In this document: positions 1-64,000 of the stretch, in pieces
Position numbering within the stretch: position 1 is the first letter of the stretch
Layout: every line of letters starts with the position of its first letter
Program-made: the position numbers and the translations under genes
Notes under the pieces: model-generated
Seen by the model: only the letters and a program-made list of their open reading frames with translations
What the model was told of the DNA's origin: nothing
The model's database searches: none
Assembly (NCBI GenBank): GCA_965208835.1
Contig: OZ242358.1
Coordinates: 3,040,001 to 3,104,000, forward strand
Length of the DNA: 64,000 nucleotides
Direction: 5' to 3'
Source of the DNA: Candidatus Latescibacterota bacterium
GTDB taxonomy: Bacteria > Latescibacterota > UBA2968 > GCA-2709665

Positions 1-2355
1 GCTTATGCCGGCATCGGCCACCAGTCGCGCCACAAGGTAAATGGCAACCTCACTCCCATCGGCACCGGAATGGAGATCACTTCCACACCTGCCAGTGGGG
101 ACAGCACCTACCGCTACGGGGAGACCATCACCGTTGGCCTCACCTTCAGCGCGGCGGTGGATGTCGACGGGACGGTTCTGTTGAACGCTCGAGTAGGAAC
201 CGGTGACAGCACCTGGCGCGGGGTCAGGTACCAGGAGGGCTCCGGTACCCGAACCCTGGTCTTCGGCTACACCGTGCAGTCGAGAGACCTGGATACCGAC
301 GGATTCAGGGTGGAGGGAAGCTACGTCCAGGACGGTGTCCGCCGCGGTTTCGGCGGCAGCGGCACCGTAAAGGTCAAGGGCTCGGACACCGACGTCGTCC
401 CACCGAACTTCTCCGGCCTGTCGGACCAGTCCGGGCACAAGCTGGACGGCCGGCCATACGCCAGAACGATCTCCATCACCTCCACCCCCACGGCCAGCAG
501 CGATACCTACGGCAAGGGTGACACAATCCAGGTCAGCATCGACTTCGGCCAGGCAGTGGACGCCGCGGACACTGTATTCGCCATCATCAGGATGGGTTCG
601 GTCTGGAACCAGCGGCATCCCCCCGTCGTTTCGGGCAGCGGCACCGACACACTGCGGTTCGAGTACGAGGTCGTGGAAGGGGACCGGGACAGCAACGGGA
701 TCGACGCCTTCCTCCCCCACGGCCTGGGCATCAGGGCTGCGGGCACCGACATCGCCTACGTGCCCAACCCGGGCGGCGAGACGCCTTCCATGGGCGAAGA
801 CCCGGCCCACAAGGTGGACGGCAGGCTCATAGGAAACGACACCCGGGCGCCCACCATCTCTTCGATAACCTTCACCGACAGTCCGGGTCCGGGTGCGGAT
901 TCCACCTACGTCGCCGGCGACTACATCGGGGTCTGGGTGACTTTCAGCGAAAGCGTGCTCGCCACAGGTACGCCCCAGGTGGAGCTCGACATCGGCGGCA
1001 CGGCGAGGATGGCCGAGTTCGGAAAACTGTCCGGCGGAAGGACGATCGATCCAAAGGTCCAGAGCGTCGCCAATGCCACGGTGATCTTCGGCTACACCGT
1101 GCAGGAAGGGGACGTCGACAGCGACGGCATCTCTATCGGCGAGAACAAGGTGTCTCTGAACGGCGGCACCATCAAAGACGGGGCCAACAACGCCGCGGTG
1201 CTGACTCACAGCGCCGTGGCGACCGACCCGGGACACAAAGTGGACGCCCGGGACGATACAGCGCCGACGATATCTTCGGTGGCGATTACCTCCAACGCCG
1301 GGGACGACTCCACCTACGCCATCGGCGACAGCGTCCGGGTGACAGTGACCTTCAGCGAGGACGTGACGGTGAACGTGGGCGGCACCCTGCAGTTGCTGGT
1401 CGAGCTGGATGTCGGCGGCACCGCCAGGAACGCGGACTACCACAGCAGCGATTCATCGGCTGTCGTCTTCAACTACACAGTGTGGTCGGGCGACACGGCG
1501 GAGTCGGGCGACTCCGATTCAGACGGCATTGCCATCGGCGCGGACAAGATCAGCCTGGACGACGCCACCATCCGGGACGAGGCGGACAACGACGCGACCC
1601 TGACTCACGATGCGGTGGCCGCCGATGCCGCTCACAAGGTGGACGGCATCCGGCCGATTTTCTCAAGCGCCGCGACCTCCACGGACGGCACGACACTCTC
1701 CGTGACTTTCAGTGAAAACGTCACCATACCCGCCCTGCTCCGATCCATCAGCACGATGGTGAACGTCGCTCTCGACCGTTTCTTCATTGCGGTCTTGGGC
1801 GTTACGGTGGACGATGACGAGGTGGTCCCCACCGCGGCCAGCCTTTCCGGGACCAACCTGACGATGACCCTAGGTGATACGGTCGCAACGGGCCAGGAGG
1901 TGAATGTTGCCTACAACAACATCTTCGCGCGCGACGCAGTGGGCATCTTCATCGACGGCGCCGGCAACGCGCTCCAGAACTTTTCCAGCCAGGACGTCAC
2001 CAACAATTCCACGGTGGCCGACTCCGGCGGGGACGACCTGCCGGAGCTGACGCTGAGCAAGACAGAGACGCCGGTCACCGAGGGGGCCAGCGCCACCTAC
2101 ACGATCGCGCTGGGAACCCAGCCCACGGCGGACGTGACCGTGACCATCGCGAGTTCTTCGACCAAGCTGACGGTCGATCCCGAGGACCCCACCTTTACCA
2201 CCGATAACTGGAACACGGCGCAGACGGTGACCCTTACGGCCGGACAGGACGACGACGACCTGAACTATTGGGTGAGCGTATCCAACTCGGCCAGTGGCGG
2301 CGGGTACGACGGGGCGTCCGCCAATGTGTACGTGGTCATTCACGACAACGACTGA
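1..2355 (+). CDS. Large repetitive cell-surface/adhesin-like protein, 5'-truncated by the window edge: about four ~130-aa Ig-like repeats, a SwmB-like domain and a C-terminal Calx-beta-like domain
   Basis: Frame is open from base 1 (AYAGIGHQSRHKVNG...). Repeated unit ITSxP...TY..G(E/D)xIxV.(L/V)TFS..V...F.YTV..GD.DSDG...HKVDG. Acidic, Thr/Ser/Gly-rich. C-terminal TEGASATYTIAL...FTTDNWNTAQTVTLTA is typical of Calx-beta-like domains. Confidence 0.75.
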   Translation, partial: AYAGIGHQSRHKVNGNLTPIGTGMEITSTPASGDSTYRYGETITVGLTFSAAVDVDGTVLLNARVGTGDSTWRGVRYQEGSGTRTLVFGYTVQSRDLDTDGFRVEGSYVQDGVRRGFGGSGTVKVKGSDTDVVPPNFSGLSDQSGHKLDGRPYARTISITSTPTASSDTYGKGDTIQVSIDFGQAVDAADTVFAIIRMGSVWNQRHPPVVSGSGTDTLRFEYEVVEGDRDSNGIDAFLPHGLGIRAAGTDIAYVPNPGGETPSMGEDPAHKVDGRLIGNDTRAPTISSITFTDSPGPGADSTYVAGDYIGVWVTFSESVLATGTPQVELDIGGTARMAEFGKLSGGRTIDPKVQSVANATVIFGYTVQEGDVDSDGISIGENKVSLNGGTIKDGANNAAVLTHSAVATDPGHKVDARDDTAPTISSVAITSNAGDDSTYAIGDSVRVTVTFSEDVTVNVGGTLQLLVELDVGGTARNADYHSSDSSAVVFNYTVWSGDTAESGDSDSDGIAIGADKISLDDATIRDEADNDATLTHDAVAADAAHKVDGIRPIFSSAATSTDGTTLSVTFSENVTIPALLRSISTMVNVALDRFFIAVLGVTVDDDEVVPTAASLSGTNLTMTLGDTVATGQEVNVAYNNIFARDAVGIFIDGAGNALQNFSSQDVTNNSTVADSGGDDLPELTLSKTETPVTEGASATYTIALGTQPTADVTVTIASSSTKLTVDPEDPTFTTDNWNTAQTVTLTAGQDDDDLNYWVSVSNSASGGGYDGASANVYVVIHDND

Positions 2356-2418
2356 GCGGTGTGGCCCGATGTCGATGGCGCCGGCATTTCACGGAGGCAA
2401 CCCACCCAAGGCTGCAAC

Positions 2419-3669
2419 ATGAAACGATCGATAATCCTCTTAACCGTGATGATTCCGCTTTCCCTGTGGGCAGACTCTGACACGCCTGCTCCGCTGGATA
2501 CGTGGCAGTTGGTGGAAAACAGCCTGAGGTTAAACGTCCAGGCCATCATCTTTCAGGGAGATGGGGAGGAAGTCGTTCCTGCTTCGCCCTTCATCACACT
2601 TGAACTGTTTAAGGGCAACTTCTATAAACTGTCCATCATCTCACGGGCGGACGAGGGATACCGGTTTCCGAATTTTCTTCCGGGACCGCCCGTTCACACT
2701 TCCTCGCCTTCCGCGAGGGCTACGGCCGGGTTCGGCTATTACACCATCCATTCCGATACACTTCGCTTTAATGCCCATTACGTGAAGCTTTTCGCAGACG
2801 GCGAGGACCTGGAGGAAATTGTCAGGGAGTCCAATGACGCGAGGGCGATCAACGAATACAGGATCGTGATTTCCTTCGTCAATGGGTTTTTTCTGGAACT
2901 CTTCAATGAACTTTACGCCTTTCGCTCTGGTGACCGGCTGGTCTTTGCGCTGCCACGTGACAGCGCCTTTGCGGCTGCGGCGCCGGATGCCGAAGACGGT
3001 ATCGTGTGGGCACTGCGCAGGTCTGGCGGGCCTCCGTCGACGTCCACAACCGTTGTGGAGGCCACCGTGGTCGGCAACCGGGTGGAGGGCCTCACGGTGG
3101 AGTTCGCGCGGTCGATCTCAGGTCTTGCGGCGCACTATGCCTGGCGGGGAGTCACCGACGAAAGCGGCCGGGTAGACCTGGACATCTCCACCCTTGACCG
3201 GTCCGGCGTCACCGGCTACTACAGCGCGCGGGTCCTCAACGGTACGGGTACGATTCTGGGACAGTGGTACAGCATACCCCTCAATGAGGATCGCCGCCAG
3301 GTCCTGGAACTGACGCCGGGCGAGAGCGCGCGGGTGGTGGAGAGCCACGCTCTGAACGCGGCGAAGATCGTCGCGCTTGGGAGCGAGCAACCTGAAGCCG
3401 GTCTGGCGCCCAACTTTCCAAACCCGTTCAATAGCAGCACGCTGATTGTCTACCAGTTGGCGGACCCCGGTCCGGTGCGGCTGGAGATCTTCAATTCTCT
3501 TGGACAACACCTGCGCACGCTGGTAGCCGACACCCAGGCCGCAGGCCGGTACGTCGTCCAATGGGACGCGCGGGACCGGCGCGGCGATGACGTGGCCGCG
3601 GGCGTCTATCTGATGCGCCTGCTCCATCCGGGAGGCGTGGACGCCCGGCGTATGCTGTATCTCAAGTAA
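2419..3669 (+). CDS. Secreted protein with C-terminal FlgD-Ig/T9SS-type-A-like sorting domain
   Basis: Signal peptide MKRSIILLTVMIPLSLWA (ATG 2419 preferred over GTG 2359). C-terminal NFPNPFNSSTLIVYQL...LEIFNSLGQ...WDARD...AAGVYLMRL...RRMLYLK. Confidence 0.8.
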   Translation: MKRSIILLTVMIPLSLWADSDTPAPLDTWQLVENSLRLNVQAIIFQGDGEEVVPASPFITLELFKGNFYKLSIISRADEGYRFPNFLPGPPVHTSSPSARATAGFGYYTIHSDTLRFNAHYVKLFADGEDLEEIVRESNDARAINEYRIVISFVNGFFLELFNELYAFRSGDRLVFALPRDSAFAAAAPDAEDGIVWALRRSGGPPSTSTTVVEATVVGNRVEGLTVEFARSISGLAAHYAWRGVTDESGRVDLDISTLDRSGVTGYYSARVLNGTGTILGQWYSIPLNEDRRQVLELTPGESARVVESHALNAAKIVALGSEQPEAGLAPNFPNPFNSSTLIVYQLADPGPVRLEIFNSLGQHLRTLVADTQAAGRYVVQWDARDRRGDDVAAGVYLMRLLHPGGVDARRMLYLK

Positions 3670-3738
3670 CGTTCTTGATTTGTCTTCCTGCAAAGGAATG
3701 AAACACGTAGTCCAAACAACCGACCCAGGACTGGAGGT

Positions 3739-4503
3739 ATGACAATGAAATACGCGCTGTCTTTAGCCATCGTCGCGATGATGTGCCTGGCATCAAGCGT
3801 CGCGGCGGACGAGGATCCCTTCGAGGGTCAGGTGGTCAGTCTGAAGGCCCTTCCGATTCAGAAAGCGCAGGTCGTGCTTTACAGGCTCGACGACCCGCGC
3901 CAGCGGTTGACGACTTTAACCGACGAAAATGGGGCCTTCACGCTACCGTTGCGAGATCTTGTCCCGGAAGTGCCCAACACCCTGCTGCAAAACCACCCCA
4001 ATCCGTTCAACCCCTCCACCCTCATTCCCTTTCAATTATCGGAGCGAGGGCACGTGCGCATGGACGTATACAATATCCTCGGTCAGCGTGTGGTCACGCT
4101 GATCGACGAGAAGCGCCCGGCCGGGCTCCACAGAGTGCAGTGGGACGGCACCGATAGGCTCGGCAGGGGCGTTAGCGCCGGGGTCTACATCTACCGGCTC
4201 AGTACGGGGGACTGGCACGACGCGCGCAAGCTGATGCTGCTCGATGGCGCGTCAGGACCTGCAGGCGGCGGTGCCGTGAGTTTCTCGGAAGAGGAAGCGC
4301 GCGCGACGTACGGCGTGAAGATCTCGGGCGAGGAAATCATTCCTGAGACCTTCACGTGGAGCCCGGATGCGGGTCCACTGACGGCGGAGGTGAAAAGCAT
4401 CGAAGACATCCTGCCGCCAGAAGGCGAGGACTCCGAACAGGAAGCCAATCCCTTCTCGAAAACCAGCCTCGCCTCCATAATCCAGGTTGTTTCCGGGCAC
4501 TGA
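3739..4503 (+). CDS. Secreted protein with an internal FlgD/T9SS-like domain embedded in a carboxypeptidase-regulatory-like module; possibly C-terminally truncated
   Basis: GGAGG RBS, signal peptide, then LLQNHPNPFNPSTLIPFQL...YNILGQ...WDGTD...SAGVYIYRL...RKLMLLDG followed by about 85 further residues. Confidence 0.7.
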   Translation: MTMKYALSLAIVAMMCLASSVAADEDPFEGQVVSLKALPIQKAQVVLYRLDDPRQRLTTLTDENGAFTLPLRDLVPEVPNTLLQNHPNPFNPSTLIPFQLSERGHVRMDVYNILGQRVVTLIDEKRPAGLHRVQWDGTDRLGRGVSAGVYIYRLSTGDWHDARKLMLLDGASGPAGGGAVSFSEEEARATYGVKISGEEIIPETFTWSPDAGPLTAEVKSIEDILPPEGEDSEQEANPFSKTSLASIIQVVSGH

Positions 4504-4554
4504 AATCCGATAACTATCCGGTCTATGGTCCCGTGAGGATATGTGGCCCGACCA

Positions 4555-4597
4555 AAAGAGTAACGGCGCGGTCTTGTGTACCGCGCCGTTACTCTTT
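4555..4597 (+). terminator. Perfect 18-bp inverted repeat, probable intrinsic (bidirectional) terminator
   Basis: aaagagtaacggcgcggt-cttgtgt-accgcgccgttactcttt, directly after the 3739-4503 gene. Confidence 0.75.
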
Positions 4598-4819
4598 GCC
4601 GGGCCCAGATGGCCTTTGGGATATGGTTAACTGGATTTTTTTCATCACATGCGGACAGCATGTCGATTCATTCGTTACGTAAATCCCTGCGATGACCTGC
4701 AAGACGTCCTGCTTCCATCAATTATTGACAAAGCCCTGAATTCGCGCATCCTGTCTGCAACGCACGAGAGTGACGGCGTCTGTTGCGTCAGGCACAATTC
4801 AGGTGCGCAGCGTTTTGGG

Positions 4820-4849
4820 TTGACAATTTGCATTCAAAATGCATATTTT
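4820..4849 (+). promoter_or_regulatory. Sigma70-like promoter with a palindromic operator in the spacer
   Basis: TTGACA (4820-4825), 18 bp, TATTTT (4844-4849). Inverted repeat tgcatt-caa-aatgca at 4829-4843. ATG follows at 4856. Confidence 0.5.
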
Positions 4850-4855
4850 CCAGTA

Positions 4856-6079
4856 ATGGCCCAACACTACATCAAACGATCTCTTGAACCTGTCCTCAGA
4901 AAGGCGGCCGGCGAGTTCCCGGCCGTCATCCTGACCGGTCCGCGCCAATCCGGTAAGACAACACTCCTTAAACGATTGTTCGGCCGTCAGTTTCGCTACG
5001 TATCCATAGAGCCCCCGGATGTTCGAGCGGCTGCTATCGAAGATCCGCGAGGATTCCTGGAGTTGCATCCACCACCGGTCATTTTTGACGAGGTGCATTA
5101 CGCGCCCGATCTCCTTCCCTACATCAAGGAGAAGATTGACGCATACCGCAACCGGCACGGTCAATATTTATTGACCGGCTCGCAGAATCTCCTGCTCGCC
5201 CAGAAGGTCACCGAGTCGCTTGCAGGCCGCACTGCCGTTCTTCGCCTGCTGCCGCTGTCGATGCGTGAATCCGAAGGCCGTCCTCAGACTCCCTTCGTCT
5301 GGGAACGCGATAGCCAGTCTTCCGCGAGTCCGACTTCCGGTTTCGGCGAACTGTGGCGGGACTTCCTTCAAGGCGGCTATCCGGAACTCGCGAACCAGCC
5401 TCATCGGGACGTCTCCCTCTGGCATTCCAGCTACATACAGACCTATCTCGAGCGGGACGTGCGCACGCTGCGGCAGGTCGGGGACCTGACTCAGTACCAG
5501 AATTTCCTTCGCGTACTGGCGGCCCGAAGCGCCCAACTCCTGAACCTTGCCGATGTCGCACGCGACCTCGGGGTTGCCGTCAATACGGTCAAAGCCTGGC
5601 TGTCCGTACTCGAAGCCACCTATCAGGTCATCGTCCTTCGACCGTACCACGCCAACATCGGGAAACGGCTGGTCAAATCACCGAAAGTCTATTTCAGCGA
5701 CGTCGGGACACTCTGCTACCTGGTAGGTCTAAAGGACCCGAACCATGCTGCATCGGGGCCCATGGGCGGCGCGGTATTGGAGACGGCGGTTCTGTCAGAA
5801 ATCGTTCGGACGTTGACCCACCGTGGAATAGACCCGCGGGTGTATTTCTGGCGTACCCTGGCGGGAACCGAAATCGATTTCGTGGTCGAAGCAGGCGAAG
5901 GGCTCGTCCCCATAGAAGTAAAGCTGTCCGCCACGCCCCGTCCGGCTATGGCCGCCTCCATCAGGAGGTTCCAGGACGATATGAAGGGAAGCGCCGAACG
6001 CGGATACGTCGTACACCCGGGAGACATCCGCCTACCACTTGCGCCGGATGTTACCGCTATTCCCTTAACCGATCTCTAA
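4856..6079 (+). CDS. AAA+ ATPase (AAA_14) with C-terminal DUF4143 PD-(D/E)xK-like domain
   Basis: Walker A GPRQSGKTT, Walker B IFDEVH, LTGS, ESLAGR, GGYPE, TYLERD, KSPKVYFSDVG, EIDFVV...IEVK. Confidence 0.9.
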   Translation: MAQHYIKRSLEPVLRKAAGEFPAVILTGPRQSGKTTLLKRLFGRQFRYVSIEPPDVRAAAIEDPRGFLELHPPPVIFDEVHYAPDLLPYIKEKIDAYRNRHGQYLLTGSQNLLLAQKVTESLAGRTAVLRLLPLSMRESEGRPQTPFVWERDSQSSASPTSGFGELWRDFLQGGYPELANQPHRDVSLWHSSYIQTYLERDVRTLRQVGDLTQYQNFLRVLAARSAQLLNLADVARDLGVAVNTVKAWLSVLEATYQVIVLRPYHANIGKRLVKSPKVYFSDVGTLCYLVGLKDPNHAASGPMGGAVLETAVLSEIVRTLTHRGIDPRVYFWRTLAGTEIDFVVEAGEGLVPIEVKLSATPRPAMAASIRRFQDDMKGSAERGYVVHPGDIRLPLAPDVTAIPLTDL

Positions 6080-6111
6080 AGCGACATCAATCAGATGTCC
6101 CCATCGGTCGG

Positions 6112-7626
6112 TCAAAGATTCGCCGTTTGCGCAATGGCTTCCACGAATTCAGGGGCTTCGATATCTTCGAATCTCTTTTCGATGATTGAGACCGCGCCGG
6201 TTTTCTGCCAGGTCTCCCAATGAATCCGGAGGGCCGCGTGCACGTTTTCGGCGAGGTGTTCAGGATCCGGGTGAACGATCACGAACCTGCGTCCCTCCCT
6301 TCCGGCATGCCAATCGATCAGCTCATTATTGACGCCCCTGTCACCAAAGCCGTAGCCGCAAACGACCATTGTGTTCGCATTCCCAATGGTCGATCTGAAG
6401 CAATGCCGGAGTTCGCGAAATATCCCTGAACCATAGTCCGAAAGTTTGTTAAAAGCGCCGACCAGCAGCATCCTCGGGACATCTTCCGCGTACAGAAAGG
6501 CGCCGTCAACCTCGATGCGTTGGGGATATAGATTTGGCGGAATGCGTCTGACTCTCCCGTCCCTGTAGCGGTACCAGTCTATGGATCCATGCAATTTCAG
6601 GAATGGAATCTTCACCTCCGAAGTGAGATCGCCGTTCCAGTGTGAAATGTCATCCTCGCCGCCCGAGAATCCGTCGGCGAGCGCAACATTCCGGTCCTTC
6701 AAGAAAGCCTCGACGTGGGTGTCGTGACAAAGCGTCGATATACTGGTTACGTTGAAGGCCTTGCAGGCGTATTCGACGGCATTCACCTGGCGGATGCGGT
6801 CCGGTTCGGGACGATAGAGCAGAAGGCTTCGCCTGACGACGTCCGCTATGTAGTTGCACGTTTCCCACAGTAAGCCACCCAGGTCGTCCGGAACAACCGG
6901 TTCGGGTGAATGTACCCCGGCTTCGCTTCTATCCTCTACGGTATCGGTGAGCGACAGCCAGTCGTCTCTCAACCTTTCCACAAACCGGCGAAGCGCCGGA
7001 TTCTCTGTTTCACCCAACTCATAATCCAATGCCTGCCGCGCCAGGAAGTAAATGTCCTCGTAATCGGCCTTCCTGTCGGTGTGTGTGGACAGGTAAGTCT
7101 CAGCCTCTTCATGAAGTCGCTTCACCATGCTCAGGGGTAACCTTACTTCCGCAGATTTCGGTTCTTCTCCGCCGGTTATGTAGAAACACCCGTCGCCGTG
7201 CCGCGTAACGCCCCGCCCGCCAACAACCTGCTCGGTCAGGTCTTGCATGGACGGAAAGCCAGCCGCTTCCGACGCGCCGGCGCCCAGAAATACGGCGATG
7301 TTGGTATTCCCGTAAACACCATGTCCTTCCCACAACGTAGGCTGAGGCTGATAGCGCTCCACCTCGATGCGGTCTTCCTGCTCCCGGGCCTGCAGGAGAT
7401 CGTAGGCCGTCTGCCGGCGCAACCAGTACTCGGCATCGGACCATCCGGCCTTCTCCAAACGAATCGCCATCTCGGGCGAGATGCCCGCGTGCCCGTTGAG
7501 CACCCGGGACAGGGTGTGACGTGCCACGCCCAACACCCTCGCGGCGTCGGTGACGTTCAAACAGAGCGGGTCGAGCCAGTTCTCGACAATGCTGAAACCG
7601 GGATGAGTCGGTTTCTCCATAGCCAT
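6112..7626 (-). CDS. In-frame fusion of a HigA-family (VapI-like) HTH antitoxin (aa 1-98) and a SIR2-like (SIR2_2) domain
   Basis: N-terminus: HPG...[52 protein letters not shown] (HigA). C-terminus: [39 protein letters not shown] (SIR2). Confidence 0.85.
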
Positions 7627-8093
7627 GATATTTACCCCGTGTGGGTTGTAACAATACAGCTCGACGCCGTACGCCGCGCTTCAAGCGAAAATTCCGTTCA
7701 ATTCTTAGGTCGACTGATTCACAGCAAGTTACAATCCCGAGGGCTCGGGCCGGGGAGTGACTTCGAAGAGATTCGTCCGAGGGAGGGCGTCGTGCAGGGC
7801 ATCTCCGGGCGAAGATTTCCCGGAATATGCGTGTTCTCGCGGACATAAGCGACCGCGTTGATGGAAAACGTTACACCTCAATGAATGTATCGCGTACCGG
7901 TACGCATGTCAAGTTGTTTATCGCCGATGGTTATGGATTTACATCCCTAAGGCCAATCCACGGTTGGTGTAGACTGCGAATTATTCATTTTGTCTCGTGC
8001 TGCGTTTTGGGTATCTTGGTCAGGGAGCGCAGCGAAATCATCGAATTTGGTGTGTACCGTGGCACTTCGGACCGTACATTAAAAAACGCCTGA

Positions 8094-8345
8094 ATGACAC
8101 GCCCGACTCAGCTCCGACGGCAGATTCTGGAAGGTGGATCGGATGCGAACATCCGATTCGACAACTTGCGCTCGTTACTAGGTAGGCTGGGGTTCGCTGA
8201 ACGAATACGAGGAGCCCATCACATATTCAGAAGAGAAGGTGTCGTTGAACGACTGAACCTGCAACGCGATGGAAGTCACGCGAAGCCTTATCAGGTCCGA
8301 CAGGTTCGGTCCGTTATCGTGAAATATGGCCTGAGGGAAACCTGA
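8094..8345 (+). CDS. hicA: Type II TA toxin, HicA family
   Basis: 83 aa with NIRF..L..LL..LGF.ERIRGAHHIF...LNLQ..G..AKPYQVRQV; directly upstream of hicB. Confidence 0.9.
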   Translation: MTRPTQLRRQILEGGSDANIRFDNLRSLLGRLGFAERIRGAHHIFRREGVVERLNLQRDGSHAKPYQVRQVRSVIVKYGLRET

Positions 8346-8347
8346 CA

Positions 8348-8560
8348 ATGTACAAGTACGAGATCATCCTGTATTGGAGCAACACCGACAACGCCTATGT
8401 GGCTGAAGTTCCTGAACTGCCCGGATGCATGGCCCACGGACAGACCCAGGAAGCCACGCTCGTACATGTCAACGAGGCGATCGAATTGTGGATTGACACT
8501 GCTCGGGAGTTTGGCGATCCAATACCTGAACCAAAAGGCGAACGACTGATGCTCGCATAG
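8348..8560 (+). CDS. hicB: Type II TA antitoxin, HicB family
   Basis: YEIILYWS..D.AYVAEVPELPGCMAHG.TQE..L....EAIELWI.TA.E.GDPIPEPKG. Confidence 0.9.
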   Translation: MYKYEIILYWSNTDNAYVAEVPELPGCMAHGQTQEATLVHVNEAIELWIDTAREFGDPIPEPKGERLMLA

Positions 8561-8721
8561 CGGTCATTCTCAAGATCGATCCCCGTCCTCCATCTTGGCG
8601 GTAAGGTCGAATACGCTTCCTGCTATATTCGGCATTCAAGTTCCCAGACTGCACCTCGGAATTTGGTGATCGGCTGATCAAATTACGTTTCTGCTCGACG
8701 AAAACTCCATCCAATAGACAT

Positions 8722-8753
8722 AAGACCCCGTTGGAACATTCCATCGGGGTCTT
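8722..8753. repeat. Palindromic hairpin (terminator or REP-like), related to the copy at 9382-9411
   Basis: aagaccccg-t-tggaa-ca-ttcca-t-cggggtctt. Shares agaccccg and ccatcggggt with 9382-9411. Confidence 0.6.
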
Positions 8754-8834
8754 TCTTGTAAATGCACTATTGAGGTGTAGTGTCGATGGTGATTGCTCCA
8801 AAGTCGTATCGATCCCCGAGTTCGAATACGCGAT

Positions 8835-9226
8835 TCACAGCAGCGTCACACCGTCGACCCGCGCCGCCATTTTGTCGAAGGTGTAGAGCGGATGCCTCCG
8901 GACCGCGCGGCCGCTGCCAGGATCATCAGATCGGAGCATCCGGCGCCGGACGCACGATACCGCAACGCCGCGCGAGCCACGTCGCCGGCCTCTTCAATGA
9001 CCAGGCCTTCAGTTGCCACAAGCTCCAACAATGCCTTCGAAATCCGGACGGGTGAGAATCCGTATGCCCGTTCCAGCACCAACGCAAATTCGACGATTAC
9101 CTCGCGGCAAACGAATCCTGGACGCTCCAGTGTAAGTGCCTCCAGCAGCTCGCGGGCCGCCTCGGCCTGTTGCTCGTCATCGCGCACCAGAACGCGAACG
9201 AGCACATTGGTATCAAGACCGATCAA
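8835..9226 (-). pseudogene. vapC: VapC/PIN-domain toxin with a frameshift near the C-terminus
   Basis: MIGLDTNVLVR...E...E...DL is a PIN domain. The expected tail LYTFDKMAARVDGVTLL* (stop at 8835) lies in a different frame after ~8890; the called ORF instead ends STPSTKWRRGSTV. Confidence 0.75.
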
Positions 9227-9438
9227 TTGCCGGTTGCTCCGTCTGATACCGCCCGCTCCATTTCCTCGACGGTCACGACGGCGACATGATGCTCAAGCAG
9301 GCCAAATAGCCGACTGATTGGCCGCAGGGGCAAGAGTCTCACGTCGCCGTCGGTAATGACGTACTGCGGACCAGATACACCAGACCCCGACGGGTGATCC
9401 CATCGGGGTTTATTCATCGCTTCAGAAGAAGCAGACAA
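9223..9438 (-). pseudogene. AbrB/MazE-like (VapB) antitoxin, N-terminal DNA-binding part missing
   Basis: The C-terminal half YVITDGDVRLLPLRPISRLFGLL....VTVEEMERAV resembles AbrB-type antitoxins. The TITxKGQ start is absent and replaced by a hairpin-containing segment. Overlaps the vapC start. Confidence 0.55.
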
Positions 9439-9458
9439 CGGGTCGTTTCCAAAAGAAT

Positions 9459-10088
9459 TCAGTCTGGTGACTTGCCTTCAGTTTCCTTCCTTCCGGACTT
9501 CGTAATCTGTCGCCAGACCGCGAGGGCCCGTGTTTCAAGTTCCGTTGTGGACGCCGCGTTTTCGATCACGTAGTCAGCGGCCTCAATCTTGTCGGATTCC
9601 GGCATCTGGCACGCCATCCTGTCCCTGACTTCCGCCTCGGAAAGCCCCTTTCGATCCATCGTGCGACGGATCCGCACCGCCTCAGGCGCCGTTACAACCA
9701 CCAGAACGTCGCACAGCCCACGATGGTCGCCCCACTCGAGGATCAGCGCGGCATCGATCACAACAGGGCGTTCGGGGCGTTGTGCGAGAGCGCTTCCGGC
9801 GCAGCCCTTCAACTGCTCCGCCAGTGGCGGCCATACAATGGCGTTCAGCCGGTCCCTCGCCCCGGTTGATGCGAACGCACGACGCCCCAGTTCCCGGCGG
9901 TTCAGAACTCCGTTTTCATCCAGGATTCCCTCGCCGAATGCCCTGGTCAGCGCCCGCATTACTGCCGGGTCCTCCACCGCCTGCCGCCCCACCTCGTCCG
10001 CCTCGATCACGTACGCGCCTTCCCGGGCGAAGACTTCGCAAACGCGGCTCTTGCCGGCGCCGATGCCCCCTGTCACGCCCACGATCAC
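9459..10088 (-). CDS. coaE: Dephospho-CoA kinase
   Basis: IVGVTGGIGAGKS, EADEVGR, LNRRELG..AF, LNAIVWP, R...QM, ADYVIEN. Confidence 0.95.
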   Translation of the reverse strand: MIVGVTGGIGAGKSRVCEVFAREGAYVIEADEVGRQAVEDPAVMRALTRAFGEGILDENGVLNRRELGRRAFASTGARDRLNAIVWPPLAEQLKGCAGSALAQRPERPVVIDAALILEWGDHRGLCDVLVVVTAPEAVRIRRTMDRKGLSEAEVRDRMACQMPESDKIEAADYVIENAASTTELETRALAVWRQITKSGRKETEGKSPD

Positions 10089-11026
10089 GACCGGTCTCCG
10101 GAGCGGCGCACACGGAGGCGGAGTCGCAGCGGCAAGGCGTCTTCAGGAGATTCCTCATCCCATTGTTCGATGATCCGGCGGTTACGAACCCGGACCGCGA
10201 CAAAAACGCCGAGCAGCAGCAGCGTCATATAGAACCACAATGCCCCAGCCGATGTCAGCAGGGCCGTTACGCTGAACCGGCCTTCGGCGTATTCGGTCCA
10301 CTCGCGTTCGAATCTGTCGGGCGTCAGCCCGGTGATCCGATACAGCGCGACGTCGAACGAGACCCCGGTACCGAGCGACTGGACGATCTGCGCGACGGTG
10401 CCGGGACCGCCCAGATGGATCAGGTACAGGACGGCCAGCAGGCTCTCGGTATATGCGAGGCGCGCCTTTGAAGACGAAAAACCGAGGACCCCCTCGATCT
10501 CATCCAGCGGAACCAGCCCGCCGGAGAAAATCGCGTACGAGACCTCGGTACTTTCGCGGAGCCGCCATTCCTGCGCGGCCCACATGGCCACGCCTTCGTC
10601 GAACCAGCGCGGCACACGCGACCGCGCCAGATGGTGAAGCAGAATATGGGAGATTTCGTGCCGTGCGGTTTTCAGGACCTGTCCGCGCTGCCCCGGCAAC
10701 AGGCGCAACACGGCGATCCGTTCGGCGGGGAAGGCGCAACCCGCGCCCCAGTGGGGGATGAGCCCGCGGGTAACGGTCTGAAACAGCGCCTGTGAACCGG
10801 CTACATAGACGATAATCGGGACTTCGTTCCCGCCGCCCAGTTTCCGGGCGACTTCCGATCTGCTGGAGATCAGTTCATCCAGCAGTACCCGCGCCGGCTC
10901 TCGATCGATATCCTGATACCGAAGCGTCAGTCCTTCCCGTTCGAGTCGCTCCCAGCCTCCGGCCGCAACCGGACGGCAGAGCAGGCAGACCACCCAGATC
11001 AACGGGCAGAACCGCCGGGCGTTCAT
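10085..11026 (-). CDS. Peptidase MA family (gluzincin-like) metallopeptidase, signal peptide and C-terminal TM helix
   Basis: HEISH zinc motif, VPRWFDEGVA, LAYTES, hydrophobic C-terminal anchor. Confidence 0.8.
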   Translation of the reverse strand: MNARRFCPLIWVVCLLCRPVAAGGWERLEREGLTLRYQDIDREPARVLLDELISSRSEVARKLGGGNEVPIIVYVAGSQALFQTVTRGLIPHWGAGCAFPAERIAVLRLLPGQRGQVLKTARHEISHILLHHLARSRVPRWFDEGVAMWAAQEWRLRESTEVSYAIFSGGLVPLDEIEGVLGFSSSKARLAYTESLLAVLYLIHLGGPGTVAQIVQSLGTGVSFDVALYRITGLTPDRFEREWTEYAEGRFSVTALLTSAGALWFYMTLLLLGVFVAVRVRNRRIIEQWDEESPEDALPLRLRLRVRRSGDRS

Positions 11027-11883
11027 CGCCGTTTCCTGTTACCCAAATATTTGAAGAAGTCCGTACGCAGGGGCAGCACGACCGTGGTCCCTTCGCCGAG
11101 CGTTTTTTCATAGGCTTCGAGGGTGCGCTGGAACTCGTAGAACCGCGGGTCTCTCTGGAATGCGCTCGCATAGATCGCCAACGCCTCGGCATCCCCCTGT
11201 CCGCGGATCAGCTGGGACTTCTGAAACGCATCGGACTTGATCCGCGTGACCTCCAGGTCGGTCTCCGCGCGGATCTTGAGGGCGGCTTCTTCGCCCTCGG
11301 CGCGATACTCCTTGGCCTGCCGGGCGCGCTCGGCCCTCATCCGGTCGAACACGTTCTTCTTGTTCTCCTCGGGCAGATCGGCGCGTTTGACGCGCACGTC
11401 CACCACCTCCACGCCCAGTTCCGCAGCGTCCTGTCGCGACCGCGTCGTAACCTTGTCCATAATCTCCCGCCGGTTTCCGGAGACGATCTCGTCCAGCGTC
11501 CGCCGGCCCAACTCCTCGCGCACCGCCGCGTAAATGATATCGTCCAGCCGGGACTGGGCGCCGCGAACCGTTTGCACGGACTTGAGGAATTTCAGCGGGT
11601 CGACAATGCGCCATCTGGCGAAATTGTCGACGGTCAGGTTTTTCTTGTCCAGCGTATAAATGGGCGCCGGGTCCGCGTCGCTGTAGAGCAGACGATCGTC
11701 GAAGGAGTGAAGCCGCTCCACAAACGGCACTTTCCAGTGCAGGCCGGGGCTCTGGATGGTGCGCCTGGGTTCTCCCAGCCTGGTCACCACCACCTGTTCA
11801 CGCTCGTCCACCGTGAACAGGACCGATTCGATGAGGAGACCCGCCAGCACGACCGCCACGATTGCCTTGATTAACAATTTCAT
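11023..11883 (-). CDS. hflC: FtsH protease modulator HflC
   Basis: SPFH domain with PGLHWKVPF, DKKNL.VD, VDVRVKRADLP, RMRAER, FYEF.RTLEAY; follows hflK. Confidence 0.95.
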   Translation of the reverse strand: MKLLIKAIVAVVLAGLLIESVLFTVDEREQVVVTRLGEPRRTIQSPGLHWKVPFVERLHSFDDRLLYSDADPAPIYTLDKKNLTVDNFARWRIVDPLKFLKSVQTVRGAQSRLDDIIYAAVREELGRRTLDEIVSGNRREIMDKVTTRSRQDAAELGVEVVDVRVKRADLPEENKKNVFDRMRAERARQAKEYRAEGEEAALKIRAETDLEVTRIKSDAFQKSQLIRGQGDAEALAIYASAFQRDPRFYEFQRTLEAYEKTLGEGTTVVLPLRTDFFKYLGNRKRR

Positions 11884-11885
11884 CC

Positions 11886-12887
11886 TCAGTTCCCCCCTGC
11901 AGTCTCGGGTTGAGTGCTTTTCGCGGCCCTGGGCTGCAACTGCAGCATGTTCAGAAAACCGCTCCCCTTGCCGTCGGACTCCACCACGTATTTCTGAATA
12001 CCCGGCAGGATCTTCTCCATGGTTTCCAGATAAAGCCGGACCTCGGTTACGTCTTTGGCCTTCCTGTACTCGGTCAACACCTCGAGGAACCGCTCCGCGT
12101 CACCCTGGGACCGTTTGACGCGTTCCACTGTATACGCCTCCGCCTCCCGTACCATCTTCTCCGCTTCGCCACGTGCCCTGGGAATCACTTCGTTCCGATA
12201 GGCTTCAGCTTCGTTGCGAAGCCGCTCCCGGTCTTCCCGGGCGCTGGCGACGTCCTTGAACGCGTGGTCCACCTCGCGCGGCACCGAGACCGTCTGCAGC
12301 TTCACGTTCTCAACGTGCAAACCGATATCGTAGAGATTGAATACCTCTTTGACCTGTTCCTCGATCTCTCCCTGGATCTTGAATTTCCCTTCTGTGAGCG
12401 CTTCATCGATCGGCGATCGGCCCAGTACCTGGCGCAGCGCCGCTTCCACCACGCTCCGGACGGCGTGTACCTGGTCGGCGGCATTGAAAAGATAGGCTTC
12501 AATGTCGCTGATCCGGTACTGAACGATCAGTTCCACGTTCACAATATTCTCGTCGCCGGTGAGCATGGACGCCTCCCGTGCAACGGGCTGATAGCGCGGC
12601 ACCGGCTCAATGGCGACGGTCCGAAACCCGATCTCCACCCGCTTAACCTCGCTGACCTGTTCGATTTCCACCGACTCGATCGGCCACGGGATATGGTAGT
12701 GGATGCCGGGCTCCTCCACACCCATGGACTTGCCGAACCGCAAGACCACCGCCTGCTCGGCCGGCTGCACGATATAGATCCCGCTGAGCAGCCATAACAG
12801 GACCAGAACGCCCAGACCGTAGTAGACAAGCCGCGGGCTCAGGGACAGGTCGAAGCTCGGCCGACCTGGAAAATCGTATTGTTGCAT
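11886..12887 (-). CDS. hflK: FtsH protease modulator HflK
   Basis: VVLRFGK, PGIHYHIPWPIE, MLTGDENIV, AF.DV.SARED, P.ARGEA, RLYLETME. Confidence 0.95.
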   Translation of the reverse strand: MQQYDFPGRPSFDLSLSPRLVYYGLGVLVLLWLLSGIYIVQPAEQAVVLRFGKSMGVEEPGIHYHIPWPIESVEIEQVSEVKRVEIGFRTVAIEPVPRYQPVAREASMLTGDENIVNVELIVQYRISDIEAYLFNAADQVHAVRSVVEAALRQVLGRSPIDEALTEGKFKIQGEIEEQVKEVFNLYDIGLHVENVKLQTVSVPREVDHAFKDVASAREDRERLRNEAEAYRNEVIPRARGEAEKMVREAEAYTVERVKRSQGDAERFLEVLTEYRKAKDVTEVRLYLETMEKILPGIQKYVVESDGKGSGFLNMLQLQPRAAKSTQPETAGGN

Positions 12888-12959
12888 AGGACAAACCCCT
12901 TGATGAAATGGCCGGCATCACGATACCGCCGGAACGTGAAAGCACGGCGGGCGAACCTG

Positions 12960-13886
12960 CTATTGCTCCAGATAATCGCCGATCCGGGCCATCTGTTCGA
13001 TGCCCCGCAGGCTGCATGTGATTCCCGCGACCCGGTTGGCAAACCGGCTGGCCTCGTCTATACTGCCGGTCTCGAGGTACGACCACGCAAAGCCCATCAG
13101 GAACGCGTCGCCGCATCCGGTCTCATCCACGGGAACATCCGCGGCCCTCGCCGGATAACGTTGAACTTCAATGCCTCCCCGAGGATTTCTGGCAACCGCA
13201 TCGGCGCCGTGTTCGCCGCGGGTAATCAACAGCGCGTCCGGACCCAGGGCCAGAACTTTCTCGCCGAATCTGGCAGTGGCCGCCGCGCCGTGCAGAGACG
13301 CGCCGGCAAGGAGACCGGCTTCGCGTTCGTTCATCTGCACTATATCGACGCAACCCAACCACGCCTCCCAGCAGGGCGGAAGGCGAAAAAACCTGCGGCG
13401 CCTCCTGTCGATTCCCAGCGTGAGGCTATGCACGTCCATCAGCACGAGACCACGGGCAGCGCGCCGGAATGACGACAATGTCTGCAGGTCAAGCTCCATT
13501 CCCGTGATGAAATTGAAGCAGACCGCGTCGCAGTCCAGAAACGGCCGAAGCCGCTCGATCGCCAGCGCGGGCACGCCACCCAGAAGCGTCTCCTGCTTCC
13601 GATTGCTGGAATCGTAGGTTAAGTAACAGTGGGGATTCCGTTCGGGCACGTACCGGACGCCGTCCAGGTTCACGGATCCCCACGAACCCAGAAGACGCCG
13701 AACCGCGTCTTCGACGTCTTTCCCCACGTTGCATACGGGAAAAATCGTGGCGGACCCGATCTGGGCCAGTGCCGCGATACTGTACAGGATGCCGCCATAG
13801 CTTTCTGTGCGGGTCCCGTCTGACGTACAAATCGTATCCCGGTTGATTGAACCGACCACCGCGATACGACGGGCGTTTCCGGACAT
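12960..13886 (-). CDS. PfkB family carbohydrate kinase
   Basis: VVGSIN.D, GG, MNERE, ITRGEHG, DETGCGDAF signature. Start taken at MSGNARR. Confidence 0.9.
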   Translation of the reverse strand: MSGNARRIAVVGSINRDTICTSDGTRTESYGGILYSIAALAQIGSATIFPVCNVGKDVEDAVRRLLGSWGSVNLDGVRYVPERNPHCYLTYDSSNRKQETLLGGVPALAIERLRPFLDCDAVCFNFITGMELDLQTLSSFRRAARGLVLMDVHSLTLGIDRRRRRFFRLPPCWEAWLGCVDIVQMNEREAGLLAGASLHGAAATARFGEKVLALGPDALLITRGEHGADAVARNPRGGIEVQRYPARAADVPVDETGCGDAFLMGFAWSYLETGSIDEASRFANRVAGITCSLRGIEQMARIGDYLEQ

Positions 13887-13996
13887 AGCCCACCTCACCG
13901 GGAACAGTCTTTGAATGTACCACAAAACCCCGGAGGTGTCAACCCCAATCCCCCTCAACTGAACCGCCCGGCGCCATCACAAAATCGATATTCGCG

Positions 13997-16078
13997 TCAC
14001 CCCGCGCGGGCGGTCTGCGCCTCCAGGTTCACGGATTCGACGCGTCGGCGCAACACGTCGTGGCGCTCGAGATTCGGGTCCCGATCCAGGAGTCCAGCTG
14101 CTTCCTCACGGGCCGACCGGACCAGGTCAACGTCGCGCGTAAGATCGGCGAATCGAAATTCGGGATACCCCGCCTGCCGGGTGCCGAAGATCTGTCCGGG
14201 CCCGCGGATCTTCAGGTCCATCTCCGCGACTTCGAACCCGTCGCCGGTGGCGGCCATGGCATTCAGCCTTGCGCGCGCGTCCGGCGACAGGTCACCCTCA
14301 GGGTCGGCGATCAATATACAATACGAACCGGCGCTGCCGCGGCCCACCCGGCCCCTGAGCTGATGAAGTTGCGCCAGGCCGAACCGCTCCGCGTGTTCCA
14401 CCATCATCACCGTCGCGCCGGGCACGTCCACGCCCACTTCGATTACCGTGGTGGAGACCAGAACATCCAGTGATCCCTCTCGAAACGCGGCCATCACCGC
14501 TTCCTTCTCCGCGGGAGGGAGGCGGCCGTGTAACAACCCCAGCCTCAGACCCGACAGCGCGCCGTCACGCAATTCCTCGAATGCCGTGGCGGCGGCCCTG
14601 ACATCCCTCGCCCCGGAGTCTTCGATTACCGGAAAGACGACATAGGCCTGCCCGCCCGCCGAAACCTGTTCATGCAGAAAGCGATAGGCTTTTTCCCGGT
14701 CCGCCGCGGCCCTCCACCCGGTCTTCACGGGTTGACGTCCGGGCGGCAGTTCGTCCAGCACCGTAACCTCCAGGTCTCCATAAAGCGTCAGGGCCAGTGA
14801 CCGTGGAATGGGCGTGGCCGTCATCACGAGCAGGTGGGCGCCGCCTTCCTTATCCAGAAGTGCGGCACGCTGCAAGACGCCGAATCGATGCTGCTCGTCC
14901 ACGACCGCGAGACCGAGCCTGTCGAAAACTACGCCCTCCCGCAGCAGCGCGTGTGTACCTACCACCAGGTGGACGCGACCCCAGGCCAGCCCTTGAAGGA
15001 TCTCGCGTCGCTCACGCTGAGGCTGCCGACCCGTCAGGCGCGCTACGGCCAGCCCCAGCGGCGCTGCAAGGGCATGGATGGTCTCGGCGTGCTGCTCCGC
15101 CAGAATCTCGGTCGGTGCCATCAGCGCCGCCTGCGCGCCGCCGTCCACCGCCGATAGCATGGCCGCCGTTGCCACCAACGTCTTGCCCGACCCCACGTCT
15201 CCCTGCAGCAGGCGGCGCATCGGCCGGGCGCGCATCAGGTCGTCGCCGATCTCGGCCATCGCGCGGCGTTGGGTCGTCGTGGGTTCGAAGGGCAACGTCT
15301 CCAGCATTTTTGATACAAGAGGGCCCGCTGCGGGCAATACGGATCCCGGTTTCTCGTCCCGGTCCGCCTGCAAAGACCGCAGCCGCAGCTGGAAGTAGAG
15401 CAATTCATCCAGTGCGAGCCTGCGCCTGGCCGCCTCAACGTCAGTTGCTTCGTCCGGAAAGTGAAGCTTTCTCACGGCTTCGGCCAGCGGGAGCGCCCCG
15501 AATCGGTTCCTCATCGGGTCCGGCAACGGGTCCGGCAGTTGCACATCTTCCAGCGCATGGTAGATGATGCGACGCAACGCGCGGCTGGTGAGCCGTTCCG
15601 CCTTCATCCCTGCCGTTGTCGAATACACGGGGATCACGCGTCCCGTATGGACTCGCGCGCCCTCTTCGCCATCCGATATCACCTCCACGTCGGGATGGAC
15701 CATCTGCCGTTTGCTCCCAAACCTGGTCAACTTGCCACCGACGGCCAGCAGGTCGCCGGACGAGAACGCCCGCCGGAGATATCGATGCCCCGAAAACCAG
15801 ACGCATTCCAGAGTGCCCGACTCGTCTTCCAGTACGAGAACATACCGGGGCCGCCTGCCCGGAACCACGTTCCCGGTGCGGACCGAGGCGATCGCAGTGA
15901 CCTCCGTGCCTGCCGGAAGCGCGGCGATGGGCGACTGGCGCGTACGATCCACGTACCGGTACGGCAGAAACAGAATGAGATCCGCAACGGTGGAAATGCC
16001 GACCTCACACAAGAGATCCTCCCGTTTCGCGCCGACGCCGCGCACCTTGCTCACTGGCACATCGAGTTCGGGAAACAT
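13997..16078 (-). CDS. recG: ATP-dependent DNA helicase RecG
   Basis: RLLQGDVGSGKT, MAPTEILAEQH, VDEQHRFGV.QR, MTATPIPRSL, ERFGLAQLHQLRGRVGRG, DLKIRGPG. Confidence 0.98.
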   Translation of the reverse strand: MFPELDVPVSKVRGVGAKREDLLCEVGISTVADLILFLPYRYVDRTRQSPIAALPAGTEVTAIASVRTGNVVPGRRPRYVLVLEDESGTLECVWFSGHRYLRRAFSSGDLLAVGGKLTRFGSKRQMVHPDVEVISDGEEGARVHTGRVIPVYSTTAGMKAERLTSRALRRIIYHALEDVQLPDPLPDPMRNRFGALPLAEAVRKLHFPDEATDVEAARRRLALDELLYFQLRLRSLQADRDEKPGSVLPAAGPLVSKMLETLPFEPTTTQRRAMAEIGDDLMRARPMRRLLQGDVGSGKTLVATAAMLSAVDGGAQAALMAPTEILAEQHAETIHALAAPLGLAVARLTGRQPQRERREILQGLAWGRVHLVVGTHALLREGVVFDRLGLAVVDEQHRFGVLQRAALLDKEGGAHLLVMTATPIPRSLALTLYGDLEVTVLDELPPGRQPVKTGWRAAADREKAYRFLHEQVSAGGQAYVVFPVIEDSGARDVRAAATAFEELRDGALSGLRLGLLHGRLPPAEKEAVMAAFREGSLDVLVSTTVIEVGVDVPGATVMMVEHAERFGLAQLHQLRGRVGRGSAGSYCILIADPEGDLSPDARARLNAMAATGDGFEVAEMDLKIRGPGQIFGTRQAGYPEFRFADLTRDVDLVRSAREEAAGLLDRDPNLERHDVLRRRVESVNLEAQTARAG

Positions 16079-16349
16079 CGACCAACCTTTCCATATTAGA
16101 GAGATAGTCGGGCGAACGGATATATCGTCGCGCAGGATACACAGGATACAACAGATCGTGCGAATATAGACATTCCCCGAAAACGGGTCAAGAACCAGCC
16201 TCCGGCTCAGACGGATGGAGCACGCACAAGGCGCATTTTCCTTGTTCCACGCCGATCCGCGCCCTATCTTGCATCATATTCGACAACGCATTGCCCTGAC
16301 TCGCGGATGACCGCTGCGGATTCGCCTCAAGCGTGCATGGAGGAAAACG

Positions 16350-17036
16350 ATGGAGCCCGGTTCCATTCATGAAGCCGCAAGTACCGGCGACCTCGACACA
16401 CTGAAGAAAATCGTCGAGGAACGCCCGGGGACGATCGATCAGGACGACAAATACGGATGGCGCCCCATCTTCCACGCCGGCCTGCGCCGCCGCCTCGACG
16501 TTGTTCAGTACCTGGTCGACCGCGGCGCCGATCTGGCGGCTCACGACGGTTACGCGATCCACTACGCCGCCGAGGTGCCCGATAACAAGGACGTCGTGTC
16601 GCTGCTGATCGCTTACGGCGGACTCGACGCGCATACGAAACCGTCAAATGAGGCCGCGCGGCAGTTTATCTGCGCGGTTTTTCTGGCCAACGTCCACCGG
16701 GTCGAGACCATGCTTCGCGCCAATTCGCGATTGGTACATGAACGGTACGCACGCGGCGACACGGCTCTTCATCACGCTTCCCGGAACGGCGACCTGGACA
16801 TCGTCAGGCAACTGGTCGTCCATGAAGCGGACGTCAACGCCACCGCGGATAACGGTCACTTTCCCCTGTACTGCGCCGCCGGACACGGACACGCGGAGAC
16901 GACGCGATACCTCCTGGAGAGCGGAGCAAAGCGGGATACCACAATGCCGGACGGCAAGACGGTCGCGGACTGGCTGAAACAATTCGCTGATCACGACCTG
17001 CGAATGAAGGCCTGTCTGGAAGTTCTGGAGCGGTAA
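16350..17036 (+). CDS. Ankyrin repeat protein
   Basis: GGAGG RBS. Repeats SIHEAASTGD, GDTALHHASRNGDLDIVRQLV, PLYCAAGHGHAETTRYLLESGA. Confidence 0.9.
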   Translation: MEPGSIHEAASTGDLDTLKKIVEERPGTIDQDDKYGWRPIFHAGLRRRLDVVQYLVDRGADLAAHDGYAIHYAAEVPDNKDVVSLLIAYGGLDAHTKPSNEAARQFICAVFLANVHRVETMLRANSRLVHERYARGDTALHHASRNGDLDIVRQLVVHEADVNATADNGHFPLYCAAGHGHAETTRYLLESGAKRDTTMPDGKTVADWLKQFADHDLRMKACLEVLER

Positions 17037-17187
17037 GACTCCGGGCTGACTGCATACCGAGAGATTCCCGGCATTTGATCCGCCCGGCAGAGCCCGGAAC
17101 GGGCGCGGTGACGGTGCGTAATGGCGATACGAATTGTTCCTTGGAGAATCGGTAATATTAAGCTTGATTAATGCCTAATAAATTCAC

Positions 17188-17218
17188 TTGACAAGGCTTG
17201 CGCCAATGCTTTTATTAA
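17188..17218 (+). promoter_or_regulatory. Sigma70-like promoter upstream of a long leader
   Basis: TTGACA at 17188-17193 and an AT-rich -10-like TTTATT 17 bp downstream, in an AT-rich intergenic region. Confidence 0.45.
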
Positions 17219-17674
17219 GGAAACGTGTAAATCCATTTGCACCGTACGTTCCAACGCACCCCCCACATATGGTATAAATGTTATTGCAGAAACACTATCC
17301 TTTGTAGTACAACGGCCTGCACTTCAGTGCAATTCGAGCAAGGCAGGCCAACCTGCCGATCGCCAGGCCTTTCCACGCGGATGGGTCGAATGTAACAGTC
17401 CCGTCCGCGATCACGCAACCCGCGAATCGGGCGTCCATGCGTTACTGTCAAGCGCGATGCGGTTTGCGAATCATCTTACGGAAGCATCCCACTCGTTTCG
17501 GATTGACCGGCTCCACCGGTTCACAAAAGCAAGCACGCTGAAATCTGAAGGTGGTTTCTGCAGGATGTTCGTGACGGGGAGGCATACCCGACGCCCACGC
17601 TTCTCCGTCGGTAACCGTTGCGGCCGAAATCGTCCACGAGCCGCGGCAAGTAACTAATTTTTAGGGAGGTAGAC

Positions 17675-18004
17675 ATGGCAGGTAGAGTTATCGTAGGTCT
17701 CATCGCCCTCGGCGCCATCATTGGGGGCCTGGCTGGCGACGCTTTCCTTGGTGAGGGCATTCTTGCGCTCGTGCTGGTCATCCTGGGTCTCGCCTATGCG
17801 GGCGTTGCGATCGACGCTGAGGACGCCACAGGCTACCTCGTGCTCGCAATCGCCGTCGGCGGCGCGGGAATGGCCAACGTGCTGGGCAACATTCCGGGAA
17901 TCGGCGAGCAACTGGATGCGATCGTCGATCTGGCCAGTGTCTCACTGTTTGCCGGTGTGGTCACCGTGCTCGTGCAGAGGACGCTGAATCGTCTCAAAGG
18001 ATAA
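17675..18004 (+). CDS. Small hydrophobic membrane protein (about four helices), function unknown
   Basis: Strong GGGAGGT RBS; 109 aa almost entirely hydrophobic and Gly-rich. Confidence 0.75.
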   Translation: MAGRVIVGLIALGAIIGGLAGDAFLGEGILALVLVILGLAYAGVAIDAEDATGYLVLAIAVGGAGMANVLGNIPGIGEQLDAIVDLASVSLFAGVVTVLVQRTLNRLKG

Positions 18005-18363
18005 GCACCGCCGCAGATGAGCAGCCTATAACGGCAGACACGACTCTCGGGATAGAAAAGCGATCGAAAGGGAATCCTCGTCACAGCGCGTCCGCCCTGT
18101 CGACGGCGGACGGAATTTGACGATCCCGCAAAGCCAATACAGAAAGGTCTCAGTCTGCCAGAAAGCCGAATTTAGCGAGTTTCAGAACAGGCCGCCGGAT
18201 TTCCCGACCCGATTTCCGGCGGCCTGTTCGTGTACGCGAGACCCCTGGGGCAATGCCCGGGGGTCTTCACCTGTACAGCTGGTCCGCGCCGGCGTCTCTC
18301 CTGTCCGCGAACAAGCCGCACCTATTATCTGGAGGCGGCCCGGCACACACGGAGATTTGTGCG

Positions 18364-20493
18364 ATGTCTCCCGATAACACACTCAAGAATCCTGTCCTGG
18401 CGTTTATCCTGATCTTCGTCGGATGTCAGCCTGACGAAGGGGTGACGGTTTCCGGCGCGGTCGCGAAACCGGGAACCTATCGGTACGTATCCGGTAAACC
18501 GGCGGCAGATTATCTGGGAGATGCCGGAGGCGCAACGGAGGAGGCTCTGCTGGACGAAGCCTTTGTGTCGCGCGCGCAGCCGGACAGGTCGGCAACAGAA
18601 ACCGAAGACATCACAATTCCACTGTACGAAAACCCCGAGGTATCGGCCGGAGACGAGATCCGGATTCCCGCCCGCATCTATGACGTACGACTTGACACCG
18701 TCCGTCTCGTGCAAGACGTCCGGCTGGTCGACAGGAATCGAATCTATCGAATCCCCAGGGGGGCGCTGGTGACCGGGTGGACGGAACGTGGCGTGCAGCT
18801 GGCGCTGATGCTGGGACGCGGCAAGATATACGAGAGTCCCGATACGGCGAAGGCCGTTTCGGCCTTTCACTATCTGTACATCCATCTGCACCCCGGCGAA
18901 TACCCCCGCCTGGCGCGATATACTGGTGCAGTGGTGGACAGCCTGGAAGCACTCGAGGACGCCGACACGATCCAAAGAAGCGTTATTCACTCTCTGAAAT
19001 ATCTGCGTGACGACGGCCTGCAGCTTCCGCCTGTTGGCTATTGGCGGGTGATAAAGGGCGTATTCCTGGCCCCCAGGAGCGCGTCGCGTCCCGGGGGCGG
19101 CATGCGCCGGCGCCGCTTCGACGACGGACGAATATGGACGACGTTTCCGGACGGCCGGCAGCGTTGGCAGTATCGCGACGGGCGGGTCAGCGTGGAATTT
19201 CCGAAAGGCTCCAGCGAAGACCGTTTTCCCGATGGACGGGTCGTGTATACCGACCGGCGTAAGAACCAGCGAATCACCTATCCCGATGGCCGCCGCGAGT
19301 GGCGGATGGCGACAGGAACGCAGGTACATCAGGGGGCGGACGGACGGGTTGTCGAGCAAAACCTGGATGGCGTGCTGGTTCAGCAGTTGCCGGACGGCAC
19401 GACCCTGGGGGTCCCTCCCAACCGACAGGTGGAAATGCGCGAAACCGAGGGCCGTTCAGCTGTTCCCGGCCCCCTGGCGGGACACACCCCTTCAGGAAGC
19501 GGATCCGACGACGCCACGGCGGCCGGTTCACACGTGGCGCCACCAGGGAACGCCGCATTGACCTCTGACGGCACTCCGGCGGCGCGCGGTCAGGGTTCCC
19601 TGCTGATCGTCCCGTCCGACAAGGGTGCGTCGGTTAATGTAACGGGCGGGACGTATCCCGACGGACGGCTGGTGGAGACCGGTCCGTCCGGCCAGACGTT
19701 CACCTCCTGGCCGGACGGAAGATTGGAAGTCCGGATGCCCCCCGCGTACGGGTATCCGGGCCGCCTGAGAACGGATCTCGCAACGGTCGACCCGCTTCCG
19801 GAGGCGGTTGCCGTCGGCGAGGAGCTGACCGTCTCGGGGCAGGTCCACGGCGAGGTTGAAGATGTAAACGTGACGGGTTTTCTCGTGCCCGACGGCGACG
19901 CGATCGAAGGCGACGTGGTCAGGCGGGGAGGGCGGTTTCATGCGCGGTTCCGGTTCGGCGAGGCAGGGCATTGCCGCGTACAGGTTCAGGTTGTATTGCC
20001 CGAAGCGCGTACGTATACCGCTTCCCACCAGTCGGTGGTTGTCGGCAATCCCGGCAGGCTGGAAGACGAGGTGCTTGCCATTGTCCCGTATCCGGGGGAC
20101 GAGGCCGCCCAGCTTTTTCTGATCGATCGAATCAACGCGGCCCGGAAACGGATTCGCCGTGGTTCGGTTTTTCCACATCCCGAGTTGATGCACGTGGCGC
20201 GCATCCGGCTTGAAGAGATGCTTGCCATGGGTTTTGTATCCCATTTTTCCATGACGGGCCTGGACGCGGGATGGCATACCGACTACCGGCGGTTGCCCTT
20301 TCGCGCTGTGGGTGAAAATGTGGCGAGAACGCGTTTTGTCGAAACAATGCACGCCGGCTGGATGCTGAGCGCGGGGCACCGCGCGAATATCCTGGCGAAG
20401 CGCTGGACGCACGTGGGGGTGGCGGTTGCGGAAGTGGAGGGATCGGTCTGGGGCGTTCAGGTGTTCGGACAGGTTGTCGACCGGGACCCTTAA
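18364..20493 (+). CDS. Putative lipoprotein: SLBB domain + (F/Y)PDG beta-hairpin repeats + C-terminal CAP/SCP domain
   Basis: Lipobox-like LIFVGC. VTVSGAVAKPGTY...DYLGDAGG (SLBB). Repeated FPDGR/YRDGR/YPDGR. INAARK...GFVSH...GENVA...WMLSAGHRANIL...HVGVAV (CAP). Confidence 0.75.
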   Translation: MSPDNTLKNPVLAFILIFVGCQPDEGVTVSGAVAKPGTYRYVSGKPAADYLGDAGGATEEALLDEAFVSRAQPDRSATETEDITIPLYENPEVSAGDEIRIPARIYDVRLDTVRLVQDVRLVDRNRIYRIPRGALVTGWTERGVQLALMLGRGKIYESPDTAKAVSAFHYLYIHLHPGEYPRLARYTGAVVDSLEALEDADTIQRSVIHSLKYLRDDGLQLPPVGYWRVIKGVFLAPRSASRPGGGMRRRRFDDGRIWTTFPDGRQRWQYRDGRVSVEFPKGSSEDRFPDGRVVYTDRRKNQRITYPDGRREWRMATGTQVHQGADGRVVEQNLDGVLVQQLPDGTTLGVPPNRQVEMRETEGRSAVPGPLAGHTPSGSGSDDATAAGSHVAPPGNAALTSDGTPAARGQGSLLIVPSDKGASVNVTGGTYPDGRLVETGPSGQTFTSWPDGRLEVRMPPAYGYPGRLRTDLATVDPLPEAVAVGEELTVSGQVHGEVEDVNVTGFLVPDGDAIEGDVVRRGGRFHARFRFGEAGHCRVQVQVVLPEARTYTASHQSVVVGNPGRLEDEVLAIVPYPGDEAAQLFLIDRINAARKRIRRGSVFPHPELMHVARIRLEEMLAMGFVSHFSMTGLDAGWHTDYRRLPFRAVGENVARTRFVETMHAGWMLSAGHRANILAKRWTHVGVAVAEVEGSVWGVQVFGQVVDRDP

Positions 20494-20545
20494 CAGCCCG
20501 TTGAAAAAGTCCATCCGGTATAAAATAAAAGCCGGAAGAAAATAC

Positions 20546-20572
20546 TTGACAAAACAGACATATGTCTGTTTT
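20546..20572 (+). promoter_or_regulatory. -35 box overlapped by a perfect 22-bp palindromic operator upstream of imuA (candidate SOS box)
   Basis: TTGACA at 20546-20551. AAAACAGACATATGTCTGTTTT (20551-20572) is its own reverse complement. The -10 element is not clear. Confidence 0.7.
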
Positions 20573-20601
20573 TTTGTTTATGAACATTTCTTCAGGGGCA
20601 T

Positions 20602-21303
20602 GTGGAACCGTTTTCACCCCCGGGAAAGGTCATCCAGGTGCGGGACGTATCGAGCAATATCACACGGGAACGCTTTTTAGCCTTGCAGGACAGCGGGTTA
20701 CAGCGCCTCCGGGCCGATCTGAACAGGATCAGGGTCCGAACGAAAACGCCACGCTGGTCGCTGGCGCATCTGGCCGGGCGCCTCTGCGAACTCTCCTCCA
20801 GTTCAGGAGCCGGTCTGCTCACGGCTGCCTTCCGGCTGGTGCTGGATGCGCAGCTCGGGCATGAACCGGTGGCCTGGATCACGGCCACGCCGGATACCTT
20901 CTTCGCCCCCGATGCCGCCGAAAACGGTGTGGACCTGAATGCCCTCGTCGTCATCCACGTGCCCGATGCGCAGTCCGCGGCGCGTTCGGCGGACCGGCTC
21001 CTGAGGTCGGGCGCCTTCGGCCTGATGGTGATGGACCTGCACGCCGATCCCGCAATTCCGTTTCCGCTGCAGGCGCGCATGGCCCACCTGGCGCGGGCCC
21101 ACGACACCGCCCTGCTCTGCCTGACCTCAAAAGCCAGGGAGACGCCTTCACTGGGACCGATGGTCTGTCTGCGAGGGCAATCCTCATGCCGGCGCCTGGG
21201 GGTCGACCGCTTCCAGTACGACATCGAAATTCTGAAGGACAGACGCCATGGACCGGGTTGGCGCCACACCGAAATCTGCCGCGGGCCGGACGGCCTGCAT
21301 TAA
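20602..21303 (+). CDS. imuA: ImuA/RecA-like accessory protein of the mutagenesis cassette
   Basis: GRLCELS, degenerate Walker A, AWI....FFAPDAAENGVDL..L.V, ADRLLRSGAFGL.V.D. First gene of the imuA-imuB-dnaE2 triad. Confidence 0.85.
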   Translation: MEPFSPPGKVIQVRDVSSNITRERFLALQDSGLQRLRADLNRIRVRTKTPRWSLAHLAGRLCELSSSSGAGLLTAAFRLVLDAQLGHEPVAWITATPDTFFAPDAAENGVDLNALVVIHVPDAQSAARSADRLLRSGAFGLMVMDLHADPAIPFPLQARMAHLARAHDTALLCLTSKARETPSLGPMVCLRGQSSCRRLGVDRFQYDIEILKDRRHGPGWRHTEICRGPDGLH

Positions 21304-22750
21304 TATCCGGGCGCTGCCGCTGCAACTCCTGCTGAGGAGACACCCGGAGTGGAAGCGAAGGCCGGTCGCGGTGGTGGAAAAAGAGAATCCCCAGAGTCCC
21401 ATCCTCTGGGTGAACTCAGCGGCCGGCCGGGCCGGCATCCGCACGGGTATGCGCTATGCCTCGGCCCTTTCGCTGGACCAGAACCTGTGCGCGGGAACGG
21501 TTTCCGAGAGGGAAATTCAGGCTGCGGTGCGGCAGGTCCACCGGCTTCTGGACCGTTTCAGCCCCCGGATCGAGCCCTCCGACGACGAGCCCGGGATTTT
21601 CTGGGTCGATGCCAGCGGGCTCGACAGGCTCCATACCTCTCTTGAAGACTGGGCCAGGCAGATCGACGCCCGCCTCTCCAGGCTGGCGTTAAAGGCCGGC
21701 ATCGTCGTCGGCTTCAGCCGTTTCGGCAGCTATGCCGTCGCCAGGTCGGTAAGCCGGTTGACCGTACTCCCTTCCCCGGAGGTCGAGCAGACGGAAAGCC
21801 GCATGGTGCGACTGCTGCATCTGCAGATCGATCCGAAGCTGCGCGACCGGCTCGAAAAGCTGGCGGTCCATACCGTGAACGACTTCCTGGCGCTTCCCGC
21901 GGGCGGCATTGCGCATCACCTCGGCGAGCAGGCCTGGAGCCTCTACCGTTTTGCGTCGGGAACGCTGTCGCTGCCGATTCAATCCCGAAAGATCCCCGAG
22001 CCCCTCCGCGTCCGGATAGACCTTGACGAGCCCGAATCCAATGCACAGAGACTCCTGTTCTGGATCCGCCAACGGCTGGGTCCTCTGTTGCGGGCAACGG
22101 CGGCACGGTGCCAGGCGGTGGCGGCCCTGCATCTGCAACTGCTGCTTGAAGACGGAGAGCGCCATCGCCAGCGCATCCAGCCGGCAAGGCCGACCCTGGA
22201 GGCGCCGGTCCTGCTGGATCTGCTCCGTTTGCACCTGGAAACGGTCTCTTTCCGTACTCCCCCGGTGGAACTGGCCCTCGAGGCGGAGGGCGTGTACGTC
22301 TCCGCCGAAACACTGGACCTGCTGCAGCAGAACCCACGCCGCAATCTTGAGGCGGCCCTGGATGCCCTGGCCCGGGTTCGCGCCGAGTTCGGCCCTGATT
22401 CCGTGCTGTCGGCCCGGCTCAAACCGGGGCACCTGCCCGAAGCCCGTTTCGAGTGGCAGCCCTTCGGGAAGCTTGCCGTCGCCAGTCCCCAACCGGTCCC
22501 CCTGCGCCCCCTGGTGCGGCGCGTCCACGCCTGCCCCGAACACCTGGAAGGGGCTTCCCTTTACCACGCGAAAAACCGGAAGCCGCTTCCGGGCGCGGGG
22601 CATCCGCCGGGACATGCGATCAGTGGCGGATGGTGGCATCGGGAGGTCCGGAGAGACTACCGGTTCGTCACGACCCGCCGGGGGGAGCGCCTCTGGATCT
22701 ATTACGACGAACAAGCGCGTCGCTGGTACGCCCAGGGCCGGGTCGAATGA
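21248..22750 (+). CDS. imuB: ImuB, catalytically inactive Y-family DNA polymerase
   Basis: [34 protein letters not shown]-terminal SGGWW.REVRRDY...LWIYYD....WY.QG. Overlaps the dnaE2 start. Confidence 0.9.
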
Positions 22751-25700
22751 CCGCCGCCGCCGCCCCCAATCCGCCCTACGTCCCCCTCTGGTGCAAGAGC
22801 AACTATTCCTTTCTGGAAGGCGCCAGCCATCCGGAGGAACTGGTCGAGGCCTGCCGGCGGAACGGCCTTCCGGCCATGGCGCTTACCGACCGGAACGGCG
22901 TGTACGGAATCGTCAGGGCTCACGTTCAGGCCCGGCAGGCGGGCATACACCTGATCCCAGGGTCGCAGATCGGCCTCCGGGACGGATCGGAAATCCTGTT
23001 GCTGGCCCAGAACCGGAAGGGCTACGGCAATCTCTGCAGCCTGCTGACCGACGGGCATCTGCGTTCCTCCAAGGGAACGTGTGCGCCCGGCCTGGATGAA
23101 GTGTGTGGCCGCAATCCAGGTCTGATCGCCCTGTGGATCGGCCGGGCCGGGCCGGAAGCTCCCGCGGAGGGCGGCCCGGAGCCCGTGCTGGAACAACTCA
23201 AAACGGCATTCGGGGATCGCCTGTACATCCTGTTGGCCAGACACCGCCGGGCGGAGGAGATTCTGCGGGAAATCCGGCTCCGGGAACTGGCGGACCGGTT
23301 CGGCCTTCCCACCGTGGCCGCCGTGGAAGTCCTCTATCACACACCCGAACGGCGACGCCTGCAGGACGTCCTGACATGTATCCGGGAAGGCGTGACCCTG
23401 TCCACGGCCGGCCGGCACATCCGGCCGAACGACCGGCACGCCCTGACGCATCCGGATGACCTGGCCCGCCTCTTTATGGACGATCCGGAGTCGGTCGGGC
23501 GAACCCGGGAAATTGCCGACCGCTGTACCTTCTCGCTCCAGGAACTGCGCTACCGCTATCCGCTTGAACGCGTGCCGGAGGGCAAGACTTCCATCCAGTA
23601 CCTGCACGACCGGACGTTCGAGGGCGCCGCGCGCCGGATGGGCGAAAAGTTCCGGGACCAGATTCCACAACTGGAGAAGGAACTCGAACTGATCCAGGAA
23701 CTGGAGTACGAAGGCTACTTCCTGACCATGTACGAAATCGTCGAGTACTGCCGCCGTCAAAATATCCTCTGCCAGGGCCGGGGGTCGGCCGCCAACTCGG
23801 CGGTCTGTTTCGCCCTGGGGATCACCAGCGTGGACCCGACCCAGGTGGAACTTCTCTTCGAACGCTTTCTGTCCAGGGAAAGGGCCGAGCCGCCGGATAT
23901 CGACCTGGATATCGAACACAACCGGAGAGAAGAAGTGATCCAGCACATGTACGAAAAATACGGACGCGACCGCGCCGCCATGGTGGCCAACGTGGTGCGT
24001 TACCGCTACCGGTCCGCCATCCGTGAAGTGGGCAAGGCGCTGGAGATTTCAGCAACCAGCCTGGACCGCCTGGCCAAGCTGGTGTCCCATGAAAGCTGGA
24101 GCGACGCCTTCATCGCGCAGGCCGGGCTGGACCCGCAAAACCCGGCCCTGCGCCATCTCACTTCCCTGGTGGGAGAGATCCAGGATTTTCCCCGCCACCT
24201 CTCCATACATCCCGGCGGTTTTCTGCTGGGCCATCGTCCCGTCCACGAACTGGTGCCCATCGAGAACGCCACGATGGACGGCAGAACGGTCATTCAATGG
24301 GACAAGGAGGACGTGGAGCAGGCCGGCCTGTTCAAGGTCGACCTGCTGGGGTTGGGCGCCCTCACCCATCTGCATCTCTGCTTCGATCTCATGCGGCGGC
24401 ACCGCGGGCGGGACATGTCTCTGGCCACCCTCCCCCGGGCCGATGCGGCGACCTTCGAAATGATCTGCCGCAGCGATACCGTGGGGGTGTTTCAGATCGA
24501 AAGCCGGGCGCAGATGGCCATGCTGGGGCGCCTCAAGCCGCGCAGTTATTACGACCTGGTGATCGAAATCAGCATTGTGCGCCCCGGACCCATCACGGGC
24601 GGCATGGTGCATCCCTATCTGCGACGGCGCAACGGGGACGAGGAAGTCGAATATCCCCACCCTTCCCTCGTTCCCGTTCTCAGGAAAACCCTGGGCATTC
24701 CCCTGTTTCAGGAACAGGTGATGCAGCTGGCCATGGTTGCGGCCGACTACACCCCCGGCGAGGCCGATCAGCTCCGGCGGGACATGGCGGCGTGGCGGCG
24801 TTCCGGTCGCATCGAGCGGCACCACCACCGCCTCGTCACCCGCATGGTCAAAAAGGGCATTGAACGCGAATTCGCCGAACGCATCTTCAACCAGATCCGC
24901 GGCTTCGGCGACTACGGCTTTCCCGAGAGTCACGCCGCCAGCTTTGCCCATATCGCCTATGCCACCGCCTATCTCAAATGCCACTATCCGGCGGAGTTCG
25001 TCTGCGCCCTGCTGAATGCCCAGCCCATGGGGTTTTACGAGCCCGACACCATCGTCAACGACGCCCGCAGGCACGGCGTCGCCGTGCGGCCCGTCTGCAT
25101 ACGTGAAAGCGACTGGGACTGCACCCTCGAGCCGGCCTCATCCCGCACGTCGGCCGCTCCGTTCGCCGTGCGCATGGGGCTGCGTTACGTCAGCGGACTG
25201 GGCGAAGCGGACGGACGCCGGCTTTCGGACGCCGCGAGGAAGCGCCCTTTTCAGGACCTCGAAGACATTGCCCGGCGCGGCGGGCTTCGCCAGGACAAGC
25301 TGGAGACCCTGGCCGAGGCGGGCGCCTTCGAGTGTTTCGACCTGGACCGGCGCGGCGCGCTCTGGCAGGTCCACGGTATCGCAACCCCGGAGGCGCCGGC
25401 GCTGCCGATGAACAACCACGTTTCGCCGCCCCGGTTTCCTCCCCTGAGCGGGTTGGAGACCGTTGCCTGGGACCATCAGGCCGCCGACCACAGCACGCGG
25501 GGACACCTCCTGAAACCGCTGCGCTCCCAGCTGGCCGCCCGCAAACTGCCCACGGCGCGCCAGATCAACCGGATGCAGGACGGACGCCGGGTTCGCTACG
25601 CGGGGATGGTCATCTGCCGCCAGCGCCCGGGAACCGCTAAAGGCGTTACCTTCATGACCCTGGAGGATGAAACGGGGTTTGTGAACCTGGTGATCTGGGA

Positions 25701-25866
25701 AAGGACGTTCAAGCGCTATTCCCTGCTGGCCAAAACGCTTTCCTGCATGGGCGTAACCGGAAAACTGCAGGTGGGAGAGGGCGTCACCCACCTGGTGGTT
25801 GAAAAAATCTGGAAGCCGAAGCTGGATACCGGAGCAGCCCGCCACAAGAGCCGGGATTTTCATTGA
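22747..25866 (+). CDS. dnaE2: Error-prone DNA polymerase III alpha subunit DnaE2 (ImuC)
   Basis: PHP-like [21 protein letters not shown]; QGRGSAANS; [11 protein letters not shown]; HLSIHPGG; KVDLLGLG; [11 protein letters not shown]; RQRPGTAKG; C-terminal SRDFH motif diagnostic of DnaE2. True start is ATG 22747, not 22453. Confidence 0.97.
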
Positions 25867-26101
25867 TCCACCGCGCACCACCAACGAAGAATTCACCACT
25901 GATCAAATATGAAGCTGGAAGAAAAAAATTGCTTCCAATTCGAAGATATACTAAAATGGGTACACAACAACGGAGAGAAGACATTCCCTACGCCACCATA
26001 AACCTCGTCGGCAAAGCCCGACACATTTCGCGCGGCATTACCAACATACTAACGAACCCGTCAAATGCCTCCGCACCAACGGATTTAAAGAAACTGTAAC
26101 C

Positions 26102-27094
26102 GTGACTCAATGCCAAAAACACGCCGAATGTGAAAGAAACAAAGTTGCCAATAACTCAATTGACCCACCAATCGCAATAGATAGTCAAGGCCAATTCGCG
26201 CAAACCACCGGTAACCTAAAGACGCAAGATGCTAACCCAATGCAACTAGAAATGCCAATAACCAAGAAGGAAAACACTGAGCAAGTGCCGATTGCTTTGG
26301 GAGAATTCAACACTCAAAGCATCTATCTTGGGAACTTTCTCGAAATGTCAGCTTCATTGCCAGATCAAAGCGTCGACATAATTATCGCAGATCCGCCTTA
26401 CAATGCTAGCAAAGGCGGAATGTGGTCGATGAAATACGGGACACTACCGGGTTTTGGCGGTACTTGGCAGAAAATATCCCAAGTTTGGGATACCATGACA
26501 TTAGATGAGTATCTTGCCTTCACCCTCGGGTGGCTTTCCCAAGCCAAACGAATCCTTAAACAAACTGGATCAATGTGGGTACATGGAACCTATCACAACG
26601 CAGGAATAATAAATGTAGCAATGCAGATGCTCCGAATCGAAATTATAAATGAGATCGTCTGGTTCAAGCGTAACAGCTTTCCAAATCTCTCTGGCCGTAG
26701 GCTGACCGCGAGCCACGAAACGGTGCTTTGGGCGCACCGTGGAGGGAAGCGCTCTTACCGTTTCAACTACGAATATTCGAAGTCGGGAGATTTCTCGGAT
26801 GACCAATTGAAAATCCCAAAGAAGCAAATGCGAACAGTTTGGGATCTGCCGAATAACAAACCCCGCCGTGAGTTGGCCTTTGGAAAACATCCAGCACAAA
26901 AGCCAGTCCGCTTAGCGCGCAGATTCATCCAACTCTCCGCTCTCCCTGGTGATGTGTGTCTTGTTCCATTTGCCGGCTCCGGCAGCGAATGTGTGGCGGC
27001 AAAACAGCAAGGATTGCACTATATAGGATTTGAGATCAACCTCGAATACGTCGAACTGGCAACAAAGAGACTGAACTCCGGAGGCAAGCAATGA
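26102..27094 (+). CDS. Site-specific DNA amino-methyltransferase (N4C/N6A, beta class); M1 of the R-M system
   Basis: DIIIADPPYN (motif IV) precedes HPAQKP and PFAGSGS (motif I). Start uncertain (26102 or ATG 26240). AT-richer than the flanks. Confidence 0.9.
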   Translation: MTQCQKHAECERNKVANNSIDPPIAIDSQGQFAQTTGNLKTQDANPMQLEMPITKKENTEQVPIALGEFNTQSIYLGNFLEMSASLPDQSVDIIIADPPYNASKGGMWSMKYGTLPGFGGTWQKISQVWDTMTLDEYLAFTLGWLSQAKRILKQTGSMWVHGTYHNAGIINVAMQMLRIEIINEIVWFKRNSFPNLSGRRLTASHETVLWAHRGGKRSYRFNYEYSKSGDFSDDQLKIPKKQMRTVWDLPNNKPRRELAFGKHPAQKPVRLARRFIQLSALPGDVCLVPFAGSGSECVAAKQQGLHYIGFEINLEYVELATKRLNSGGKQ

Positions 27095-27975
27095 TGGGGA
27101 CACCAGCATCGTTATTCGATTTTGAAAAAGTGCCGATACCTAAAAGGAGGAAAGTAATCCAATCTAAGCACGGAAATGTGCCGTCGCTAATTAAGTGGAC
27201 TGGTAGCAAACGTAGTCAAGCTGCGCGGATTCTTGCTTTTGTTCCGGCACATGGTAGGTACTTTGAACCATTCTTGGGTGGAGGAGCGCTGCTCTATTTC
27301 TTAGGAAACCGAGGTTCTGTGTGCGGGGATATTTTCCGCCCACTAATTGAACTTTGGATGCTTGCACGGGATGAGCCAGACCGGCTAATCGCCGATTACG
27401 AATCGCAATGGGAAGAATTACAGGCGAACCTTCCGGATTATTACTACATCGTGCGGAGACGTTTCAACGAACAGCATAGGCCCGAAGACCTTAACTTCCT
27501 AATGCGTACGTGTGTTAACGGAATAGTCCGCTTTAACAGAAGTGGTAAGTTCAACAACTCATTTCATCTTTCACGTAAGGGTATGCTACCAAGCCGCTAC
27601 GAGGGAATCGTACGCAATTGGTACACTCGGTTGCAGGGTATTGAGTTTCGAATCGCTGACTTCGAAGAAACGCTTTCCGATGCCAGGTCGGGAGATTTCG
27701 TATATCTAGATCCACCGTACCGAGGAAATAAGCAACGTTACATTGGAAACCTAGATTTCCATCGCTTTTGTGGGGTACTTGACAACATGAATCGACGAAA
27801 AGTTAAGTGGGCATTATCTTTTGACGGCTTCCGAGGCGATAGGACTTACGATCACGAAATTCCAACTGAAATCTATGGGAGGAGGATTAGACTTGACAGC
27901 GGATACAGTGCTGTGTCAAAAGTTCTCAATGGACCTGTAGAGATGGTGACAGAAAGCCTTTATCTCAACTATTGA
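27091..27975 (+). CDS. Dam/D12-family N6-adenine DNA methyltransferase (alpha class); M2 of the R-M system
   Basis: IKWTGSKR, YFEPFLGGG (motif I), R.NRSG.FN, FVYLDPPY (motif IV). Confidence 0.92.
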   Translation: MMGTPASLFDFEKVPIPKRRKVIQSKHGNVPSLIKWTGSKRSQAARILAFVPAHGRYFEPFLGGGALLYFLGNRGSVCGDIFRPLIELWMLARDEPDRLIADYESQWEELQANLPDYYYIVRRRFNEQHRPEDLNFLMRTCVNGIVRFNRSGKFNNSFHLSRKGMLPSRYEGIVRNWYTRLQGIEFRIADFEETLSDARSGDFVYLDPPYRGNKQRYIGNLDFHRFCGVLDNMNRRKVKWALSFDGFRGDRTYDHEIPTEIYGRRIRLDSGYSAVSKVLNGPVEMVTESLYLNY

Positions 27976-28043
27976 CCTCAATTGCGATGAAATCCTCCCA
28001 CGCAGGCAGACGCGCGAGGTCACTTACCAACGCTTCGCCTGCT

Positions 28044-29990
28044 TCAGTATCCCCCCTCATATGGAGCGTACATCGTCTCCCATCTTGAAAAAAGTGCAAT
28101 GCCGATCTGGACATCGAGTGCGGAGTTTTCTGACAGACCTTTAAATGGTTCACGAGGGTCACAGAGAAAAGCGCCAGCAGAAACAAACACCGCCTTGGGA
28201 GGATTCCAAGTGTTTCGATAGATCGACCATGGCCTATCCTTATGTACGCGAAAGATGCTGGGGGCAGTCTTAAAGAGCACTTCAACATAGTTCGTCAAGC
28301 GTGGGCCAATGCCCTGCTCCAAAGAACCAGCCTTCTCCTTTGATTCGATACACAAACAGATAGTATTTTCGAAGTTCGTGAATACAGCGAAGACATGGTC
28401 TGGTCGTTTTGCACCTTGGGCTGACACCCTCGGTAACGTCAGCCAACGGTACTCTGGATCACCATTTGCCCACATAAACGATATACCTGACCAATCTCCA
28501 CCTGGTGGATTGCACATGCCTTCCAGGACTAGGTCCTCTCCGAGAGCTTCAAAGGCAACATGAAGCGCAGTGTCTACATCTTGCTCACCAAATTGGAAAA
28601 CCCTATCCTCGACGAAAAGCGGTATTGACTGATATTCTTGCACGGGGGCCCAATCGGACTTAAGATACGCCCGGGGAAAACTCGCTGGCTTTGTCGCGCT
28701 GTCGACGAGGATTGCGTCACTGACCGCGAAAATTGCTTCCCAAAGGCCATTGGCGTTCCCAAGGACAACAGGATTGCTATATAGGTTTCTCCAATGTGAT
28801 TCCGGTGCAGGACCGTAAACGAAAGTCATCAACTCAGAGTCTTCACCTGCCAACATGCGGGTCAGGTGCGGGAGTCCGCGATCTGGTCGCGCGTCGTCGC
28901 CGCGTGGTTTAAATCCCATCACCCAAGCAATTGCCAAGTGTTCTTCTTGATTCCCAAGCCAGCTTGTGAATTCATCACTCAAGTCGGGGTATAACTCACG
29001 CAGGCTTTCGCAAAAGCCCAATCTTTCGAATTTGGGCACAAATGATAGGGGAAGACTTGACGATGCGAGACCTAAACTCATCTTGGATCCCAATTCCATA
29101 AATAATCTGGCTGTGTCAGTTAACGCCTCGATATAGGCGGTTTTTTTCCAAGGAAGTTTCACATTTTCCAGAAGAAAATCAGGCAGATTTCGGCCTGCGC
29201 AAATGGCCCTATATGCCTTCCTCCATTGGTCAGCACTAAGTCCGTCATTTCTTCTTCTTGAATCTGCGAGCAACTCAACTAGCGTAACACACTTGTCTGC
29301 GAGAGCCTGATCCACTTGATCGGTACTTTCTCCAAGTATAGCAAGCTTCAAATACTCTAGAAAATCGTCATTACCGAATACCGTACTAAACGATGTTATC
29401 GTATCACCCGTAGCACCTGCGTTTGCGTTATAAACTGGTAGGCAGAGTGTACATTGGTACTCCGTAATTGCGATAAAGCTAAACGGTACGGCTGGATTTG
29501 GCATTCTCACCGCCTTCCTCTTGCGGTCTCCGCCCAGTTCAAATCCACCGAGTTCAGCGACGTAAAAATAGGGAATCTTCGCACTTGCAAATGAAAATGC
29601 TCTGCCGTGTCTTTGCCAAGCTTGATTGCCAGCCGGCAGAGCTCCGCAAAATTCGATCGCCGCGAAGGGTTTCTCTTCACCATCTTGAACCCTTGTCAAT
29701 ATCGCGTCTGCTGCTTCACGCAGCCTGCCACCTGACCGATGCATATATTCCACGATGTCTTGGCTCCAGCGACGCTCACCAAAACCCGGAAATAAACGAA
29801 AGCTCAATTCTCGATCCAAAAGCCGCACGAAATAGACTGGACACGTGACCGAAGAATCAGGTCCAATGATCTCGTCGACAAGATTGCCGAGACCTGAGAT
29901 TATGTAATTGAACGCACGGAGACACTCGACTATGTTGTCTCCGTGTATGTTAAATTCAGATACTTCGACAACATTGGCGCGGTTGTTCAT
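28044..29990 (-). CDS. Type IIS restriction endonuclease of the BsmI/Mva1269I family (predicted GAATGC-type site), probably frameshifted near the C-terminus; corrected end 27965
   Basis: Motifs recalled from R.BsmI: IHGDNI.EC, AIEFC.AL.AGNQAWQR.GRA, PNPA.P, GLASS.LP, GFKPRGDD.RPDRG, GMCNPPGGDWSG, RWL.LPRVS, KRPDHV, IESKEK. Convergent with two MTases. Confidence 0.8.
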   Translation of the reverse strand: MNNRANVVEVSEFNIHGDNIVECLRAFNYIISGLGNLVDEIIGPDSSVTCPVYFVRLLDRELSFRLFPGFGERRWSQDIVEYMHRSGGRLREAADAILTRVQDGEEKPFAAIEFCGALPAGNQAWQRHGRAFSFASAKIPYFYVAELGGFELGGDRKRKAVRMPNPAVPFSFIAITEYQCTLCLPVYNANAGATGDTITSFSTVFGNDDFLEYLKLAILGESTDQVDQALADKCVTLVELLADSRRRNDGLSADQWRKAYRAICAGRNLPDFLLENVKLPWKKTAYIEALTDTARLFMELGSKMSLGLASSSLPLSFVPKFERLGFCESLRELYPDLSDEFTSWLGNQEEHLAIAWVMGFKPRGDDARPDRGLPHLTRMLAGEDSELMTFVYGPAPESHWRNLYSNPVVLGNANGLWEAIFAVSDAILVDSATKPASFPRAYLKSDWAPVQEYQSIPLFVEDRVFQFGEQDVDTALHVAFEALGEDLVLEGMCNPPGGDWSGISFMWANGDPEYRWLTLPRVSAQGAKRPDHVFAVFTNFENTICLCIESKEKAGSLEQGIGPRLTNYVEVLFKTAPSIFRVHKDRPWSIYRNTWNPPKAVFVSAGAFLCDPREPFKGLSENSALDVQIGIALFSRWETMYAPYEGGY

Positions 29991-30631
29991 TGCTAATACC
30001 TCTCTGTTTCGTTTTTTGTGTCAATTGCGATATCAAACGGAAGAAATCGTCGAGGAATCTGTCTAGCGGATAGTTGGCCACCACGACTCCTATCCTCATC
30101 TATTTCGAACGTCGATCGAGGGAACGAATTCGAATTGTCGCATGCGCACAAATAGGTCGTTAACAGACTCCGCGCAGGATGCGCAAAGCCGCATTCAGGA
30201 CTCTACATCGGCCTGACGAAGCTACGCTTGAAAGCGACACGTGTGGTTTGTATCAGTTACACCGACGCTCTTGAGACACGACTCTGATATCGCCACTTGG
30301 ACTTGAGCATTTGCCCGCGAATTGCCCAACGTCTTGCGATGACTTCCGAATCACTGCAACGTTTCCTCACCGACTTCAGATCAACCAGCGTTTCCGTGCC
30401 AGATTCTTCAACGTAGAGTTACTGACAACGGCATCCAGAGGGGCCCGTATGGTACGGCCAATTATAGGCCAAAGCGAGTCTATGGGGAAGAAACTTAATC
30501 GTACATATACACCAGAACCAGCCGGATTCCGCCCATCGGCGATGCCTCGTGTTATTGTTGCCTACCGTCCCATTTTCGTACTTACTCAGCCGCGTTCCCG
30601 GGTCTACACGACCACCTGAGGAGATCAACCC

Positions 30632-31318
30632 ATGTGTGGACGTTTCACGCAGATGATGACCTGGCGGGAACTCCATGAGCTTTACGCCCTGGCCGAACCC
30701 CTGGTGACGCCGGACCAGCAGCCCCGATACAACGGGGCCCCCACCCAGGACTTCTCGGTATGCCGCACTGACGAGAACGGCGACCGGGTGATCGCCAGGC
30801 TTCGCTGGGGTCTGGTGCCCGCGTGGGCGAAGGACATCAAAATGGGCGCGCGCATGATCAACGCCCGGTCCGAGACCGTGCACGAGAAACCGGCTTTCGG
30901 CGCGGCATTCCGCTCGCGGCGGTGCCTGGTCCCTGCCGACGGCTGGTTCGAGTGGCAGCGGGCCGGACACGGCAAACAGCCCTACTTTCTGGCGTTGGTA
31001 GACGGATCGCCGCTGTCCTTCGCCGGCCTGTGGGAACGCTGGAACAGGGGCAGCGACACAATTGAGACCTTTTCCATCCTAACCGCCGCCGCCGACGCGC
31101 CGCTCGCGGACGTCCACCACCGCCAGCCCGCCGTCATCAATCCGGAACATTTCTCGGTCTGGCTGGATGGAGAATCGCCCGACGACACGCTCCTCGACCT
31201 GGCCCGCAAACCCCGGGCCGGCCCATACGAAATCCGGGCGGTCAGCACCCGCGTCAACAACGTCCGGAACGACGACCCGGATATCCTCACCCCAATGTCA
31301 CAGCAGCGGCTGTTCTAG
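30632..31318 (+). CDS. SOS response-associated peptidase (SRAP/YedK/HMCES family, abasic-site protection)
   Basis: N-terminal MCGRF, PRYN.AP.Q, RWGLVP.W, INARSET, RRCLVPADGWFEW, HHRQP. Confidence 0.95.
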   Translation: MCGRFTQMMTWRELHELYALAEPLVTPDQQPRYNGAPTQDFSVCRTDENGDRVIARLRWGLVPAWAKDIKMGARMINARSETVHEKPAFGAAFRSRRCLVPADGWFEWQRAGHGKQPYFLALVDGSPLSFAGLWERWNRGSDTIETFSILTAAADAPLADVHHRQPAVINPEHFSVWLDGESPDDTLLDLARKPRAGPYEIRAVSTRVNNVRNDDPDILTPMSQQRLF

Positions 31319-31447
31319 GCGGATCGGAGATTGCAAGCGGTCCAGACGGAAACGCTGAATGAAGAGGTGTCACGTAAGACACGAAATATCAATTATATAG
31401 CCAATGAATGGATAGAGGTCGATTCAGGCCTCTATTCTCCTTTTGGG

Positions 31448-31478
31448 TTGACCCCAAACGCAATGGATTGTATATAAT
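31448..31478 (+). promoter_or_regulatory. Sigma70-like promoter for the ATPase-nuclease pair
   Basis: TTGACC at 31448-31453 and TATATAAT at 31471-31478 in an AT-rich intergenic stretch. Confidence 0.5.
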
Positions 31479-31678
31479 CAATAATGTGGCGTTTGGCGTA
31501 ACCAGCAAGTGACATTCAAGAATTCGACTCGGTATTATGTCAGGCCCGCCTCGGCGTCATCTCCCACTGCCGTACGAGGCCGGAGTAGGTAGACTCATCG
31601 ACTCTACATAATGTGACACCACAGTGTACATTGCCTGCATATTGAGGACATTCTCGCATCCATCAAAGAGGCATCACC

Positions 31679-33124
31679 ATGGAATCGGCCGCTAAACGGA
31701 ATATCGTGAAATCCAAAATGAAACCGGCGACGTTTCGGTTCAGCAACATCGGACCCGTCAAGGATGCCAAATTGGAATTGGGAGAACTTACAATAATCGC
31801 GGGCCGAAACAATACCGGCAAGACTTACTTAGCGTATACGCTATATGCCTTTCTGAAAATGTACGAGGAATGGCCTGAACTAATCGAAGATGGGGATAGT
31901 GATTCATCGGCCCCTCGATTAATCAAGGACTTGCTCGCACGTGAATTGCTGCTTTTGGTAAGTTCCGAACACTCCGTCACTTGGGAAACGCGACAGGAAA
32001 AACGTTCTGCATTAATGCGCGAAATGACACAGACATTTTCGGAAACTCGCCTATCGCGGGCGTTCAGTTCGCCACGTGTCGAGTTCGACGGTGCTACACT
32101 TGATGTTGAACTCCCGCAGGACGCCTCGGACCATGAGCTTCGATACGAGACTATTCTGCCCGACGGAGCGATCCTTTCGCTTCGATATGATGGGCATGAA
32201 GTCGATATACATCGGAAAGAGAAACGGCGCAGACTCAGCCGTTCTGAGATGAACCAAGCACTCTCGTCACTCTATCTTCGATTTTTGTTTCCTGAACTAC
32301 CGCCAGAGACCTTTATACTTTCTGCCGAGCGGTTCGGTATATCTCTCTTCTACAGAGAGCTCGATTTTACAAGGAATCAGTTGGTCGATCTGCTGCAGAA
32401 GATGGGCGACGAAGCGTGGGGCAGGAGTTCCGATTTTATGTTCATTGACGGCACCACCAGCCGATATGCACTTCCGATAAAGCACAATATCGACTACACT
32501 CGAAGCATTCCTGACTTACGTACAAGGGAAAGCGAACTTCAGACACACAAGCTATTTGACGGTATCAAGGACATGATGGGCGGCTATTACCGTGCGTCCG
32601 GAGACGATATACGGTTTATATCCAAGGCTCGGGGAAAGGGACGCAGCTTCAACATACCGCTGCACAACGCCTCGTCATCCGCCCGCGGTTTATCAGATTT
32701 CTACTTTTTCCTGCGTCATGTTGCAAGCCGCGGTCACCTTATCGTCATCGACGAGCCGGAAAGCCATCTGGACACCGCCAACCAGATACTCCTCGCTCGT
32801 TTGTTGGCGCGATTTGTACGCGCCGGCCTGAAAGTCCTGATCACGACCCACAGTGACTATTTGATCAAGGAGATCAACAATCTGGTCATGTTAAACAGCA
32901 CGTTCGCCGAAAAAGAATCTGTTGTGAAAAAACTAAAATATCGATCGGACGATGTACTGGAACCGGAGTCCATTCGTGCGTACGTAGCTGAGAACAATGG
33001 GCTTACGAGGTGTGACGTTGACGAATTTGGGATCGATATGCCGGTTTTCGATAGGACCATCGACGAAATAAACGCGGTAGCAAACGATTTGGCGTCTCGA
33101 ATTTCGGAAGACTCGGAGGAATGA
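31679..33124 (+). CDS. ABC-type ATPase (AAA_15/AAA_21 family), defence-associated type
   Basis: NIGPV, Walker A GRNNTGKT, signature-like ASSSARG, Walker B IVIDEPESHLD, H-loop ITTHSDY. Start may be 31718. Confidence 0.88.
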   Translation: MESAAKRNIVKSKMKPATFRFSNIGPVKDAKLELGELTIIAGRNNTGKTYLAYTLYAFLKMYEEWPELIEDGDSDSSAPRLIKDLLARELLLLVSSEHSVTWETRQEKRSALMREMTQTFSETRLSRAFSSPRVEFDGATLDVELPQDASDHELRYETILPDGAILSLRYDGHEVDIHRKEKRRRLSRSEMNQALSSLYLRFLFPELPPETFILSAERFGISLFYRELDFTRNQLVDLLQKMGDEAWGRSSDFMFIDGTTSRYALPIKHNIDYTRSIPDLRTRESELQTHKLFDGIKDMMGGYYRASGDDIRFISKARGKGRSFNIPLHNASSSARGLSDFYFFLRHVASRGHLIVIDEPESHLDTANQILLARLLARFVRAGLKVLITTHSDYLIKEINNLVMLNSTFAEKESVVKKLKYRSDDVLEPESIRAYVAENNGLTRCDVDEFGIDMPVFDRTIDEINAVANDLASRISEDSEE

Positions 33125-33125
33125 A

Positions 33126-33692
33126 GTGGGTTTCGCCGCATTTCTGAGGCACATTCTTGATCTGAAGGCGTTGGTGACGATAAACGGCGACGGAAGTTTG
33201 ATTTTGCGAGAAAAGGGCGTTATGGAAGTCGAAGTGGCTAACACTCCGTCGGACGTCACCGCCATTAATCTGGAAAGATTAGGAAGTCTATCGGGGTTGA
33301 GAGAAGGTGAATGGAAACGAAACTGTGATTACATGTTGATTCATGAAGACCGGAATACGTGCGTTGCGATATTGATTGATTTAAAAAAAACAGTTCACGC
33401 CGACGGAAAGCCAAAAGTACAACTGCGGTGGTCACTACCGATCTTAAAGTATCTTTGCGCATTATATGCGATAAGCTCTGCCAGCGAATTCAGCAGCGAG
33501 GATACTATGTTAAGGTATTACATAATTGGGACGAAATACAATCCCAGAATCGACAAACAAGGTGTGAAACCACGGCCGGGCGTTGTACAAAGGGAAACAT
33601 ACAAGGATATTGAAATTCATACGTACGTAGGGCCGAAAATCGGATTCAATTTGCTTGAGCGTGGCGATCGTGGCAGCGGCGTAGCCGCCTAA
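33126..33692 (+). CDS. Hypothetical protein with a PD-(D/E)xK nuclease-like motif; partner of the ATPase
   Basis: Starts 2 nt after the ATPase stop. CDY.LI.......ILIDLKK...QL fits a D...(D/E)xK nuclease pattern. Confidence 0.6.
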   Translation: MGFAAFLRHILDLKALVTINGDGSLILREKGVMEVEVANTPSDVTAINLERLGSLSGLREGEWKRNCDYMLIHEDRNTCVAILIDLKKTVHADGKPKVQLRWSLPILKYLCALYAISSASEFSSEDTMLRYYIIGTKYNPRIDKQGVKPRPGVVQRETYKDIEIHTYVGPKIGFNLLERGDRGSGVAA

Positions 33693-33849
33693 GACAAAGG
33701 CAATTTAGTACCTGAAGTGAAACCTGAACGCGATCCTCGAATTGAAGCATATGTATACAAATTGGTGATTATAGAGATTGCCAAATGAGCCTTATTCGCG
33801 AGCTGTAAAGCGCTGAAACCAAGACGGAAACCAGTCCGGAAATATTGAC

Positions 33850-34164
33850 TTGAATGTGCATATTCAAACTCCACGTGACGACCTGAGAGAATTTTGCGAA
33901 CGATGGGGGGTCGTGGAACTGGCGTTGTTCGGCTCCGCATTGCGCGACGAACTGGGCCCCGATAGCGACGTCGATATACTCATCAGCTTCGATCACACGG
34001 CCCGGCCAACGCTCCTGGACATGGTACGCATGGAAGATGAACTGACGGAATTGTTCGGTCGGCCGGCCGATTTAATGGAACGAGACGCAATCGAGGCCAG
34101 CGGAAATCACATCCGCCGCAAGGCCATCCTTGATTCGGCGGAGACGATTTATGCGGCGAAATGA
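33850..34164 (+). CDS. Minimal nucleotidyltransferase (MNT/MntA-like antitoxin)
   Basis: [20 protein letters not shown]...LLD...MEDEL..LFGR.ADL. Confidence 0.9.
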
Positions 34165-34295
34165 AGCCTACTTGCTGGATATGCTGATCCATGCGCGAAA
34201 AGCCGTTGAATTCGCCTCTGGACTGACGTACGAACGATTCACTCTGAGTGATCTTCACCAGAACGTGATCTTCTCGTAGATCGAAATCATTCAAC
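34151..34295 (+). pseudogene. HEPN (DUF86/HepT-like) toxin remnant with premature stop and 3' truncation
   Basis: Not in the ORF track. ATG 34151 reads [42 protein letters not shown] (TAG 34277-34279), then IEII. The expected GEAA and RxxxxH parts are absent. Confidence 0.8.
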
Positions 34296-34463
34296 GATTC
34301 CTTACGCTTACCCAAGACCCACATCCGTTACCTAAGGACCCGTAGCCGGAGATTCGCCCGGCGCGAGTCTGAGGTCTCTTCCTCGATCCCGCGATACTCC
34401 TCATTCGGCGTCTGCAGAATCCTTCTCACCCATCTCCTGTCGAATCCTGACGGCGACCCGATC

Positions 34464-35963
34464 ATGTTCCTCCCGCAAACTCCGTTGACTCAAGAATCGT
34501 CAAGGCTTCTCGTCCTTACGACGATAATCCTCTGCTTGTGTACCAACACGTGCCTCGCGTACCGGCTCGTCGGGTCGGAATCCCTTTCGGACGCCCTCGT
34601 CGCCCATCACTATTCCATCAATGACAGACTTGACGCCGTCATCGTGGTGGACCCGACGATGCCCACCTTCGAATATCAGACGTTCTACGCCATGGGCTAC
34701 GCGGATGAACCTGAGGGCGAACAGGGAAAACTGCACTTCCTCGAGCATTTAATGGCGGACAAGGGCGAACTGGCTCAACGGATTGCCCGCAATGGAGGGC
34801 AAAGTCGCGCCGCTACGGATTTACATTTGACGTACTTCTCAATGAGGTTTCCCAGTGACAAACTCGCTATCGCTATCGAGTTAGACCGCGAAAGGTTTTA
34901 CAAAACAAGAATCGATCAGGACGCCGTCGTACACGAAAGGAAAGCTGTACTTACGGAACTCAGCAGGAAAACTGGCAGCGCAAAAGCGCGGTTTTCAAAT
35001 CACTTCTGGGGTCTGGTTTACGGAAGGAATAATCAATATGGAATCGGGACCGCGGCGTTTATACAGACGATCGAATCCGGCGATTTGAAACAACTCTTCC
35101 ACAACGTCTTGCGCCGGAAGAGGCGCCTGGTTGTCGTCATAGGTGACGTTGATTTGCATGACGTCCTCACGAGAATGGCCGAAGCCTTCCCGGACGTGTA
35201 CAATCGAAAGGAAGATGGATCTCAGGTTCGGCGGTTTCCGAATCCCGTTGCGCTTGGCGAGAAATATCAAGTGAAATACGAGAAACTGAACAAATCCAGG
35301 CTTTATAAAGCCTGGCGCATACCGGCACTTGGTCATCCGGACTACGCGAGTTTCTATGTCCTTGCCTCAATCCTGGTCAGGCCATCGAATTCACTACGAT
35401 CTTCGCTTTTGGATTCGCAGATTGTTGAGACGTTCAGCGCCTGGACGGGCTGCTACGAAGGATTCAGCCTTATGGCGTGTAACGCGGCAATGCCTGCGGC
35501 GCCAACCGTGGCTACCATTGAGAATGCGATAGGCAATGAAATTCAAAGGATCAAGTCCCACAGCATCACGGAGGACGAATTCTCGGCGGCACGGAACAAA
35601 AGGTTACGGAGTCTTTACTCGGAGTTCTACGACCGATCGAGGATGGCGTATCTGTTCGGCAAGGCGTTCGCTCTCACTGACGATCCACTTGTTTATCCGA
35701 GATTCATTCGTCAGGTCAAGCGGGTAACCGGCGACGACATTGCGCGTGTCGCCGGGCAACACCTCGTTGAAGATAACGCCATTTCACTTTCCTGGAACAT
35801 AAAGGAACCCGTGTGGTCCGGCCAGGATCCAATCGTGATTGCAGTCGTCATATTCGGATGTGGCGGGACGCTTTTTTCCATAATGTGGGCTTACAGGAGA
35901 CGTAACCGAAAGCCTATCTGTAATCTCGATAGCGATGATAAAACCCATAAATACCACTCTTAG
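34464..35963 (+). CDS. M16 (insulinase/pitrilysin) family peptidase, catalytic subunit, with C-terminal TM anchor
   Basis: HFLEH inverzincin motif, A.T..D.TY, ER..VL.E, HPD, VT.DDI.RVA. Ends with a hydrophobic helix followed by RRRNRK. Confidence 0.8.
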   Translation: MFLPQTPLTQESSRLLVLTTIILCLCTNTCLAYRLVGSESLSDALVAHHYSINDRLDAVIVVDPTMPTFEYQTFYAMGYADEPEGEQGKLHFLEHLMADKGELAQRIARNGGQSRAATDLHLTYFSMRFPSDKLAIAIELDRERFYKTRIDQDAVVHERKAVLTELSRKTGSAKARFSNHFWGLVYGRNNQYGIGTAAFIQTIESGDLKQLFHNVLRRKRRLVVVIGDVDLHDVLTRMAEAFPDVYNRKEDGSQVRRFPNPVALGEKYQVKYEKLNKSRLYKAWRIPALGHPDYASFYVLASILVRPSNSLRSSLLDSQIVETFSAWTGCYEGFSLMACNAAMPAAPTVATIENAIGNEIQRIKSHSITEDEFSAARNKRLRSLYSEFYDRSRMAYLFGKAFALTDDPLVYPRFIRQVKRVTGDDIARVAGQHLVEDNAISLSWNIKEPVWSGQDPIVIAVVIFGCGGTLFSIMWAYRRRNRKPICNLDSDDKTHKYHS

Positions 35964-37278
35964 GACTGCGGTGTTGTATGTCGTCTGCGCGCTGCCGGCT
36001 TCCGCGCAGATTCACGATCACCGTTTGTTCTATTGGAACGATAACCGGGCACCGCTGACGATGTTGGACATCGTCTTTCTCGGAGCGGGTAGCATCCAGG
36101 ACGAGGCTTCAACGACCGGACTTGCGGTGACCGCCAACAGACTGATGAAGGACTTTTCGAAACGGCACGGATACACCGCACGATTGGAGACTTTGGGTAC
36201 AAAGATCGAATTCAGCACGTATTATGAAAACCAGGTAATCTCTATCTCCGCCTTGTCCACAAACCTAACAGCATCTGTAGGAATCGTGGACGATCTGATA
36301 CGCCGTTTTGCAATCACGGGTCTCGTACTCAAAGAGGTAAAGCGGGATTTACAGAGGATTTACCAGAAGTCGGTAGACGCCGGCGGCCACGATATCCTGA
36401 GGAACTACGCGCTTGCACGTACGGTAGGTGTAGCGAGATGGTTTTCGGGCGAAGCACTGAGACATATCACGTTAGAAGACGTCCGGAAGAATAGCACGGC
36501 GTTTCTGAGCGCGGACGTTGTCTTTTTCAAGGCAATCTCCAACCTTGATTCCACGGCGGTCGAGAAAGCACTGGTGCCATTCACGAATAACCGCCGACGA
36601 GGGGGTTTCGTCTGGTCTCCGCCAACACGTAAAAACGATCCCCTTCCAGGACATTCCGCGCTCATCTTTGAGCATTACTCTCACCTGAAAAACGTCTACT
36701 GTTACTGGCTCATCCCAATTGGAAGGGTTGGCGAGGACAATCACGTACCCAACATGGTGTCGTGGACGCTGGGACGCCCGAATAGCCGTGGGTTGCTCGA
36801 CGAATATTTGCGCGACGAATTAGGGTTGGTTTATAGCACTTCCTGCTCGTTTCAAAGTGAAGATGATGTCAGATTTATTGAGATTGGCGCCGATCCAATG
36901 CTGAAAAACAGCGAGGCACTGATAACGAAAACGCACGAGTTCATTGCAGGACTCGCCGAAAATCCGGATTTCTGGACCTCAATCGGCGAGTTACGCGCAA
37001 ACCCCGACTTTATCGACGCTCATACACACGGTGAGCAGACGCCGCGGCGAAAACTGAACCGTGCAGCAGATCAAGCCATGTATAACTTTCCGAGTCGCGA
37101 AGACGACATCAGGTCCGTCACCGATGCCGAGATCCGGTCGTTTCTCAAGGAATACTTCGTGGAACAGAATCTGGTAATGATGTTGTATGGACCGAAGGAA
37201 CACATCATCGAAATCCTGGAAAAACACTGGCCGGATATCACCATTCACGTGCAGCCCGTAGAGAAGGCGATCGAATAG
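35935..37278 (+). CDS. M16 family peptidase, non-catalytic partner subunit
   Basis: GAGS..D, GLA, ITLEDV, LRDELGLVYS, IRSVT.AEI; no HxxEH. Overlaps the preceding gene. Confidence 0.75.
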   Translation: MIKPINTTLRTAVLYVVCALPASAQIHDHRLFYWNDNRAPLTMLDIVFLGAGSIQDEASTTGLAVTANRLMKDFSKRHGYTARLETLGTKIEFSTYYENQVISISALSTNLTASVGIVDDLIRRFAITGLVLKEVKRDLQRIYQKSVDAGGHDILRNYALARTVGVARWFSGEALRHITLEDVRKNSTAFLSADVVFFKAISNLDSTAVEKALVPFTNNRRRGGFVWSPPTRKNDPLPGHSALIFEHYSHLKNVYCYWLIPIGRVGEDNHVPNMVSWTLGRPNSRGLLDEYLRDELGLVYSTSCSFQSEDDVRFIEIGADPMLKNSEALITKTHEFIAGLAENPDFWTSIGELRANPDFIDAHTHGEQTPRRKLNRAADQAMYNFPSREDDIRSVTDAEIRSFLKEYFVEQNLVMMLYGPKEHIIEILEKHWPDITIHVQPVEKAIE

Positions 37279-37298
37279 GCGAATCCCCCAACCCACCT

Positions 37299-38681
37299 AT
37301 GACCCGCCCCTTGTCACCCCCCAATCCCGAACCCTCCCCCTCCGACCCGGCGCCGGTACTTCCTCAGGTCTGGGCGATCGCGTGGCCGGTCGTGGCGGCA
37401 TCGATGCTGGACGCCATGGAGGGGCTCATCGACATCTCCATGGTGGGGCAGCTGGGCCCGGCAGCGATATCCGCGGTGGGACTCAGCAGGCAGGTCCTGT
37501 TCGTGATCATGGTGATGGCGATATCGGTCAGCACCGGATCGCGGACCCTCGTCGCGCAATTCTACGGGGCCGGCCGCCGGCATGACCTCAGCCATACTGC
37601 GCAACAGGCCATCCTGATGGGGGTCCTGCTGTCAGCCGGCCTGGCCCTTGTCGGGAGCGCAATCGCCCGGCCGGCCCTGGTCCTGCTCGGCGCGCAGGAA
37701 GACGTACTGGCGCACGCGGTGCCGTTCATGCGTGTCTACTTTGCCGGCATCGTCGTCATGATGCCCAATTACATCATCGGCGGCATTTTCGGCGGCGCGG
37801 GGGATACGCGGACGCCGTTGAAGATCTCGTGTCTCATCATCTGTCTGAAAATCCCGCTCACTTACGGATTGATCTTCGGCGCATGGGGCCTGCCTCAAAT
37901 GGGGGTGACCGGAGCGGCGCTCGGCAGCGTCGTCTCGAGGGCGGTGGGCTGCGCCATCGGCGTATACCTGCTCACTTCCGGCCGTTCCAGGGTGCATATG
38001 CGCTGGAACTGGCGGCTTCCGTTCAACCGGGACATTATCGGTCGAATGATGCGAATCGGCGTGCCGACGGGGATACAGGGTTTCTTCCGCAACGGCGCCC
38101 GCATTCTGATCTATCGGGTGGTGGGATGGACGAGCCGGCCCACCGCCGCAACGGCCGCATTGACCATTGGATTGCAGATGCGGATGATCGGTATCATGCC
38201 GGCCCTGGCGTTTTCCGTGGCGGCAACAGCGCTGGTCGGGCAAAGACTGGGGGCGAAGCAGATTCGCGATGCGGAACGCTTTGCGGCAAACACGATCCGG
38301 CTGGGTATGACGATCATCACCGTCTGTGCCATCGCGATCTGCGTCTTCGCGCGGGAGATTGTCGACCTGTTCACGGACGCCGCGGCGGTGCTCGAGATGG
38401 GATACGTGATGCTCCTGTACGTTACTGTCGCCCAGATCTTCTCCGCCCTGTCCATCGTCACCGGAGGCGTCCTGGCCGGCGGCGGCGAGACCAAGCCGTT
38501 TCTATACTATACGATCGTGGCGCAGTGGCTGGTCATGCTGCCGCTGTCCTACGTGATGGCGTTTACCCTTAATATGGATGTCACGGGGATATGGATCGCG
38601 TGGTTTATCGGTGGGCTCTTACAGGGAATACTGGCCTGGGCCCGTTATCGGAAGGGCACGTGGAAACAGACGGTGATCTGA
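37299..38681 (+). CDS. MATE family efflux transporter
   Basis: IAWP, D..MVGQLG..A.SAVG, LVAQFYGA, GAGDTRTPL, MGVTGAA, LVGQ.LGA; about 12 TM helices. Confidence 0.92.
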   Translation: MTRPLSPPNPEPSPSDPAPVLPQVWAIAWPVVAASMLDAMEGLIDISMVGQLGPAAISAVGLSRQVLFVIMVMAISVSTGSRTLVAQFYGAGRRHDLSHTAQQAILMGVLLSAGLALVGSAIARPALVLLGAQEDVLAHAVPFMRVYFAGIVVMMPNYIIGGIFGGAGDTRTPLKISCLIICLKIPLTYGLIFGAWGLPQMGVTGAALGSVVSRAVGCAIGVYLLTSGRSRVHMRWNWRLPFNRDIIGRMMRIGVPTGIQGFFRNGARILIYRVVGWTSRPTAATAALTIGLQMRMIGIMPALAFSVAATALVGQRLGAKQIRDAERFAANTIRLGMTIITVCAIAICVFAREIVDLFTDAAAVLEMGYVMLLYVTVAQIFSALSIVTGGVLAGGGETKPFLYYTIVAQWLVMLPLSYVMAFTLNMDVTGIWIAWFIGGLLQGILAWARYRKGTWKQTVI

Positions 38682-38824
38682 AGTTGATGCGAATGCAGAG
38701 CGGCAAAGGGAGATGATGAGGCCAGGCAAACGAGGGCGCGCGCATGGGACGCCCCTGCACGACCGGGATGGCATTTTGCAGTTGAAGAGGTGCGATCGGA
38801 TTCCCTGAATCCGCCGGTGATTCT

Positions 38825-39364
38825 CTATTCCTGAAGCTGTTTCACCTTACGCCCCATTTCTTCGATGCCAGGGGCGTTGCCAACCTGCAGATAGAACCGG
38901 TGGGCTTCTACGAAAGCGCGTAGCGCCTCATCGCGTTTTCCGGTACGTTCGAGCAACATTGCGAAGCCGCGGTACGCGTTCGCGAGCGCATGCGTTGGCG
39001 CGGGATCGAGGTCAAGGTACATCCGTATTGCCGACCGGTAATCGCGCTCGGCGCCCTCCCGGTCGCCGAGGTCCCGGCGGAGGTCCGCGACGTGGCGCAG
39101 CGAGTGGGCCATCTTCTCCGCGTGATTCCCCGCTATATAATGGTTGTATCCCGCCAGATAATAGTGGAGTGCCTGCTCCCGGTTGCCGTGGTCCCTCTCG
39201 AACTGGCCGTAAACGTGTGCCACCCTGCCCAGGGACTCGTGGTCGTCCTGCCGGCAGAGCTCAGCCGCCTCAGCCACGAGACGCCTGCCACGGTCGTAAT
39301 CCGACGCCCCCCTGGTCTTCCATGCCTCGTCCAGCAACTCTGTGATTCTCTGTTCTCTCGACAT
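38825..39364 (-). CDS. Tetratricopeptide-repeat protein
   Basis: Helical repeats such as AHSLRHVADLRRDLGDREGAERDYRSA and ANAYRGFAMLLERTGKRDEA. Confidence 0.75.
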   Translation of the reverse strand: MSREQRITELLDEAWKTRGASDYDRGRRLVAEAAELCRQDDHESLGRVAHVYGQFERDHGNREQALHYYLAGYNHYIAGNHAEKMAHSLRHVADLRRDLGDREGAERDYRSAIRMYLDLDPAPTHALANAYRGFAMLLERTGKRDEALRAFVEAHRFYLQVGNAPGIEEMGRKVKQLQE

Positions 39365-39545
39365 TGACGCCTCTCTTCCTGTCAACTTCCAGTGTCCTGT
39401 CCCAAAAATATCTAACCATTCAGCCGCCGATTCATCCCGTCCCGCGGCGTTGCATACCCTCGCCGACCCTACGCAGGTCGGAGGCGCCTTGCGAGCCGGG
39501 CAACTCGACGGCTGAATTCAGGCAACCTATTTCTGAGACAGAACA

Positions 39546-40319
39546 CTACCGCTTCTTCGGCGTATAGAACAGCAAGGTTCCGATCCGTACGTAACAGATT
39601 GAGGCATACAACAACGCGCCGGTGTGGGTCGCGGTCAGGACCGCCAATTCTGAACCGTGGGACCGGTCGTCGCGAAGCATCCTGCACATCAATGCCCTTC
39701 CAATTCCCCGACGCCGGGCAGCCTGCGTCACGAACATGTTCGAACACCACGTTGCCGAGTCCACGACGATGGCTTGAACCCAGCCGACAGGCTGTTCGTT
39801 CTCGAGCGCCACATATTGCCTCAGCGGTGCGTCGGGAACAAGATGTTCCGGAAGAATCTGTCTGATCCGGGTGGTCCGGTTCAATCTGTCCGCCATTTCC
39901 GCTGTGAGGACACGTTCGATGGGCAGCGGGTCCGTCAGACGCGGGATGCGTCGCAGCCGATGCACCATGACGGGTTCCGTCGAATTCAGTCGATAGTTGA
40001 GCGCCTTGAAATCAGCGCGTATGACGGCGTCCGATTCCCCTTCCGCACAGATCGCGCAGATTCCATACTGTCCCCGGGTATTCTCCAGGGCCACCCGATG
40101 GATTTCTTCCGCGTCAACGCCATGGGCGATCCACTCCTCCCGGCGGTACGTGCCTCGTTTTCTCTGCGCATCCCTCACCACCCAGATCGCGCCCTCCCGG
40201 CTTGCAGGATAAGGGTGTGTAAAGCTCCTCGTGAAGGAATAGCCGCGCGCGAAAACCTCCAGCGCACGCTGCAGGAGCGTGTTTTCCGGCATGAATTCAG
40301 TCCTCTCGAAACTCGCCAC
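39546..40319 (-). CDS. GNAT family N-acetyltransferase
   Basis: MFV....RRRGIGRALM acetyl-CoA motif, L.AT..G..LY. Start may be 40292. Confidence 0.85.
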   Translation of the reverse strand: MASFERTEFMPENTLLQRALEVFARGYSFTRSFTHPYPASREGAIWVVRDAQRKRGTYRREEWIAHGVDAEEIHRVALENTRGQYGICAICAEGESDAVIRADFKALNYRLNSTEPVMVHRLRRIPRLTDPLPIERVLTAEMADRLNRTTRIRQILPEHLVPDAPLRQYVALENEQPVGWVQAIVVDSATWCSNMFVTQAARRRGIGRALMCRMLRDDRSHGSELAVLTATHTGALLYASICYVRIGTLLFYTPKKR

Positions 40320-40600
40320 AAGTCAGCAGGCGTCGATCTCTGTGAACGCGAAAAAAATGGCTGGACAGACCACTGCGCGGCTCATAGCTTTCATCAGCAA
40401 TGAAGTAACCTTAAGAAGCTGTCTTAAAACTCCCAGCGGTCTTCGCACGGATGCAACAGCGCCGGTCGGCGTTGGTCAAATCCACCCGTATAGACAAATA
40501 TGGGCCGATTTTCCCGCCTTGACCGCCGCTTTTTCGCTCGCGCTCGGGAACTCACCGGTAATTTTAAGACAGCTTCCACCGTTCACAGGAGAAAAATACC

Positions 40601-40954
40601 ATGATCAAAGGCGTACACACCATGTTTTATTCGTCGGACGCGTCGGGTCTCCGTGCGTTCATCAGGGACAAACTCGGGTTTTCGGCCACGGACGTGGGCG
40701 ACGGCTGGTTGATCTTCGACGTCCCTGAGGCGGATATGGGCTGTCATCCAACGGAAGAAGACGCAGGTCCGAAATCGGGCGATGCGGATATCTCCTTTTA
40801 CTGTGACGAGATTGAATCCACGGTCGCTGACTTGAAGCAAAAAGGCGTGGTTTTTACGCGTGAAATCGAAGACCACGGCTACGGGCTGGTGACGTACTTC
40901 GAAGCGCCCGGCGGGTTTGATATACAGCTCTACCAGCCTCACTATGCCAGATAG
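40601..40954 (+). CDS. VOC (glyoxalase/bleomycin resistance/extradiol dioxygenase) family protein
   Basis: AGGAG RBS; F.RDKLGF, ISFYCDEI...VADLK.KGV, D.GYG....F..PGG..I.LYQP. Confidence 0.85.
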   Translation: MIKGVHTMFYSSDASGLRAFIRDKLGFSATDVGDGWLIFDVPEADMGCHPTEEDAGPKSGDADISFYCDEIESTVADLKQKGVVFTREIEDHGYGLVTYFEAPGGFDIQLYQPHYAR

Positions 40955-41477
40955 ACCGTCCGCGTCCTCGCGGGAACGCCGTCCGCACCCGACCCGGCAA
41001 GACGCGCCTCAATTCCGTGCCGGCGATCGCCTGGGTGTCGTCTCCGACTCCCATGGACTCCTGAGGCCGCGGGTCGCAGAGCTCCTTCAGGGCGTCCGGG
41101 CGATCGTCCACGCCGGGGATGTGGGCAAGATTTCGGTTCTGGAGGAATTGGAACGCATCGCGCCGGTATACGCCGTCCGCGGTAATGTGGACCTGGTTCC
41201 GCCCTGCAGCGATCTGCCCGAGAGTCTCGTGCTGACCGCCTGCGGGCAAAGGATTCTCGTGACGCACATTCTCGAAGAAGCCGATCCCGCGGGTTTCGAT
41301 CTCGTGGTCTGCGGTCACTCTCACATACCGAAAATAAGCACGGTTGGATCGGCATGCTGCCTGAATCCGGGCAGCATCGGGCAACGCCGGTTCCGGCTTC
41401 CGGTATCGATGGGGTACATAACGGTTTCTTGCGACGGCGCCCTCGTGCCGGAACTGCGGGCGGTTGAGATTGAGTAG
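40944..41477 (+). CDS. YfcE-like metallophosphoesterase
   Basis: DSH, HAGD, VRGNVD, TH, GHSH, NPGS motifs. Confidence 0.88.
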   Translation: MPDRPSASSRERRPHPTRQDAPQFRAGDRLGVVSDSHGLLRPRVAELLQGVRAIVHAGDVGKISVLEELERIAPVYAVRGNVDLVPPCSDLPESLVLTACGQRILVTHILEEADPAGFDLVVCGHSHIPKISTVGSACCLNPGSIGQRRFRLPVSMGYITVSCDGALVPELRAVEIE

Positions 41478-41515
41478 TTTGGGCCGAGTGAACTTTCGAT
41501 TCGACGCACGGTCAG

Positions 41516-41812
41516 GGACTCCGCCCCCCCACCGCATCAGCCGTCGCCGACCCCTTCGACAAGCTCAGGGGACGGACTCGGCTTCTGCGACTCCCCCTCA
41601 AGGGGGGAGTGATAGGGTTTTGCTGCCCGAAAGGTCTAAAGAATGACAAACGCTCAGGATTGATTCCACGCCGCAGTAGATCCTTCGTCGGCCTGCGGGG
41701 CACCCTTCGACATGCTGAGGGCAAGTCCTCTGGATGACAGTCCCCGCCATCGTGTGACGGACACGTAACGACAATGGTCACTACAAAACATGCCATTCTG
41801 AGCGGAGTCGAA
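41516..41812. repeat. Cluster of REP/MITE-like palindromic elements
   Basis: ccccttcgacaagctcagggg (41551-41571), actccccctcaaggggggagt (41590-41610), cccttcgacatgctgaggg (41703-41721), and the reverse-strand ttcgactccgctcagaatgg (41793-41812). The first, third and fourth share the core TTCGAC-N4-CT(C/G)AG. Confidence 0.7.
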
Positions 41813-41868
41813 TCAGCCATTGAATGACGGACGTATTTCGTACAAACTGCATAGCGAGGATACCTCAA

Positions 41869-43539
41869 ATGACAAACGAAAACAATAAGACGGACAGTAC
41901 CCATGCCGACTGGGTGATTTCACGGATGGTCAAGCCTCCCGAGTTGGAGAATACCGGCTATATTGCAGAGAGCAAGGGCAAGGGCCCGGAGGTCTGGGCG
42001 ATGTTCTGCGCGACGATACGGGGCGACCTGGAAACGATTCAGAGGCTCGCCGAGCGAAATCCTGACCTTGTCCGTTGCGTACACTACTACACGCAACCCA
42101 TCAAGTTCGCGGTCCGCGAGGGTCACGCCGAAGTCGTCCGTTACCTCCTGAATAATGGAGCCAGTCCTTTCTACCGGACACGGATATTCCACGATTCGCT
42201 GGTCAACCTGGCCGCCGACCGGGAGCACGAGGAGATCGTGAAGATCCTGGAAACGGCCATCAGCGAACGGAGCGGTGGGTACAGACGGGAAACGGAACCC
42301 GTTGCGAACGAGCTCATCGACGCGGTTCACGCGCGCGATTACGAAAAGACGACACACATTATCCGGAACGCTCCCGAGCGGGTCAAATTGAGCAACGCGA
42401 ACGGGACCACGGCCCTTCACGAGGCGGTTTCGATCGGCGACTTTTACCTGACCAGGCTGCTTCTGGACAACGGCGCCGATATCCAAGCGCAGGCCGGCGC
42501 GGGCTTCAGTACCGGACAGAAGCCAATCCATGTCGCACTCTACGCCGGATGGCGGGACAGGATTCTCATTCGCAAGAAAGCGGCGCTGGCGGGTTATCTG
42601 GTCGCCCGTGGCGCGGACTACAATATCCTCATAGCCTCCGCGTTCGGCGACATCCGGCGCGTCCGGGAGTACCTGGACGCGGAACCATCGCTGGCCAATT
42701 TCCGAGATACCTGCGACAGGCTGCCGGTTTCCATCGCGGCCGGTCGGGGCCATCACGATATCGTGGAACTTCTGCTTGAAAATGGCGCAGATCCGAATGC
42801 GCCGGAGCCCGACGCGCCTCGCGGAAAGGCCCTGCTCGAGGCCGTGTTCCATGGGCATACCGCCATCGCCGAGTTGCTTCTCGAACACGGCGCCGACCCC
42901 AATGGCAACGTGGACTCCACCGGCACGGCATTCCACCACGCCAGAAAGAATCCTGAACTCTACGAATTGATGAAATCGTTCGGCGGCCGGGTGGATATCA
43001 TCCCCCCGATCAGCGCCGCGGTCAACGCCAATGACCTGGAGCGCGTGGACGAAATACTCACGCAGAACCCCGAAGAGATCGCGAACGCGAAACTGGGCAA
43101 CCCCGCCCGGCGCGGCAGGCTGGAAATGGTGAAGCTGCTCCTGAAGCACGGCTCGGCCATTTCCGGTACGAACCACGGCTCGTTCTTCCGGGTCTACAAA
43201 ACGGCGAAATTCCTGCTCGATAACGGGGCAAATCCGAATTACAGGAACTGGCAGGGGATCTCTTCCCTCCACAACATCGCGCACGAGGGTGACGTCCGGA
43301 GAGCCGGTCTTCTGCTGGACTACGGTGCGGCGATCAATGCGATAGAACCCGAGTACTGTTCGACGCCGCTTGGGCTGGCGTGCCGGTCGGGTCATGCGCC
43401 GATGGTGGAGTTTCTCCTCACACGGGGAGCGGACGCCGGCTTGCCGCGCGAACACCCATGGGCGAGGCCGCTCGCATGGGCGAAAAAGAAAGAACACCCT
43501 GAGATCGTCAGGATTCTACACGACCACGGTACAACGTAG
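41869..43539 (+). CDS. Large ankyrin repeat protein
   Basis: GAGGA RBS before ATG 41869. Many repeats: AVREGHAEVVRYLLNNGA, GTTALHEAV, AAGRGHHDIVELLLENGADPN, TPLGLACRSGH. Confidence 0.92.
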   Translation: MTNENNKTDSTHADWVISRMVKPPELENTGYIAESKGKGPEVWAMFCATIRGDLETIQRLAERNPDLVRCVHYYTQPIKFAVREGHAEVVRYLLNNGASPFYRTRIFHDSLVNLAADREHEEIVKILETAISERSGGYRRETEPVANELIDAVHARDYEKTTHIIRNAPERVKLSNANGTTALHEAVSIGDFYLTRLLLDNGADIQAQAGAGFSTGQKPIHVALYAGWRDRILIRKKAALAGYLVARGADYNILIASAFGDIRRVREYLDAEPSLANFRDTCDRLPVSIAAGRGHHDIVELLLENGADPNAPEPDAPRGKALLEAVFHGHTAIAELLLEHGADPNGNVDSTGTAFHHARKNPELYELMKSFGGRVDIIPPISAAVNANDLERVDEILTQNPEEIANAKLGNPARRGRLEMVKLLLKHGSAISGTNHGSFFRVYKTAKFLLDNGANPNYRNWQGISSLHNIAHEGDVRRAGLLLDYGAAINAIEPEYCSTPLGLACRSGHAPMVEFLLTRGADAGLPREHPWARPLAWAKKKEHPEIVRILHDHGTT

Positions 43540-43610
43540 ACGCATCAGAATGTCCTGCTCTATCGTGCGTAAGGGTGTTTTCCTGGCCGGACGCGGAAGT
43601 CTGGGTGCCG

Positions 43611-44324
43611 TCAGGCGGACCGTCGCGATTCCCACCACCTGGCGATGGGGACTGGGGCGTAGACAAGGAAAAACATGGCCAGGCCGATGAGGTCCAGAAA
43701 GACGAGGTACCAGGGCCACGGAAGGAAGAAGAAGGGCGACACCGTGCCCCACGGAGGCGAGGAGAGGTACATGTAATTCGAACCGGAGAGCAGGTTGACA
43801 AGCGCGGCAATCGCCGCCAGGACGTGGAGCCAGACAAACGCTTTGAAGAGCCCGCTGAGCGTCGGCCGCATCTTCAGGCCCCACGTCGCGTACAGGACCC
43901 CCGCAACAATGCCGGAATGTGCGATGAAGTATTGGAAGAACCGGTACTGCGGATAGTCAACCGCCAGGTTGCCGGGTGTAATAACCGCGTTCGCCGACCC
44001 CGCGAGGCCCCAGAAGTAGGCAATTTCGTACGCCGCCTGATTGCGAAACATCAGGGCGATCGACGTCGCGAACATCGCGATGCCGCACAGGTGAAGAGGC
44101 AGAAAATATCGGAGGAAGACGTCGGGGCCGTATCCGGCGATCCGGAAGCCCCAGTGGGTCACCTCGTTGCCGAGGAGGAGGACCCCCAGAACAATGCCCA
44201 ATGTGGCGGCTGACCGGGACGATGCCCGTTTCGCGATCAGCGAGAGCAGCACCGGCAGAACCACTGTCAACGCCATCGCGACCAGATGCGGCGGCCCGAA
44301 CGTCTGAAATCCGGCGGTCGACAT
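43611..44324 (-). CDS. YwaF/TIGR02206-like integral membrane protein
   Basis: F..FG..H, LPLHLC, YFWG, A.ITP, FIAH, NYMYL..PP, PWPWY. Confidence 0.85.
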   Translation of the reverse strand: MSTAGFQTFGPPHLVAMALTVVLPVLLSLIAKRASSRSAATLGIVLGVLLLGNEVTHWGFRIAGYGPDVFLRYFLPLHLCGIAMFATSIALMFRNQAAYEIAYFWGLAGSANAVITPGNLAVDYPQYRFFQYFIAHSGIVAGVLYATWGLKMRPTLSGLFKAFVWLHVLAAIAALVNLLSGSNYMYLSSPPWGTVSPFFFLPWPWYLVFLDLIGLAMFFLVYAPVPIARWWESRRSA

Positions 44325-44428
44325 CGATCTATGTAACCGGCCAGAGGCGGCCCGGCCTCCTCATTATCATCGTTATACAACGCCCCAACGGCGCACGCTG
44401 ACGCGGCCGATCGGGTACGCGACGTCGG

Positions 44429-46390
44429 TCAAACCGCCCATCCCTCGCCCGAAACAAGGTCTCGTCCCACACGCCAGGTCTTTCCCGATTCGGAGACGGT
44501 CATCTCCACACGGTCGTCTCCGGCCTGAATGCCCGCGGGCAATTCCGCCGATACGGTCGGCGTACGGGTACCTCGATACGGTGCGACTACGGCGCCGAAA
44601 ACCGTGGGCGCATGGCTGTCGAGCGCGAACCGGAACGCCTTTCGCGGCGTGCGATAGCCGTATTCCCACGCGAACCAGCCCGTTTCTTCGACCATCGAAG
44701 CCGGCGACCCGGCTGCCGCCTGCACCAGTACGTTGGCGTCCTCGAACATCGTGAACGCCCTGTTTCCCCCGCTGTCGATTGAGACGTCGCCAGGCGCAAA
44801 CTGGAAGTGCAGGTCCAGTTGGCCGGGCGCGACGCCGATCGCCTCGTCGAGCAGAACGAAGAAGCGACGTTCAACAAACCAGACCGAACGACGGTGGATG
44901 AGGCCGGGATAGGACCCGTTCTCAACGACCAGCACGTCTGTGTCCGCCCCCTCGGAGACCCACATCAGATCGCGTGCGTCGTCGGCGATATCCCGCCCAT
45001 CGAGCGTCAGGGTCTGATGTACCGAGGTCTGCCGGTGCCACGCCCGGGCCTCCTTGTCTCTACCATAGGTATAGAAGCCCGTATCGTTCATCAGCCAACG
45101 ACCAAAGGCGTACAACTCGAACGTCCCGTTGTCCGGCTGGTCGTGGCTTGAAATCGCGGGCGGAGAACAGTGCAGCGCCAGATGAATCTGATCGGGACCC
45201 CAGTCGTTCCGCATGACGTAGAAGCCGGCCTCCCGGAACGCGCGGCTCTTCCGGCCCGGCAGGGCTTCGCGATCCAGATTCGCCCTTGCCGCGTATTTCG
45301 GATCTCCGAACAGTTTCGACGCGTCCATCAACTCACCGTAGAGCGGCCACGTTGACCGGTCATCCGTGGCGACGAGCGGACGGGATCCGTCTCCGAACAT
45401 CGGCGGCGTCAGATCGGGCGACGCGATCCAGAAGATGTAGTCGTACATCCGCCGCACGCGCTCCAGGAATTCCTGTGACGCCTTGATGTCGAAGACTTCG
45501 AGGCGCGACAGGATTTCCACGGCGTCGCGCAGGACACCCTGGTGATATCCGAACGACCACTCCCGCTGGACGCCGTCGGTCGTTGTCTGCGCCAGGATGT
45601 TTTCCTCCACGCGCGCCAGCCCCAGTTCCATCCAGTCGCGCGCTTCCCTGAACTCGCTGAACGTATAGGCGACGTTGATGAACCCGCGCTGTTCGAACAC
45701 CGCCTTGTTGTGGATGAGGCCCATGGGAATCAGCGTCGTTTTTGTCTGATGGTCGTACACACTCGCGAGCAGCACGCCCAGAAACTCCGGCGTGAACGCC
45801 TCGGACTGGATCAGCCCGCGAAAAGCCGCGCAGATGTTCGTGGCCCGGATGCCCGTCTGCAGGTCCAGCCATGCGAACCCCTTCCATGACTTGTATACGG
45901 GATGGGTTCTGGTGTGTCTTTCGAGCGGATGTTTTGATATCCAGTCGGACGCCAGATCGACGAATGCCTGCGCGTACTTTTCATCGCGCGATGCCGCGTA
46001 GGCGTTTACGAGCGGCGCGGCCCAGTAAAAGCGATAAACGACGCATACCCACTCGATATCCCCTGGCGGGTCCCACTCCCAGTCGAAATCGTCGCCATAT
46101 TGCGCCTCGTCGTACGGCCCCCATTGGATGATACGGCGGCAAATCTTGTCCGCCTCAGTATGATCACCCTCTTCATCCGCCTCACCCAGCGGAAATTTCG
46201 CCCTGTAATAGTCGCGCAGGGCCGTAAGGGCGCCCGTCCTGTCGCCGGCGTCGGCCGCCTGTTTCACGGCTTCCAGCCCAGCCGCAGTCAGATCCAGTTT
46301 TTCAAGAATGCGATCGGGATCGAACGACGTCAGCGGCATTTCGTGATCGATCTGGTCTGCACCCGCGGGGCGCTCCACAACGTAAGTCAT
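44429..46390 (-). CDS. Heparinase II/III family polysaccharide lyase
   Basis: R..W...L..AY..S.DEKYA, W..L.TGIR, DG...E.S.GYH, P.FGD, AGFYVMR.DW, H.QPD..TFEL, D.G.YTY, R.T..H.TL, H.R.V. Confidence 0.88.
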   Translation of the reverse strand: MTYVVERPAGADQIDHEMPLTSFDPDRILEKLDLTAAGLEAVKQAADAGDRTGALTALRDYYRAKFPLGEADEEGDHTEADKICRRIIQWGPYDEAQYGDDFDWEWDPPGDIEWVCVVYRFYWAAPLVNAYAASRDEKYAQAFVDLASDWISKHPLERHTRTHPVYKSWKGFAWLDLQTGIRATNICAAFRGLIQSEAFTPEFLGVLLASVYDHQTKTTLIPMGLIHNKAVFEQRGFINVAYTFSEFREARDWMELGLARVEENILAQTTTDGVQREWSFGYHQGVLRDAVEILSRLEVFDIKASQEFLERVRRMYDYIFWIASPDLTPPMFGDGSRPLVATDDRSTWPLYGELMDASKLFGDPKYAARANLDREALPGRKSRAFREAGFYVMRNDWGPDQIHLALHCSPPAISSHDQPDNGTFELYAFGRWLMNDTGFYTYGRDKEARAWHRQTSVHQTLTLDGRDIADDARDLMWVSEGADTDVLVVENGSYPGLIHRRSVWFVERRFFVLLDEAIGVAPGQLDLHFQFAPGDVSIDSGGNRAFTMFEDANVLVQAAAGSPASMVEETGWFAWEYGYRTPRKAFRFALDSHAPTVFGAVVAPYRGTRTPTVSAELPAGIQAGDDRVEMTVSESGKTWRVGRDLVSGEGWAV

Positions 46391-46497
46391 TTGGCTTCCC
46401 TTGATAACAGGTTGTCGTACCGGCGAATCCTGATACCTGCGTGTCGGATCCCTTCAAAACGCACCTAAATTACGCTCCATCCGTCGCGTTGGCAACA

Positions 46498-46770
46498 CTA
46501 TTGTTGCGGATTTTCGAGGAAGGAGATACATGGATGGACTGGATGAACAGGATTGGAAATCGGCTGATTTCCCAAGCGCGCGTCGGACGAGGCGCCAAGC
46601 GTTTTGCACAGGGCGGGGAATGTCCCTATATTGGGCATCAACTCCCCGTTCTCCCACTTGGAAACCGCCTGTACGCTGATGCATACGGCCTGAGCGAGCT
46701 GTTCCTGGGTAAGCCTCTTCTGCTTTCGCTGTTCCTGAATCCGTCGTCCAACCTCCCTGGGATCGAACAT
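46498..46770 (-). CDS. XRE-family HTH transcriptional regulator, likely truncated after the HTH
   Basis: G.RI...RKQKRLTQEQLA....IS.QAVSKWENG...P; GGAGG RBS. The tail NPVHPVHPC is encoded by a simple caggat/tggat-type repeat. Confidence 0.7.
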   Translation of the reverse strand: MFDPREVGRRIQEQRKQKRLTQEQLAQAVCISVQAVSKWENGELMPNIGTFPALCKTLGASSDARLGNQPISNPVHPVHPCISFLENPQQ

Positions 46771-46879
46771 TGTAACGCCTCCCTTTGTGAGTTGACGCAG
46801 AACTAGGTTCTCCATGTATTGAACAACGTCAATTTAGCACATTGTCACGGTTGTCGGTATCTGTGAATATGAGACCGTA

Positions 46880-46894
46880 TCAACGTCTGGTTGA
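46880..46894. promoter_or_regulatory. Palindromic operator candidate between the divergent XRE regulator and ATPase genes
   Basis: TCAAC-gtctg-GTTGA. Confidence 0.35.
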
Positions 46895-46998
46895 GACAAC
46901 TGAAAGGGAAACGCTTTAAGGCGTATCGTCACCTTGTGTGTAAAATTGAAAGTAGTACTTGCAAATATATCGCTTCTTCGGTACATTTTCCAATACTT

Positions 46999-48183
46999 AT
47001 GGTCCATCGTGAACTCACAGACAGACTGGTCGCGTTATTCAAGCAGTATCCCTTTGTTACCGTGACCGGACCGCGGCAGTCCGGCAAGACGACCCTCTGC
47101 CGCGCCGCGTTTCCCCATCTCAAATATATAAACCTGGAGGCGCCCGATCAGCGCCTCTTCGCCGAGACCGACCCTCGCGGATTTCTCTCGCAGCACGGCG
47201 ATGGCGTCATCCTGGATGAAATTCAGCGGGTCCCGCAACTCCTTTCCTACCTTCAGGTCCTGGCCGATGAAAATGGCGGGAACAGTCTCTACGTCCTCAC
47301 GGGCAGTGAGCAGTTCAGGCTCTCAGATTCAATCAGCCAGTCCCTGGCGGGACGTACGGCACTGTTGTGCCTTCTGCCATTCACCCTTGACGAACGGCGA
47401 CGCGCGGACGCAAGCGACAGGGTGGATGATATCCTGTACTCCGGATTTTATCCTCGAATCCACGATCAGAAGCTGGAGCCACGGCAGGCGCTGGGAGATT
47501 ATTTCGAAACCTACGTCGAGCGAGACGTCCGCCGCCTCGGCGAGATCCGCAACCTCACCGGTTTTCGTCGATTCGCGCGGCTGTGCGCAGGGCGCGTGGG
47601 GCAGCTGTTGAATGTTTCCTCGTTAGGCGCCGACACGGGCGTTTCCCATACCACGGCCCGGGAGTGGCTGTCAATCCTGGAAGCCAGTTATGTCGTCTTT
47701 CAACTCCCGCCTTTCTACGCCAATATTCGTAAGCGTCTGATCAAATCGCCCAAACTCTACTTTTACGACGTCGGATTGGCAAGTTATCTGATTGGAATCG
47801 AACACGCAGGTCAGATTGCAACCCACCCGCTGCGTGGCGCGCTGTTCGAGAATGCCGTTGTCGCAGAGGCAACAAAGTACCTGTTCAATCGCGGACGCCG
47901 GTCCAATCTGTCCTTTTTCCGCGATATACGCGGCCTCGAGTGCGACCTTTTCTATGAAATGGGAAATCGGATTGGCGCCGTCGAGATCAAGTCCGGCGCC
48001 ACCGTGGCATCCGACTACTTCGATGCACTGAACCGGGTCGCCAGGCTCCTGCCGCAGGTCGCGGAAAGGGGCCTGGTCTACGGGGGTAGTCTTCCGCAGA
48101 CACGGGGCGACGTGGACGTGGTGACACTGGACGACACCAGTGACTTGCTCCGGCGGTTCGACGACGGAGAAAAAAACTCCTAA
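46999..48183 (+). CDS. AAA+ ATPase (AAA_14) with DUF4143; paralogue of 4856-6079
   Basis: GPRQSGKTT, ILDEIQR, LTGS, SLAGR, TYVERD, KSPKLYFYDVG, ECD...VEIK. Confidence 0.9.
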   Translation: MVHRELTDRLVALFKQYPFVTVTGPRQSGKTTLCRAAFPHLKYINLEAPDQRLFAETDPRGFLSQHGDGVILDEIQRVPQLLSYLQVLADENGGNSLYVLTGSEQFRLSDSISQSLAGRTALLCLLPFTLDERRRADASDRVDDILYSGFYPRIHDQKLEPRQALGDYFETYVERDVRRLGEIRNLTGFRRFARLCAGRVGQLLNVSSLGADTGVSHTTAREWLSILEASYVVFQLPPFYANIRKRLIKSPKLYFYDVGLASYLIGIEHAGQIATHPLRGALFENAVVAEATKYLFNRGRRSNLSFFRDIRGLECDLFYEMGNRIGAVEIKSGATVASDYFDALNRVARLLPQVAERGLVYGGSLPQTRGDVDVVTLDDTSDLLRRFDDGEKNS

Positions 48184-48209
48184 ATAACTTAATAACCGGA
48201 ATTTAAACT

Positions 48210-49199
48210 ATGGATTCGATTCGTCTGGGTCTGGTCGGATCGGGCGGCATGGCGCAGAGCCGCGCGCGTACATTCGCGTCGATGCAGGGCTGCAGGCTGA
48301 CCGCACTGGCAGCCAGGAACCCGCGCACGGGCGCGGAACTGGCCCGTGAGCACAATCTGCCGTTGCTGGACAGCTGGAAGGCGCTGATCGACCGGTCCGA
48401 CGTTGACGGGCTTGTGGTCTGTACCAACAACGACAGCCACGGCCCCATCGCGCGGGCCTCCCTTGAGGCCGGCAAGCCCGTCTTCCTGGAATATCCTGTG
48501 GCGCGGCACGTCGACGAGGGGGCCGCCCTGGTCGACCTGGCGCGCTCGACCGGCACTGTGCTGCGCGTGGCCCATCCCGAGGTCGTGTCCGGCGCCCATC
48601 GGCAACTCAAGGAGACCGTGGGATCGCTGGGCGAACTTCTGCTGGCGCTGTTCGTGCGGCTGACGCCGGGTAAAGGGGCGCGGCCGGAGGTACTGTTCAA
48701 TATTCCCACGTCGGGGCCGCCGAGTCTCTTCTTCGTCTATCAGGTCTACCCTCTGGTGGACCTCTTCGGCCCGGCGTCCTGGGTGGAAGGGTACGCCCAC
48801 TATGACGGAATGGACAACGCCGGAACGTACGAACGCTTCGTCAACCGGGTCGCCGTGGGCTTCACGGGAGGAGGGACGGCCGAATGGACCTGGGCGGGCG
48901 GGATTTCAATCGGAAACGCCGAACAGGTTCAGCGGTTCGTGCTGGAGGAAGGAACGCTGGTCCAAAACGACGGGGGCTGGCGGCTCTCGTCCGCCGACGG
49001 CAAAGAGCAATCGCTGCCGCCCGCGGAACAGGGGACGTCTCTGGAGAGCCTCTTCCTTGAGGAAGTGCGCGGTAGAAGGGTTGATTGGCGATCGGACCTG
49101 GATACGGCCCTCGAAGCCGTTCGCATCGGGCTGGGCGCCGAGGAAGCGGCGAACCGCGGCGGCCGTGTAATTCTCGGGGATGGCGGGACTGACGGATGA
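48210..49199 (+). CDS. Gfo/Idh/MocA family oxidoreductase
   Basis: GLVGSGGMA Rossmann fold, DVD.LVVCT.N..H, AGK.V.LEYP. Confidence 0.88.
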   Translation: MDSIRLGLVGSGGMAQSRARTFASMQGCRLTALAARNPRTGAELAREHNLPLLDSWKALIDRSDVDGLVVCTNNDSHGPIARASLEAGKPVFLEYPVARHVDEGAALVDLARSTGTVLRVAHPEVVSGAHRQLKETVGSLGELLLALFVRLTPGKGARPEVLFNIPTSGPPSLFFVYQVYPLVDLFGPASWVEGYAHYDGMDNAGTYERFVNRVAVGFTGGGTAEWTWAGGISIGNAEQVQRFVLEEGTLVQNDGGWRLSSADGKEQSLPPAEQGTSLESLFLEEVRGRRVDWRSDLDTALEAVRIGLGAEEAANRGGRVILGDGGTDG

Positions 49200-49233
49200 G
49201 AATGCGATCTAGAAAAAAACCGCCTGCTCAGTC

Positions 49234-49980
49234 CTAGCGCGGCCCGAAGGCGGCCATGTAGAGGCGGGTCCGCTCGTTGAGTACGCCGTAAAACGCGCGC
49301 GTCTCCGGATCGGGATCGTCCCGCCAGAACACCGCCGGAATTCCGGAATCGTTGGCCAGCGGGGACCGATGGCGGTGCCCGTAGTAGATCTGCGCGGTTT
49401 TTCGCCGGGCCTGCGTGGGGCGCGTGGTCGCCGTGTGCAGAACCGCAACGTTGAAAAGGGCGCACGTGCCGGCGGGGCCGTGGAGATCAAACACGCCGCC
49501 CCGCTCCAGCTGCGCGGCCGGATCTTCCAGGACGGCGTCGTCGACCGACTCGGGCGAGAGGGAAAAGCAATGCGTTCCCTCGTCCACGTCGGTCAAATAG
49601 ACCATCAACTGAATGTAGTCCATGTGCAGGGGGTGTTCGCGCCAGTGGGGCCTGTCGCGGTGCCATCCCCGGTGGACGTCGCCCGAATAGGGACCCATGC
49701 CGCGCAGGCCGATCTCGCCGAAGCAGACGGGACCGCCCATCAGTTCCTCGATTGGCGGCAGTATTCGCGGGTGACGGACCAGCCTGTCGAAATCAGGCAT
49801 GGTGACCAATGCGTTGTAATTGGCTTCCTGGTGGTATCCGTATGGATGCCAGAAGTAGGGATGTCGGCGGCGGTCCTCGTCAAACATGCCCCGGAAGCGG
49901 CGAACCTCGTCGGGACTCAGGAAAACGCCGAGGTTCAGGTAGCCGTTCCGTGCGAAAAATTCGCGATCGGTGTGTTTCAT
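49234..49980 (-). CDS. Phytanoyl-CoA dioxygenase (PhyH) family Fe(II)/2OG oxygenase
   Basis: FF..NGY, WHRD, YLTDV, GPAG...LF....LH, R. Confidence 0.88.
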   Translation of the reverse strand: MKHTDREFFARNGYLNLGVFLSPDEVRRFRGMFDEDRRRHPYFWHPYGYHQEANYNALVTMPDFDRLVRHPRILPPIEELMGGPVCFGEIGLRGMGPYSGDVHRGWHRDRPHWREHPLHMDYIQLMVYLTDVDEGTHCFSLSPESVDDAVLEDPAAQLERGGVFDLHGPAGTCALFNVAVLHTATTRPTQARRKTAQIYYGHRHRSPLANDSGIPAVFWRDDPDPETRAFYGVLNERTRLYMAAFGPR

Positions 49981-50179
49981 TGTCACAGATCCCATGGAAA
50001 TATGGCGGGCGCCATGCAAACCGTGGTTTGAAGATGCACAATTAACCGGCGCGAAATGCTCAGTTTTCGCGCATCGAAAATATACCCGGCCCGGTTACGG
50101 CTGCCAAGTACCTTCGGCGGTACCCTCCAGACCGGGCCCGACGATCTGAAGCGTCATGTCAACGAAGCGGAGACTCATA

Positions 50180-52921
50180 ATGAACATGCACAGAAATGCA
50201 TTACTCATCTGGCGGAGAATTGGAAGAGGTGTGGGGCTCGCATTGGTTGTCGTTGTGGTCGCCCTTGCGTCCTCTTCAGGCCGGGCTGACGCCGACACAT
50301 TCTCGTTCGCCCTGATCGGTGACGTGCCGTACGCCGATGCCGACAGTATCCGGTTCGCAAGGTTGACCGACATGATCAACGCGGACGACGACGTACAATG
50401 GGTCATCCACGCGGGCGACATCAAACGTGGCGGACAACCGTGCACGGATGCGGTTCTGGAAGGTCGTCTGGAAAGGTTCAATCGCTTCGATGACCCGTTC
50501 ATCCTTACCCCGGGCGACAACGAATGGACGGACTGTCACCGCAAGGTCGCCGGCCGCTTCGATCCGCTGGAACGCCTGCGGAAACTGCGGTCCCTGTTCT
50601 ATCCCCGTGCCGGGATGACGCTCGGCAAGCGGACGATGCGGGTTGAATCCCAGGCGTCGCTGCCCGAATACAGCGAGTTTGTCGAGAATATCCGCTGGGA
50701 ACGGGCCGGTGTTCACTTCGCAACCATCCACATTGTGGGGAGCAGAAACGGGTTACGAGGGTTTCAACGCCGGGATTCGACCGAGGTTGGCGTGGTCCCG
50801 GTGAGGACGGAACGGCACGACGCGGAGGTCGAACGGCGCACCCATGCGGGGATCGCATGGCTTCGTCGTGCTTTTTCGGAGGCGTCCGGGTCCGGCAAGG
50901 CGCTGTTTCTGACGCTGCACGCGTCGATGGGCCTGGAGCGAAGACCTGCGCCGGACCCGCCTCACTACCAGGCGATCCTCGACGTGTTGCGTGAGGAAAC
51001 GGAACGATTCGGAAGGCCGGTCGTCCTTGCGCATGGAGACTCGCACTATTTCCGGATCGATAAGCCGCTTCGGCGCAAGGGTGGCGGCAGGCGCTTCGCG
51101 AATTTCACCCGCGTGGAGACGTTCGGCGCGTCGGACGTGCACTGGATCGAGGTCGCGGTGGCCCCTGCCAGCGAGAACGTATTCAGCTTCGAGCAGAGAA
51201 TTGTGAAGGAGGACCGGACGAACGGAAGTCGACGCAAACCTACGGAAAGGACCGGGATGAACATCGAAAAATCCGGCGATTCGGGACGAACGCCGCAAGA
51301 CGTCATCGAGGCCATGCACCGGCCGTCCTGGTGCATCGAAACACAAGAGGGACGCCTCTACTGGGAACTGATCAGCGCCGCGATCCGGAATGATGCCGGT
51401 GCCCTGCGCAAACATCTGAGCACGGATCCGGACTGCGCCAGACTGCAGTTCTGGTACACCCCGCCGATCCACTTCGCGGTTCGGGAGGGCAGTCTGGACG
51501 CCACGAGAGTGCTATGGGAAGCCTATGCGCACGACGAGGTGAGCGATCTGATTGCCATGGCCGAAGACCGCGGACATGCGTCGATCGCAGATCACCTCCG
51601 GACCGCCTCCGGGCCCGTTTCGGACGCACCTGACCCTCGACTGCACCAGGCGGTGGAAGCCGGGGACCACGCGGAGATCCAACGCCTGCTTGAAAACACG
51701 GATGGGATCGAATTGCAACGGGACGCGGACGGCAGGACCGCGCTCCATCTCGCCGTTATCGCGAACGACCGCACGGCGGTAAAGGCGCTCCTCGACAGCG
51801 ACATCGAAGTGGATGCCGCCGACCACTCCGGATTCCGCGCAATCCACTACTCGTACTGGAAGGACCTGATGTGGCACAGGACGAAAGCGAGTCCTGATCT
51901 GGCGGGACTTCTGCTGGACGCAGGCGTCCGCGACACCCCAACGCTGGCTGCCGCGAGGGGAGACCTGGATGCCGTCAGGGCGTTTGTCGGCGCCGACCCG
52001 TCGGCCGTGAACGACGGCGAGAATCTTCAGAAACGCCCGCTGTCGGCCGCGGTGGAACGCGGCCACCGTGACATTGTCCGCTTTCTGCTGGATAACGGGG
52101 CGGACCCCAGTCTGCCGGAGAGCCGGCTGTGCCCCTACGGGGCATCGCTGATGACCGCGACCGTGCAGGAAGACCTCGAAGTCGCCAGATGGCTTCTTGA
52201 AGCCGGCGCCGATCCGAACGGACACGTGGACTCCTCCGGGTCCCCCGCGATCCGCGCCCACTCTGACGCCATGCGGGGCCTGCTCTACGGCTACGGCGGG
52301 CGCGCATCCGGAGCGTGGGGCTACGTACAGCGGGGCGAGTTCGAAACGGTGGCCGCGATCCTCCGCTACACCGACGATCCGTTTTCCAACGAGGAGAGCG
52401 AGTACCTGACCACGCCCTACACCGCCGCGATCAGCGGCTGCGGGCGCATGGAGGACAAAGGAGAATCAACCGATGCCCACGAGGCGATGTTCGAGATGTT
52501 CCTGCAGCGCAAACACCCGATGCCCCGTGTGCTGACGGCCTGCAAGACCTATCTCTACCACGTCCCGCGGATGACGCGCCGGCTCCTCGAACACGGCCTG
52601 GACCCGAACCTGCCCGACTGGCAGCGGCGAACCCCGCTGCACGACCTCTGCCGCCCCAACCGGGCCGTGTCCGATGCCGCCATGATGGTAAGTATGTTCA
52701 TCGAATTCGGCGCTGACGTCAACGCGATCGATGAGGAGGACCGCTCGACACCCATTGGGATCGCCGCACGCGAAGGTAACGCGGAACTGGTGGAGCTTCT
52801 ACTGGATAGCGGCGCCGATCCCAACGCCGCGGGCGCCGAATGGGCGACGCCCCTCGCCTGGGCAAATCGACGCGGTCATGAGGATATCGCAAAGTTACTG
52901 CGAAACCGGGGCGCCCTGTAG
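50180..52921 (+). CDS. Single ORF joining a secreted calcineurin-like metallophosphoesterase (to ~51230) and an ankyrin repeat protein (internal ATG 51257)
   Basis: N-terminus: signal peptide, GDVPY, IHAGDIK, TPGDNEWTDC, LAHGDSH, NFTRVETFG. C-terminus: ankyrin repeats (AVREG, GRTALHLAV, AVERGHRDIVRFLLDNGADP, TPLAWA). Confidence 0.8.
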   Translation: MNMHRNALLIWRRIGRGVGLALVVVVVALASSSGRADADTFSFALIGDVPYADADSIRFARLTDMINADDDVQWVIHAGDIKRGGQPCTDAVLEGRLERFNRFDDPFILTPGDNEWTDCHRKVAGRFDPLERLRKLRSLFYPRAGMTLGKRTMRVESQASLPEYSEFVENIRWERAGVHFATIHIVGSRNGLRGFQRRDSTEVGVVPVRTERHDAEVERRTHAGIAWLRRAFSEASGSGKALFLTLHASMGLERRPAPDPPHYQAILDVLREETERFGRPVVLAHGDSHYFRIDKPLRRKGGGRRFANFTRVETFGASDVHWIEVAVAPASENVFSFEQRIVKEDRTNGSRRKPTERTGMNIEKSGDSGRTPQDVIEAMHRPSWCIETQEGRLYWELISAAIRNDAGALRKHLSTDPDCARLQFWYTPPIHFAVREGSLDATRVLWEAYAHDEVSDLIAMAEDRGHASIADHLRTASGPVSDAPDPRLHQAVEAGDHAEIQRLLENTDGIELQRDADGRTALHLAVIANDRTAVKALLDSDIEVDAADHSGFRAIHYSYWKDLMWHRTKASPDLAGLLLDAGVRDTPTLAAARGDLDAVRAFVGADPSAVNDGENLQKRPLSAAVERGHRDIVRFLLDNGADPSLPESRLCPYGASLMTATVQEDLEVARWLLEAGADPNGHVDSSGSPAIRAHSDAMRGLLYGYGGRASGAWGYVQRGEFETVAAILRYTDDPFSNEESEYLTTPYTAAISGCGRMEDKGESTDAHEAMFEMFLQRKHPMPRVLTACKTYLYHVPRMTRRLLEHGLDPNLPDWQRRTPLHDLCRPNRAVSDAAMMVSMFIEFGADVNAIDEEDRSTPIGIAAREGNAELVELLLDSGADPNAAGAEWATPLAWANRRGHEDIAKLLRNRGAL

Positions 52922-52956
52922 CCTCACGCTTCGTCGCCGACGGGAGTGTAGTACAG

Positions 52957-53523
52957 ATGTCACGCGAAGAGAAAGCACATCCCCGATTTCTCGCGCTCCT
53001 GCGCGGGGTGAACGTGGGCGGGAAGAATATCGTTCCCAAAGACGCGCTCCGCGGCTGCTTCGAGGACATGGGATTCTCCAGCGTCCGCACATACATCCAG
53101 AGCGGCAACATCCTGTTTCGGTCGACCGATTCCGATGTACTGGCGCTCGCGGACGAAGTCGAACGCGCACTCTCGGTGCGTTTTTCGTATAACGCGCGCG
53201 CCGTCGTCCTGTCCCGAAAGTCATTCCGAACCGCGGTTGACGCGGCGCCCGAGGATTGGGGACAAGACGACGAGCGGATGCACCACGCGCTCTTTACGCT
53301 GGCCGGAGCCCGACCGGAGGACATCCTTGCCCGGCTCCCATCGCCACGGCTGGAGTGGGAGACCGTTACGCCAGGGCCCGACGTGATCTACTGGTCGGTA
53401 TCCAGGGCACGACCGACCCGGTCCACGTGGGTGAAGCTGCCGGGATCACCGGAGTATCAGAAGCTAACCGCCCGAAATCACAACACGGTATTCAGACTGA
53501 GACAGCTGTTCGAGGAGATATAG
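52957..53523 (+). CDS. DUF1697 domain protein
   Basis: ALLRGVNVGG.N.V....LR.....GF..VRTYIQSGN..F and T.RN.NT. Confidence 0.9.
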   Translation: MSREEKAHPRFLALLRGVNVGGKNIVPKDALRGCFEDMGFSSVRTYIQSGNILFRSTDSDVLALADEVERALSVRFSYNARAVVLSRKSFRTAVDAAPEDWGQDDERMHHALFTLAGARPEDILARLPSPRLEWETVTPGPDVIYWSVSRARPTRSTWVKLPGSPEYQKLTARNHNTVFRLRQLFEEI

Positions 53524-53526
53524 CGA

Positions 53527-53856
53527 ATGGCAGGCGACGAGGAACTCATCAGTCGGATACGGACGATCCTGATTGACGAGGACGGATTCTCCGAGAAGAG
53601 GATGTTCGGAGGGGTCTGCTTCATGATCGGCGGCAACATGTGCGCAGGCACGTGGAAGGGGTCCCTGATTGTCCGTCTCGACAGGGCACACCACGAACGG
53701 ACGCTTGCCGAGCCGCACACGCGGCCGTTCGACATTACGGGCCGCGTCATGAAGGGATGGGCGATGGTGGAGCCGGCCGCAATCGAATTGGACGAAGACC
53801 TTACCGATTGGGTGTACAGAGCGGTCGATTACGTCCGTTCGCTTCCACCCAAATGA
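53527..53856 (+). CDS. TfoX/Sxy N-terminal domain protein
   Basis: EKRMFGG.CFMI.GNM..G, L.VR, GR.MKGW, RSLPPK. Confidence 0.88.
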   Translation: MAGDEELISRIRTILIDEDGFSEKRMFGGVCFMIGGNMCAGTWKGSLIVRLDRAHHERTLAEPHTRPFDITGRVMKGWAMVEPAAIELDEDLTDWVYRAVDYVRSLPPK

Positions 53857-53897
53857 CTGAGAGAGGCTTCAACCAAAATTGCGGAAGGGTTGATACC

Positions 53898-54215
53898 CTA
53901 TTTCATGGGCGAGAAGGAGGTGGGGATGAGGACGTCGGAAATAACCTCGTCGACAATGGGGCCGTTGGCTTCGGTTCGTTCCCGCGCCGCGATCCATTCC
54001 GGGTCCGCGCGGAACGCATCCCACGCGGTTTCCATCGCCTCTTCGCTTTCAAATTCACAGAGGTAGATCAGCTCATTGACATCTTTGCGCGTCCAGAAAC
54101 CGGAGACTTTGATGCCGTGCCTGTCGAATAGGCCGAACGTAATGTTTTCAAACCGGCTGAGGATGTCCGGCATACGGCCTCCGGGGACTCTGTAAATGCG
54201 GTGTTCGTAGATCAT
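53898..54215 (-). CDS. NIPSNAP family protein
   Basis: MIYE.R.Y...G, F.RHGI...GFW, W.AFRADPEW, L.PT.FSP. Confidence 0.9.
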   Translation of the reverse strand: MIYEHRIYRVPGGRMPDILSRFENITFGLFDRHGIKVSGFWTRKDVNELIYLCEFESEEAMETAWDAFRADPEWIAARERTEANGPIVDEVISDVLIPTSFSPMK

Positions 54216-54428
54216 AGGAACGCTCCCTGGTGTGAAGGATCCTGAATCAAACCTGCCTGGAATGGAACTCTCTGTGACCTGCCATGGTAACAAGAAACCG
54301 GCCGGATTGAAAGGGCCGCCTCCCCCGGCCGATACGGCAAAAGGACACGCGTCAGATTCCTCTTGATGCACTTCTGAAATGGTCTACATTGGGCCGGATT
54401 CGGGCAAAAAACCCGGTCGAGTAGAGCT

Positions 54429-55322
54429 ATGGCGAAGATAGAGCCTCTGGAAAAACTCCATCTGCCACAGGTCCTGGATCTCGCAAACGCGCATCTTGGC
54501 GCGGTTATCCCGGGCTGGGCACTCACTGCCGACTTCTTATGGGAGCGCTTGAAGCGCAATCCAGCCGAGCATGTTACCGATCCCTGGGTTGTCGAGAGAA
54601 ACGCCGTCGTTGGCGTCGTCAACGACCGTGTCTGCGCCGCCGCCCATCTCCTGCGGTACGGTGCAGACACGCGCTGGACGGGAACCGCGGAAGTCGCCTG
54701 GGTGCTGTTCTGGCCGCAGGAGCATCTTGCTGGCGAGGAGGTTTTAAAGGCGTGCATGCGTCAGATGGACACGTGGCGGGCAACGGACCAGCGGGTATCG
54801 GGGCCCTTGCCCGTGCCACCATGCGTGGGCGTGCCCCACGTCTGGCCGCATATCGGCCGCATTCTGGAACAATTCGGCTATGCACGCGGCGCGGAAGTCG
54901 ACGAATCCGTCTACGGCGGCATCCTGCAGGGTATTCCATCTCCGGGCGAAGCCCCCGTAGCGGGCGTGTCGATTCATCGCGATCTGGGGAAATTCCGCAC
55001 GCGATTCGTCGCGCGGTTGGAAGGCCGGGACGTCGCATACGTTGAATGCAATTCAGATCTCACCCTGGGCGGGCAGTTGCCGGCGCTATCCGGATGGGGG
55101 GAACTCTCGGAAGTGGAAACGAGCAAGGCCATGCGAAGCCGGGGCCTCGGTTCGTGGGTGATGCGCCATGCCGTTGAGTGGTTGCGGCTGGCCGGGTGCA
55201 ACCGGGTTGTGTTCAGCGTCGATAGAGATGACGAAAAAGCGGGCGCCGGGAGATTCTACAGACGGTTTGGCTGGACCCCGCTGGTTAGACAGAACCACTG
55301 GACCCGGACCGCCCGGGCATGA
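54429..55322 (+). CDS. GNAT family N-acetyltransferase
   Basis: C-terminal R.RGLG.W.M...V.WL...G, A.RFY.RFGW. Confidence 0.8.
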   Translation: MAKIEPLEKLHLPQVLDLANAHLGAVIPGWALTADFLWERLKRNPAEHVTDPWVVERNAVVGVVNDRVCAAAHLLRYGADTRWTGTAEVAWVLFWPQEHLAGEEVLKACMRQMDTWRATDQRVSGPLPVPPCVGVPHVWPHIGRILEQFGYARGAEVDESVYGGILQGIPSPGEAPVAGVSIHRDLGKFRTRFVARLEGRDVAYVECNSDLTLGGQLPALSGWGELSEVETSKAMRSRGLGSWVMRHAVEWLRLAGCNRVVFSVDRDDEKAGAGRFYRRFGWTPLVRQNHWTRTARA

Positions 55323-55406
55323 CACGAATGCGGTCCCCTCGCCCATCCGGGCGCTCAAGTCATATTCGGTTTCATCCACACATCCTCCTCCGAACAGGAA
55401 GGATCC

Positions 55407-56555
55407 ATGACCACAACAGCCGACGCCTTTGACCTGCTGATCAGGGCCGGGCGTATCTTTTGCGCGGACACCGGCCTGGACGGACCGGGCGCCGTCGCAG
55501 TACAGGGAGACCGCATCGCCGCCTCCGGCGCGGACGTAAGCGGAACCGCGGTCCTGACGCTCGACTACCCGGACGCGCTGCTTCTGCCGGGCCTCGTGGA
55601 CATCCACGCCCACCCGGCAAGGAGCGGTTCCCGGTTCGGCGTCGATCCCGATGCGCACTTTCTTCCTCGCGGGGTCACCACCTGTCTGTCGCAAGGCGAT
55701 GCCGGCGCCCTCAACTGGCCGGCCTATCGTCGGGAGGTCATCCGCGGCTGCCGAACTCGGGTGCGTCTTGCGCTGCATCTGTCCAAAACCGGCGAAACGC
55801 CGCCGGACCACTGTTTCGAGCACGTTGAGAACGCCGACGTCGACCTCTGCGTGGACACGATCGCTGAAGCGGGAGAGGACATCTGGGGCATCGCCTTCAA
55901 CACGGTCCTCGAACATCGCCTCGCGCACGACCCTCGAGAGATCATGCGCCGGGGCGTTGAAGCGGCCGAACGCAGCGGACGGCCCATCCTCTACGGGCCG
56001 CGCTTCAACATCGACTTTCCACTCGAGGAACAGTTGCGGTTCCTGCGCGCGGGGGATCTCTTCACGTACACGTTCAGCCCCCGTCCGGACAACATCATCG
56101 CCGGCGGAAGGGTGCGACGCGCGGTGAGGGATGCCCGCGACCGGGGCATCCTGTTCGACGGCTGCCACGGGATGCAGTCCTTCAGCTTCCCTCACGCGGA
56201 GCAGGCCATCGCGGAGGGATTCTACCCAGATACGATTTCCACCGACCAGTACATTGCCCACGTGGGCGCCGACCCGCCCCACCACCTGCCCGGAACGATG
56301 TCCAAGTACATCGCCGCCGGCATGCCCGAAGCGGAAGTATTCCCGCGGGCGACCGCCAGGCCTGCCGAATTACTGGGGCTGAAGGGTGAAGCCGGCACGC
56401 TGGCCCCCGGCGCGTGCGCCGATATCGCGGTGTTGCGGTGGAACCCCGATGGACGTCTGGCCGACGTACTCGGCGTTGAACGGCACGGCGGATCCTGGGA
56501 ACCGCTGGCCACCGTGAAATCCGGTGAACTTGTGGATCAGGACTGTCCGAATTGA
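55407..56555 (+). CDS. Amidohydrolase / dihydroorotase-like deacetylase
   Basis: LPGLVDIHAH, GVTT....GDAG, D.CHG..SFSF, PDTISTD, PA..LG, GTL.PG..ADIAV. Confidence 0.85.
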   Translation: MTTTADAFDLLIRAGRIFCADTGLDGPGAVAVQGDRIAASGADVSGTAVLTLDYPDALLLPGLVDIHAHPARSGSRFGVDPDAHFLPRGVTTCLSQGDAGALNWPAYRREVIRGCRTRVRLALHLSKTGETPPDHCFEHVENADVDLCVDTIAEAGEDIWGIAFNTVLEHRLAHDPREIMRRGVEAAERSGRPILYGPRFNIDFPLEEQLRFLRAGDLFTYTFSPRPDNIIAGGRVRRAVRDARDRGILFDGCHGMQSFSFPHAEQAIAEGFYPDTISTDQYIAHVGADPPHHLPGTMSKYIAAGMPEAEVFPRATARPAELLGLKGEAGTLAPGACADIAVLRWNPDGRLADVLGVERHGGSWEPLATVKSGELVDQDCPN

Positions 56556-56754
56556 TTCGAAATCCGTCACCTGTTATATTAACCCGCGGATGGCGTGATG
56601 CCCACGGCAAACGAAATTGCGGCACATCGTACCCGGATGCCCGCGCTTTTTGCAGGCGCCAGGTCCGGAGACCGTCTGCGCCAACCGGCAGGAGACGATA
56701 TGCGCGGTCCACAATTCCCGCTCGCCAAACCCTATCGATTCGAGGAGAACCGCT

Positions 56755-57705
56755 GTGAGTCAGGAAGTGATCATGGTTGCTGGTTTTTTGCTTGGCGCCT
56801 ATTCTATCGTTGGAAACGACGCGATTCAGACCCTTGGAACCTTCCTCAGCTCCAACGCCAGACGCCCCTGGTGGGTGCTCTGGATCTTTGCCTGCAGTAT
56901 TCTGGTGGTCGTCCTCGTCTATGGGTGGTGGATGCACGACGACGTCTCCTACGGCAGGCTGGAGAAGATCCCGGTTCCCGAGCATTGGTCCTGGATCTAC
57001 TGTGTCCCTCCGTTCGTCCTGCTCCTTCTGACCCGTTGGGGCATCCCGGTGAGCACCACGTTTCTCACCCTGACGATCTTTGCGCCAAAAGCCCTGCCGG
57101 CCATGCTGGTCAAATCACTCGCAGGTTACGCGACCGCGTTCCTGGCCGCCATTCTGATCTATCGATGGGTCACCAGTGGCTTCGAGTCCCGCTTCCACAA
57201 GACAGAGGGTCCCACGAGCGGCTGGTGGGTCGTGGCGCAATGGTGCTCGACCGGCTTCCTGTGGAGCCAGTGGCTGATACAGGACCTGGCCAATATCTTC
57301 GTTTTCCTTCCTCGCAGCCTCACGGCGGAATGGTTCTTCCTTGCGGTCATCGTCATGCTGGCCCTGCATGCCATTATCTTCTACAACCACGGCGGCGCCA
57401 TTCAGAAGGTGGTACTCACCAAGACCAACACAACCGACATCCGGTCGGCCACCTTTGTCGACCTGATATACGGCATCGTACTGTTGCTGTTCAAAGAGGT
57501 CAGCAAGCTTCCAATGAGCACGACCTGGGTCTTCGTGGGCCTTCTGGCCGGGCGTGAGATCGCGGTGGCGTGGAGTCAGCGGCACCGCAGCCGCAGGGAA
57601 GTGAATCGGCTGGTTGCCTCGGATTTCGTGAAAATCACCGGAGGACTGCTCGTCAGCATCGCCCTCGCCTACCTCCTGCCCGAATTGCAGGCGCTATTCG
57701 GCTGA
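56755..57705 (+). CDS. Integral membrane protein, PiT/PHO4-like (phosphate/sulfate permease-related)
   Basis: GNDAIQTLGTF, GIPVSTTF, QDLANI and PMSTTWVF resemble the duplicated PiT signatures; many TM helices. Confidence 0.65.
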   Translation: MSQEVIMVAGFLLGAYSIVGNDAIQTLGTFLSSNARRPWWVLWIFACSILVVVLVYGWWMHDDVSYGRLEKIPVPEHWSWIYCVPPFVLLLLTRWGIPVSTTFLTLTIFAPKALPAMLVKSLAGYATAFLAAILIYRWVTSGFESRFHKTEGPTSGWWVVAQWCSTGFLWSQWLIQDLANIFVFLPRSLTAEWFFLAVIVMLALHAIIFYNHGGAIQKVVLTKTNTTDIRSATFVDLIYGIVLLLFKEVSKLPMSTTWVFVGLLAGREIAVAWSQRHRSRREVNRLVASDFVKITGGLLVSIALAYLLPELQALFG

Positions 57706-57876
57706 CACACGTCAGGGCGATACGGACACGGATATTAGAGAGATCCCGGATCACGACATCGAAAGATCACGGGCTCCTAATCGACAACGCGGTTCATGTA
57801 CCCATTTTTATCAAGATAAATCTTGACAGTCGGACTTCGAAGGCCCATTTTTGCATAAAAACGGAGTCGTTCGGTT

Positions 57877-58104
57877 ATGAATATGCCAAGAGAGAAATTC
57901 TCCAGCCAGGTTGCCCCCGAGCTGTTGGGAACAATGCGGAAGATTGCCCGTAAGGAGGGTCGTCACTTTCAGGCGGTGCTGGAAGAGGCCATGCGGGAAT
58001 ACATCGATAACCGCACCCGGGAAAAGCCGCGCGCTGAGATCATGGCCCACTTTCAGGCCAGCGTGGAAAGACATCACCGTCTGGGTGAGATGCTCGCCAG
58101 ATGA
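57877..58104 (+). CDS. Small RHH-like antitoxin upstream of the Doc toxin
   Basis: 75 aa, KFSSQV...L...RKIA.KEGR.FQ.VLEEAM.EY; overlaps the toxin start (ATGA). Confidence 0.75.
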   Translation: MNMPREKFSSQVAPELLGTMRKIARKEGRHFQAVLEEAMREYIDNRTREKPRAEIMAHFQASVERHHRLGEMLAR

Positions 58105-58490
58105 CGCACGACTTCCCCACCATGCAGGAAGTCATCGTCCTGCACGACGTCCTGATCAACACGTTTGGCGGGGCACCTGGAATACGTGATGAAGGCGCGC
58201 TCGCGTCGGCACTCATGCGGCCGCAGCTTGGATACTATGACGGCCTGATCGACCAAGCCGCCGCCCTCATGGAGAGCCTCGCCAACAACCATCCTTTTTT
58301 GGACGGCAACAAACGGGCGGCCTTTTTTGTCACCGATACCTTTCTGCGTCTGAACGGCCACTTTATCGACTGTGACGACGATGAGGCATACGCGTTTATC
58401 GTAGGAAACCTGGAAGCCGGAACCTTCCGGTTCGCCGGGTTGAAGACGTGGCTTCAGGATAAGGTCGCAGCGCTGCCGGGTGTTCGATAG
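58101..58490 (+). CDS. doc: Death-on-curing (Doc/Fic) family toxin
   Basis: GG..GIRD.G.L.SAL.RP, NHPFLDGNKR Fic motif. Confidence 0.92.
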   Translation: MTHDFPTMQEVIVLHDVLINTFGGAPGIRDEGALASALMRPQLGYYDGLIDQAAALMESLANNHPFLDGNKRAAFFVTDTFLRLNGHFIDCDDDEAYAFIVGNLEAGTFRFAGLKTWLQDKVAALPGVR

Positions 58491-58606
58491 CCATCGAGGA
58501 CACCACGCGATGTCACTGTCTGCCTGTTCCATGCGGGAATCGGGCGAAGATCGGCAGGTACCAGGGAACGCCCCAGTTTCCCGGTAATCCGTCAGGGAGA
58601 ATCCGG

Positions 58607-59896
58607 ATGCAATACCAGACGACGCGGACTGACGCGCAGATCGAGGCCGCCTTCCAGGAGGCTGTTGAACAGTATGCCGCCTTCGGCGTGAACGCGCACG
58701 AAGCCGTTGACAAAGCGGCGGAAGTGCCCATATCGCTTCACTGCTGGCAGGCCGACGACGTGGCGGGGTTCGAGACGAAGGACGAAGCCGTGGAGGGCGG
58801 CGGCATCATGGCCACCGGGAACTATCCGGGCCGGGCGCGAAACGGGGATGAGCTGCGCGCCGACCTGAAGCAGGCGATCGACCTGTTGCCGGGGAGGCAC
58901 CGCGCGAACGTCCACGCGTCCTACGGCGACACGGGCGGCAAAGTCGTGGACCGGGACCGCCTGGAACCCGAACACTTCGCCGGCTGGATATCCTGGGCGA
59001 AGGAAAACGGGATCGGGCTGGACTTCAACCCCACGTATTTCGCCCATCCGAAGGCGAACGATGGATACACGCTTGCCCATCCGGACGTGGAAATCCGTGA
59101 ATTCTGGGTCCGTCACGGTGTGGCCAGCCGGCGAATCGCGGAGGCCATGGGTATTGCGCTGGAGGACGTGTGCGTGAACAACCACTGGATTCCCGACGGC
59201 GCAAAAGACCATCCCGCGGACCGATACGGACCCCGCGAACGCCTGGTGGAATCCCTGGACGCCGTCCTGGACCCCGCACTGGGCATCGGGCCGGCCTGCG
59301 TGGACGCCGTTGAGGGCAAGCTCTTCGGCCTGGGCGTGGAAGACTACACGGCGGGCTCCAATGACTTCTACGCAAACTACGCCCTGTCCCGGGGCGTGGT
59401 CCTCTGCCTGGACATGGGCCACTTTCACCCGACTGAATCCATCGCGGACAAGATTTCCTCGCACCTGCCCTTCCACGACAGGCTGCTCATCCACACCAGC
59501 CGGCCCATCCGCTGGGATTCGGACCACGTGGTGCTGTTCGGCGACGACGTGCGCAACGTCTTCCTGGAAATCGTCCGTTGCGACGCCCTGGACCGCGTCT
59601 ACGTGGCCCTGGACTTCTTCGACGCCAGCATCAACCGCATCGGCGCCTACGTGATCGGCGCCCGCGCGACGCGGAAAGCCATCCTCTACGCGCTGCTGGA
59701 TCCCACACGGCAACTGAAGGAACTGGAACGGGAGGGCAAACTGGCGCAGAAGCTCGCCCTGATGGAAGACATGAAAACCATGCCCTTTTCCGCCGTATGG
59801 GACATGACATGCCTGAAAACCGGCGTCCCCCCCGGCGCCGCCTGGATTCCGGAAATGGAAGCGTACGAAGAACAGGTCCTGTCAACCCGGACATAA
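58607..59896 (+). CDS. rhaA: L-rhamnose isomerase
   Basis: ISLHCWQADDV.GFE, GNYPGRAR, GLDFNPT.F.HP, WIPDG.KD, DAVE.KLFG.G.E, LDMGHFHPTE, RWDSDHVV, LDFFDASINR. Confidence 0.95.
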   Translation: MQYQTTRTDAQIEAAFQEAVEQYAAFGVNAHEAVDKAAEVPISLHCWQADDVAGFETKDEAVEGGGIMATGNYPGRARNGDELRADLKQAIDLLPGRHRANVHASYGDTGGKVVDRDRLEPEHFAGWISWAKENGIGLDFNPTYFAHPKANDGYTLAHPDVEIREFWVRHGVASRRIAEAMGIALEDVCVNNHWIPDGAKDHPADRYGPRERLVESLDAVLDPALGIGPACVDAVEGKLFGLGVEDYTAGSNDFYANYALSRGVVLCLDMGHFHPTESIADKISSHLPFHDRLLIHTSRPIRWDSDHVVLFGDDVRNVFLEIVRCDALDRVYVALDFFDASINRIGAYVIGARATRKAILYALLDPTRQLKELEREGKLAQKLALMEDMKTMPFSAVWDMTCLKTGVPPGAAWIPEMEAYEEQVLSTRT

Positions 59897-59901
59897 TGAA
59901 G

Positions 59902-59941
59902 ACCGCGGAACGGGGTGGGAAAATCCACCCGCTTCCGCGGT
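59902..59941 (+). terminator. GC-rich hairpin between convergent rhaA and HNH genes
   Basis: accgcggaa-cggggtgg-gaaaat-ccacccg-c-ttccgcggt (imperfect inverted repeat). Confidence 0.55.
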
Positions 59942-60052
59942 CCGTATCTGTTGCCAAGCTTCTACCTGCCCGCCGGACATACTCCGATGTCCCGCTAGAA
60001 TGCGAAAGATAGGTGGAGTTAGCGGAACCCGTCGGAAGTCCCTTTCCCAAGT

Positions 60053-60920
60053 CTACGCACTTCCTCCAATTTCATTTGGCTGCCATCGATTCTGTACGCG
60101 GAACTTTTCGAATTCCTCGCAATGTTTGGGATTCGCAAAATCAATGATACCAACCACAGTGTGGTACGAGGGTATCGGTAACGGTTCTAGCAATTGCACG
60201 TGTACGATCAAGAGTCCTACCAATCCCATACCATATTGCGCTGTTCGTACTTCAATTTGAAAGCTGGTCTTTACTTCGATTGTTCCAGAAAGAGTTCCTT
60301 TGTGCGGAGACTTGGATCCTCCGACGATGGACAGAACGTCTTCGGATTTCCCAAGAATCACATCAGTAACAAGAGGCATGAACAACCTTCCTCCGAGTTC
60401 TGCAACTGCATAACTATATGCAATCTTCGCGATCCATCGAGCAAATCGGTATGGCTCAGCCACAAATGTATGCGTACGGTCCCACTCTTCATGCCTCTTC
60501 TGCATCGCCATTTCGTCTGTGTGACTTGCAAGCATCGATACTGTAAAGTCGTTTTCGCGAGCCGGACCGCCTGAGAGTATGCGCGCATCCCGGAATTGAT
60601 ATAAGGGAACAGGCGTTGCGTGTTCGCGGATGGGAATGTGCATTTTCGATCCGTCCGGCCGACGTAGCTCGGATGTAGAACGTCGACCTTTCTTGTTTCT
60701 CGTCGGAAAATTGTGTTTGACCCGGAAATCTCCCCACTCACTTTGTAAGATTGGCCCTTCGATCTGACGATTTATTATCTTCTCGCAATCTCTGCAACTT
60801 GATTTAGGCAGGATTAGTCGACCACCTAGCGCAAGCGGGAGAATGTGCTCGTCACCAAAAGGACCTTCGCTGTTACCGCAGTAGATGCACCTATCTACAG
60901 GGGCATACCTGTTGTTCATC
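60053..60920 (-). CDS. HNH endonuclease domain protein
   Basis: CIYCG...DEHILP..LGG...L....C..C...IN zinc-finger HNH at the N-terminus. Start taken at MNNRY (ORF track extends to 61036). AT-richer than the core. Confidence 0.8.
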
Positions 60921-61117
60921 GCGGACCCAAAATTAGCCAATTTACGACAAATGGGTTTGTCATAAGGGTTTCCATCCCACCCTTTCGCATCTGTGCAAAG
61001 GCGCAGCGATATTGGATCGACTCTGCCGCAACACATGCTTGATCGCGGCTGATGTCCGTCAACTCTGCCGTCGCATTTTTTCTATTGCCCAATTCTGTAA
61101 AGTGCTGCTTTTCTCCC

Positions 61118-63142
61118 CTACCTGAGTACTCGATTGACTCGCTTAATGAGCTCTACCCAAGAATTGCGTTCGTCTTCTGAAAGATCATCGGCGCTGTGAT
61201 TGCGGGTCCAACGCAGGTAGGCCTTTGCGAGTCGGTACTTTGAGAAACCAGTCAATTCAGCCTCGAAGATATTGGCAATTGGCCGCTTTAGCTGCTCGGC
61301 AGCCACTTCACTGACATCCAAGCCAAATTCCGATTTGGCAATTTTAACTAGAGTGCTACGTAGGAGATCTTCTATCTCGGGCTTGGCGATCTCGCCGGGG
61401 CAGACATCGCCAGTGCGGAGGATGTTCCTGTTCCCAAGAGTGTGTATCAATGTGTCCTGTTTAGCCGCCCGATCACCTGCATTGTCGGAATCCAGCAGAG
61501 CGGCCACTTTGAGATTGTTGGCATGCAAAATAGTTGCAAAATAAACGACCTTACCTGCGGCGTCCGCAGGGAGCAGTGCGATCTTTGTATTCAGGTCGGC
61601 GGTGTCGGCGTCGCGCAAGAGTTGAGCAGTTGCATCGAAGTACCAGTAGTCCGTGAGGCCCTCCAGAACCAGGTTGCGTTGCTGAGCGAACAGACTCTGA
61701 GCCAAATCGTACCCAAGGGCTTCTTGTAAAGGAAGAAGGGCGGCCGGGTCGTTCGCAGTAACGCTGGTATGCACCTTTGTACCATCGTCCCGGTCGGTCA
61801 TCTCCACGACGCGAACAAAGTCCAGTTCATCTGGTCCAACAAGGAAGGGCGAATGCGTAGTATAAATTGTCTGGTTGCCTTCGGCGAGTCGTGAGATGGT
61901 CTGCCGGAATTCACGCTGCTTGAGACCGTGGAGACTGAGCCCGGGTTCATCCAGTAGCAAGATAGCGTTGGCGTGAGCGTCATCCGCTTCGGCGAAGAAT
62001 ACAACGAAGAACGAAACAAGCCACTGAAACCCTGCGGAGCGCTGGTCGACCTCGATCTGGACTCCCAGTTCGTCTTCGACTACTACTTTAAGGTATTGTC
62101 CGTCGGCTTGTATCAGTACGGTATCCGCTTCTGCGCGAGTGTGATCGGGGTTCCAAATCGATCGGATTTCACCTGTAAGGCGAACGCTGGCTGCATTGAG
62201 TTTGATGCTGCGCTCGTCGAGTTGGCTGCGGAATTGGTCGAATGCTTCTTGATCATCCCCAGGATCAGGAGCTTCCCCAAGGTTCGCCAGCTCTCGGGGG
62301 TCGAAGCCAAGCAGCTTGAGCAGGCACAGATTACCATAGTCATATTGGTCATCGTCAAGTAGGCCACCCTCAACACGGTCGGCGAAGTGGCGCAGGTGGA
62401 GATTAGGACGAACTCGGAAATAGTTGTTGAAGTAGACGAACACTGGGATTCGACTATTGAGTTCGTTGAGGGCCGCGTCGCGGTCCTCGGGTATCCGCGT
62501 ATATCCGAGGAGACGAGTGTGGCGTTGTTCCTCGGTTGCGTTGTTCTCGTCGACGAAATTGAAGACCTCGTCGAGCCAGTTCCTTAACTCGTCTGCACGA
62601 TCGCCTTCGATCTTAGTTTTCCCGACCTGCCATTCAGCAATTACATTATTGAGGTCTGAAGCGAGTGTGGGCTCGTCGTGCCCTCCTTCTTCATCGGCAG
62701 TGCTGTTGACATGGGTCGCCAAGCGCAGAAGGTCCTTGCGAATCTCTTCGCTATACACGACAACTTCCGGCCCGTCTTCGAGCCAATGGGTTAACTCGTT
62801 GTCGAGGTGTCGGGAGCAGCCGTACACCGTTGGGCAGAACCCTTCAGGAAATCCGGAAAGGTCGTCTGGCTCGAGTTCAAAACGAGCGGAAACGACAGGA
62901 ATATCGCTAGGGTCGTGCTTCTGGGATTGGATGTCGGCGTTGTAGAGTTTGCGTGGGTAGTCGCGCAGAGGGTCGAACCCCTTCACCTCAGCGGGAGGGT
63001 TGATCCGCTGAAGGGCCTCAAGTACGGCAGTTTTACCGGCCTCATTAGGCCCGACTAGGATTGTCTTGGCCTGCTCGACTTCAAACCATCCAGTGTCACG
63101 GACACACCGATAGTTTTGCACCCGCACTTGAATCAGTCTCAT
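61118..63142 (-). CDS. OLD-family ATP-dependent nuclease (ABC ATPase + TOPRIM)
   Basis: Walker A GPNEAGKT, signature RSAGFQW, Walker B LLLDEPG, YTTHSP; TOPRIM LVLEG.TD and LLDSD. Confidence 0.88.
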   Translation of the reverse strand: MRLIQVRVQNYRCVRDTGWFEVEQAKTILVGPNEAGKTAVLEALQRINPPAEVKGFDPLRDYPRKLYNADIQSQKHDPSDIPVVSARFELEPDDLSGFPEGFCPTVYGCSRHLDNELTHWLEDGPEVVVYSEEIRKDLLRLATHVNSTADEEGGHDEPTLASDLNNVIAEWQVGKTKIEGDRADELRNWLDEVFNFVDENNATEEQRHTRLLGYTRIPEDRDAALNELNSRIPVFVYFNNYFRVRPNLHLRHFADRVEGGLLDDDQYDYGNLCLLKLLGFDPRELANLGEAPDPGDDQEAFDQFRSQLDERSIKLNAASVRLTGEIRSIWNPDHTRAEADTVLIQADGQYLKVVVEDELGVQIEVDQRSAGFQWLVSFFVVFFAEADDAHANAILLLDEPGLSLHGLKQREFRQTISRLAEGNQTIYTTHSPFLVGPDELDFVRVVEMTDRDDGTKVHTSVTANDPAALLPLQEALGYDLAQSLFAQQRNLVLEGLTDYWYFDATAQLLRDADTADLNTKIALLPADAAGKVVYFATILHANNLKVAALLDSDNAGDRAAKQDTLIHTLGNRNILRTGDVCPGEIAKPEIEDLLRSTLVKIAKSEFGLDVSEVAAEQLKRPIANIFEAELTGFSKYRLAKAYLRWTRNHSADDLSEDERNSWVELIKRVNRVLR

Positions 63143-63294
63143 CGTTGTGCCTCCGACGTGAAAGCCTTCATTTCTTCGACTTTCGAAATTGGTTTAAACT
63201 AAGATGCGTTGGGCAAAATGCCCTTTGATTTCGTAGTACCAACGTTTTATGTTTTGATCTTGGTCAACGAACAGCTATCCACACTGCTGTCGGA

Positions 63295-64000
63295 TTATCG
63301 TGCCGCAACGGAATCATACGCCAGGCCGAACACCGTATCAGCCATCCAGCGCTTGAAATCCTTGTCGTCCATATACCGCTTGAACAGCTCGGTGTCATCC
63401 TTCATCACTCCGGTCATCACGCGCAGCAGCGCCTTGTCGTGTTCGATTCGTGCATTCTGGCGGTCGGAGTTCACCCGGGCGTTTCGGAAGGCCGTGTCGG
63501 CGGCGACGCGGGCCGGAATGGTTTCTGTGATGAGCTGCTTGACGCGGTCTTTATCCTCCCATTCGATATCTCCGAAATGCTCGTTGAATACGCGAAGTAT
63601 GTTTGAGAGTCGATCCAATTCCAGCTCCGGTTGATGCCCTCCCCCTGAACCCGGTACCGGATCGATCTCGGCATCTTCGTCCTCTAACAGGATCTTTTGC
63701 ATCGCCCGCTTCTCCACCCGGTAGCTGTCCAGATCGATCGCGTCTAGGATTCCCTTGGATAGGTCCTCTTCCTCGGGCGCCGGCAACTTCGGGACCAGGA
63801 AGTTCAGGAAGATAGAACGCTTTTCCCATTCGACAACATTGTACGGAAGGACGGATGAGAGAAAGGCGTACGTTCGCACGAATGCTTTGGCGTTCCCCTT
63901 GAATGCGACCTGGCCTTCTTCGTCCAGGTCGTGTCGATAGACAGCGACACAAGCGTCCAAAATAGGATCCAGCCGGTCGCGTTCGACACCTTCCAGATAG
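63295..64000 (-). CDS. hsdR: Type I restriction endonuclease subunit R, C-terminal part; gene continues beyond the window
   Basis: Frame is open to the window end. LDPILD.CV..Y...LDEEGQV.FKG.AK.FVRTY.FL, KLPAP.EEDLSKGIL.AID.DSYRVEK, LSNIL..FN..FG.I.W, QNARIEHDKAL match the HsdR C-terminus as recalled. Confidence 0.85.
   Translation of the reverse strand, partial: YLEGVERDRLDPILDACVAVYRHDLDEEGQVAFKGNAKAFVRTYAFLSSVLPYNVVEWEKRSIFLNFLVPKLPAPEEEDLSKGILDAIDLDSYRVEKRAMQKILLEDEDAEIDPVPGSGGGHQPELELDRLSNILRVFNEHFGDIEWEDKDRVKQLITETIPARVAADTAFRNARVNSDRQNARIEHDKALLRVMTGVMKDDTELFKRYMDDKDFKRWMADTVFGLAYDSVAAR

Follow-up and report, generated by a model that had tools for sequence, protein, structure and literature searches.

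Origin of a HigA-SIR2-like chimeric gene by loss of a higA stop codon in one uncultured genus of Latescibacterota

A gene in which a HigA antitoxin domain is fused in frame to a SIR2-like domain was found in the window (the whole 64,000-nucleotide stretch of Candidatus Latescibacterota contig OZ242358.1 that was analysed). The chimera is a genuine gene kept by selection; the fusion originated in a single event, the loss of the higA stop codon at codon 99, and is restricted to one lineage, a single uncultured genus. The in-frame fusion described in the initial annotation was found to be real and conserved, with full-length forms in 12 clusters and an intact gene in 10 of the 15 genomes of the genus. 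The architecture was not recognised at that stage, and no description of it was found in the literature searched. The coordinates of the gene and its associated features are provided in Table 1.

Table 1. Features of the chimeric gene and its upstream region, in window coordinates
Feature	Position	Strand	Basis or remark
Chimeric ORF, 504 aa, ATG start	6112..7626	(-)	HigA, disordered linker and SIR2-like domain; TGA stop at 6112-6114
HigA domain, codons 1-98	7333..7626	(-)	XRE-type HTH antitoxin/repressor module; TIGR02607
Codon 99, TGG (Trp), ancestral higA stop position	7330..7332	(-)	Lengths of free HigA proteins, and orthologues
Codons 100-105, former 18-nt higA-SIR2 spacer	7312..7329	(-)	Includes GAAGGA at 7324-7329; now in linker
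SIR2-like domain, codons 106-504	6115..7311	(-)	Fold and profile matches
GAGAS motif	7270-7284	(-)	In SIR2-like domain
C300-H301-D302	6721-6729	(-)	In SIR2-like domain
H346	6589-6591	(-)	In SIR2-like domain
GAFNK motif	6445-6459	(-)	In SIR2-like domain
Decayed higB pseudogene, now 257-nt 5' leader	7627..7883	(-)	Transitive DNA homology
Relic higBA promoter	7884..7912	(-)	-35 TTGACA at 7912-7907, 17-nt spacer, -10 TACATT at 7889-7884
Perfect 14-nt palindrome GCGTACCGGTACGC, putative HigA operator	7892..7905	(.)	In promoter spacer

The chimeric ORF is neither a chance ORF nor an assembly error. Full-length forms of 500-504 aa, sharing 95-64% identity, made up the 12 protein clusters, and the metagenome contig X8 record 26, an independent source, aligned without gaps across positions 6458-7649. 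That the junction is an artefact of sequencing, as had been considered, or of assembly was excluded by the concordance of 10 genomes and the independent contigs. Separate higA and SIR2 genes, the other arrangement that had been considered for relatives, were not what the close relatives carry; these have the fusion.

The N-terminal half was identified with the NCBIfam model for HigA (TIGR02607), which scored 84.5 bits (cut-off 47.7) and aligned aa 3-82 with model positions 1-80 of 81. Solved HigA, GraA, and YbaQ structures matched the domain at E values from 9e-12 to 2.8e-7, and its identity to free HigA proteins of 97-98 aa was 74-84%. The HTH stretch appeared nearly alike in fused forms and free HigA relatives when compared by eye. 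Because 94 of the 119 free HigA relatives listed are 98 aa long (a further 12 of the 119 are 97 aa), the ancestral stop was placed at codon 99, and TGA (TAA once) occupies this position in free higA genes from a related genus. The codon reads TGG in five of ten fused orthologues, CGG in three, and TGT and CAG in one each; it is CAG in the chimeric gene of the X5 contig. In the alignment, free SIR2-like homologues begin with their Met at codon 106, and residues 86-102, with AF2 pLDDT below 50, form a linker predicted to be disordered.

The TGG, the GAAGGA, and an out-of-frame ATG at 7320-7322 had all been noted at the junction previously and were confirmed. A separate SIR2 protein translated from an internal start was rejected, since no ATG or GTG in frame was seen around codon 106 and the one at 7320-7322 lies in another frame. 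The alternative offered in the initial annotation, a recent TGA>TGG read-through, held in part. Its account of the origin stands, the junction coinciding with the stop of free HigA, but a recent date is excluded: the fusion is shared within the genus and predates its diversification, the fused clade is monophyletic, and the gene is under purifying selection. No intermediate with adjacent, separate higA and SIR2 genes was present among 18 free SIR2-like loci and 20 canonical higBA loci, and a match at loci L017 and L018 that seemed to extend to residue 65 was found not to be HigA.

Among the five genomes of the genus other than the 10 with an intact chimera, the gene was split in one (G002), carried an internal deletion in another (G014), and was not found in the remaining three (G001, G008, and G010); P0306 is another deletion form. 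The chimera is dispensable in the genus, because these five of 15 genomes are without an intact copy. Outside the genus it was present in none of 46 genomes searched. The fused forms were monophyletic (100/100 support) and nested inside the Cys-type branch of the free SIR2-like proteins. Synteny is conserved, with the chimera flanked by coaE and an AAA_14/DUF4143 gene. These two genes together with HicB and PIN are its neighbours in the window, where it lies in a variable toxin-antitoxin (TA) islet. The AAA_14/DUF4143 gene was rejected as a partner, being convergent and truncated or absent in L001, L002, L005, L006, and L007, and no conserved defence partner was present. Free relatives adjoin integrases, transposases, GmrSD, Fic, reverse transcriptase, and TA genes, with no conserved partner gene.

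The earlier observation that no intact HigB toxin gene precedes the chimera was borne out: stops occur in all three frames of 7627-8100 (-), and PF05015 (HigB) had no match upstream of the chimera at E <= 0.01, with 5 matches elsewhere in the genome. Direct searches for higB in the window gave a best tblastn E value of 3.3 and no nhmmer match. The higB identity of the leader was established by a transitive link only, via locus L007. A DNA profile of the leader (window plus 8 loci) matched the L007 leader with an E value of 2.6e-11, and the L007 leader in turn matched a canonical higB DNA profile (E 2.7e-10) and HigB protein (E 1.5e-4). At L010, about 200 nt of the leader have been lost.

The promoter ahead of this relic ranks first among sigma-70-like sites in 5900-8200 (10 of 12 positions matched) and is the best-conserved upstream block of the fused loci, with a mean pairwise identity of 89% (window plus 10 fused loci) versus 37% upstream and 60% downstream. 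The same layout of promoter and palindrome was found ahead of 20 canonical higB-higA operons from other phyla. The palindrome GCGTACCGGTACGC occurs as a single exact copy in the 5.18-Mb genome, and among 11 aligned fused loci all but L005, in which it is disrupted, keep its 10-nt core. Sites with one mismatch numbered 5 versus 2 in the control, and the 3 that were examined all lie inside ORFs. No known RNA family was detected in 5900-8200 at E <= 0.1, and no RNA run was present among the listed runs holding part of the stretch. HigA antitoxins are described as repressors of their own promoters in portions of two reports (PMC6987408, PMC6393540). The conservation of the promoter and palindrome, and the uniqueness of the latter in the genome, suggest that the HigA domain still autorepresses through this site. 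The autorepressor role first suggested for the HigA module fits what has been retained, and binding to the palindrome would be its basis.

The C-terminal half is predicted to adopt a Rossmann-type SIR2 fold, with AF2 pLDDT of about 95 throughout the domain. VIA-align comparison of the predicted fold gave Z scores of 23.8 for 8yhx_Q, 22.8 for 8w9l_A, 21.3 for 8sub_B, and about 15 for sirtuins, ThsA, and DSR2; the Foldseek probability for a SIR2 fold was 1.00, and the A3 profile matched 8w9l at E 1.7e-20. Pfam SIR2_2 (PF13289) scored 23.9 bits, so that the chimera falls just below the gathering cut-off of 24.5, and several free relatives pass it (e.g., P0172 with 40.6 bits). PADLOC SIR2 models reached up to 60.6 bits on the chimera with partial model coverage, and none covered the chimera or its free relatives at full length (best score <=67 bits).

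The best fold match among known systems was the SIR2 subunit of SIR2-HerA (Nezha; 8yhx, 8w9l, 8sub, and 8j4u), with Z of 21-24 and rmsd of 3.0-3.6 A over about 295-307 residues; by the titles of entries 8sub and 8sxx, this SIR2 was deposited as a dodecamer. It shares a helical insertion with the chimera at an identity of only 14-19%, and the motifs GAGxS, [N/C]-[Y/H]-D, KLHGS, and GY.F.D..IN can be aligned; unlike SIR2-HerA, the chimera has no adjacent HerA, has Cys for the motif Asn, and carries an added N-terminal HigA. DSR2 and Thoeris ThsA have the SIR2 core fold and the catalytic-motif layout in common with the chimera, which has no C-terminal sensor like that of DSR2 and apparently neither the SLOG domain nor the ThsB partner of ThsA. 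The PADLOC ThsA match on the chimera was confined to 27 residues (E 0.017), and no SLOG or TIR family was present among the Pfam matches of the chimera or of the scanned neighbour ORFs. Aga_SIR2 of the short pAgo-associated SPARSA systems matched only the SIR2 core, at 56.7 bits, and no Argonaute family was found among the scanned neighbour ORFs.

Free-standing SIR2-like proteins of about 390 aa (e.g., P0016 and P0026) are 45-55% identical to residues 106-504 of the chimera. At E <= 1e-30, the unnamed family to which they belong comprises at least 284 representative clusters. Unlike the fused forms, these proteins have no HTH, keep His346 invariantly, and occur in mobile or defence contexts. 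No Pfam domains were present in the N-terminal extensions of the free relatives, and a search for longer proteins of the family that might carry other fusions had no match, a negative of little weight according to the search tool itself. Canonical higBA operons have the same promoter, a palindrome with a GTACCGGTAC core between -35 and -10, and a full-length HigA; in the chimera, by contrast, the toxin gene has decayed, the higA stop has been lost, and an unrelated enzyme fold of about 400 residues has been attached.

Residues of the active site have drifted in the fused clade. At position 300, that of the canonical Asn of the N-Y-D motif, free relatives (n = 78) carry Asn in 49 cases and Cys in 25, and fused clusters (n = 13) carry Cys in 10, Ser in 2, Phe in 1, and Asn in none. 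His346, the catalytic His of the K-L-H-G-S motif, is present in all 78 free relatives, including all 25 of the Cys type; among the 13 fused clusters, 6 have it and 7 have Arg instead. On the tree, 3 changes between the two states are needed. Free relatives conserve D302, T391, N393, K394, and Y398 to at least 95%; the fused forms vary at these positions. GAGxS, DGF, K344, G347/S348, and GY.F.D...N are kept in all 13 fused clusters, and G117 in 12. The window copy has kept GAGAS, D302, H346, N393, K394, and Y398.

Purifying selection acts on both halves of the chimera. The HigA half is the more strongly conserved, with dN/dS of 0.04-0.23 among fused orthologues; that of the SIR2 half is 0.15-0.32, with dS up to about 1, and neither stops nor frameshifts interrupt this half in 10 genomes. 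Pairs that share Arg346 are still constrained (e.g., L006-L010, dN/dS 0.24). Because Asn was replaced by Cys, and His by Arg in 7 of 13 clusters, while selection persisted, catalysis is probably not what selection maintains in the fused clade. The window copy, retaining His346, could nevertheless be catalytic, and since it shares this His with five other fused clusters and with the Cys-type free relatives, catalysis may still matter in the sub-lineage of the window copy; Arg might also replace His functionally at position 346. The label of NAD+-depleting effector given in the initial annotation was thereby weakened, the SIR2 fold being upheld and the substitutions at the canonical Asn and at His346 counting against it.

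In the ancestor of the genus, a canonical 98-codon higA lost its stop and became joined, through the 18-nt spacer, to a free-standing SIR2-like gene, after which higB decayed into the leader. For the present gene the following is proposed. The chimera would still be transcribed from the old higBA promoter; its HigA domain, as a dimer, would bind the palindrome in the promoter spacer and repress synthesis of the chimera to a low, self-limited level. The SIR2-like domain, with its dinucleotide-pocket motifs kept, would be a payload tethered by a flexible linker (about 17 residues) and, coupled to the repressor, would serve as an oligomerising module that binds an NAD(+)/ADP-ribose-type ligand or turns it over slowly. 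That the chimera is autorepressed in this way, and that its SIR2 part is such a module and not an explosive NAD+-depleting suicide enzyme, is the tentatively favoured reading, held at slightly less than even confidence. DNA binding, autorepression, ligand binding, and physiological output are all postulated. As the only clear operator of the chimera is its own promoter, a purely regulatory role would have no visible target, and the SIR2 part would therefore have to give the output.

An autorepressed single-gene abortive-infection effector is possible, although unlikely; here an active NADase would be limited in dose or dimerised by HigA and would deplete NAD+ upon infection or stress. The nearest folds are indeed NADase subunits of SIR2-HerA defence systems, the free relatives lie in mobile, defence, or TA surroundings and the window gene in a variable TA islet, the window copy retains the residues listed above, and the promoter and palindrome are conserved. 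Against it, Cys300 stands at the catalytic Asn of DSR2 (N133, beside Y134 and D135, in the portion of PMC11263360 available), and the available part of PMC13434337 describes a type III Sir2-HerA Asn mutant without NADase activity and none for Sir2 alone. HerA is not adjacent, with DUF87 matches about 1.5 and 2 Mb away; the lineages with Arg346 (7 of 13 clusters) show dN/dS near 0.24 after the change; and full-length PADLOC matches are lacking. The drift of the active-site residues, the lack of an intact copy in 5 of 15 genomes, and the P0306 deletion form would also suit a functionless accident, a tolerated read-through product hitch-hiking on a useful orphan HigA and decaying slowly. This is improbable, since 1.2 kb of neutral sequence would not be expected to show the SIR2 dN/dS observed, to remain free of stops and frameshifts in 10 genomes, or to keep its core fold motifs invariant.

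The chimera could also be a toxin-antitoxin pair fused in cis, in which HigA docks on the SIR2 domain and inhibits it until linker cleavage or displacement of HigA frees the effector. The disordered and exposed linker at 86-102 would accommodate this, as would the usual lability of antitoxin domains and the precedent of single-chain toxin-antitoxin proteins. The likelihood of this is slight, because HigA is not known to be the cognate partner of a SIR2, the fusion resulted from an accidental read-through, and active-site drift speaks against a dangerous toxin requiring a brake. With an equally slight likelihood, the chimera could be a guard-type sensor whose orphan HigA, the more constrained half, retains its surface for HigB and is bait for a HigB toxin of an invading plasmid or phage, the binding of which would derepress or rearrange the SIR2 part and elicit a NAD-directed response; if so, a TA remnant would have been turned into an immune receptor against other TA elements.

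One-component regulators of the NrtR type combine an HTH with a catalytically dead enzyme fold that binds NAD metabolites, and CapRel-type proteins are toxin-antitoxin systems in a single chain. The chimera resembles the former in joining an HTH to an enzyme-derived pocket with unconserved catalytic residues, and the latter in uniting an antitoxin-like module with an effector on one polypeptide, but the folds are unrelated and the likeness is one of analogy only. If the SIR2-like domain of the favoured autorepressed chimera is a non-catalytic pocket, SIR2 would join the enzyme folds recycled as transcription-factor sensors, and if its HigA module autorepresses, the gene would be a natural single-gene means of dosing a potentially toxic sirtuin-like protein. 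The locus provides a codon-by-codon record of the birth of a new multidomain gene in bacteria, its steps being readable in living relatives: stop loss at the junction of a TA and a defence gene, decay of the toxin, retention of the promoter and operator, and relaxation of catalytic residues under purifying selection. It also indicates that a leftover TA part can be reused as a built-in regulator. This higBA lineage has many close free-standing relatives in public metagenomes and in MAGs that belong to several phyla. Sponge-derived labels were attached to some of the MAGs with free higBA relatives, as well as to runs holding part of the stretch.

The initial annotation had described a complete HigA-type helix-turn-helix domain running in frame into a SIR2_2 domain, with a TGG codon, a GAAGGA and an out-of-frame ATG at the junction, and each of these junction features was found in the sequence. 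Residues 1-82 of the fused protein matched the HigA equivalog TIGR02607 end to end (84.5 bits; cut-off 47.7), which bears out the complete domain, and the N-terminal part also matched solved HigA, GraA and YbaQ proteins. For the C-terminal part the Pfam SIR2_2 score was 23.9 bits, slightly below the threshold of 24.5; matches to PADLOC SIR2 models were partial (60.6 bits at most). The AlphaFold2 model, built from an input alignment of 113 rows, had a mean pLDDT of 87.1 and a pTM of 0.77, with pLDDT of about 95 in the SIR2 part, 70-80 in the HigA part, and below 50 for residues 86-102. The best structural matches of model residues 103-500 were SIR2 subunits of SIR2-HerA complexes (Z scores of 23.8 for 8yhx_Q, 22.8 for 8w9l_A, and 21.3 for 8sub_B), whereas classical sirtuins, ThsA, and DSR2 were more distant in fold (Z about 15). 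A profile of the SIR2-like family found 8w9l at E 1.7e-20.

Coordinates (window positions) of the fused gene and neighbouring features
Feature	Position	Strand	Remark
Fused HigA-SIR2 ORF	6112..7626	-	ATG start, 504 aa
Out-of-frame ATG	7320-7322	-	near junction
GAAGGA	7324-7329	-	Shine-Dalgarno-like; inside codons 100-105
TGG, codon 99	7330-7332	-	junction codon
CCCGAG..CTCGGG repeat	7736-7749	-	within higB relic
Promoter TTGACA, 17-nt spacer, TACATT	7912-7884	-	best promoter-like site in region; upstream of higB relic
Perfect palindrome GCGTACCGGTACGC	7905-7892		within promoter spacer
Toxin-antitoxin islet	8094-9438		between fusion and coaE
83-aa ORF ahead of HicB	8094-8345	+	no Pfam match at E <= 0.001
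HicB	8348-8560	+	in islet
PIN-domain gene	8846-9226	-	in islet
71-aa ORF overlapping PIN-domain gene	9223-9438	-	in islet
coaE	9459-10088	-	flanks islet

In the protein search, 12 clusters of 500-504 aa spanned the whole query at 95-64% identity and were followed by many proteins of ~380-430 aa matching the SIR2 part only. A library of 50%-identity representatives yielded 284 proteins at E <= 1e-30, and among the best 150 of these one complete protein (P0011, 500 aa) spanned both halves. The genome survey covered 61 genomes, namely the window's own and 60 relatives, with 15 in the window's genus (its own counted) and 46 outside. The full-length gene was present in 10 of the 15 and in none of the 46; the fusion is thus shared by other genomes, as the initial annotation had asked to be checked, and is confined to one lineage among the genomes surveyed. 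Within the genus, it was split in G002 into ORFs of 324 and 196 aa with ~190 extra bases in the match (locus L009; G002:C1:5092668-5094367), was reduced in G014 to HigA with the last ~75 SIR2 residues, and was not found in G001, G008, and G010. The protein P0306 is a deletion form like that of G014 (G014:C1:4388684-4389289; loci L085 and L089), with HigA in frame with those last ~75 residues only. Fused loci were syntenic, in the order coaE, a variable islet (Fic, PIN, or HicAB), the fusion, and usually an AAA_14/DUF4143 gene, which is convergent, and an NYN gene.

Selection was estimated by the Nei-Gojobori method on ten fused genes, with dS up to ~1; dN/dS was 0.04-0.23 in the HigA part (codons 1-98) and 0.15-0.32 in the remainder (codons 99-504). 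This divergence and the conservation across the genus exclude a recent read-through. Independent metagenome-run contigs crossed the junction without gaps, with CAG as codon 99 in one; together with the ten full-length genus copies, they dispose of the sequencing or assembly error once considered for the junction. Contig depth was several-fold higher over the HTH-coding positions 7407-7540 in all four runs, likely due to many higA paralogues and homologues in these communities.

A short-protein search with the HigA part returned 3,996 matches, of which the best 120 were listed. Among 119 of these (P0269-P0387; P0123, a cut-off fusion piece, was excluded), the free HigA proteins were 98 aa long in 94 cases and 97 aa in 12, were 74-84% identical to residues 1-104, and ended one residue before W99. 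Codon 99 is TGA (TAA once) in the homologous free higA genes of a related genus, and TGG (five), CGG (three), TGT (one), or CAG (one) in ten fused orthologues. In free SIR2-like proteins the start methionine falls at codon 106 of the fusion, so codons 100-105 represent a former 18-nt spacer including the GAAGGA. In the maximum-likelihood tree, the 13 fused sequences formed one clade (100/100 support) nested among free forms, with P0016 as sister. Judged from sequence, the fusion happened once, through loss of the higA stop at codon 99; the proposed TGA-to-TGG read-through is thus upheld as to the stop loss and not as to its recent age. The suggested count of fusions versus adjacent separate genes gave the ten fused genus genomes and no separate higA-SIR2 pair at 18 free SIR2 loci or downstream of 20 canonical higBA operons.

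As previously noted, no intact higB precedes the fusion: all three frames upstream of its start contain stops, and the HigB model PF05015 had no match there versus five places elsewhere in the genome. The 257-nt leader is identified by sequence as a higB relic through a transitive link via locus L007, whose own leader was matched by a DNA profile built on the leader in the window and at eight close loci (E 2.6e-11), by the canonical higB gene profile (E 2.7e-10), and by HigB protein (E 1.5e-4). About 200 nt of the relic are deleted in locus L010, and most of it appears gone in G014, since the promoter there precedes the HigA match by ~50 nt. The short inverted repeat in the relic is partly conserved in close relatives and may represent either a remnant or a small hairpin of the leader.

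Mean identity across 11 fused loci was 89% in the promoter block, 37% in the sequence upstream, and 60% in the higB relic. A pattern search with the promoter and palindrome core found 38 loci, comprising eight fused loci, one Latescibacterota remnant (L071), 20 canonical higB-higA operons (Dehalococcoidia, Chloroflexota, Acidimicrobiia, Acidobacteriota, and Bryobacterales), and nine unrelated loci. With higB starting 6-7 nt downstream of the -10 hexamer, the mRNAs of the canonical operons (among L046-L083, promoter at 2501-2529 of each) are probably leaderless. The 5.18-Mb genome has a single exact copy of the palindrome, and the three one-mismatch sites examined all lie within ORFs. Sigma-70 promoter spacers are normally unconstrained in sequence, so the conservation of this one is read as a sign of a bound protein, for which the HigA domain is the obvious candidate. 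By reading of the sequences, without a count, the HTH stretch of the fused HigA is nearly the same as that of free antitoxins. Two reports describe HigA and GraA antitoxins as repressors of their own promoters (PMC6987408, PMC6393540).

The state of the SIR2-like domain was assessed in an alignment of 78 free and 13 fused sequences. GAGxS, DGF, K344, G347/S348, and GY.F.D...N were kept in all fused sequences, except for G117 (12/13). In the alignment, position 300 corresponds to the N-Y-D Asn; passages on DSR2 name this Asn and a His as catalytic (PMC11263360), and those on type III Sir2-HerA report that an Asn mutant abolished NADase activity (PMC13434337). This position is Asn in 49 and Cys in 25 of the free sequences, and Cys in ten, Ser in two, and Phe in one of the fused. 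His346 (K-L-H-G-S) is invariant in the free forms and Arg in 7/13 fused forms, a distribution that takes three changes to explain on the tree. D302, T391, N393, K394, and Y398, conserved to 95% or more among the free sequences, vary in fused ones, and the relaxed sites appear to cluster around the pocket by motif correspondence, not by distances.

The best reading, tentatively held at somewhat below an even chance, is a chimera that represses itself, in which the HigA domain would bind the ancestral operator and keep the protein at a low level, and a flexible linker would tether a SIR2-like domain acting as a nucleotide-pocket and oligomerisation module, with canonical NAD+ hydrolysis attenuated or dispensable. 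Whatever role is under selection in the fused clade does not need the canonical His, because purifying selection continues in Arg346 lineages (for example, dN/dS 0.24 at dS 0.44 between L006 and L010). The main weakness of the self-repressing chimera is that the sole visible operator is the gene's own, so some output must come from the SIR2 part. An active NADase effector with its dose controlled by HigA is unlikely; the Arg346 forms speak against it, and the window copy speaks for it, as it retains C300, D302, H346, N393, K394, and Y398 and differs from the free consensus at the compared sites only by T391A and L113F. A decaying passenger, favoured by the split and truncated copies and opposed by the dN/dS values, is highly improbable. 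Marginally less probable still, and equally so, are a cis-inhibited fused toxin-antitoxin, favoured by the flexible linker and opposed by the relaxed pocket, and a guard-type sensor serving as bait for foreign HigB toxins.

Neighbours of the free ~390-aa SIR2-like proteins include integrases, transposases, GmrSD, Fic, reverse transcriptase, and toxin-antitoxin genes. As no partner gene is common to these loci, no full-length PADLOC model match was obtained for the free relatives or the fused protein, and no HerA lies adjacent to the fusion, the family is classed, on the modelled fold, as an unclassified solo SIR2-like family; it resembles SIR2-HerA in the fold of the SIR2 subunit but differs in that the fusion lacks the neighbouring HerA. 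The architecture had not been recognised in the initial annotation, and no description of HigA-SIR2 or HTH-SIR2 was found in full-text literature, a coverage exclusive of ~1.7 million PMC articles; one 504-aa orthologue is publicly named 'HigA family addiction module antidote protein'. Each half is of a known kind; the novelty lies in joining them, in the gene's documented birth, and in the drift of the active site.

Two genomes of the related genus (G044 and G046; L086:3887-5404 and L087:3953-5884, both on the minus strand) carry an orphan 98-aa higA, 72-77% identical and with TGA at codon 99, directly upstream of an AAA_21 ATPase and DUF4276 gene pair; neither higB nor the operator palindrome was found at these loci. 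The HigA lineage of the fusion may repeatedly end up ahead of defence-type genes. In the window's own genome (G000:C1) there are ten HigA-family and five HigB-family matches; among them are tandem copies of higBA near 1.13 Mb and another copy ~9 kb from the fusion (3037934-3038513). Two other HigA matches of this genome, among those listed, share 52-54% identity with the HigA domain of the fusion.
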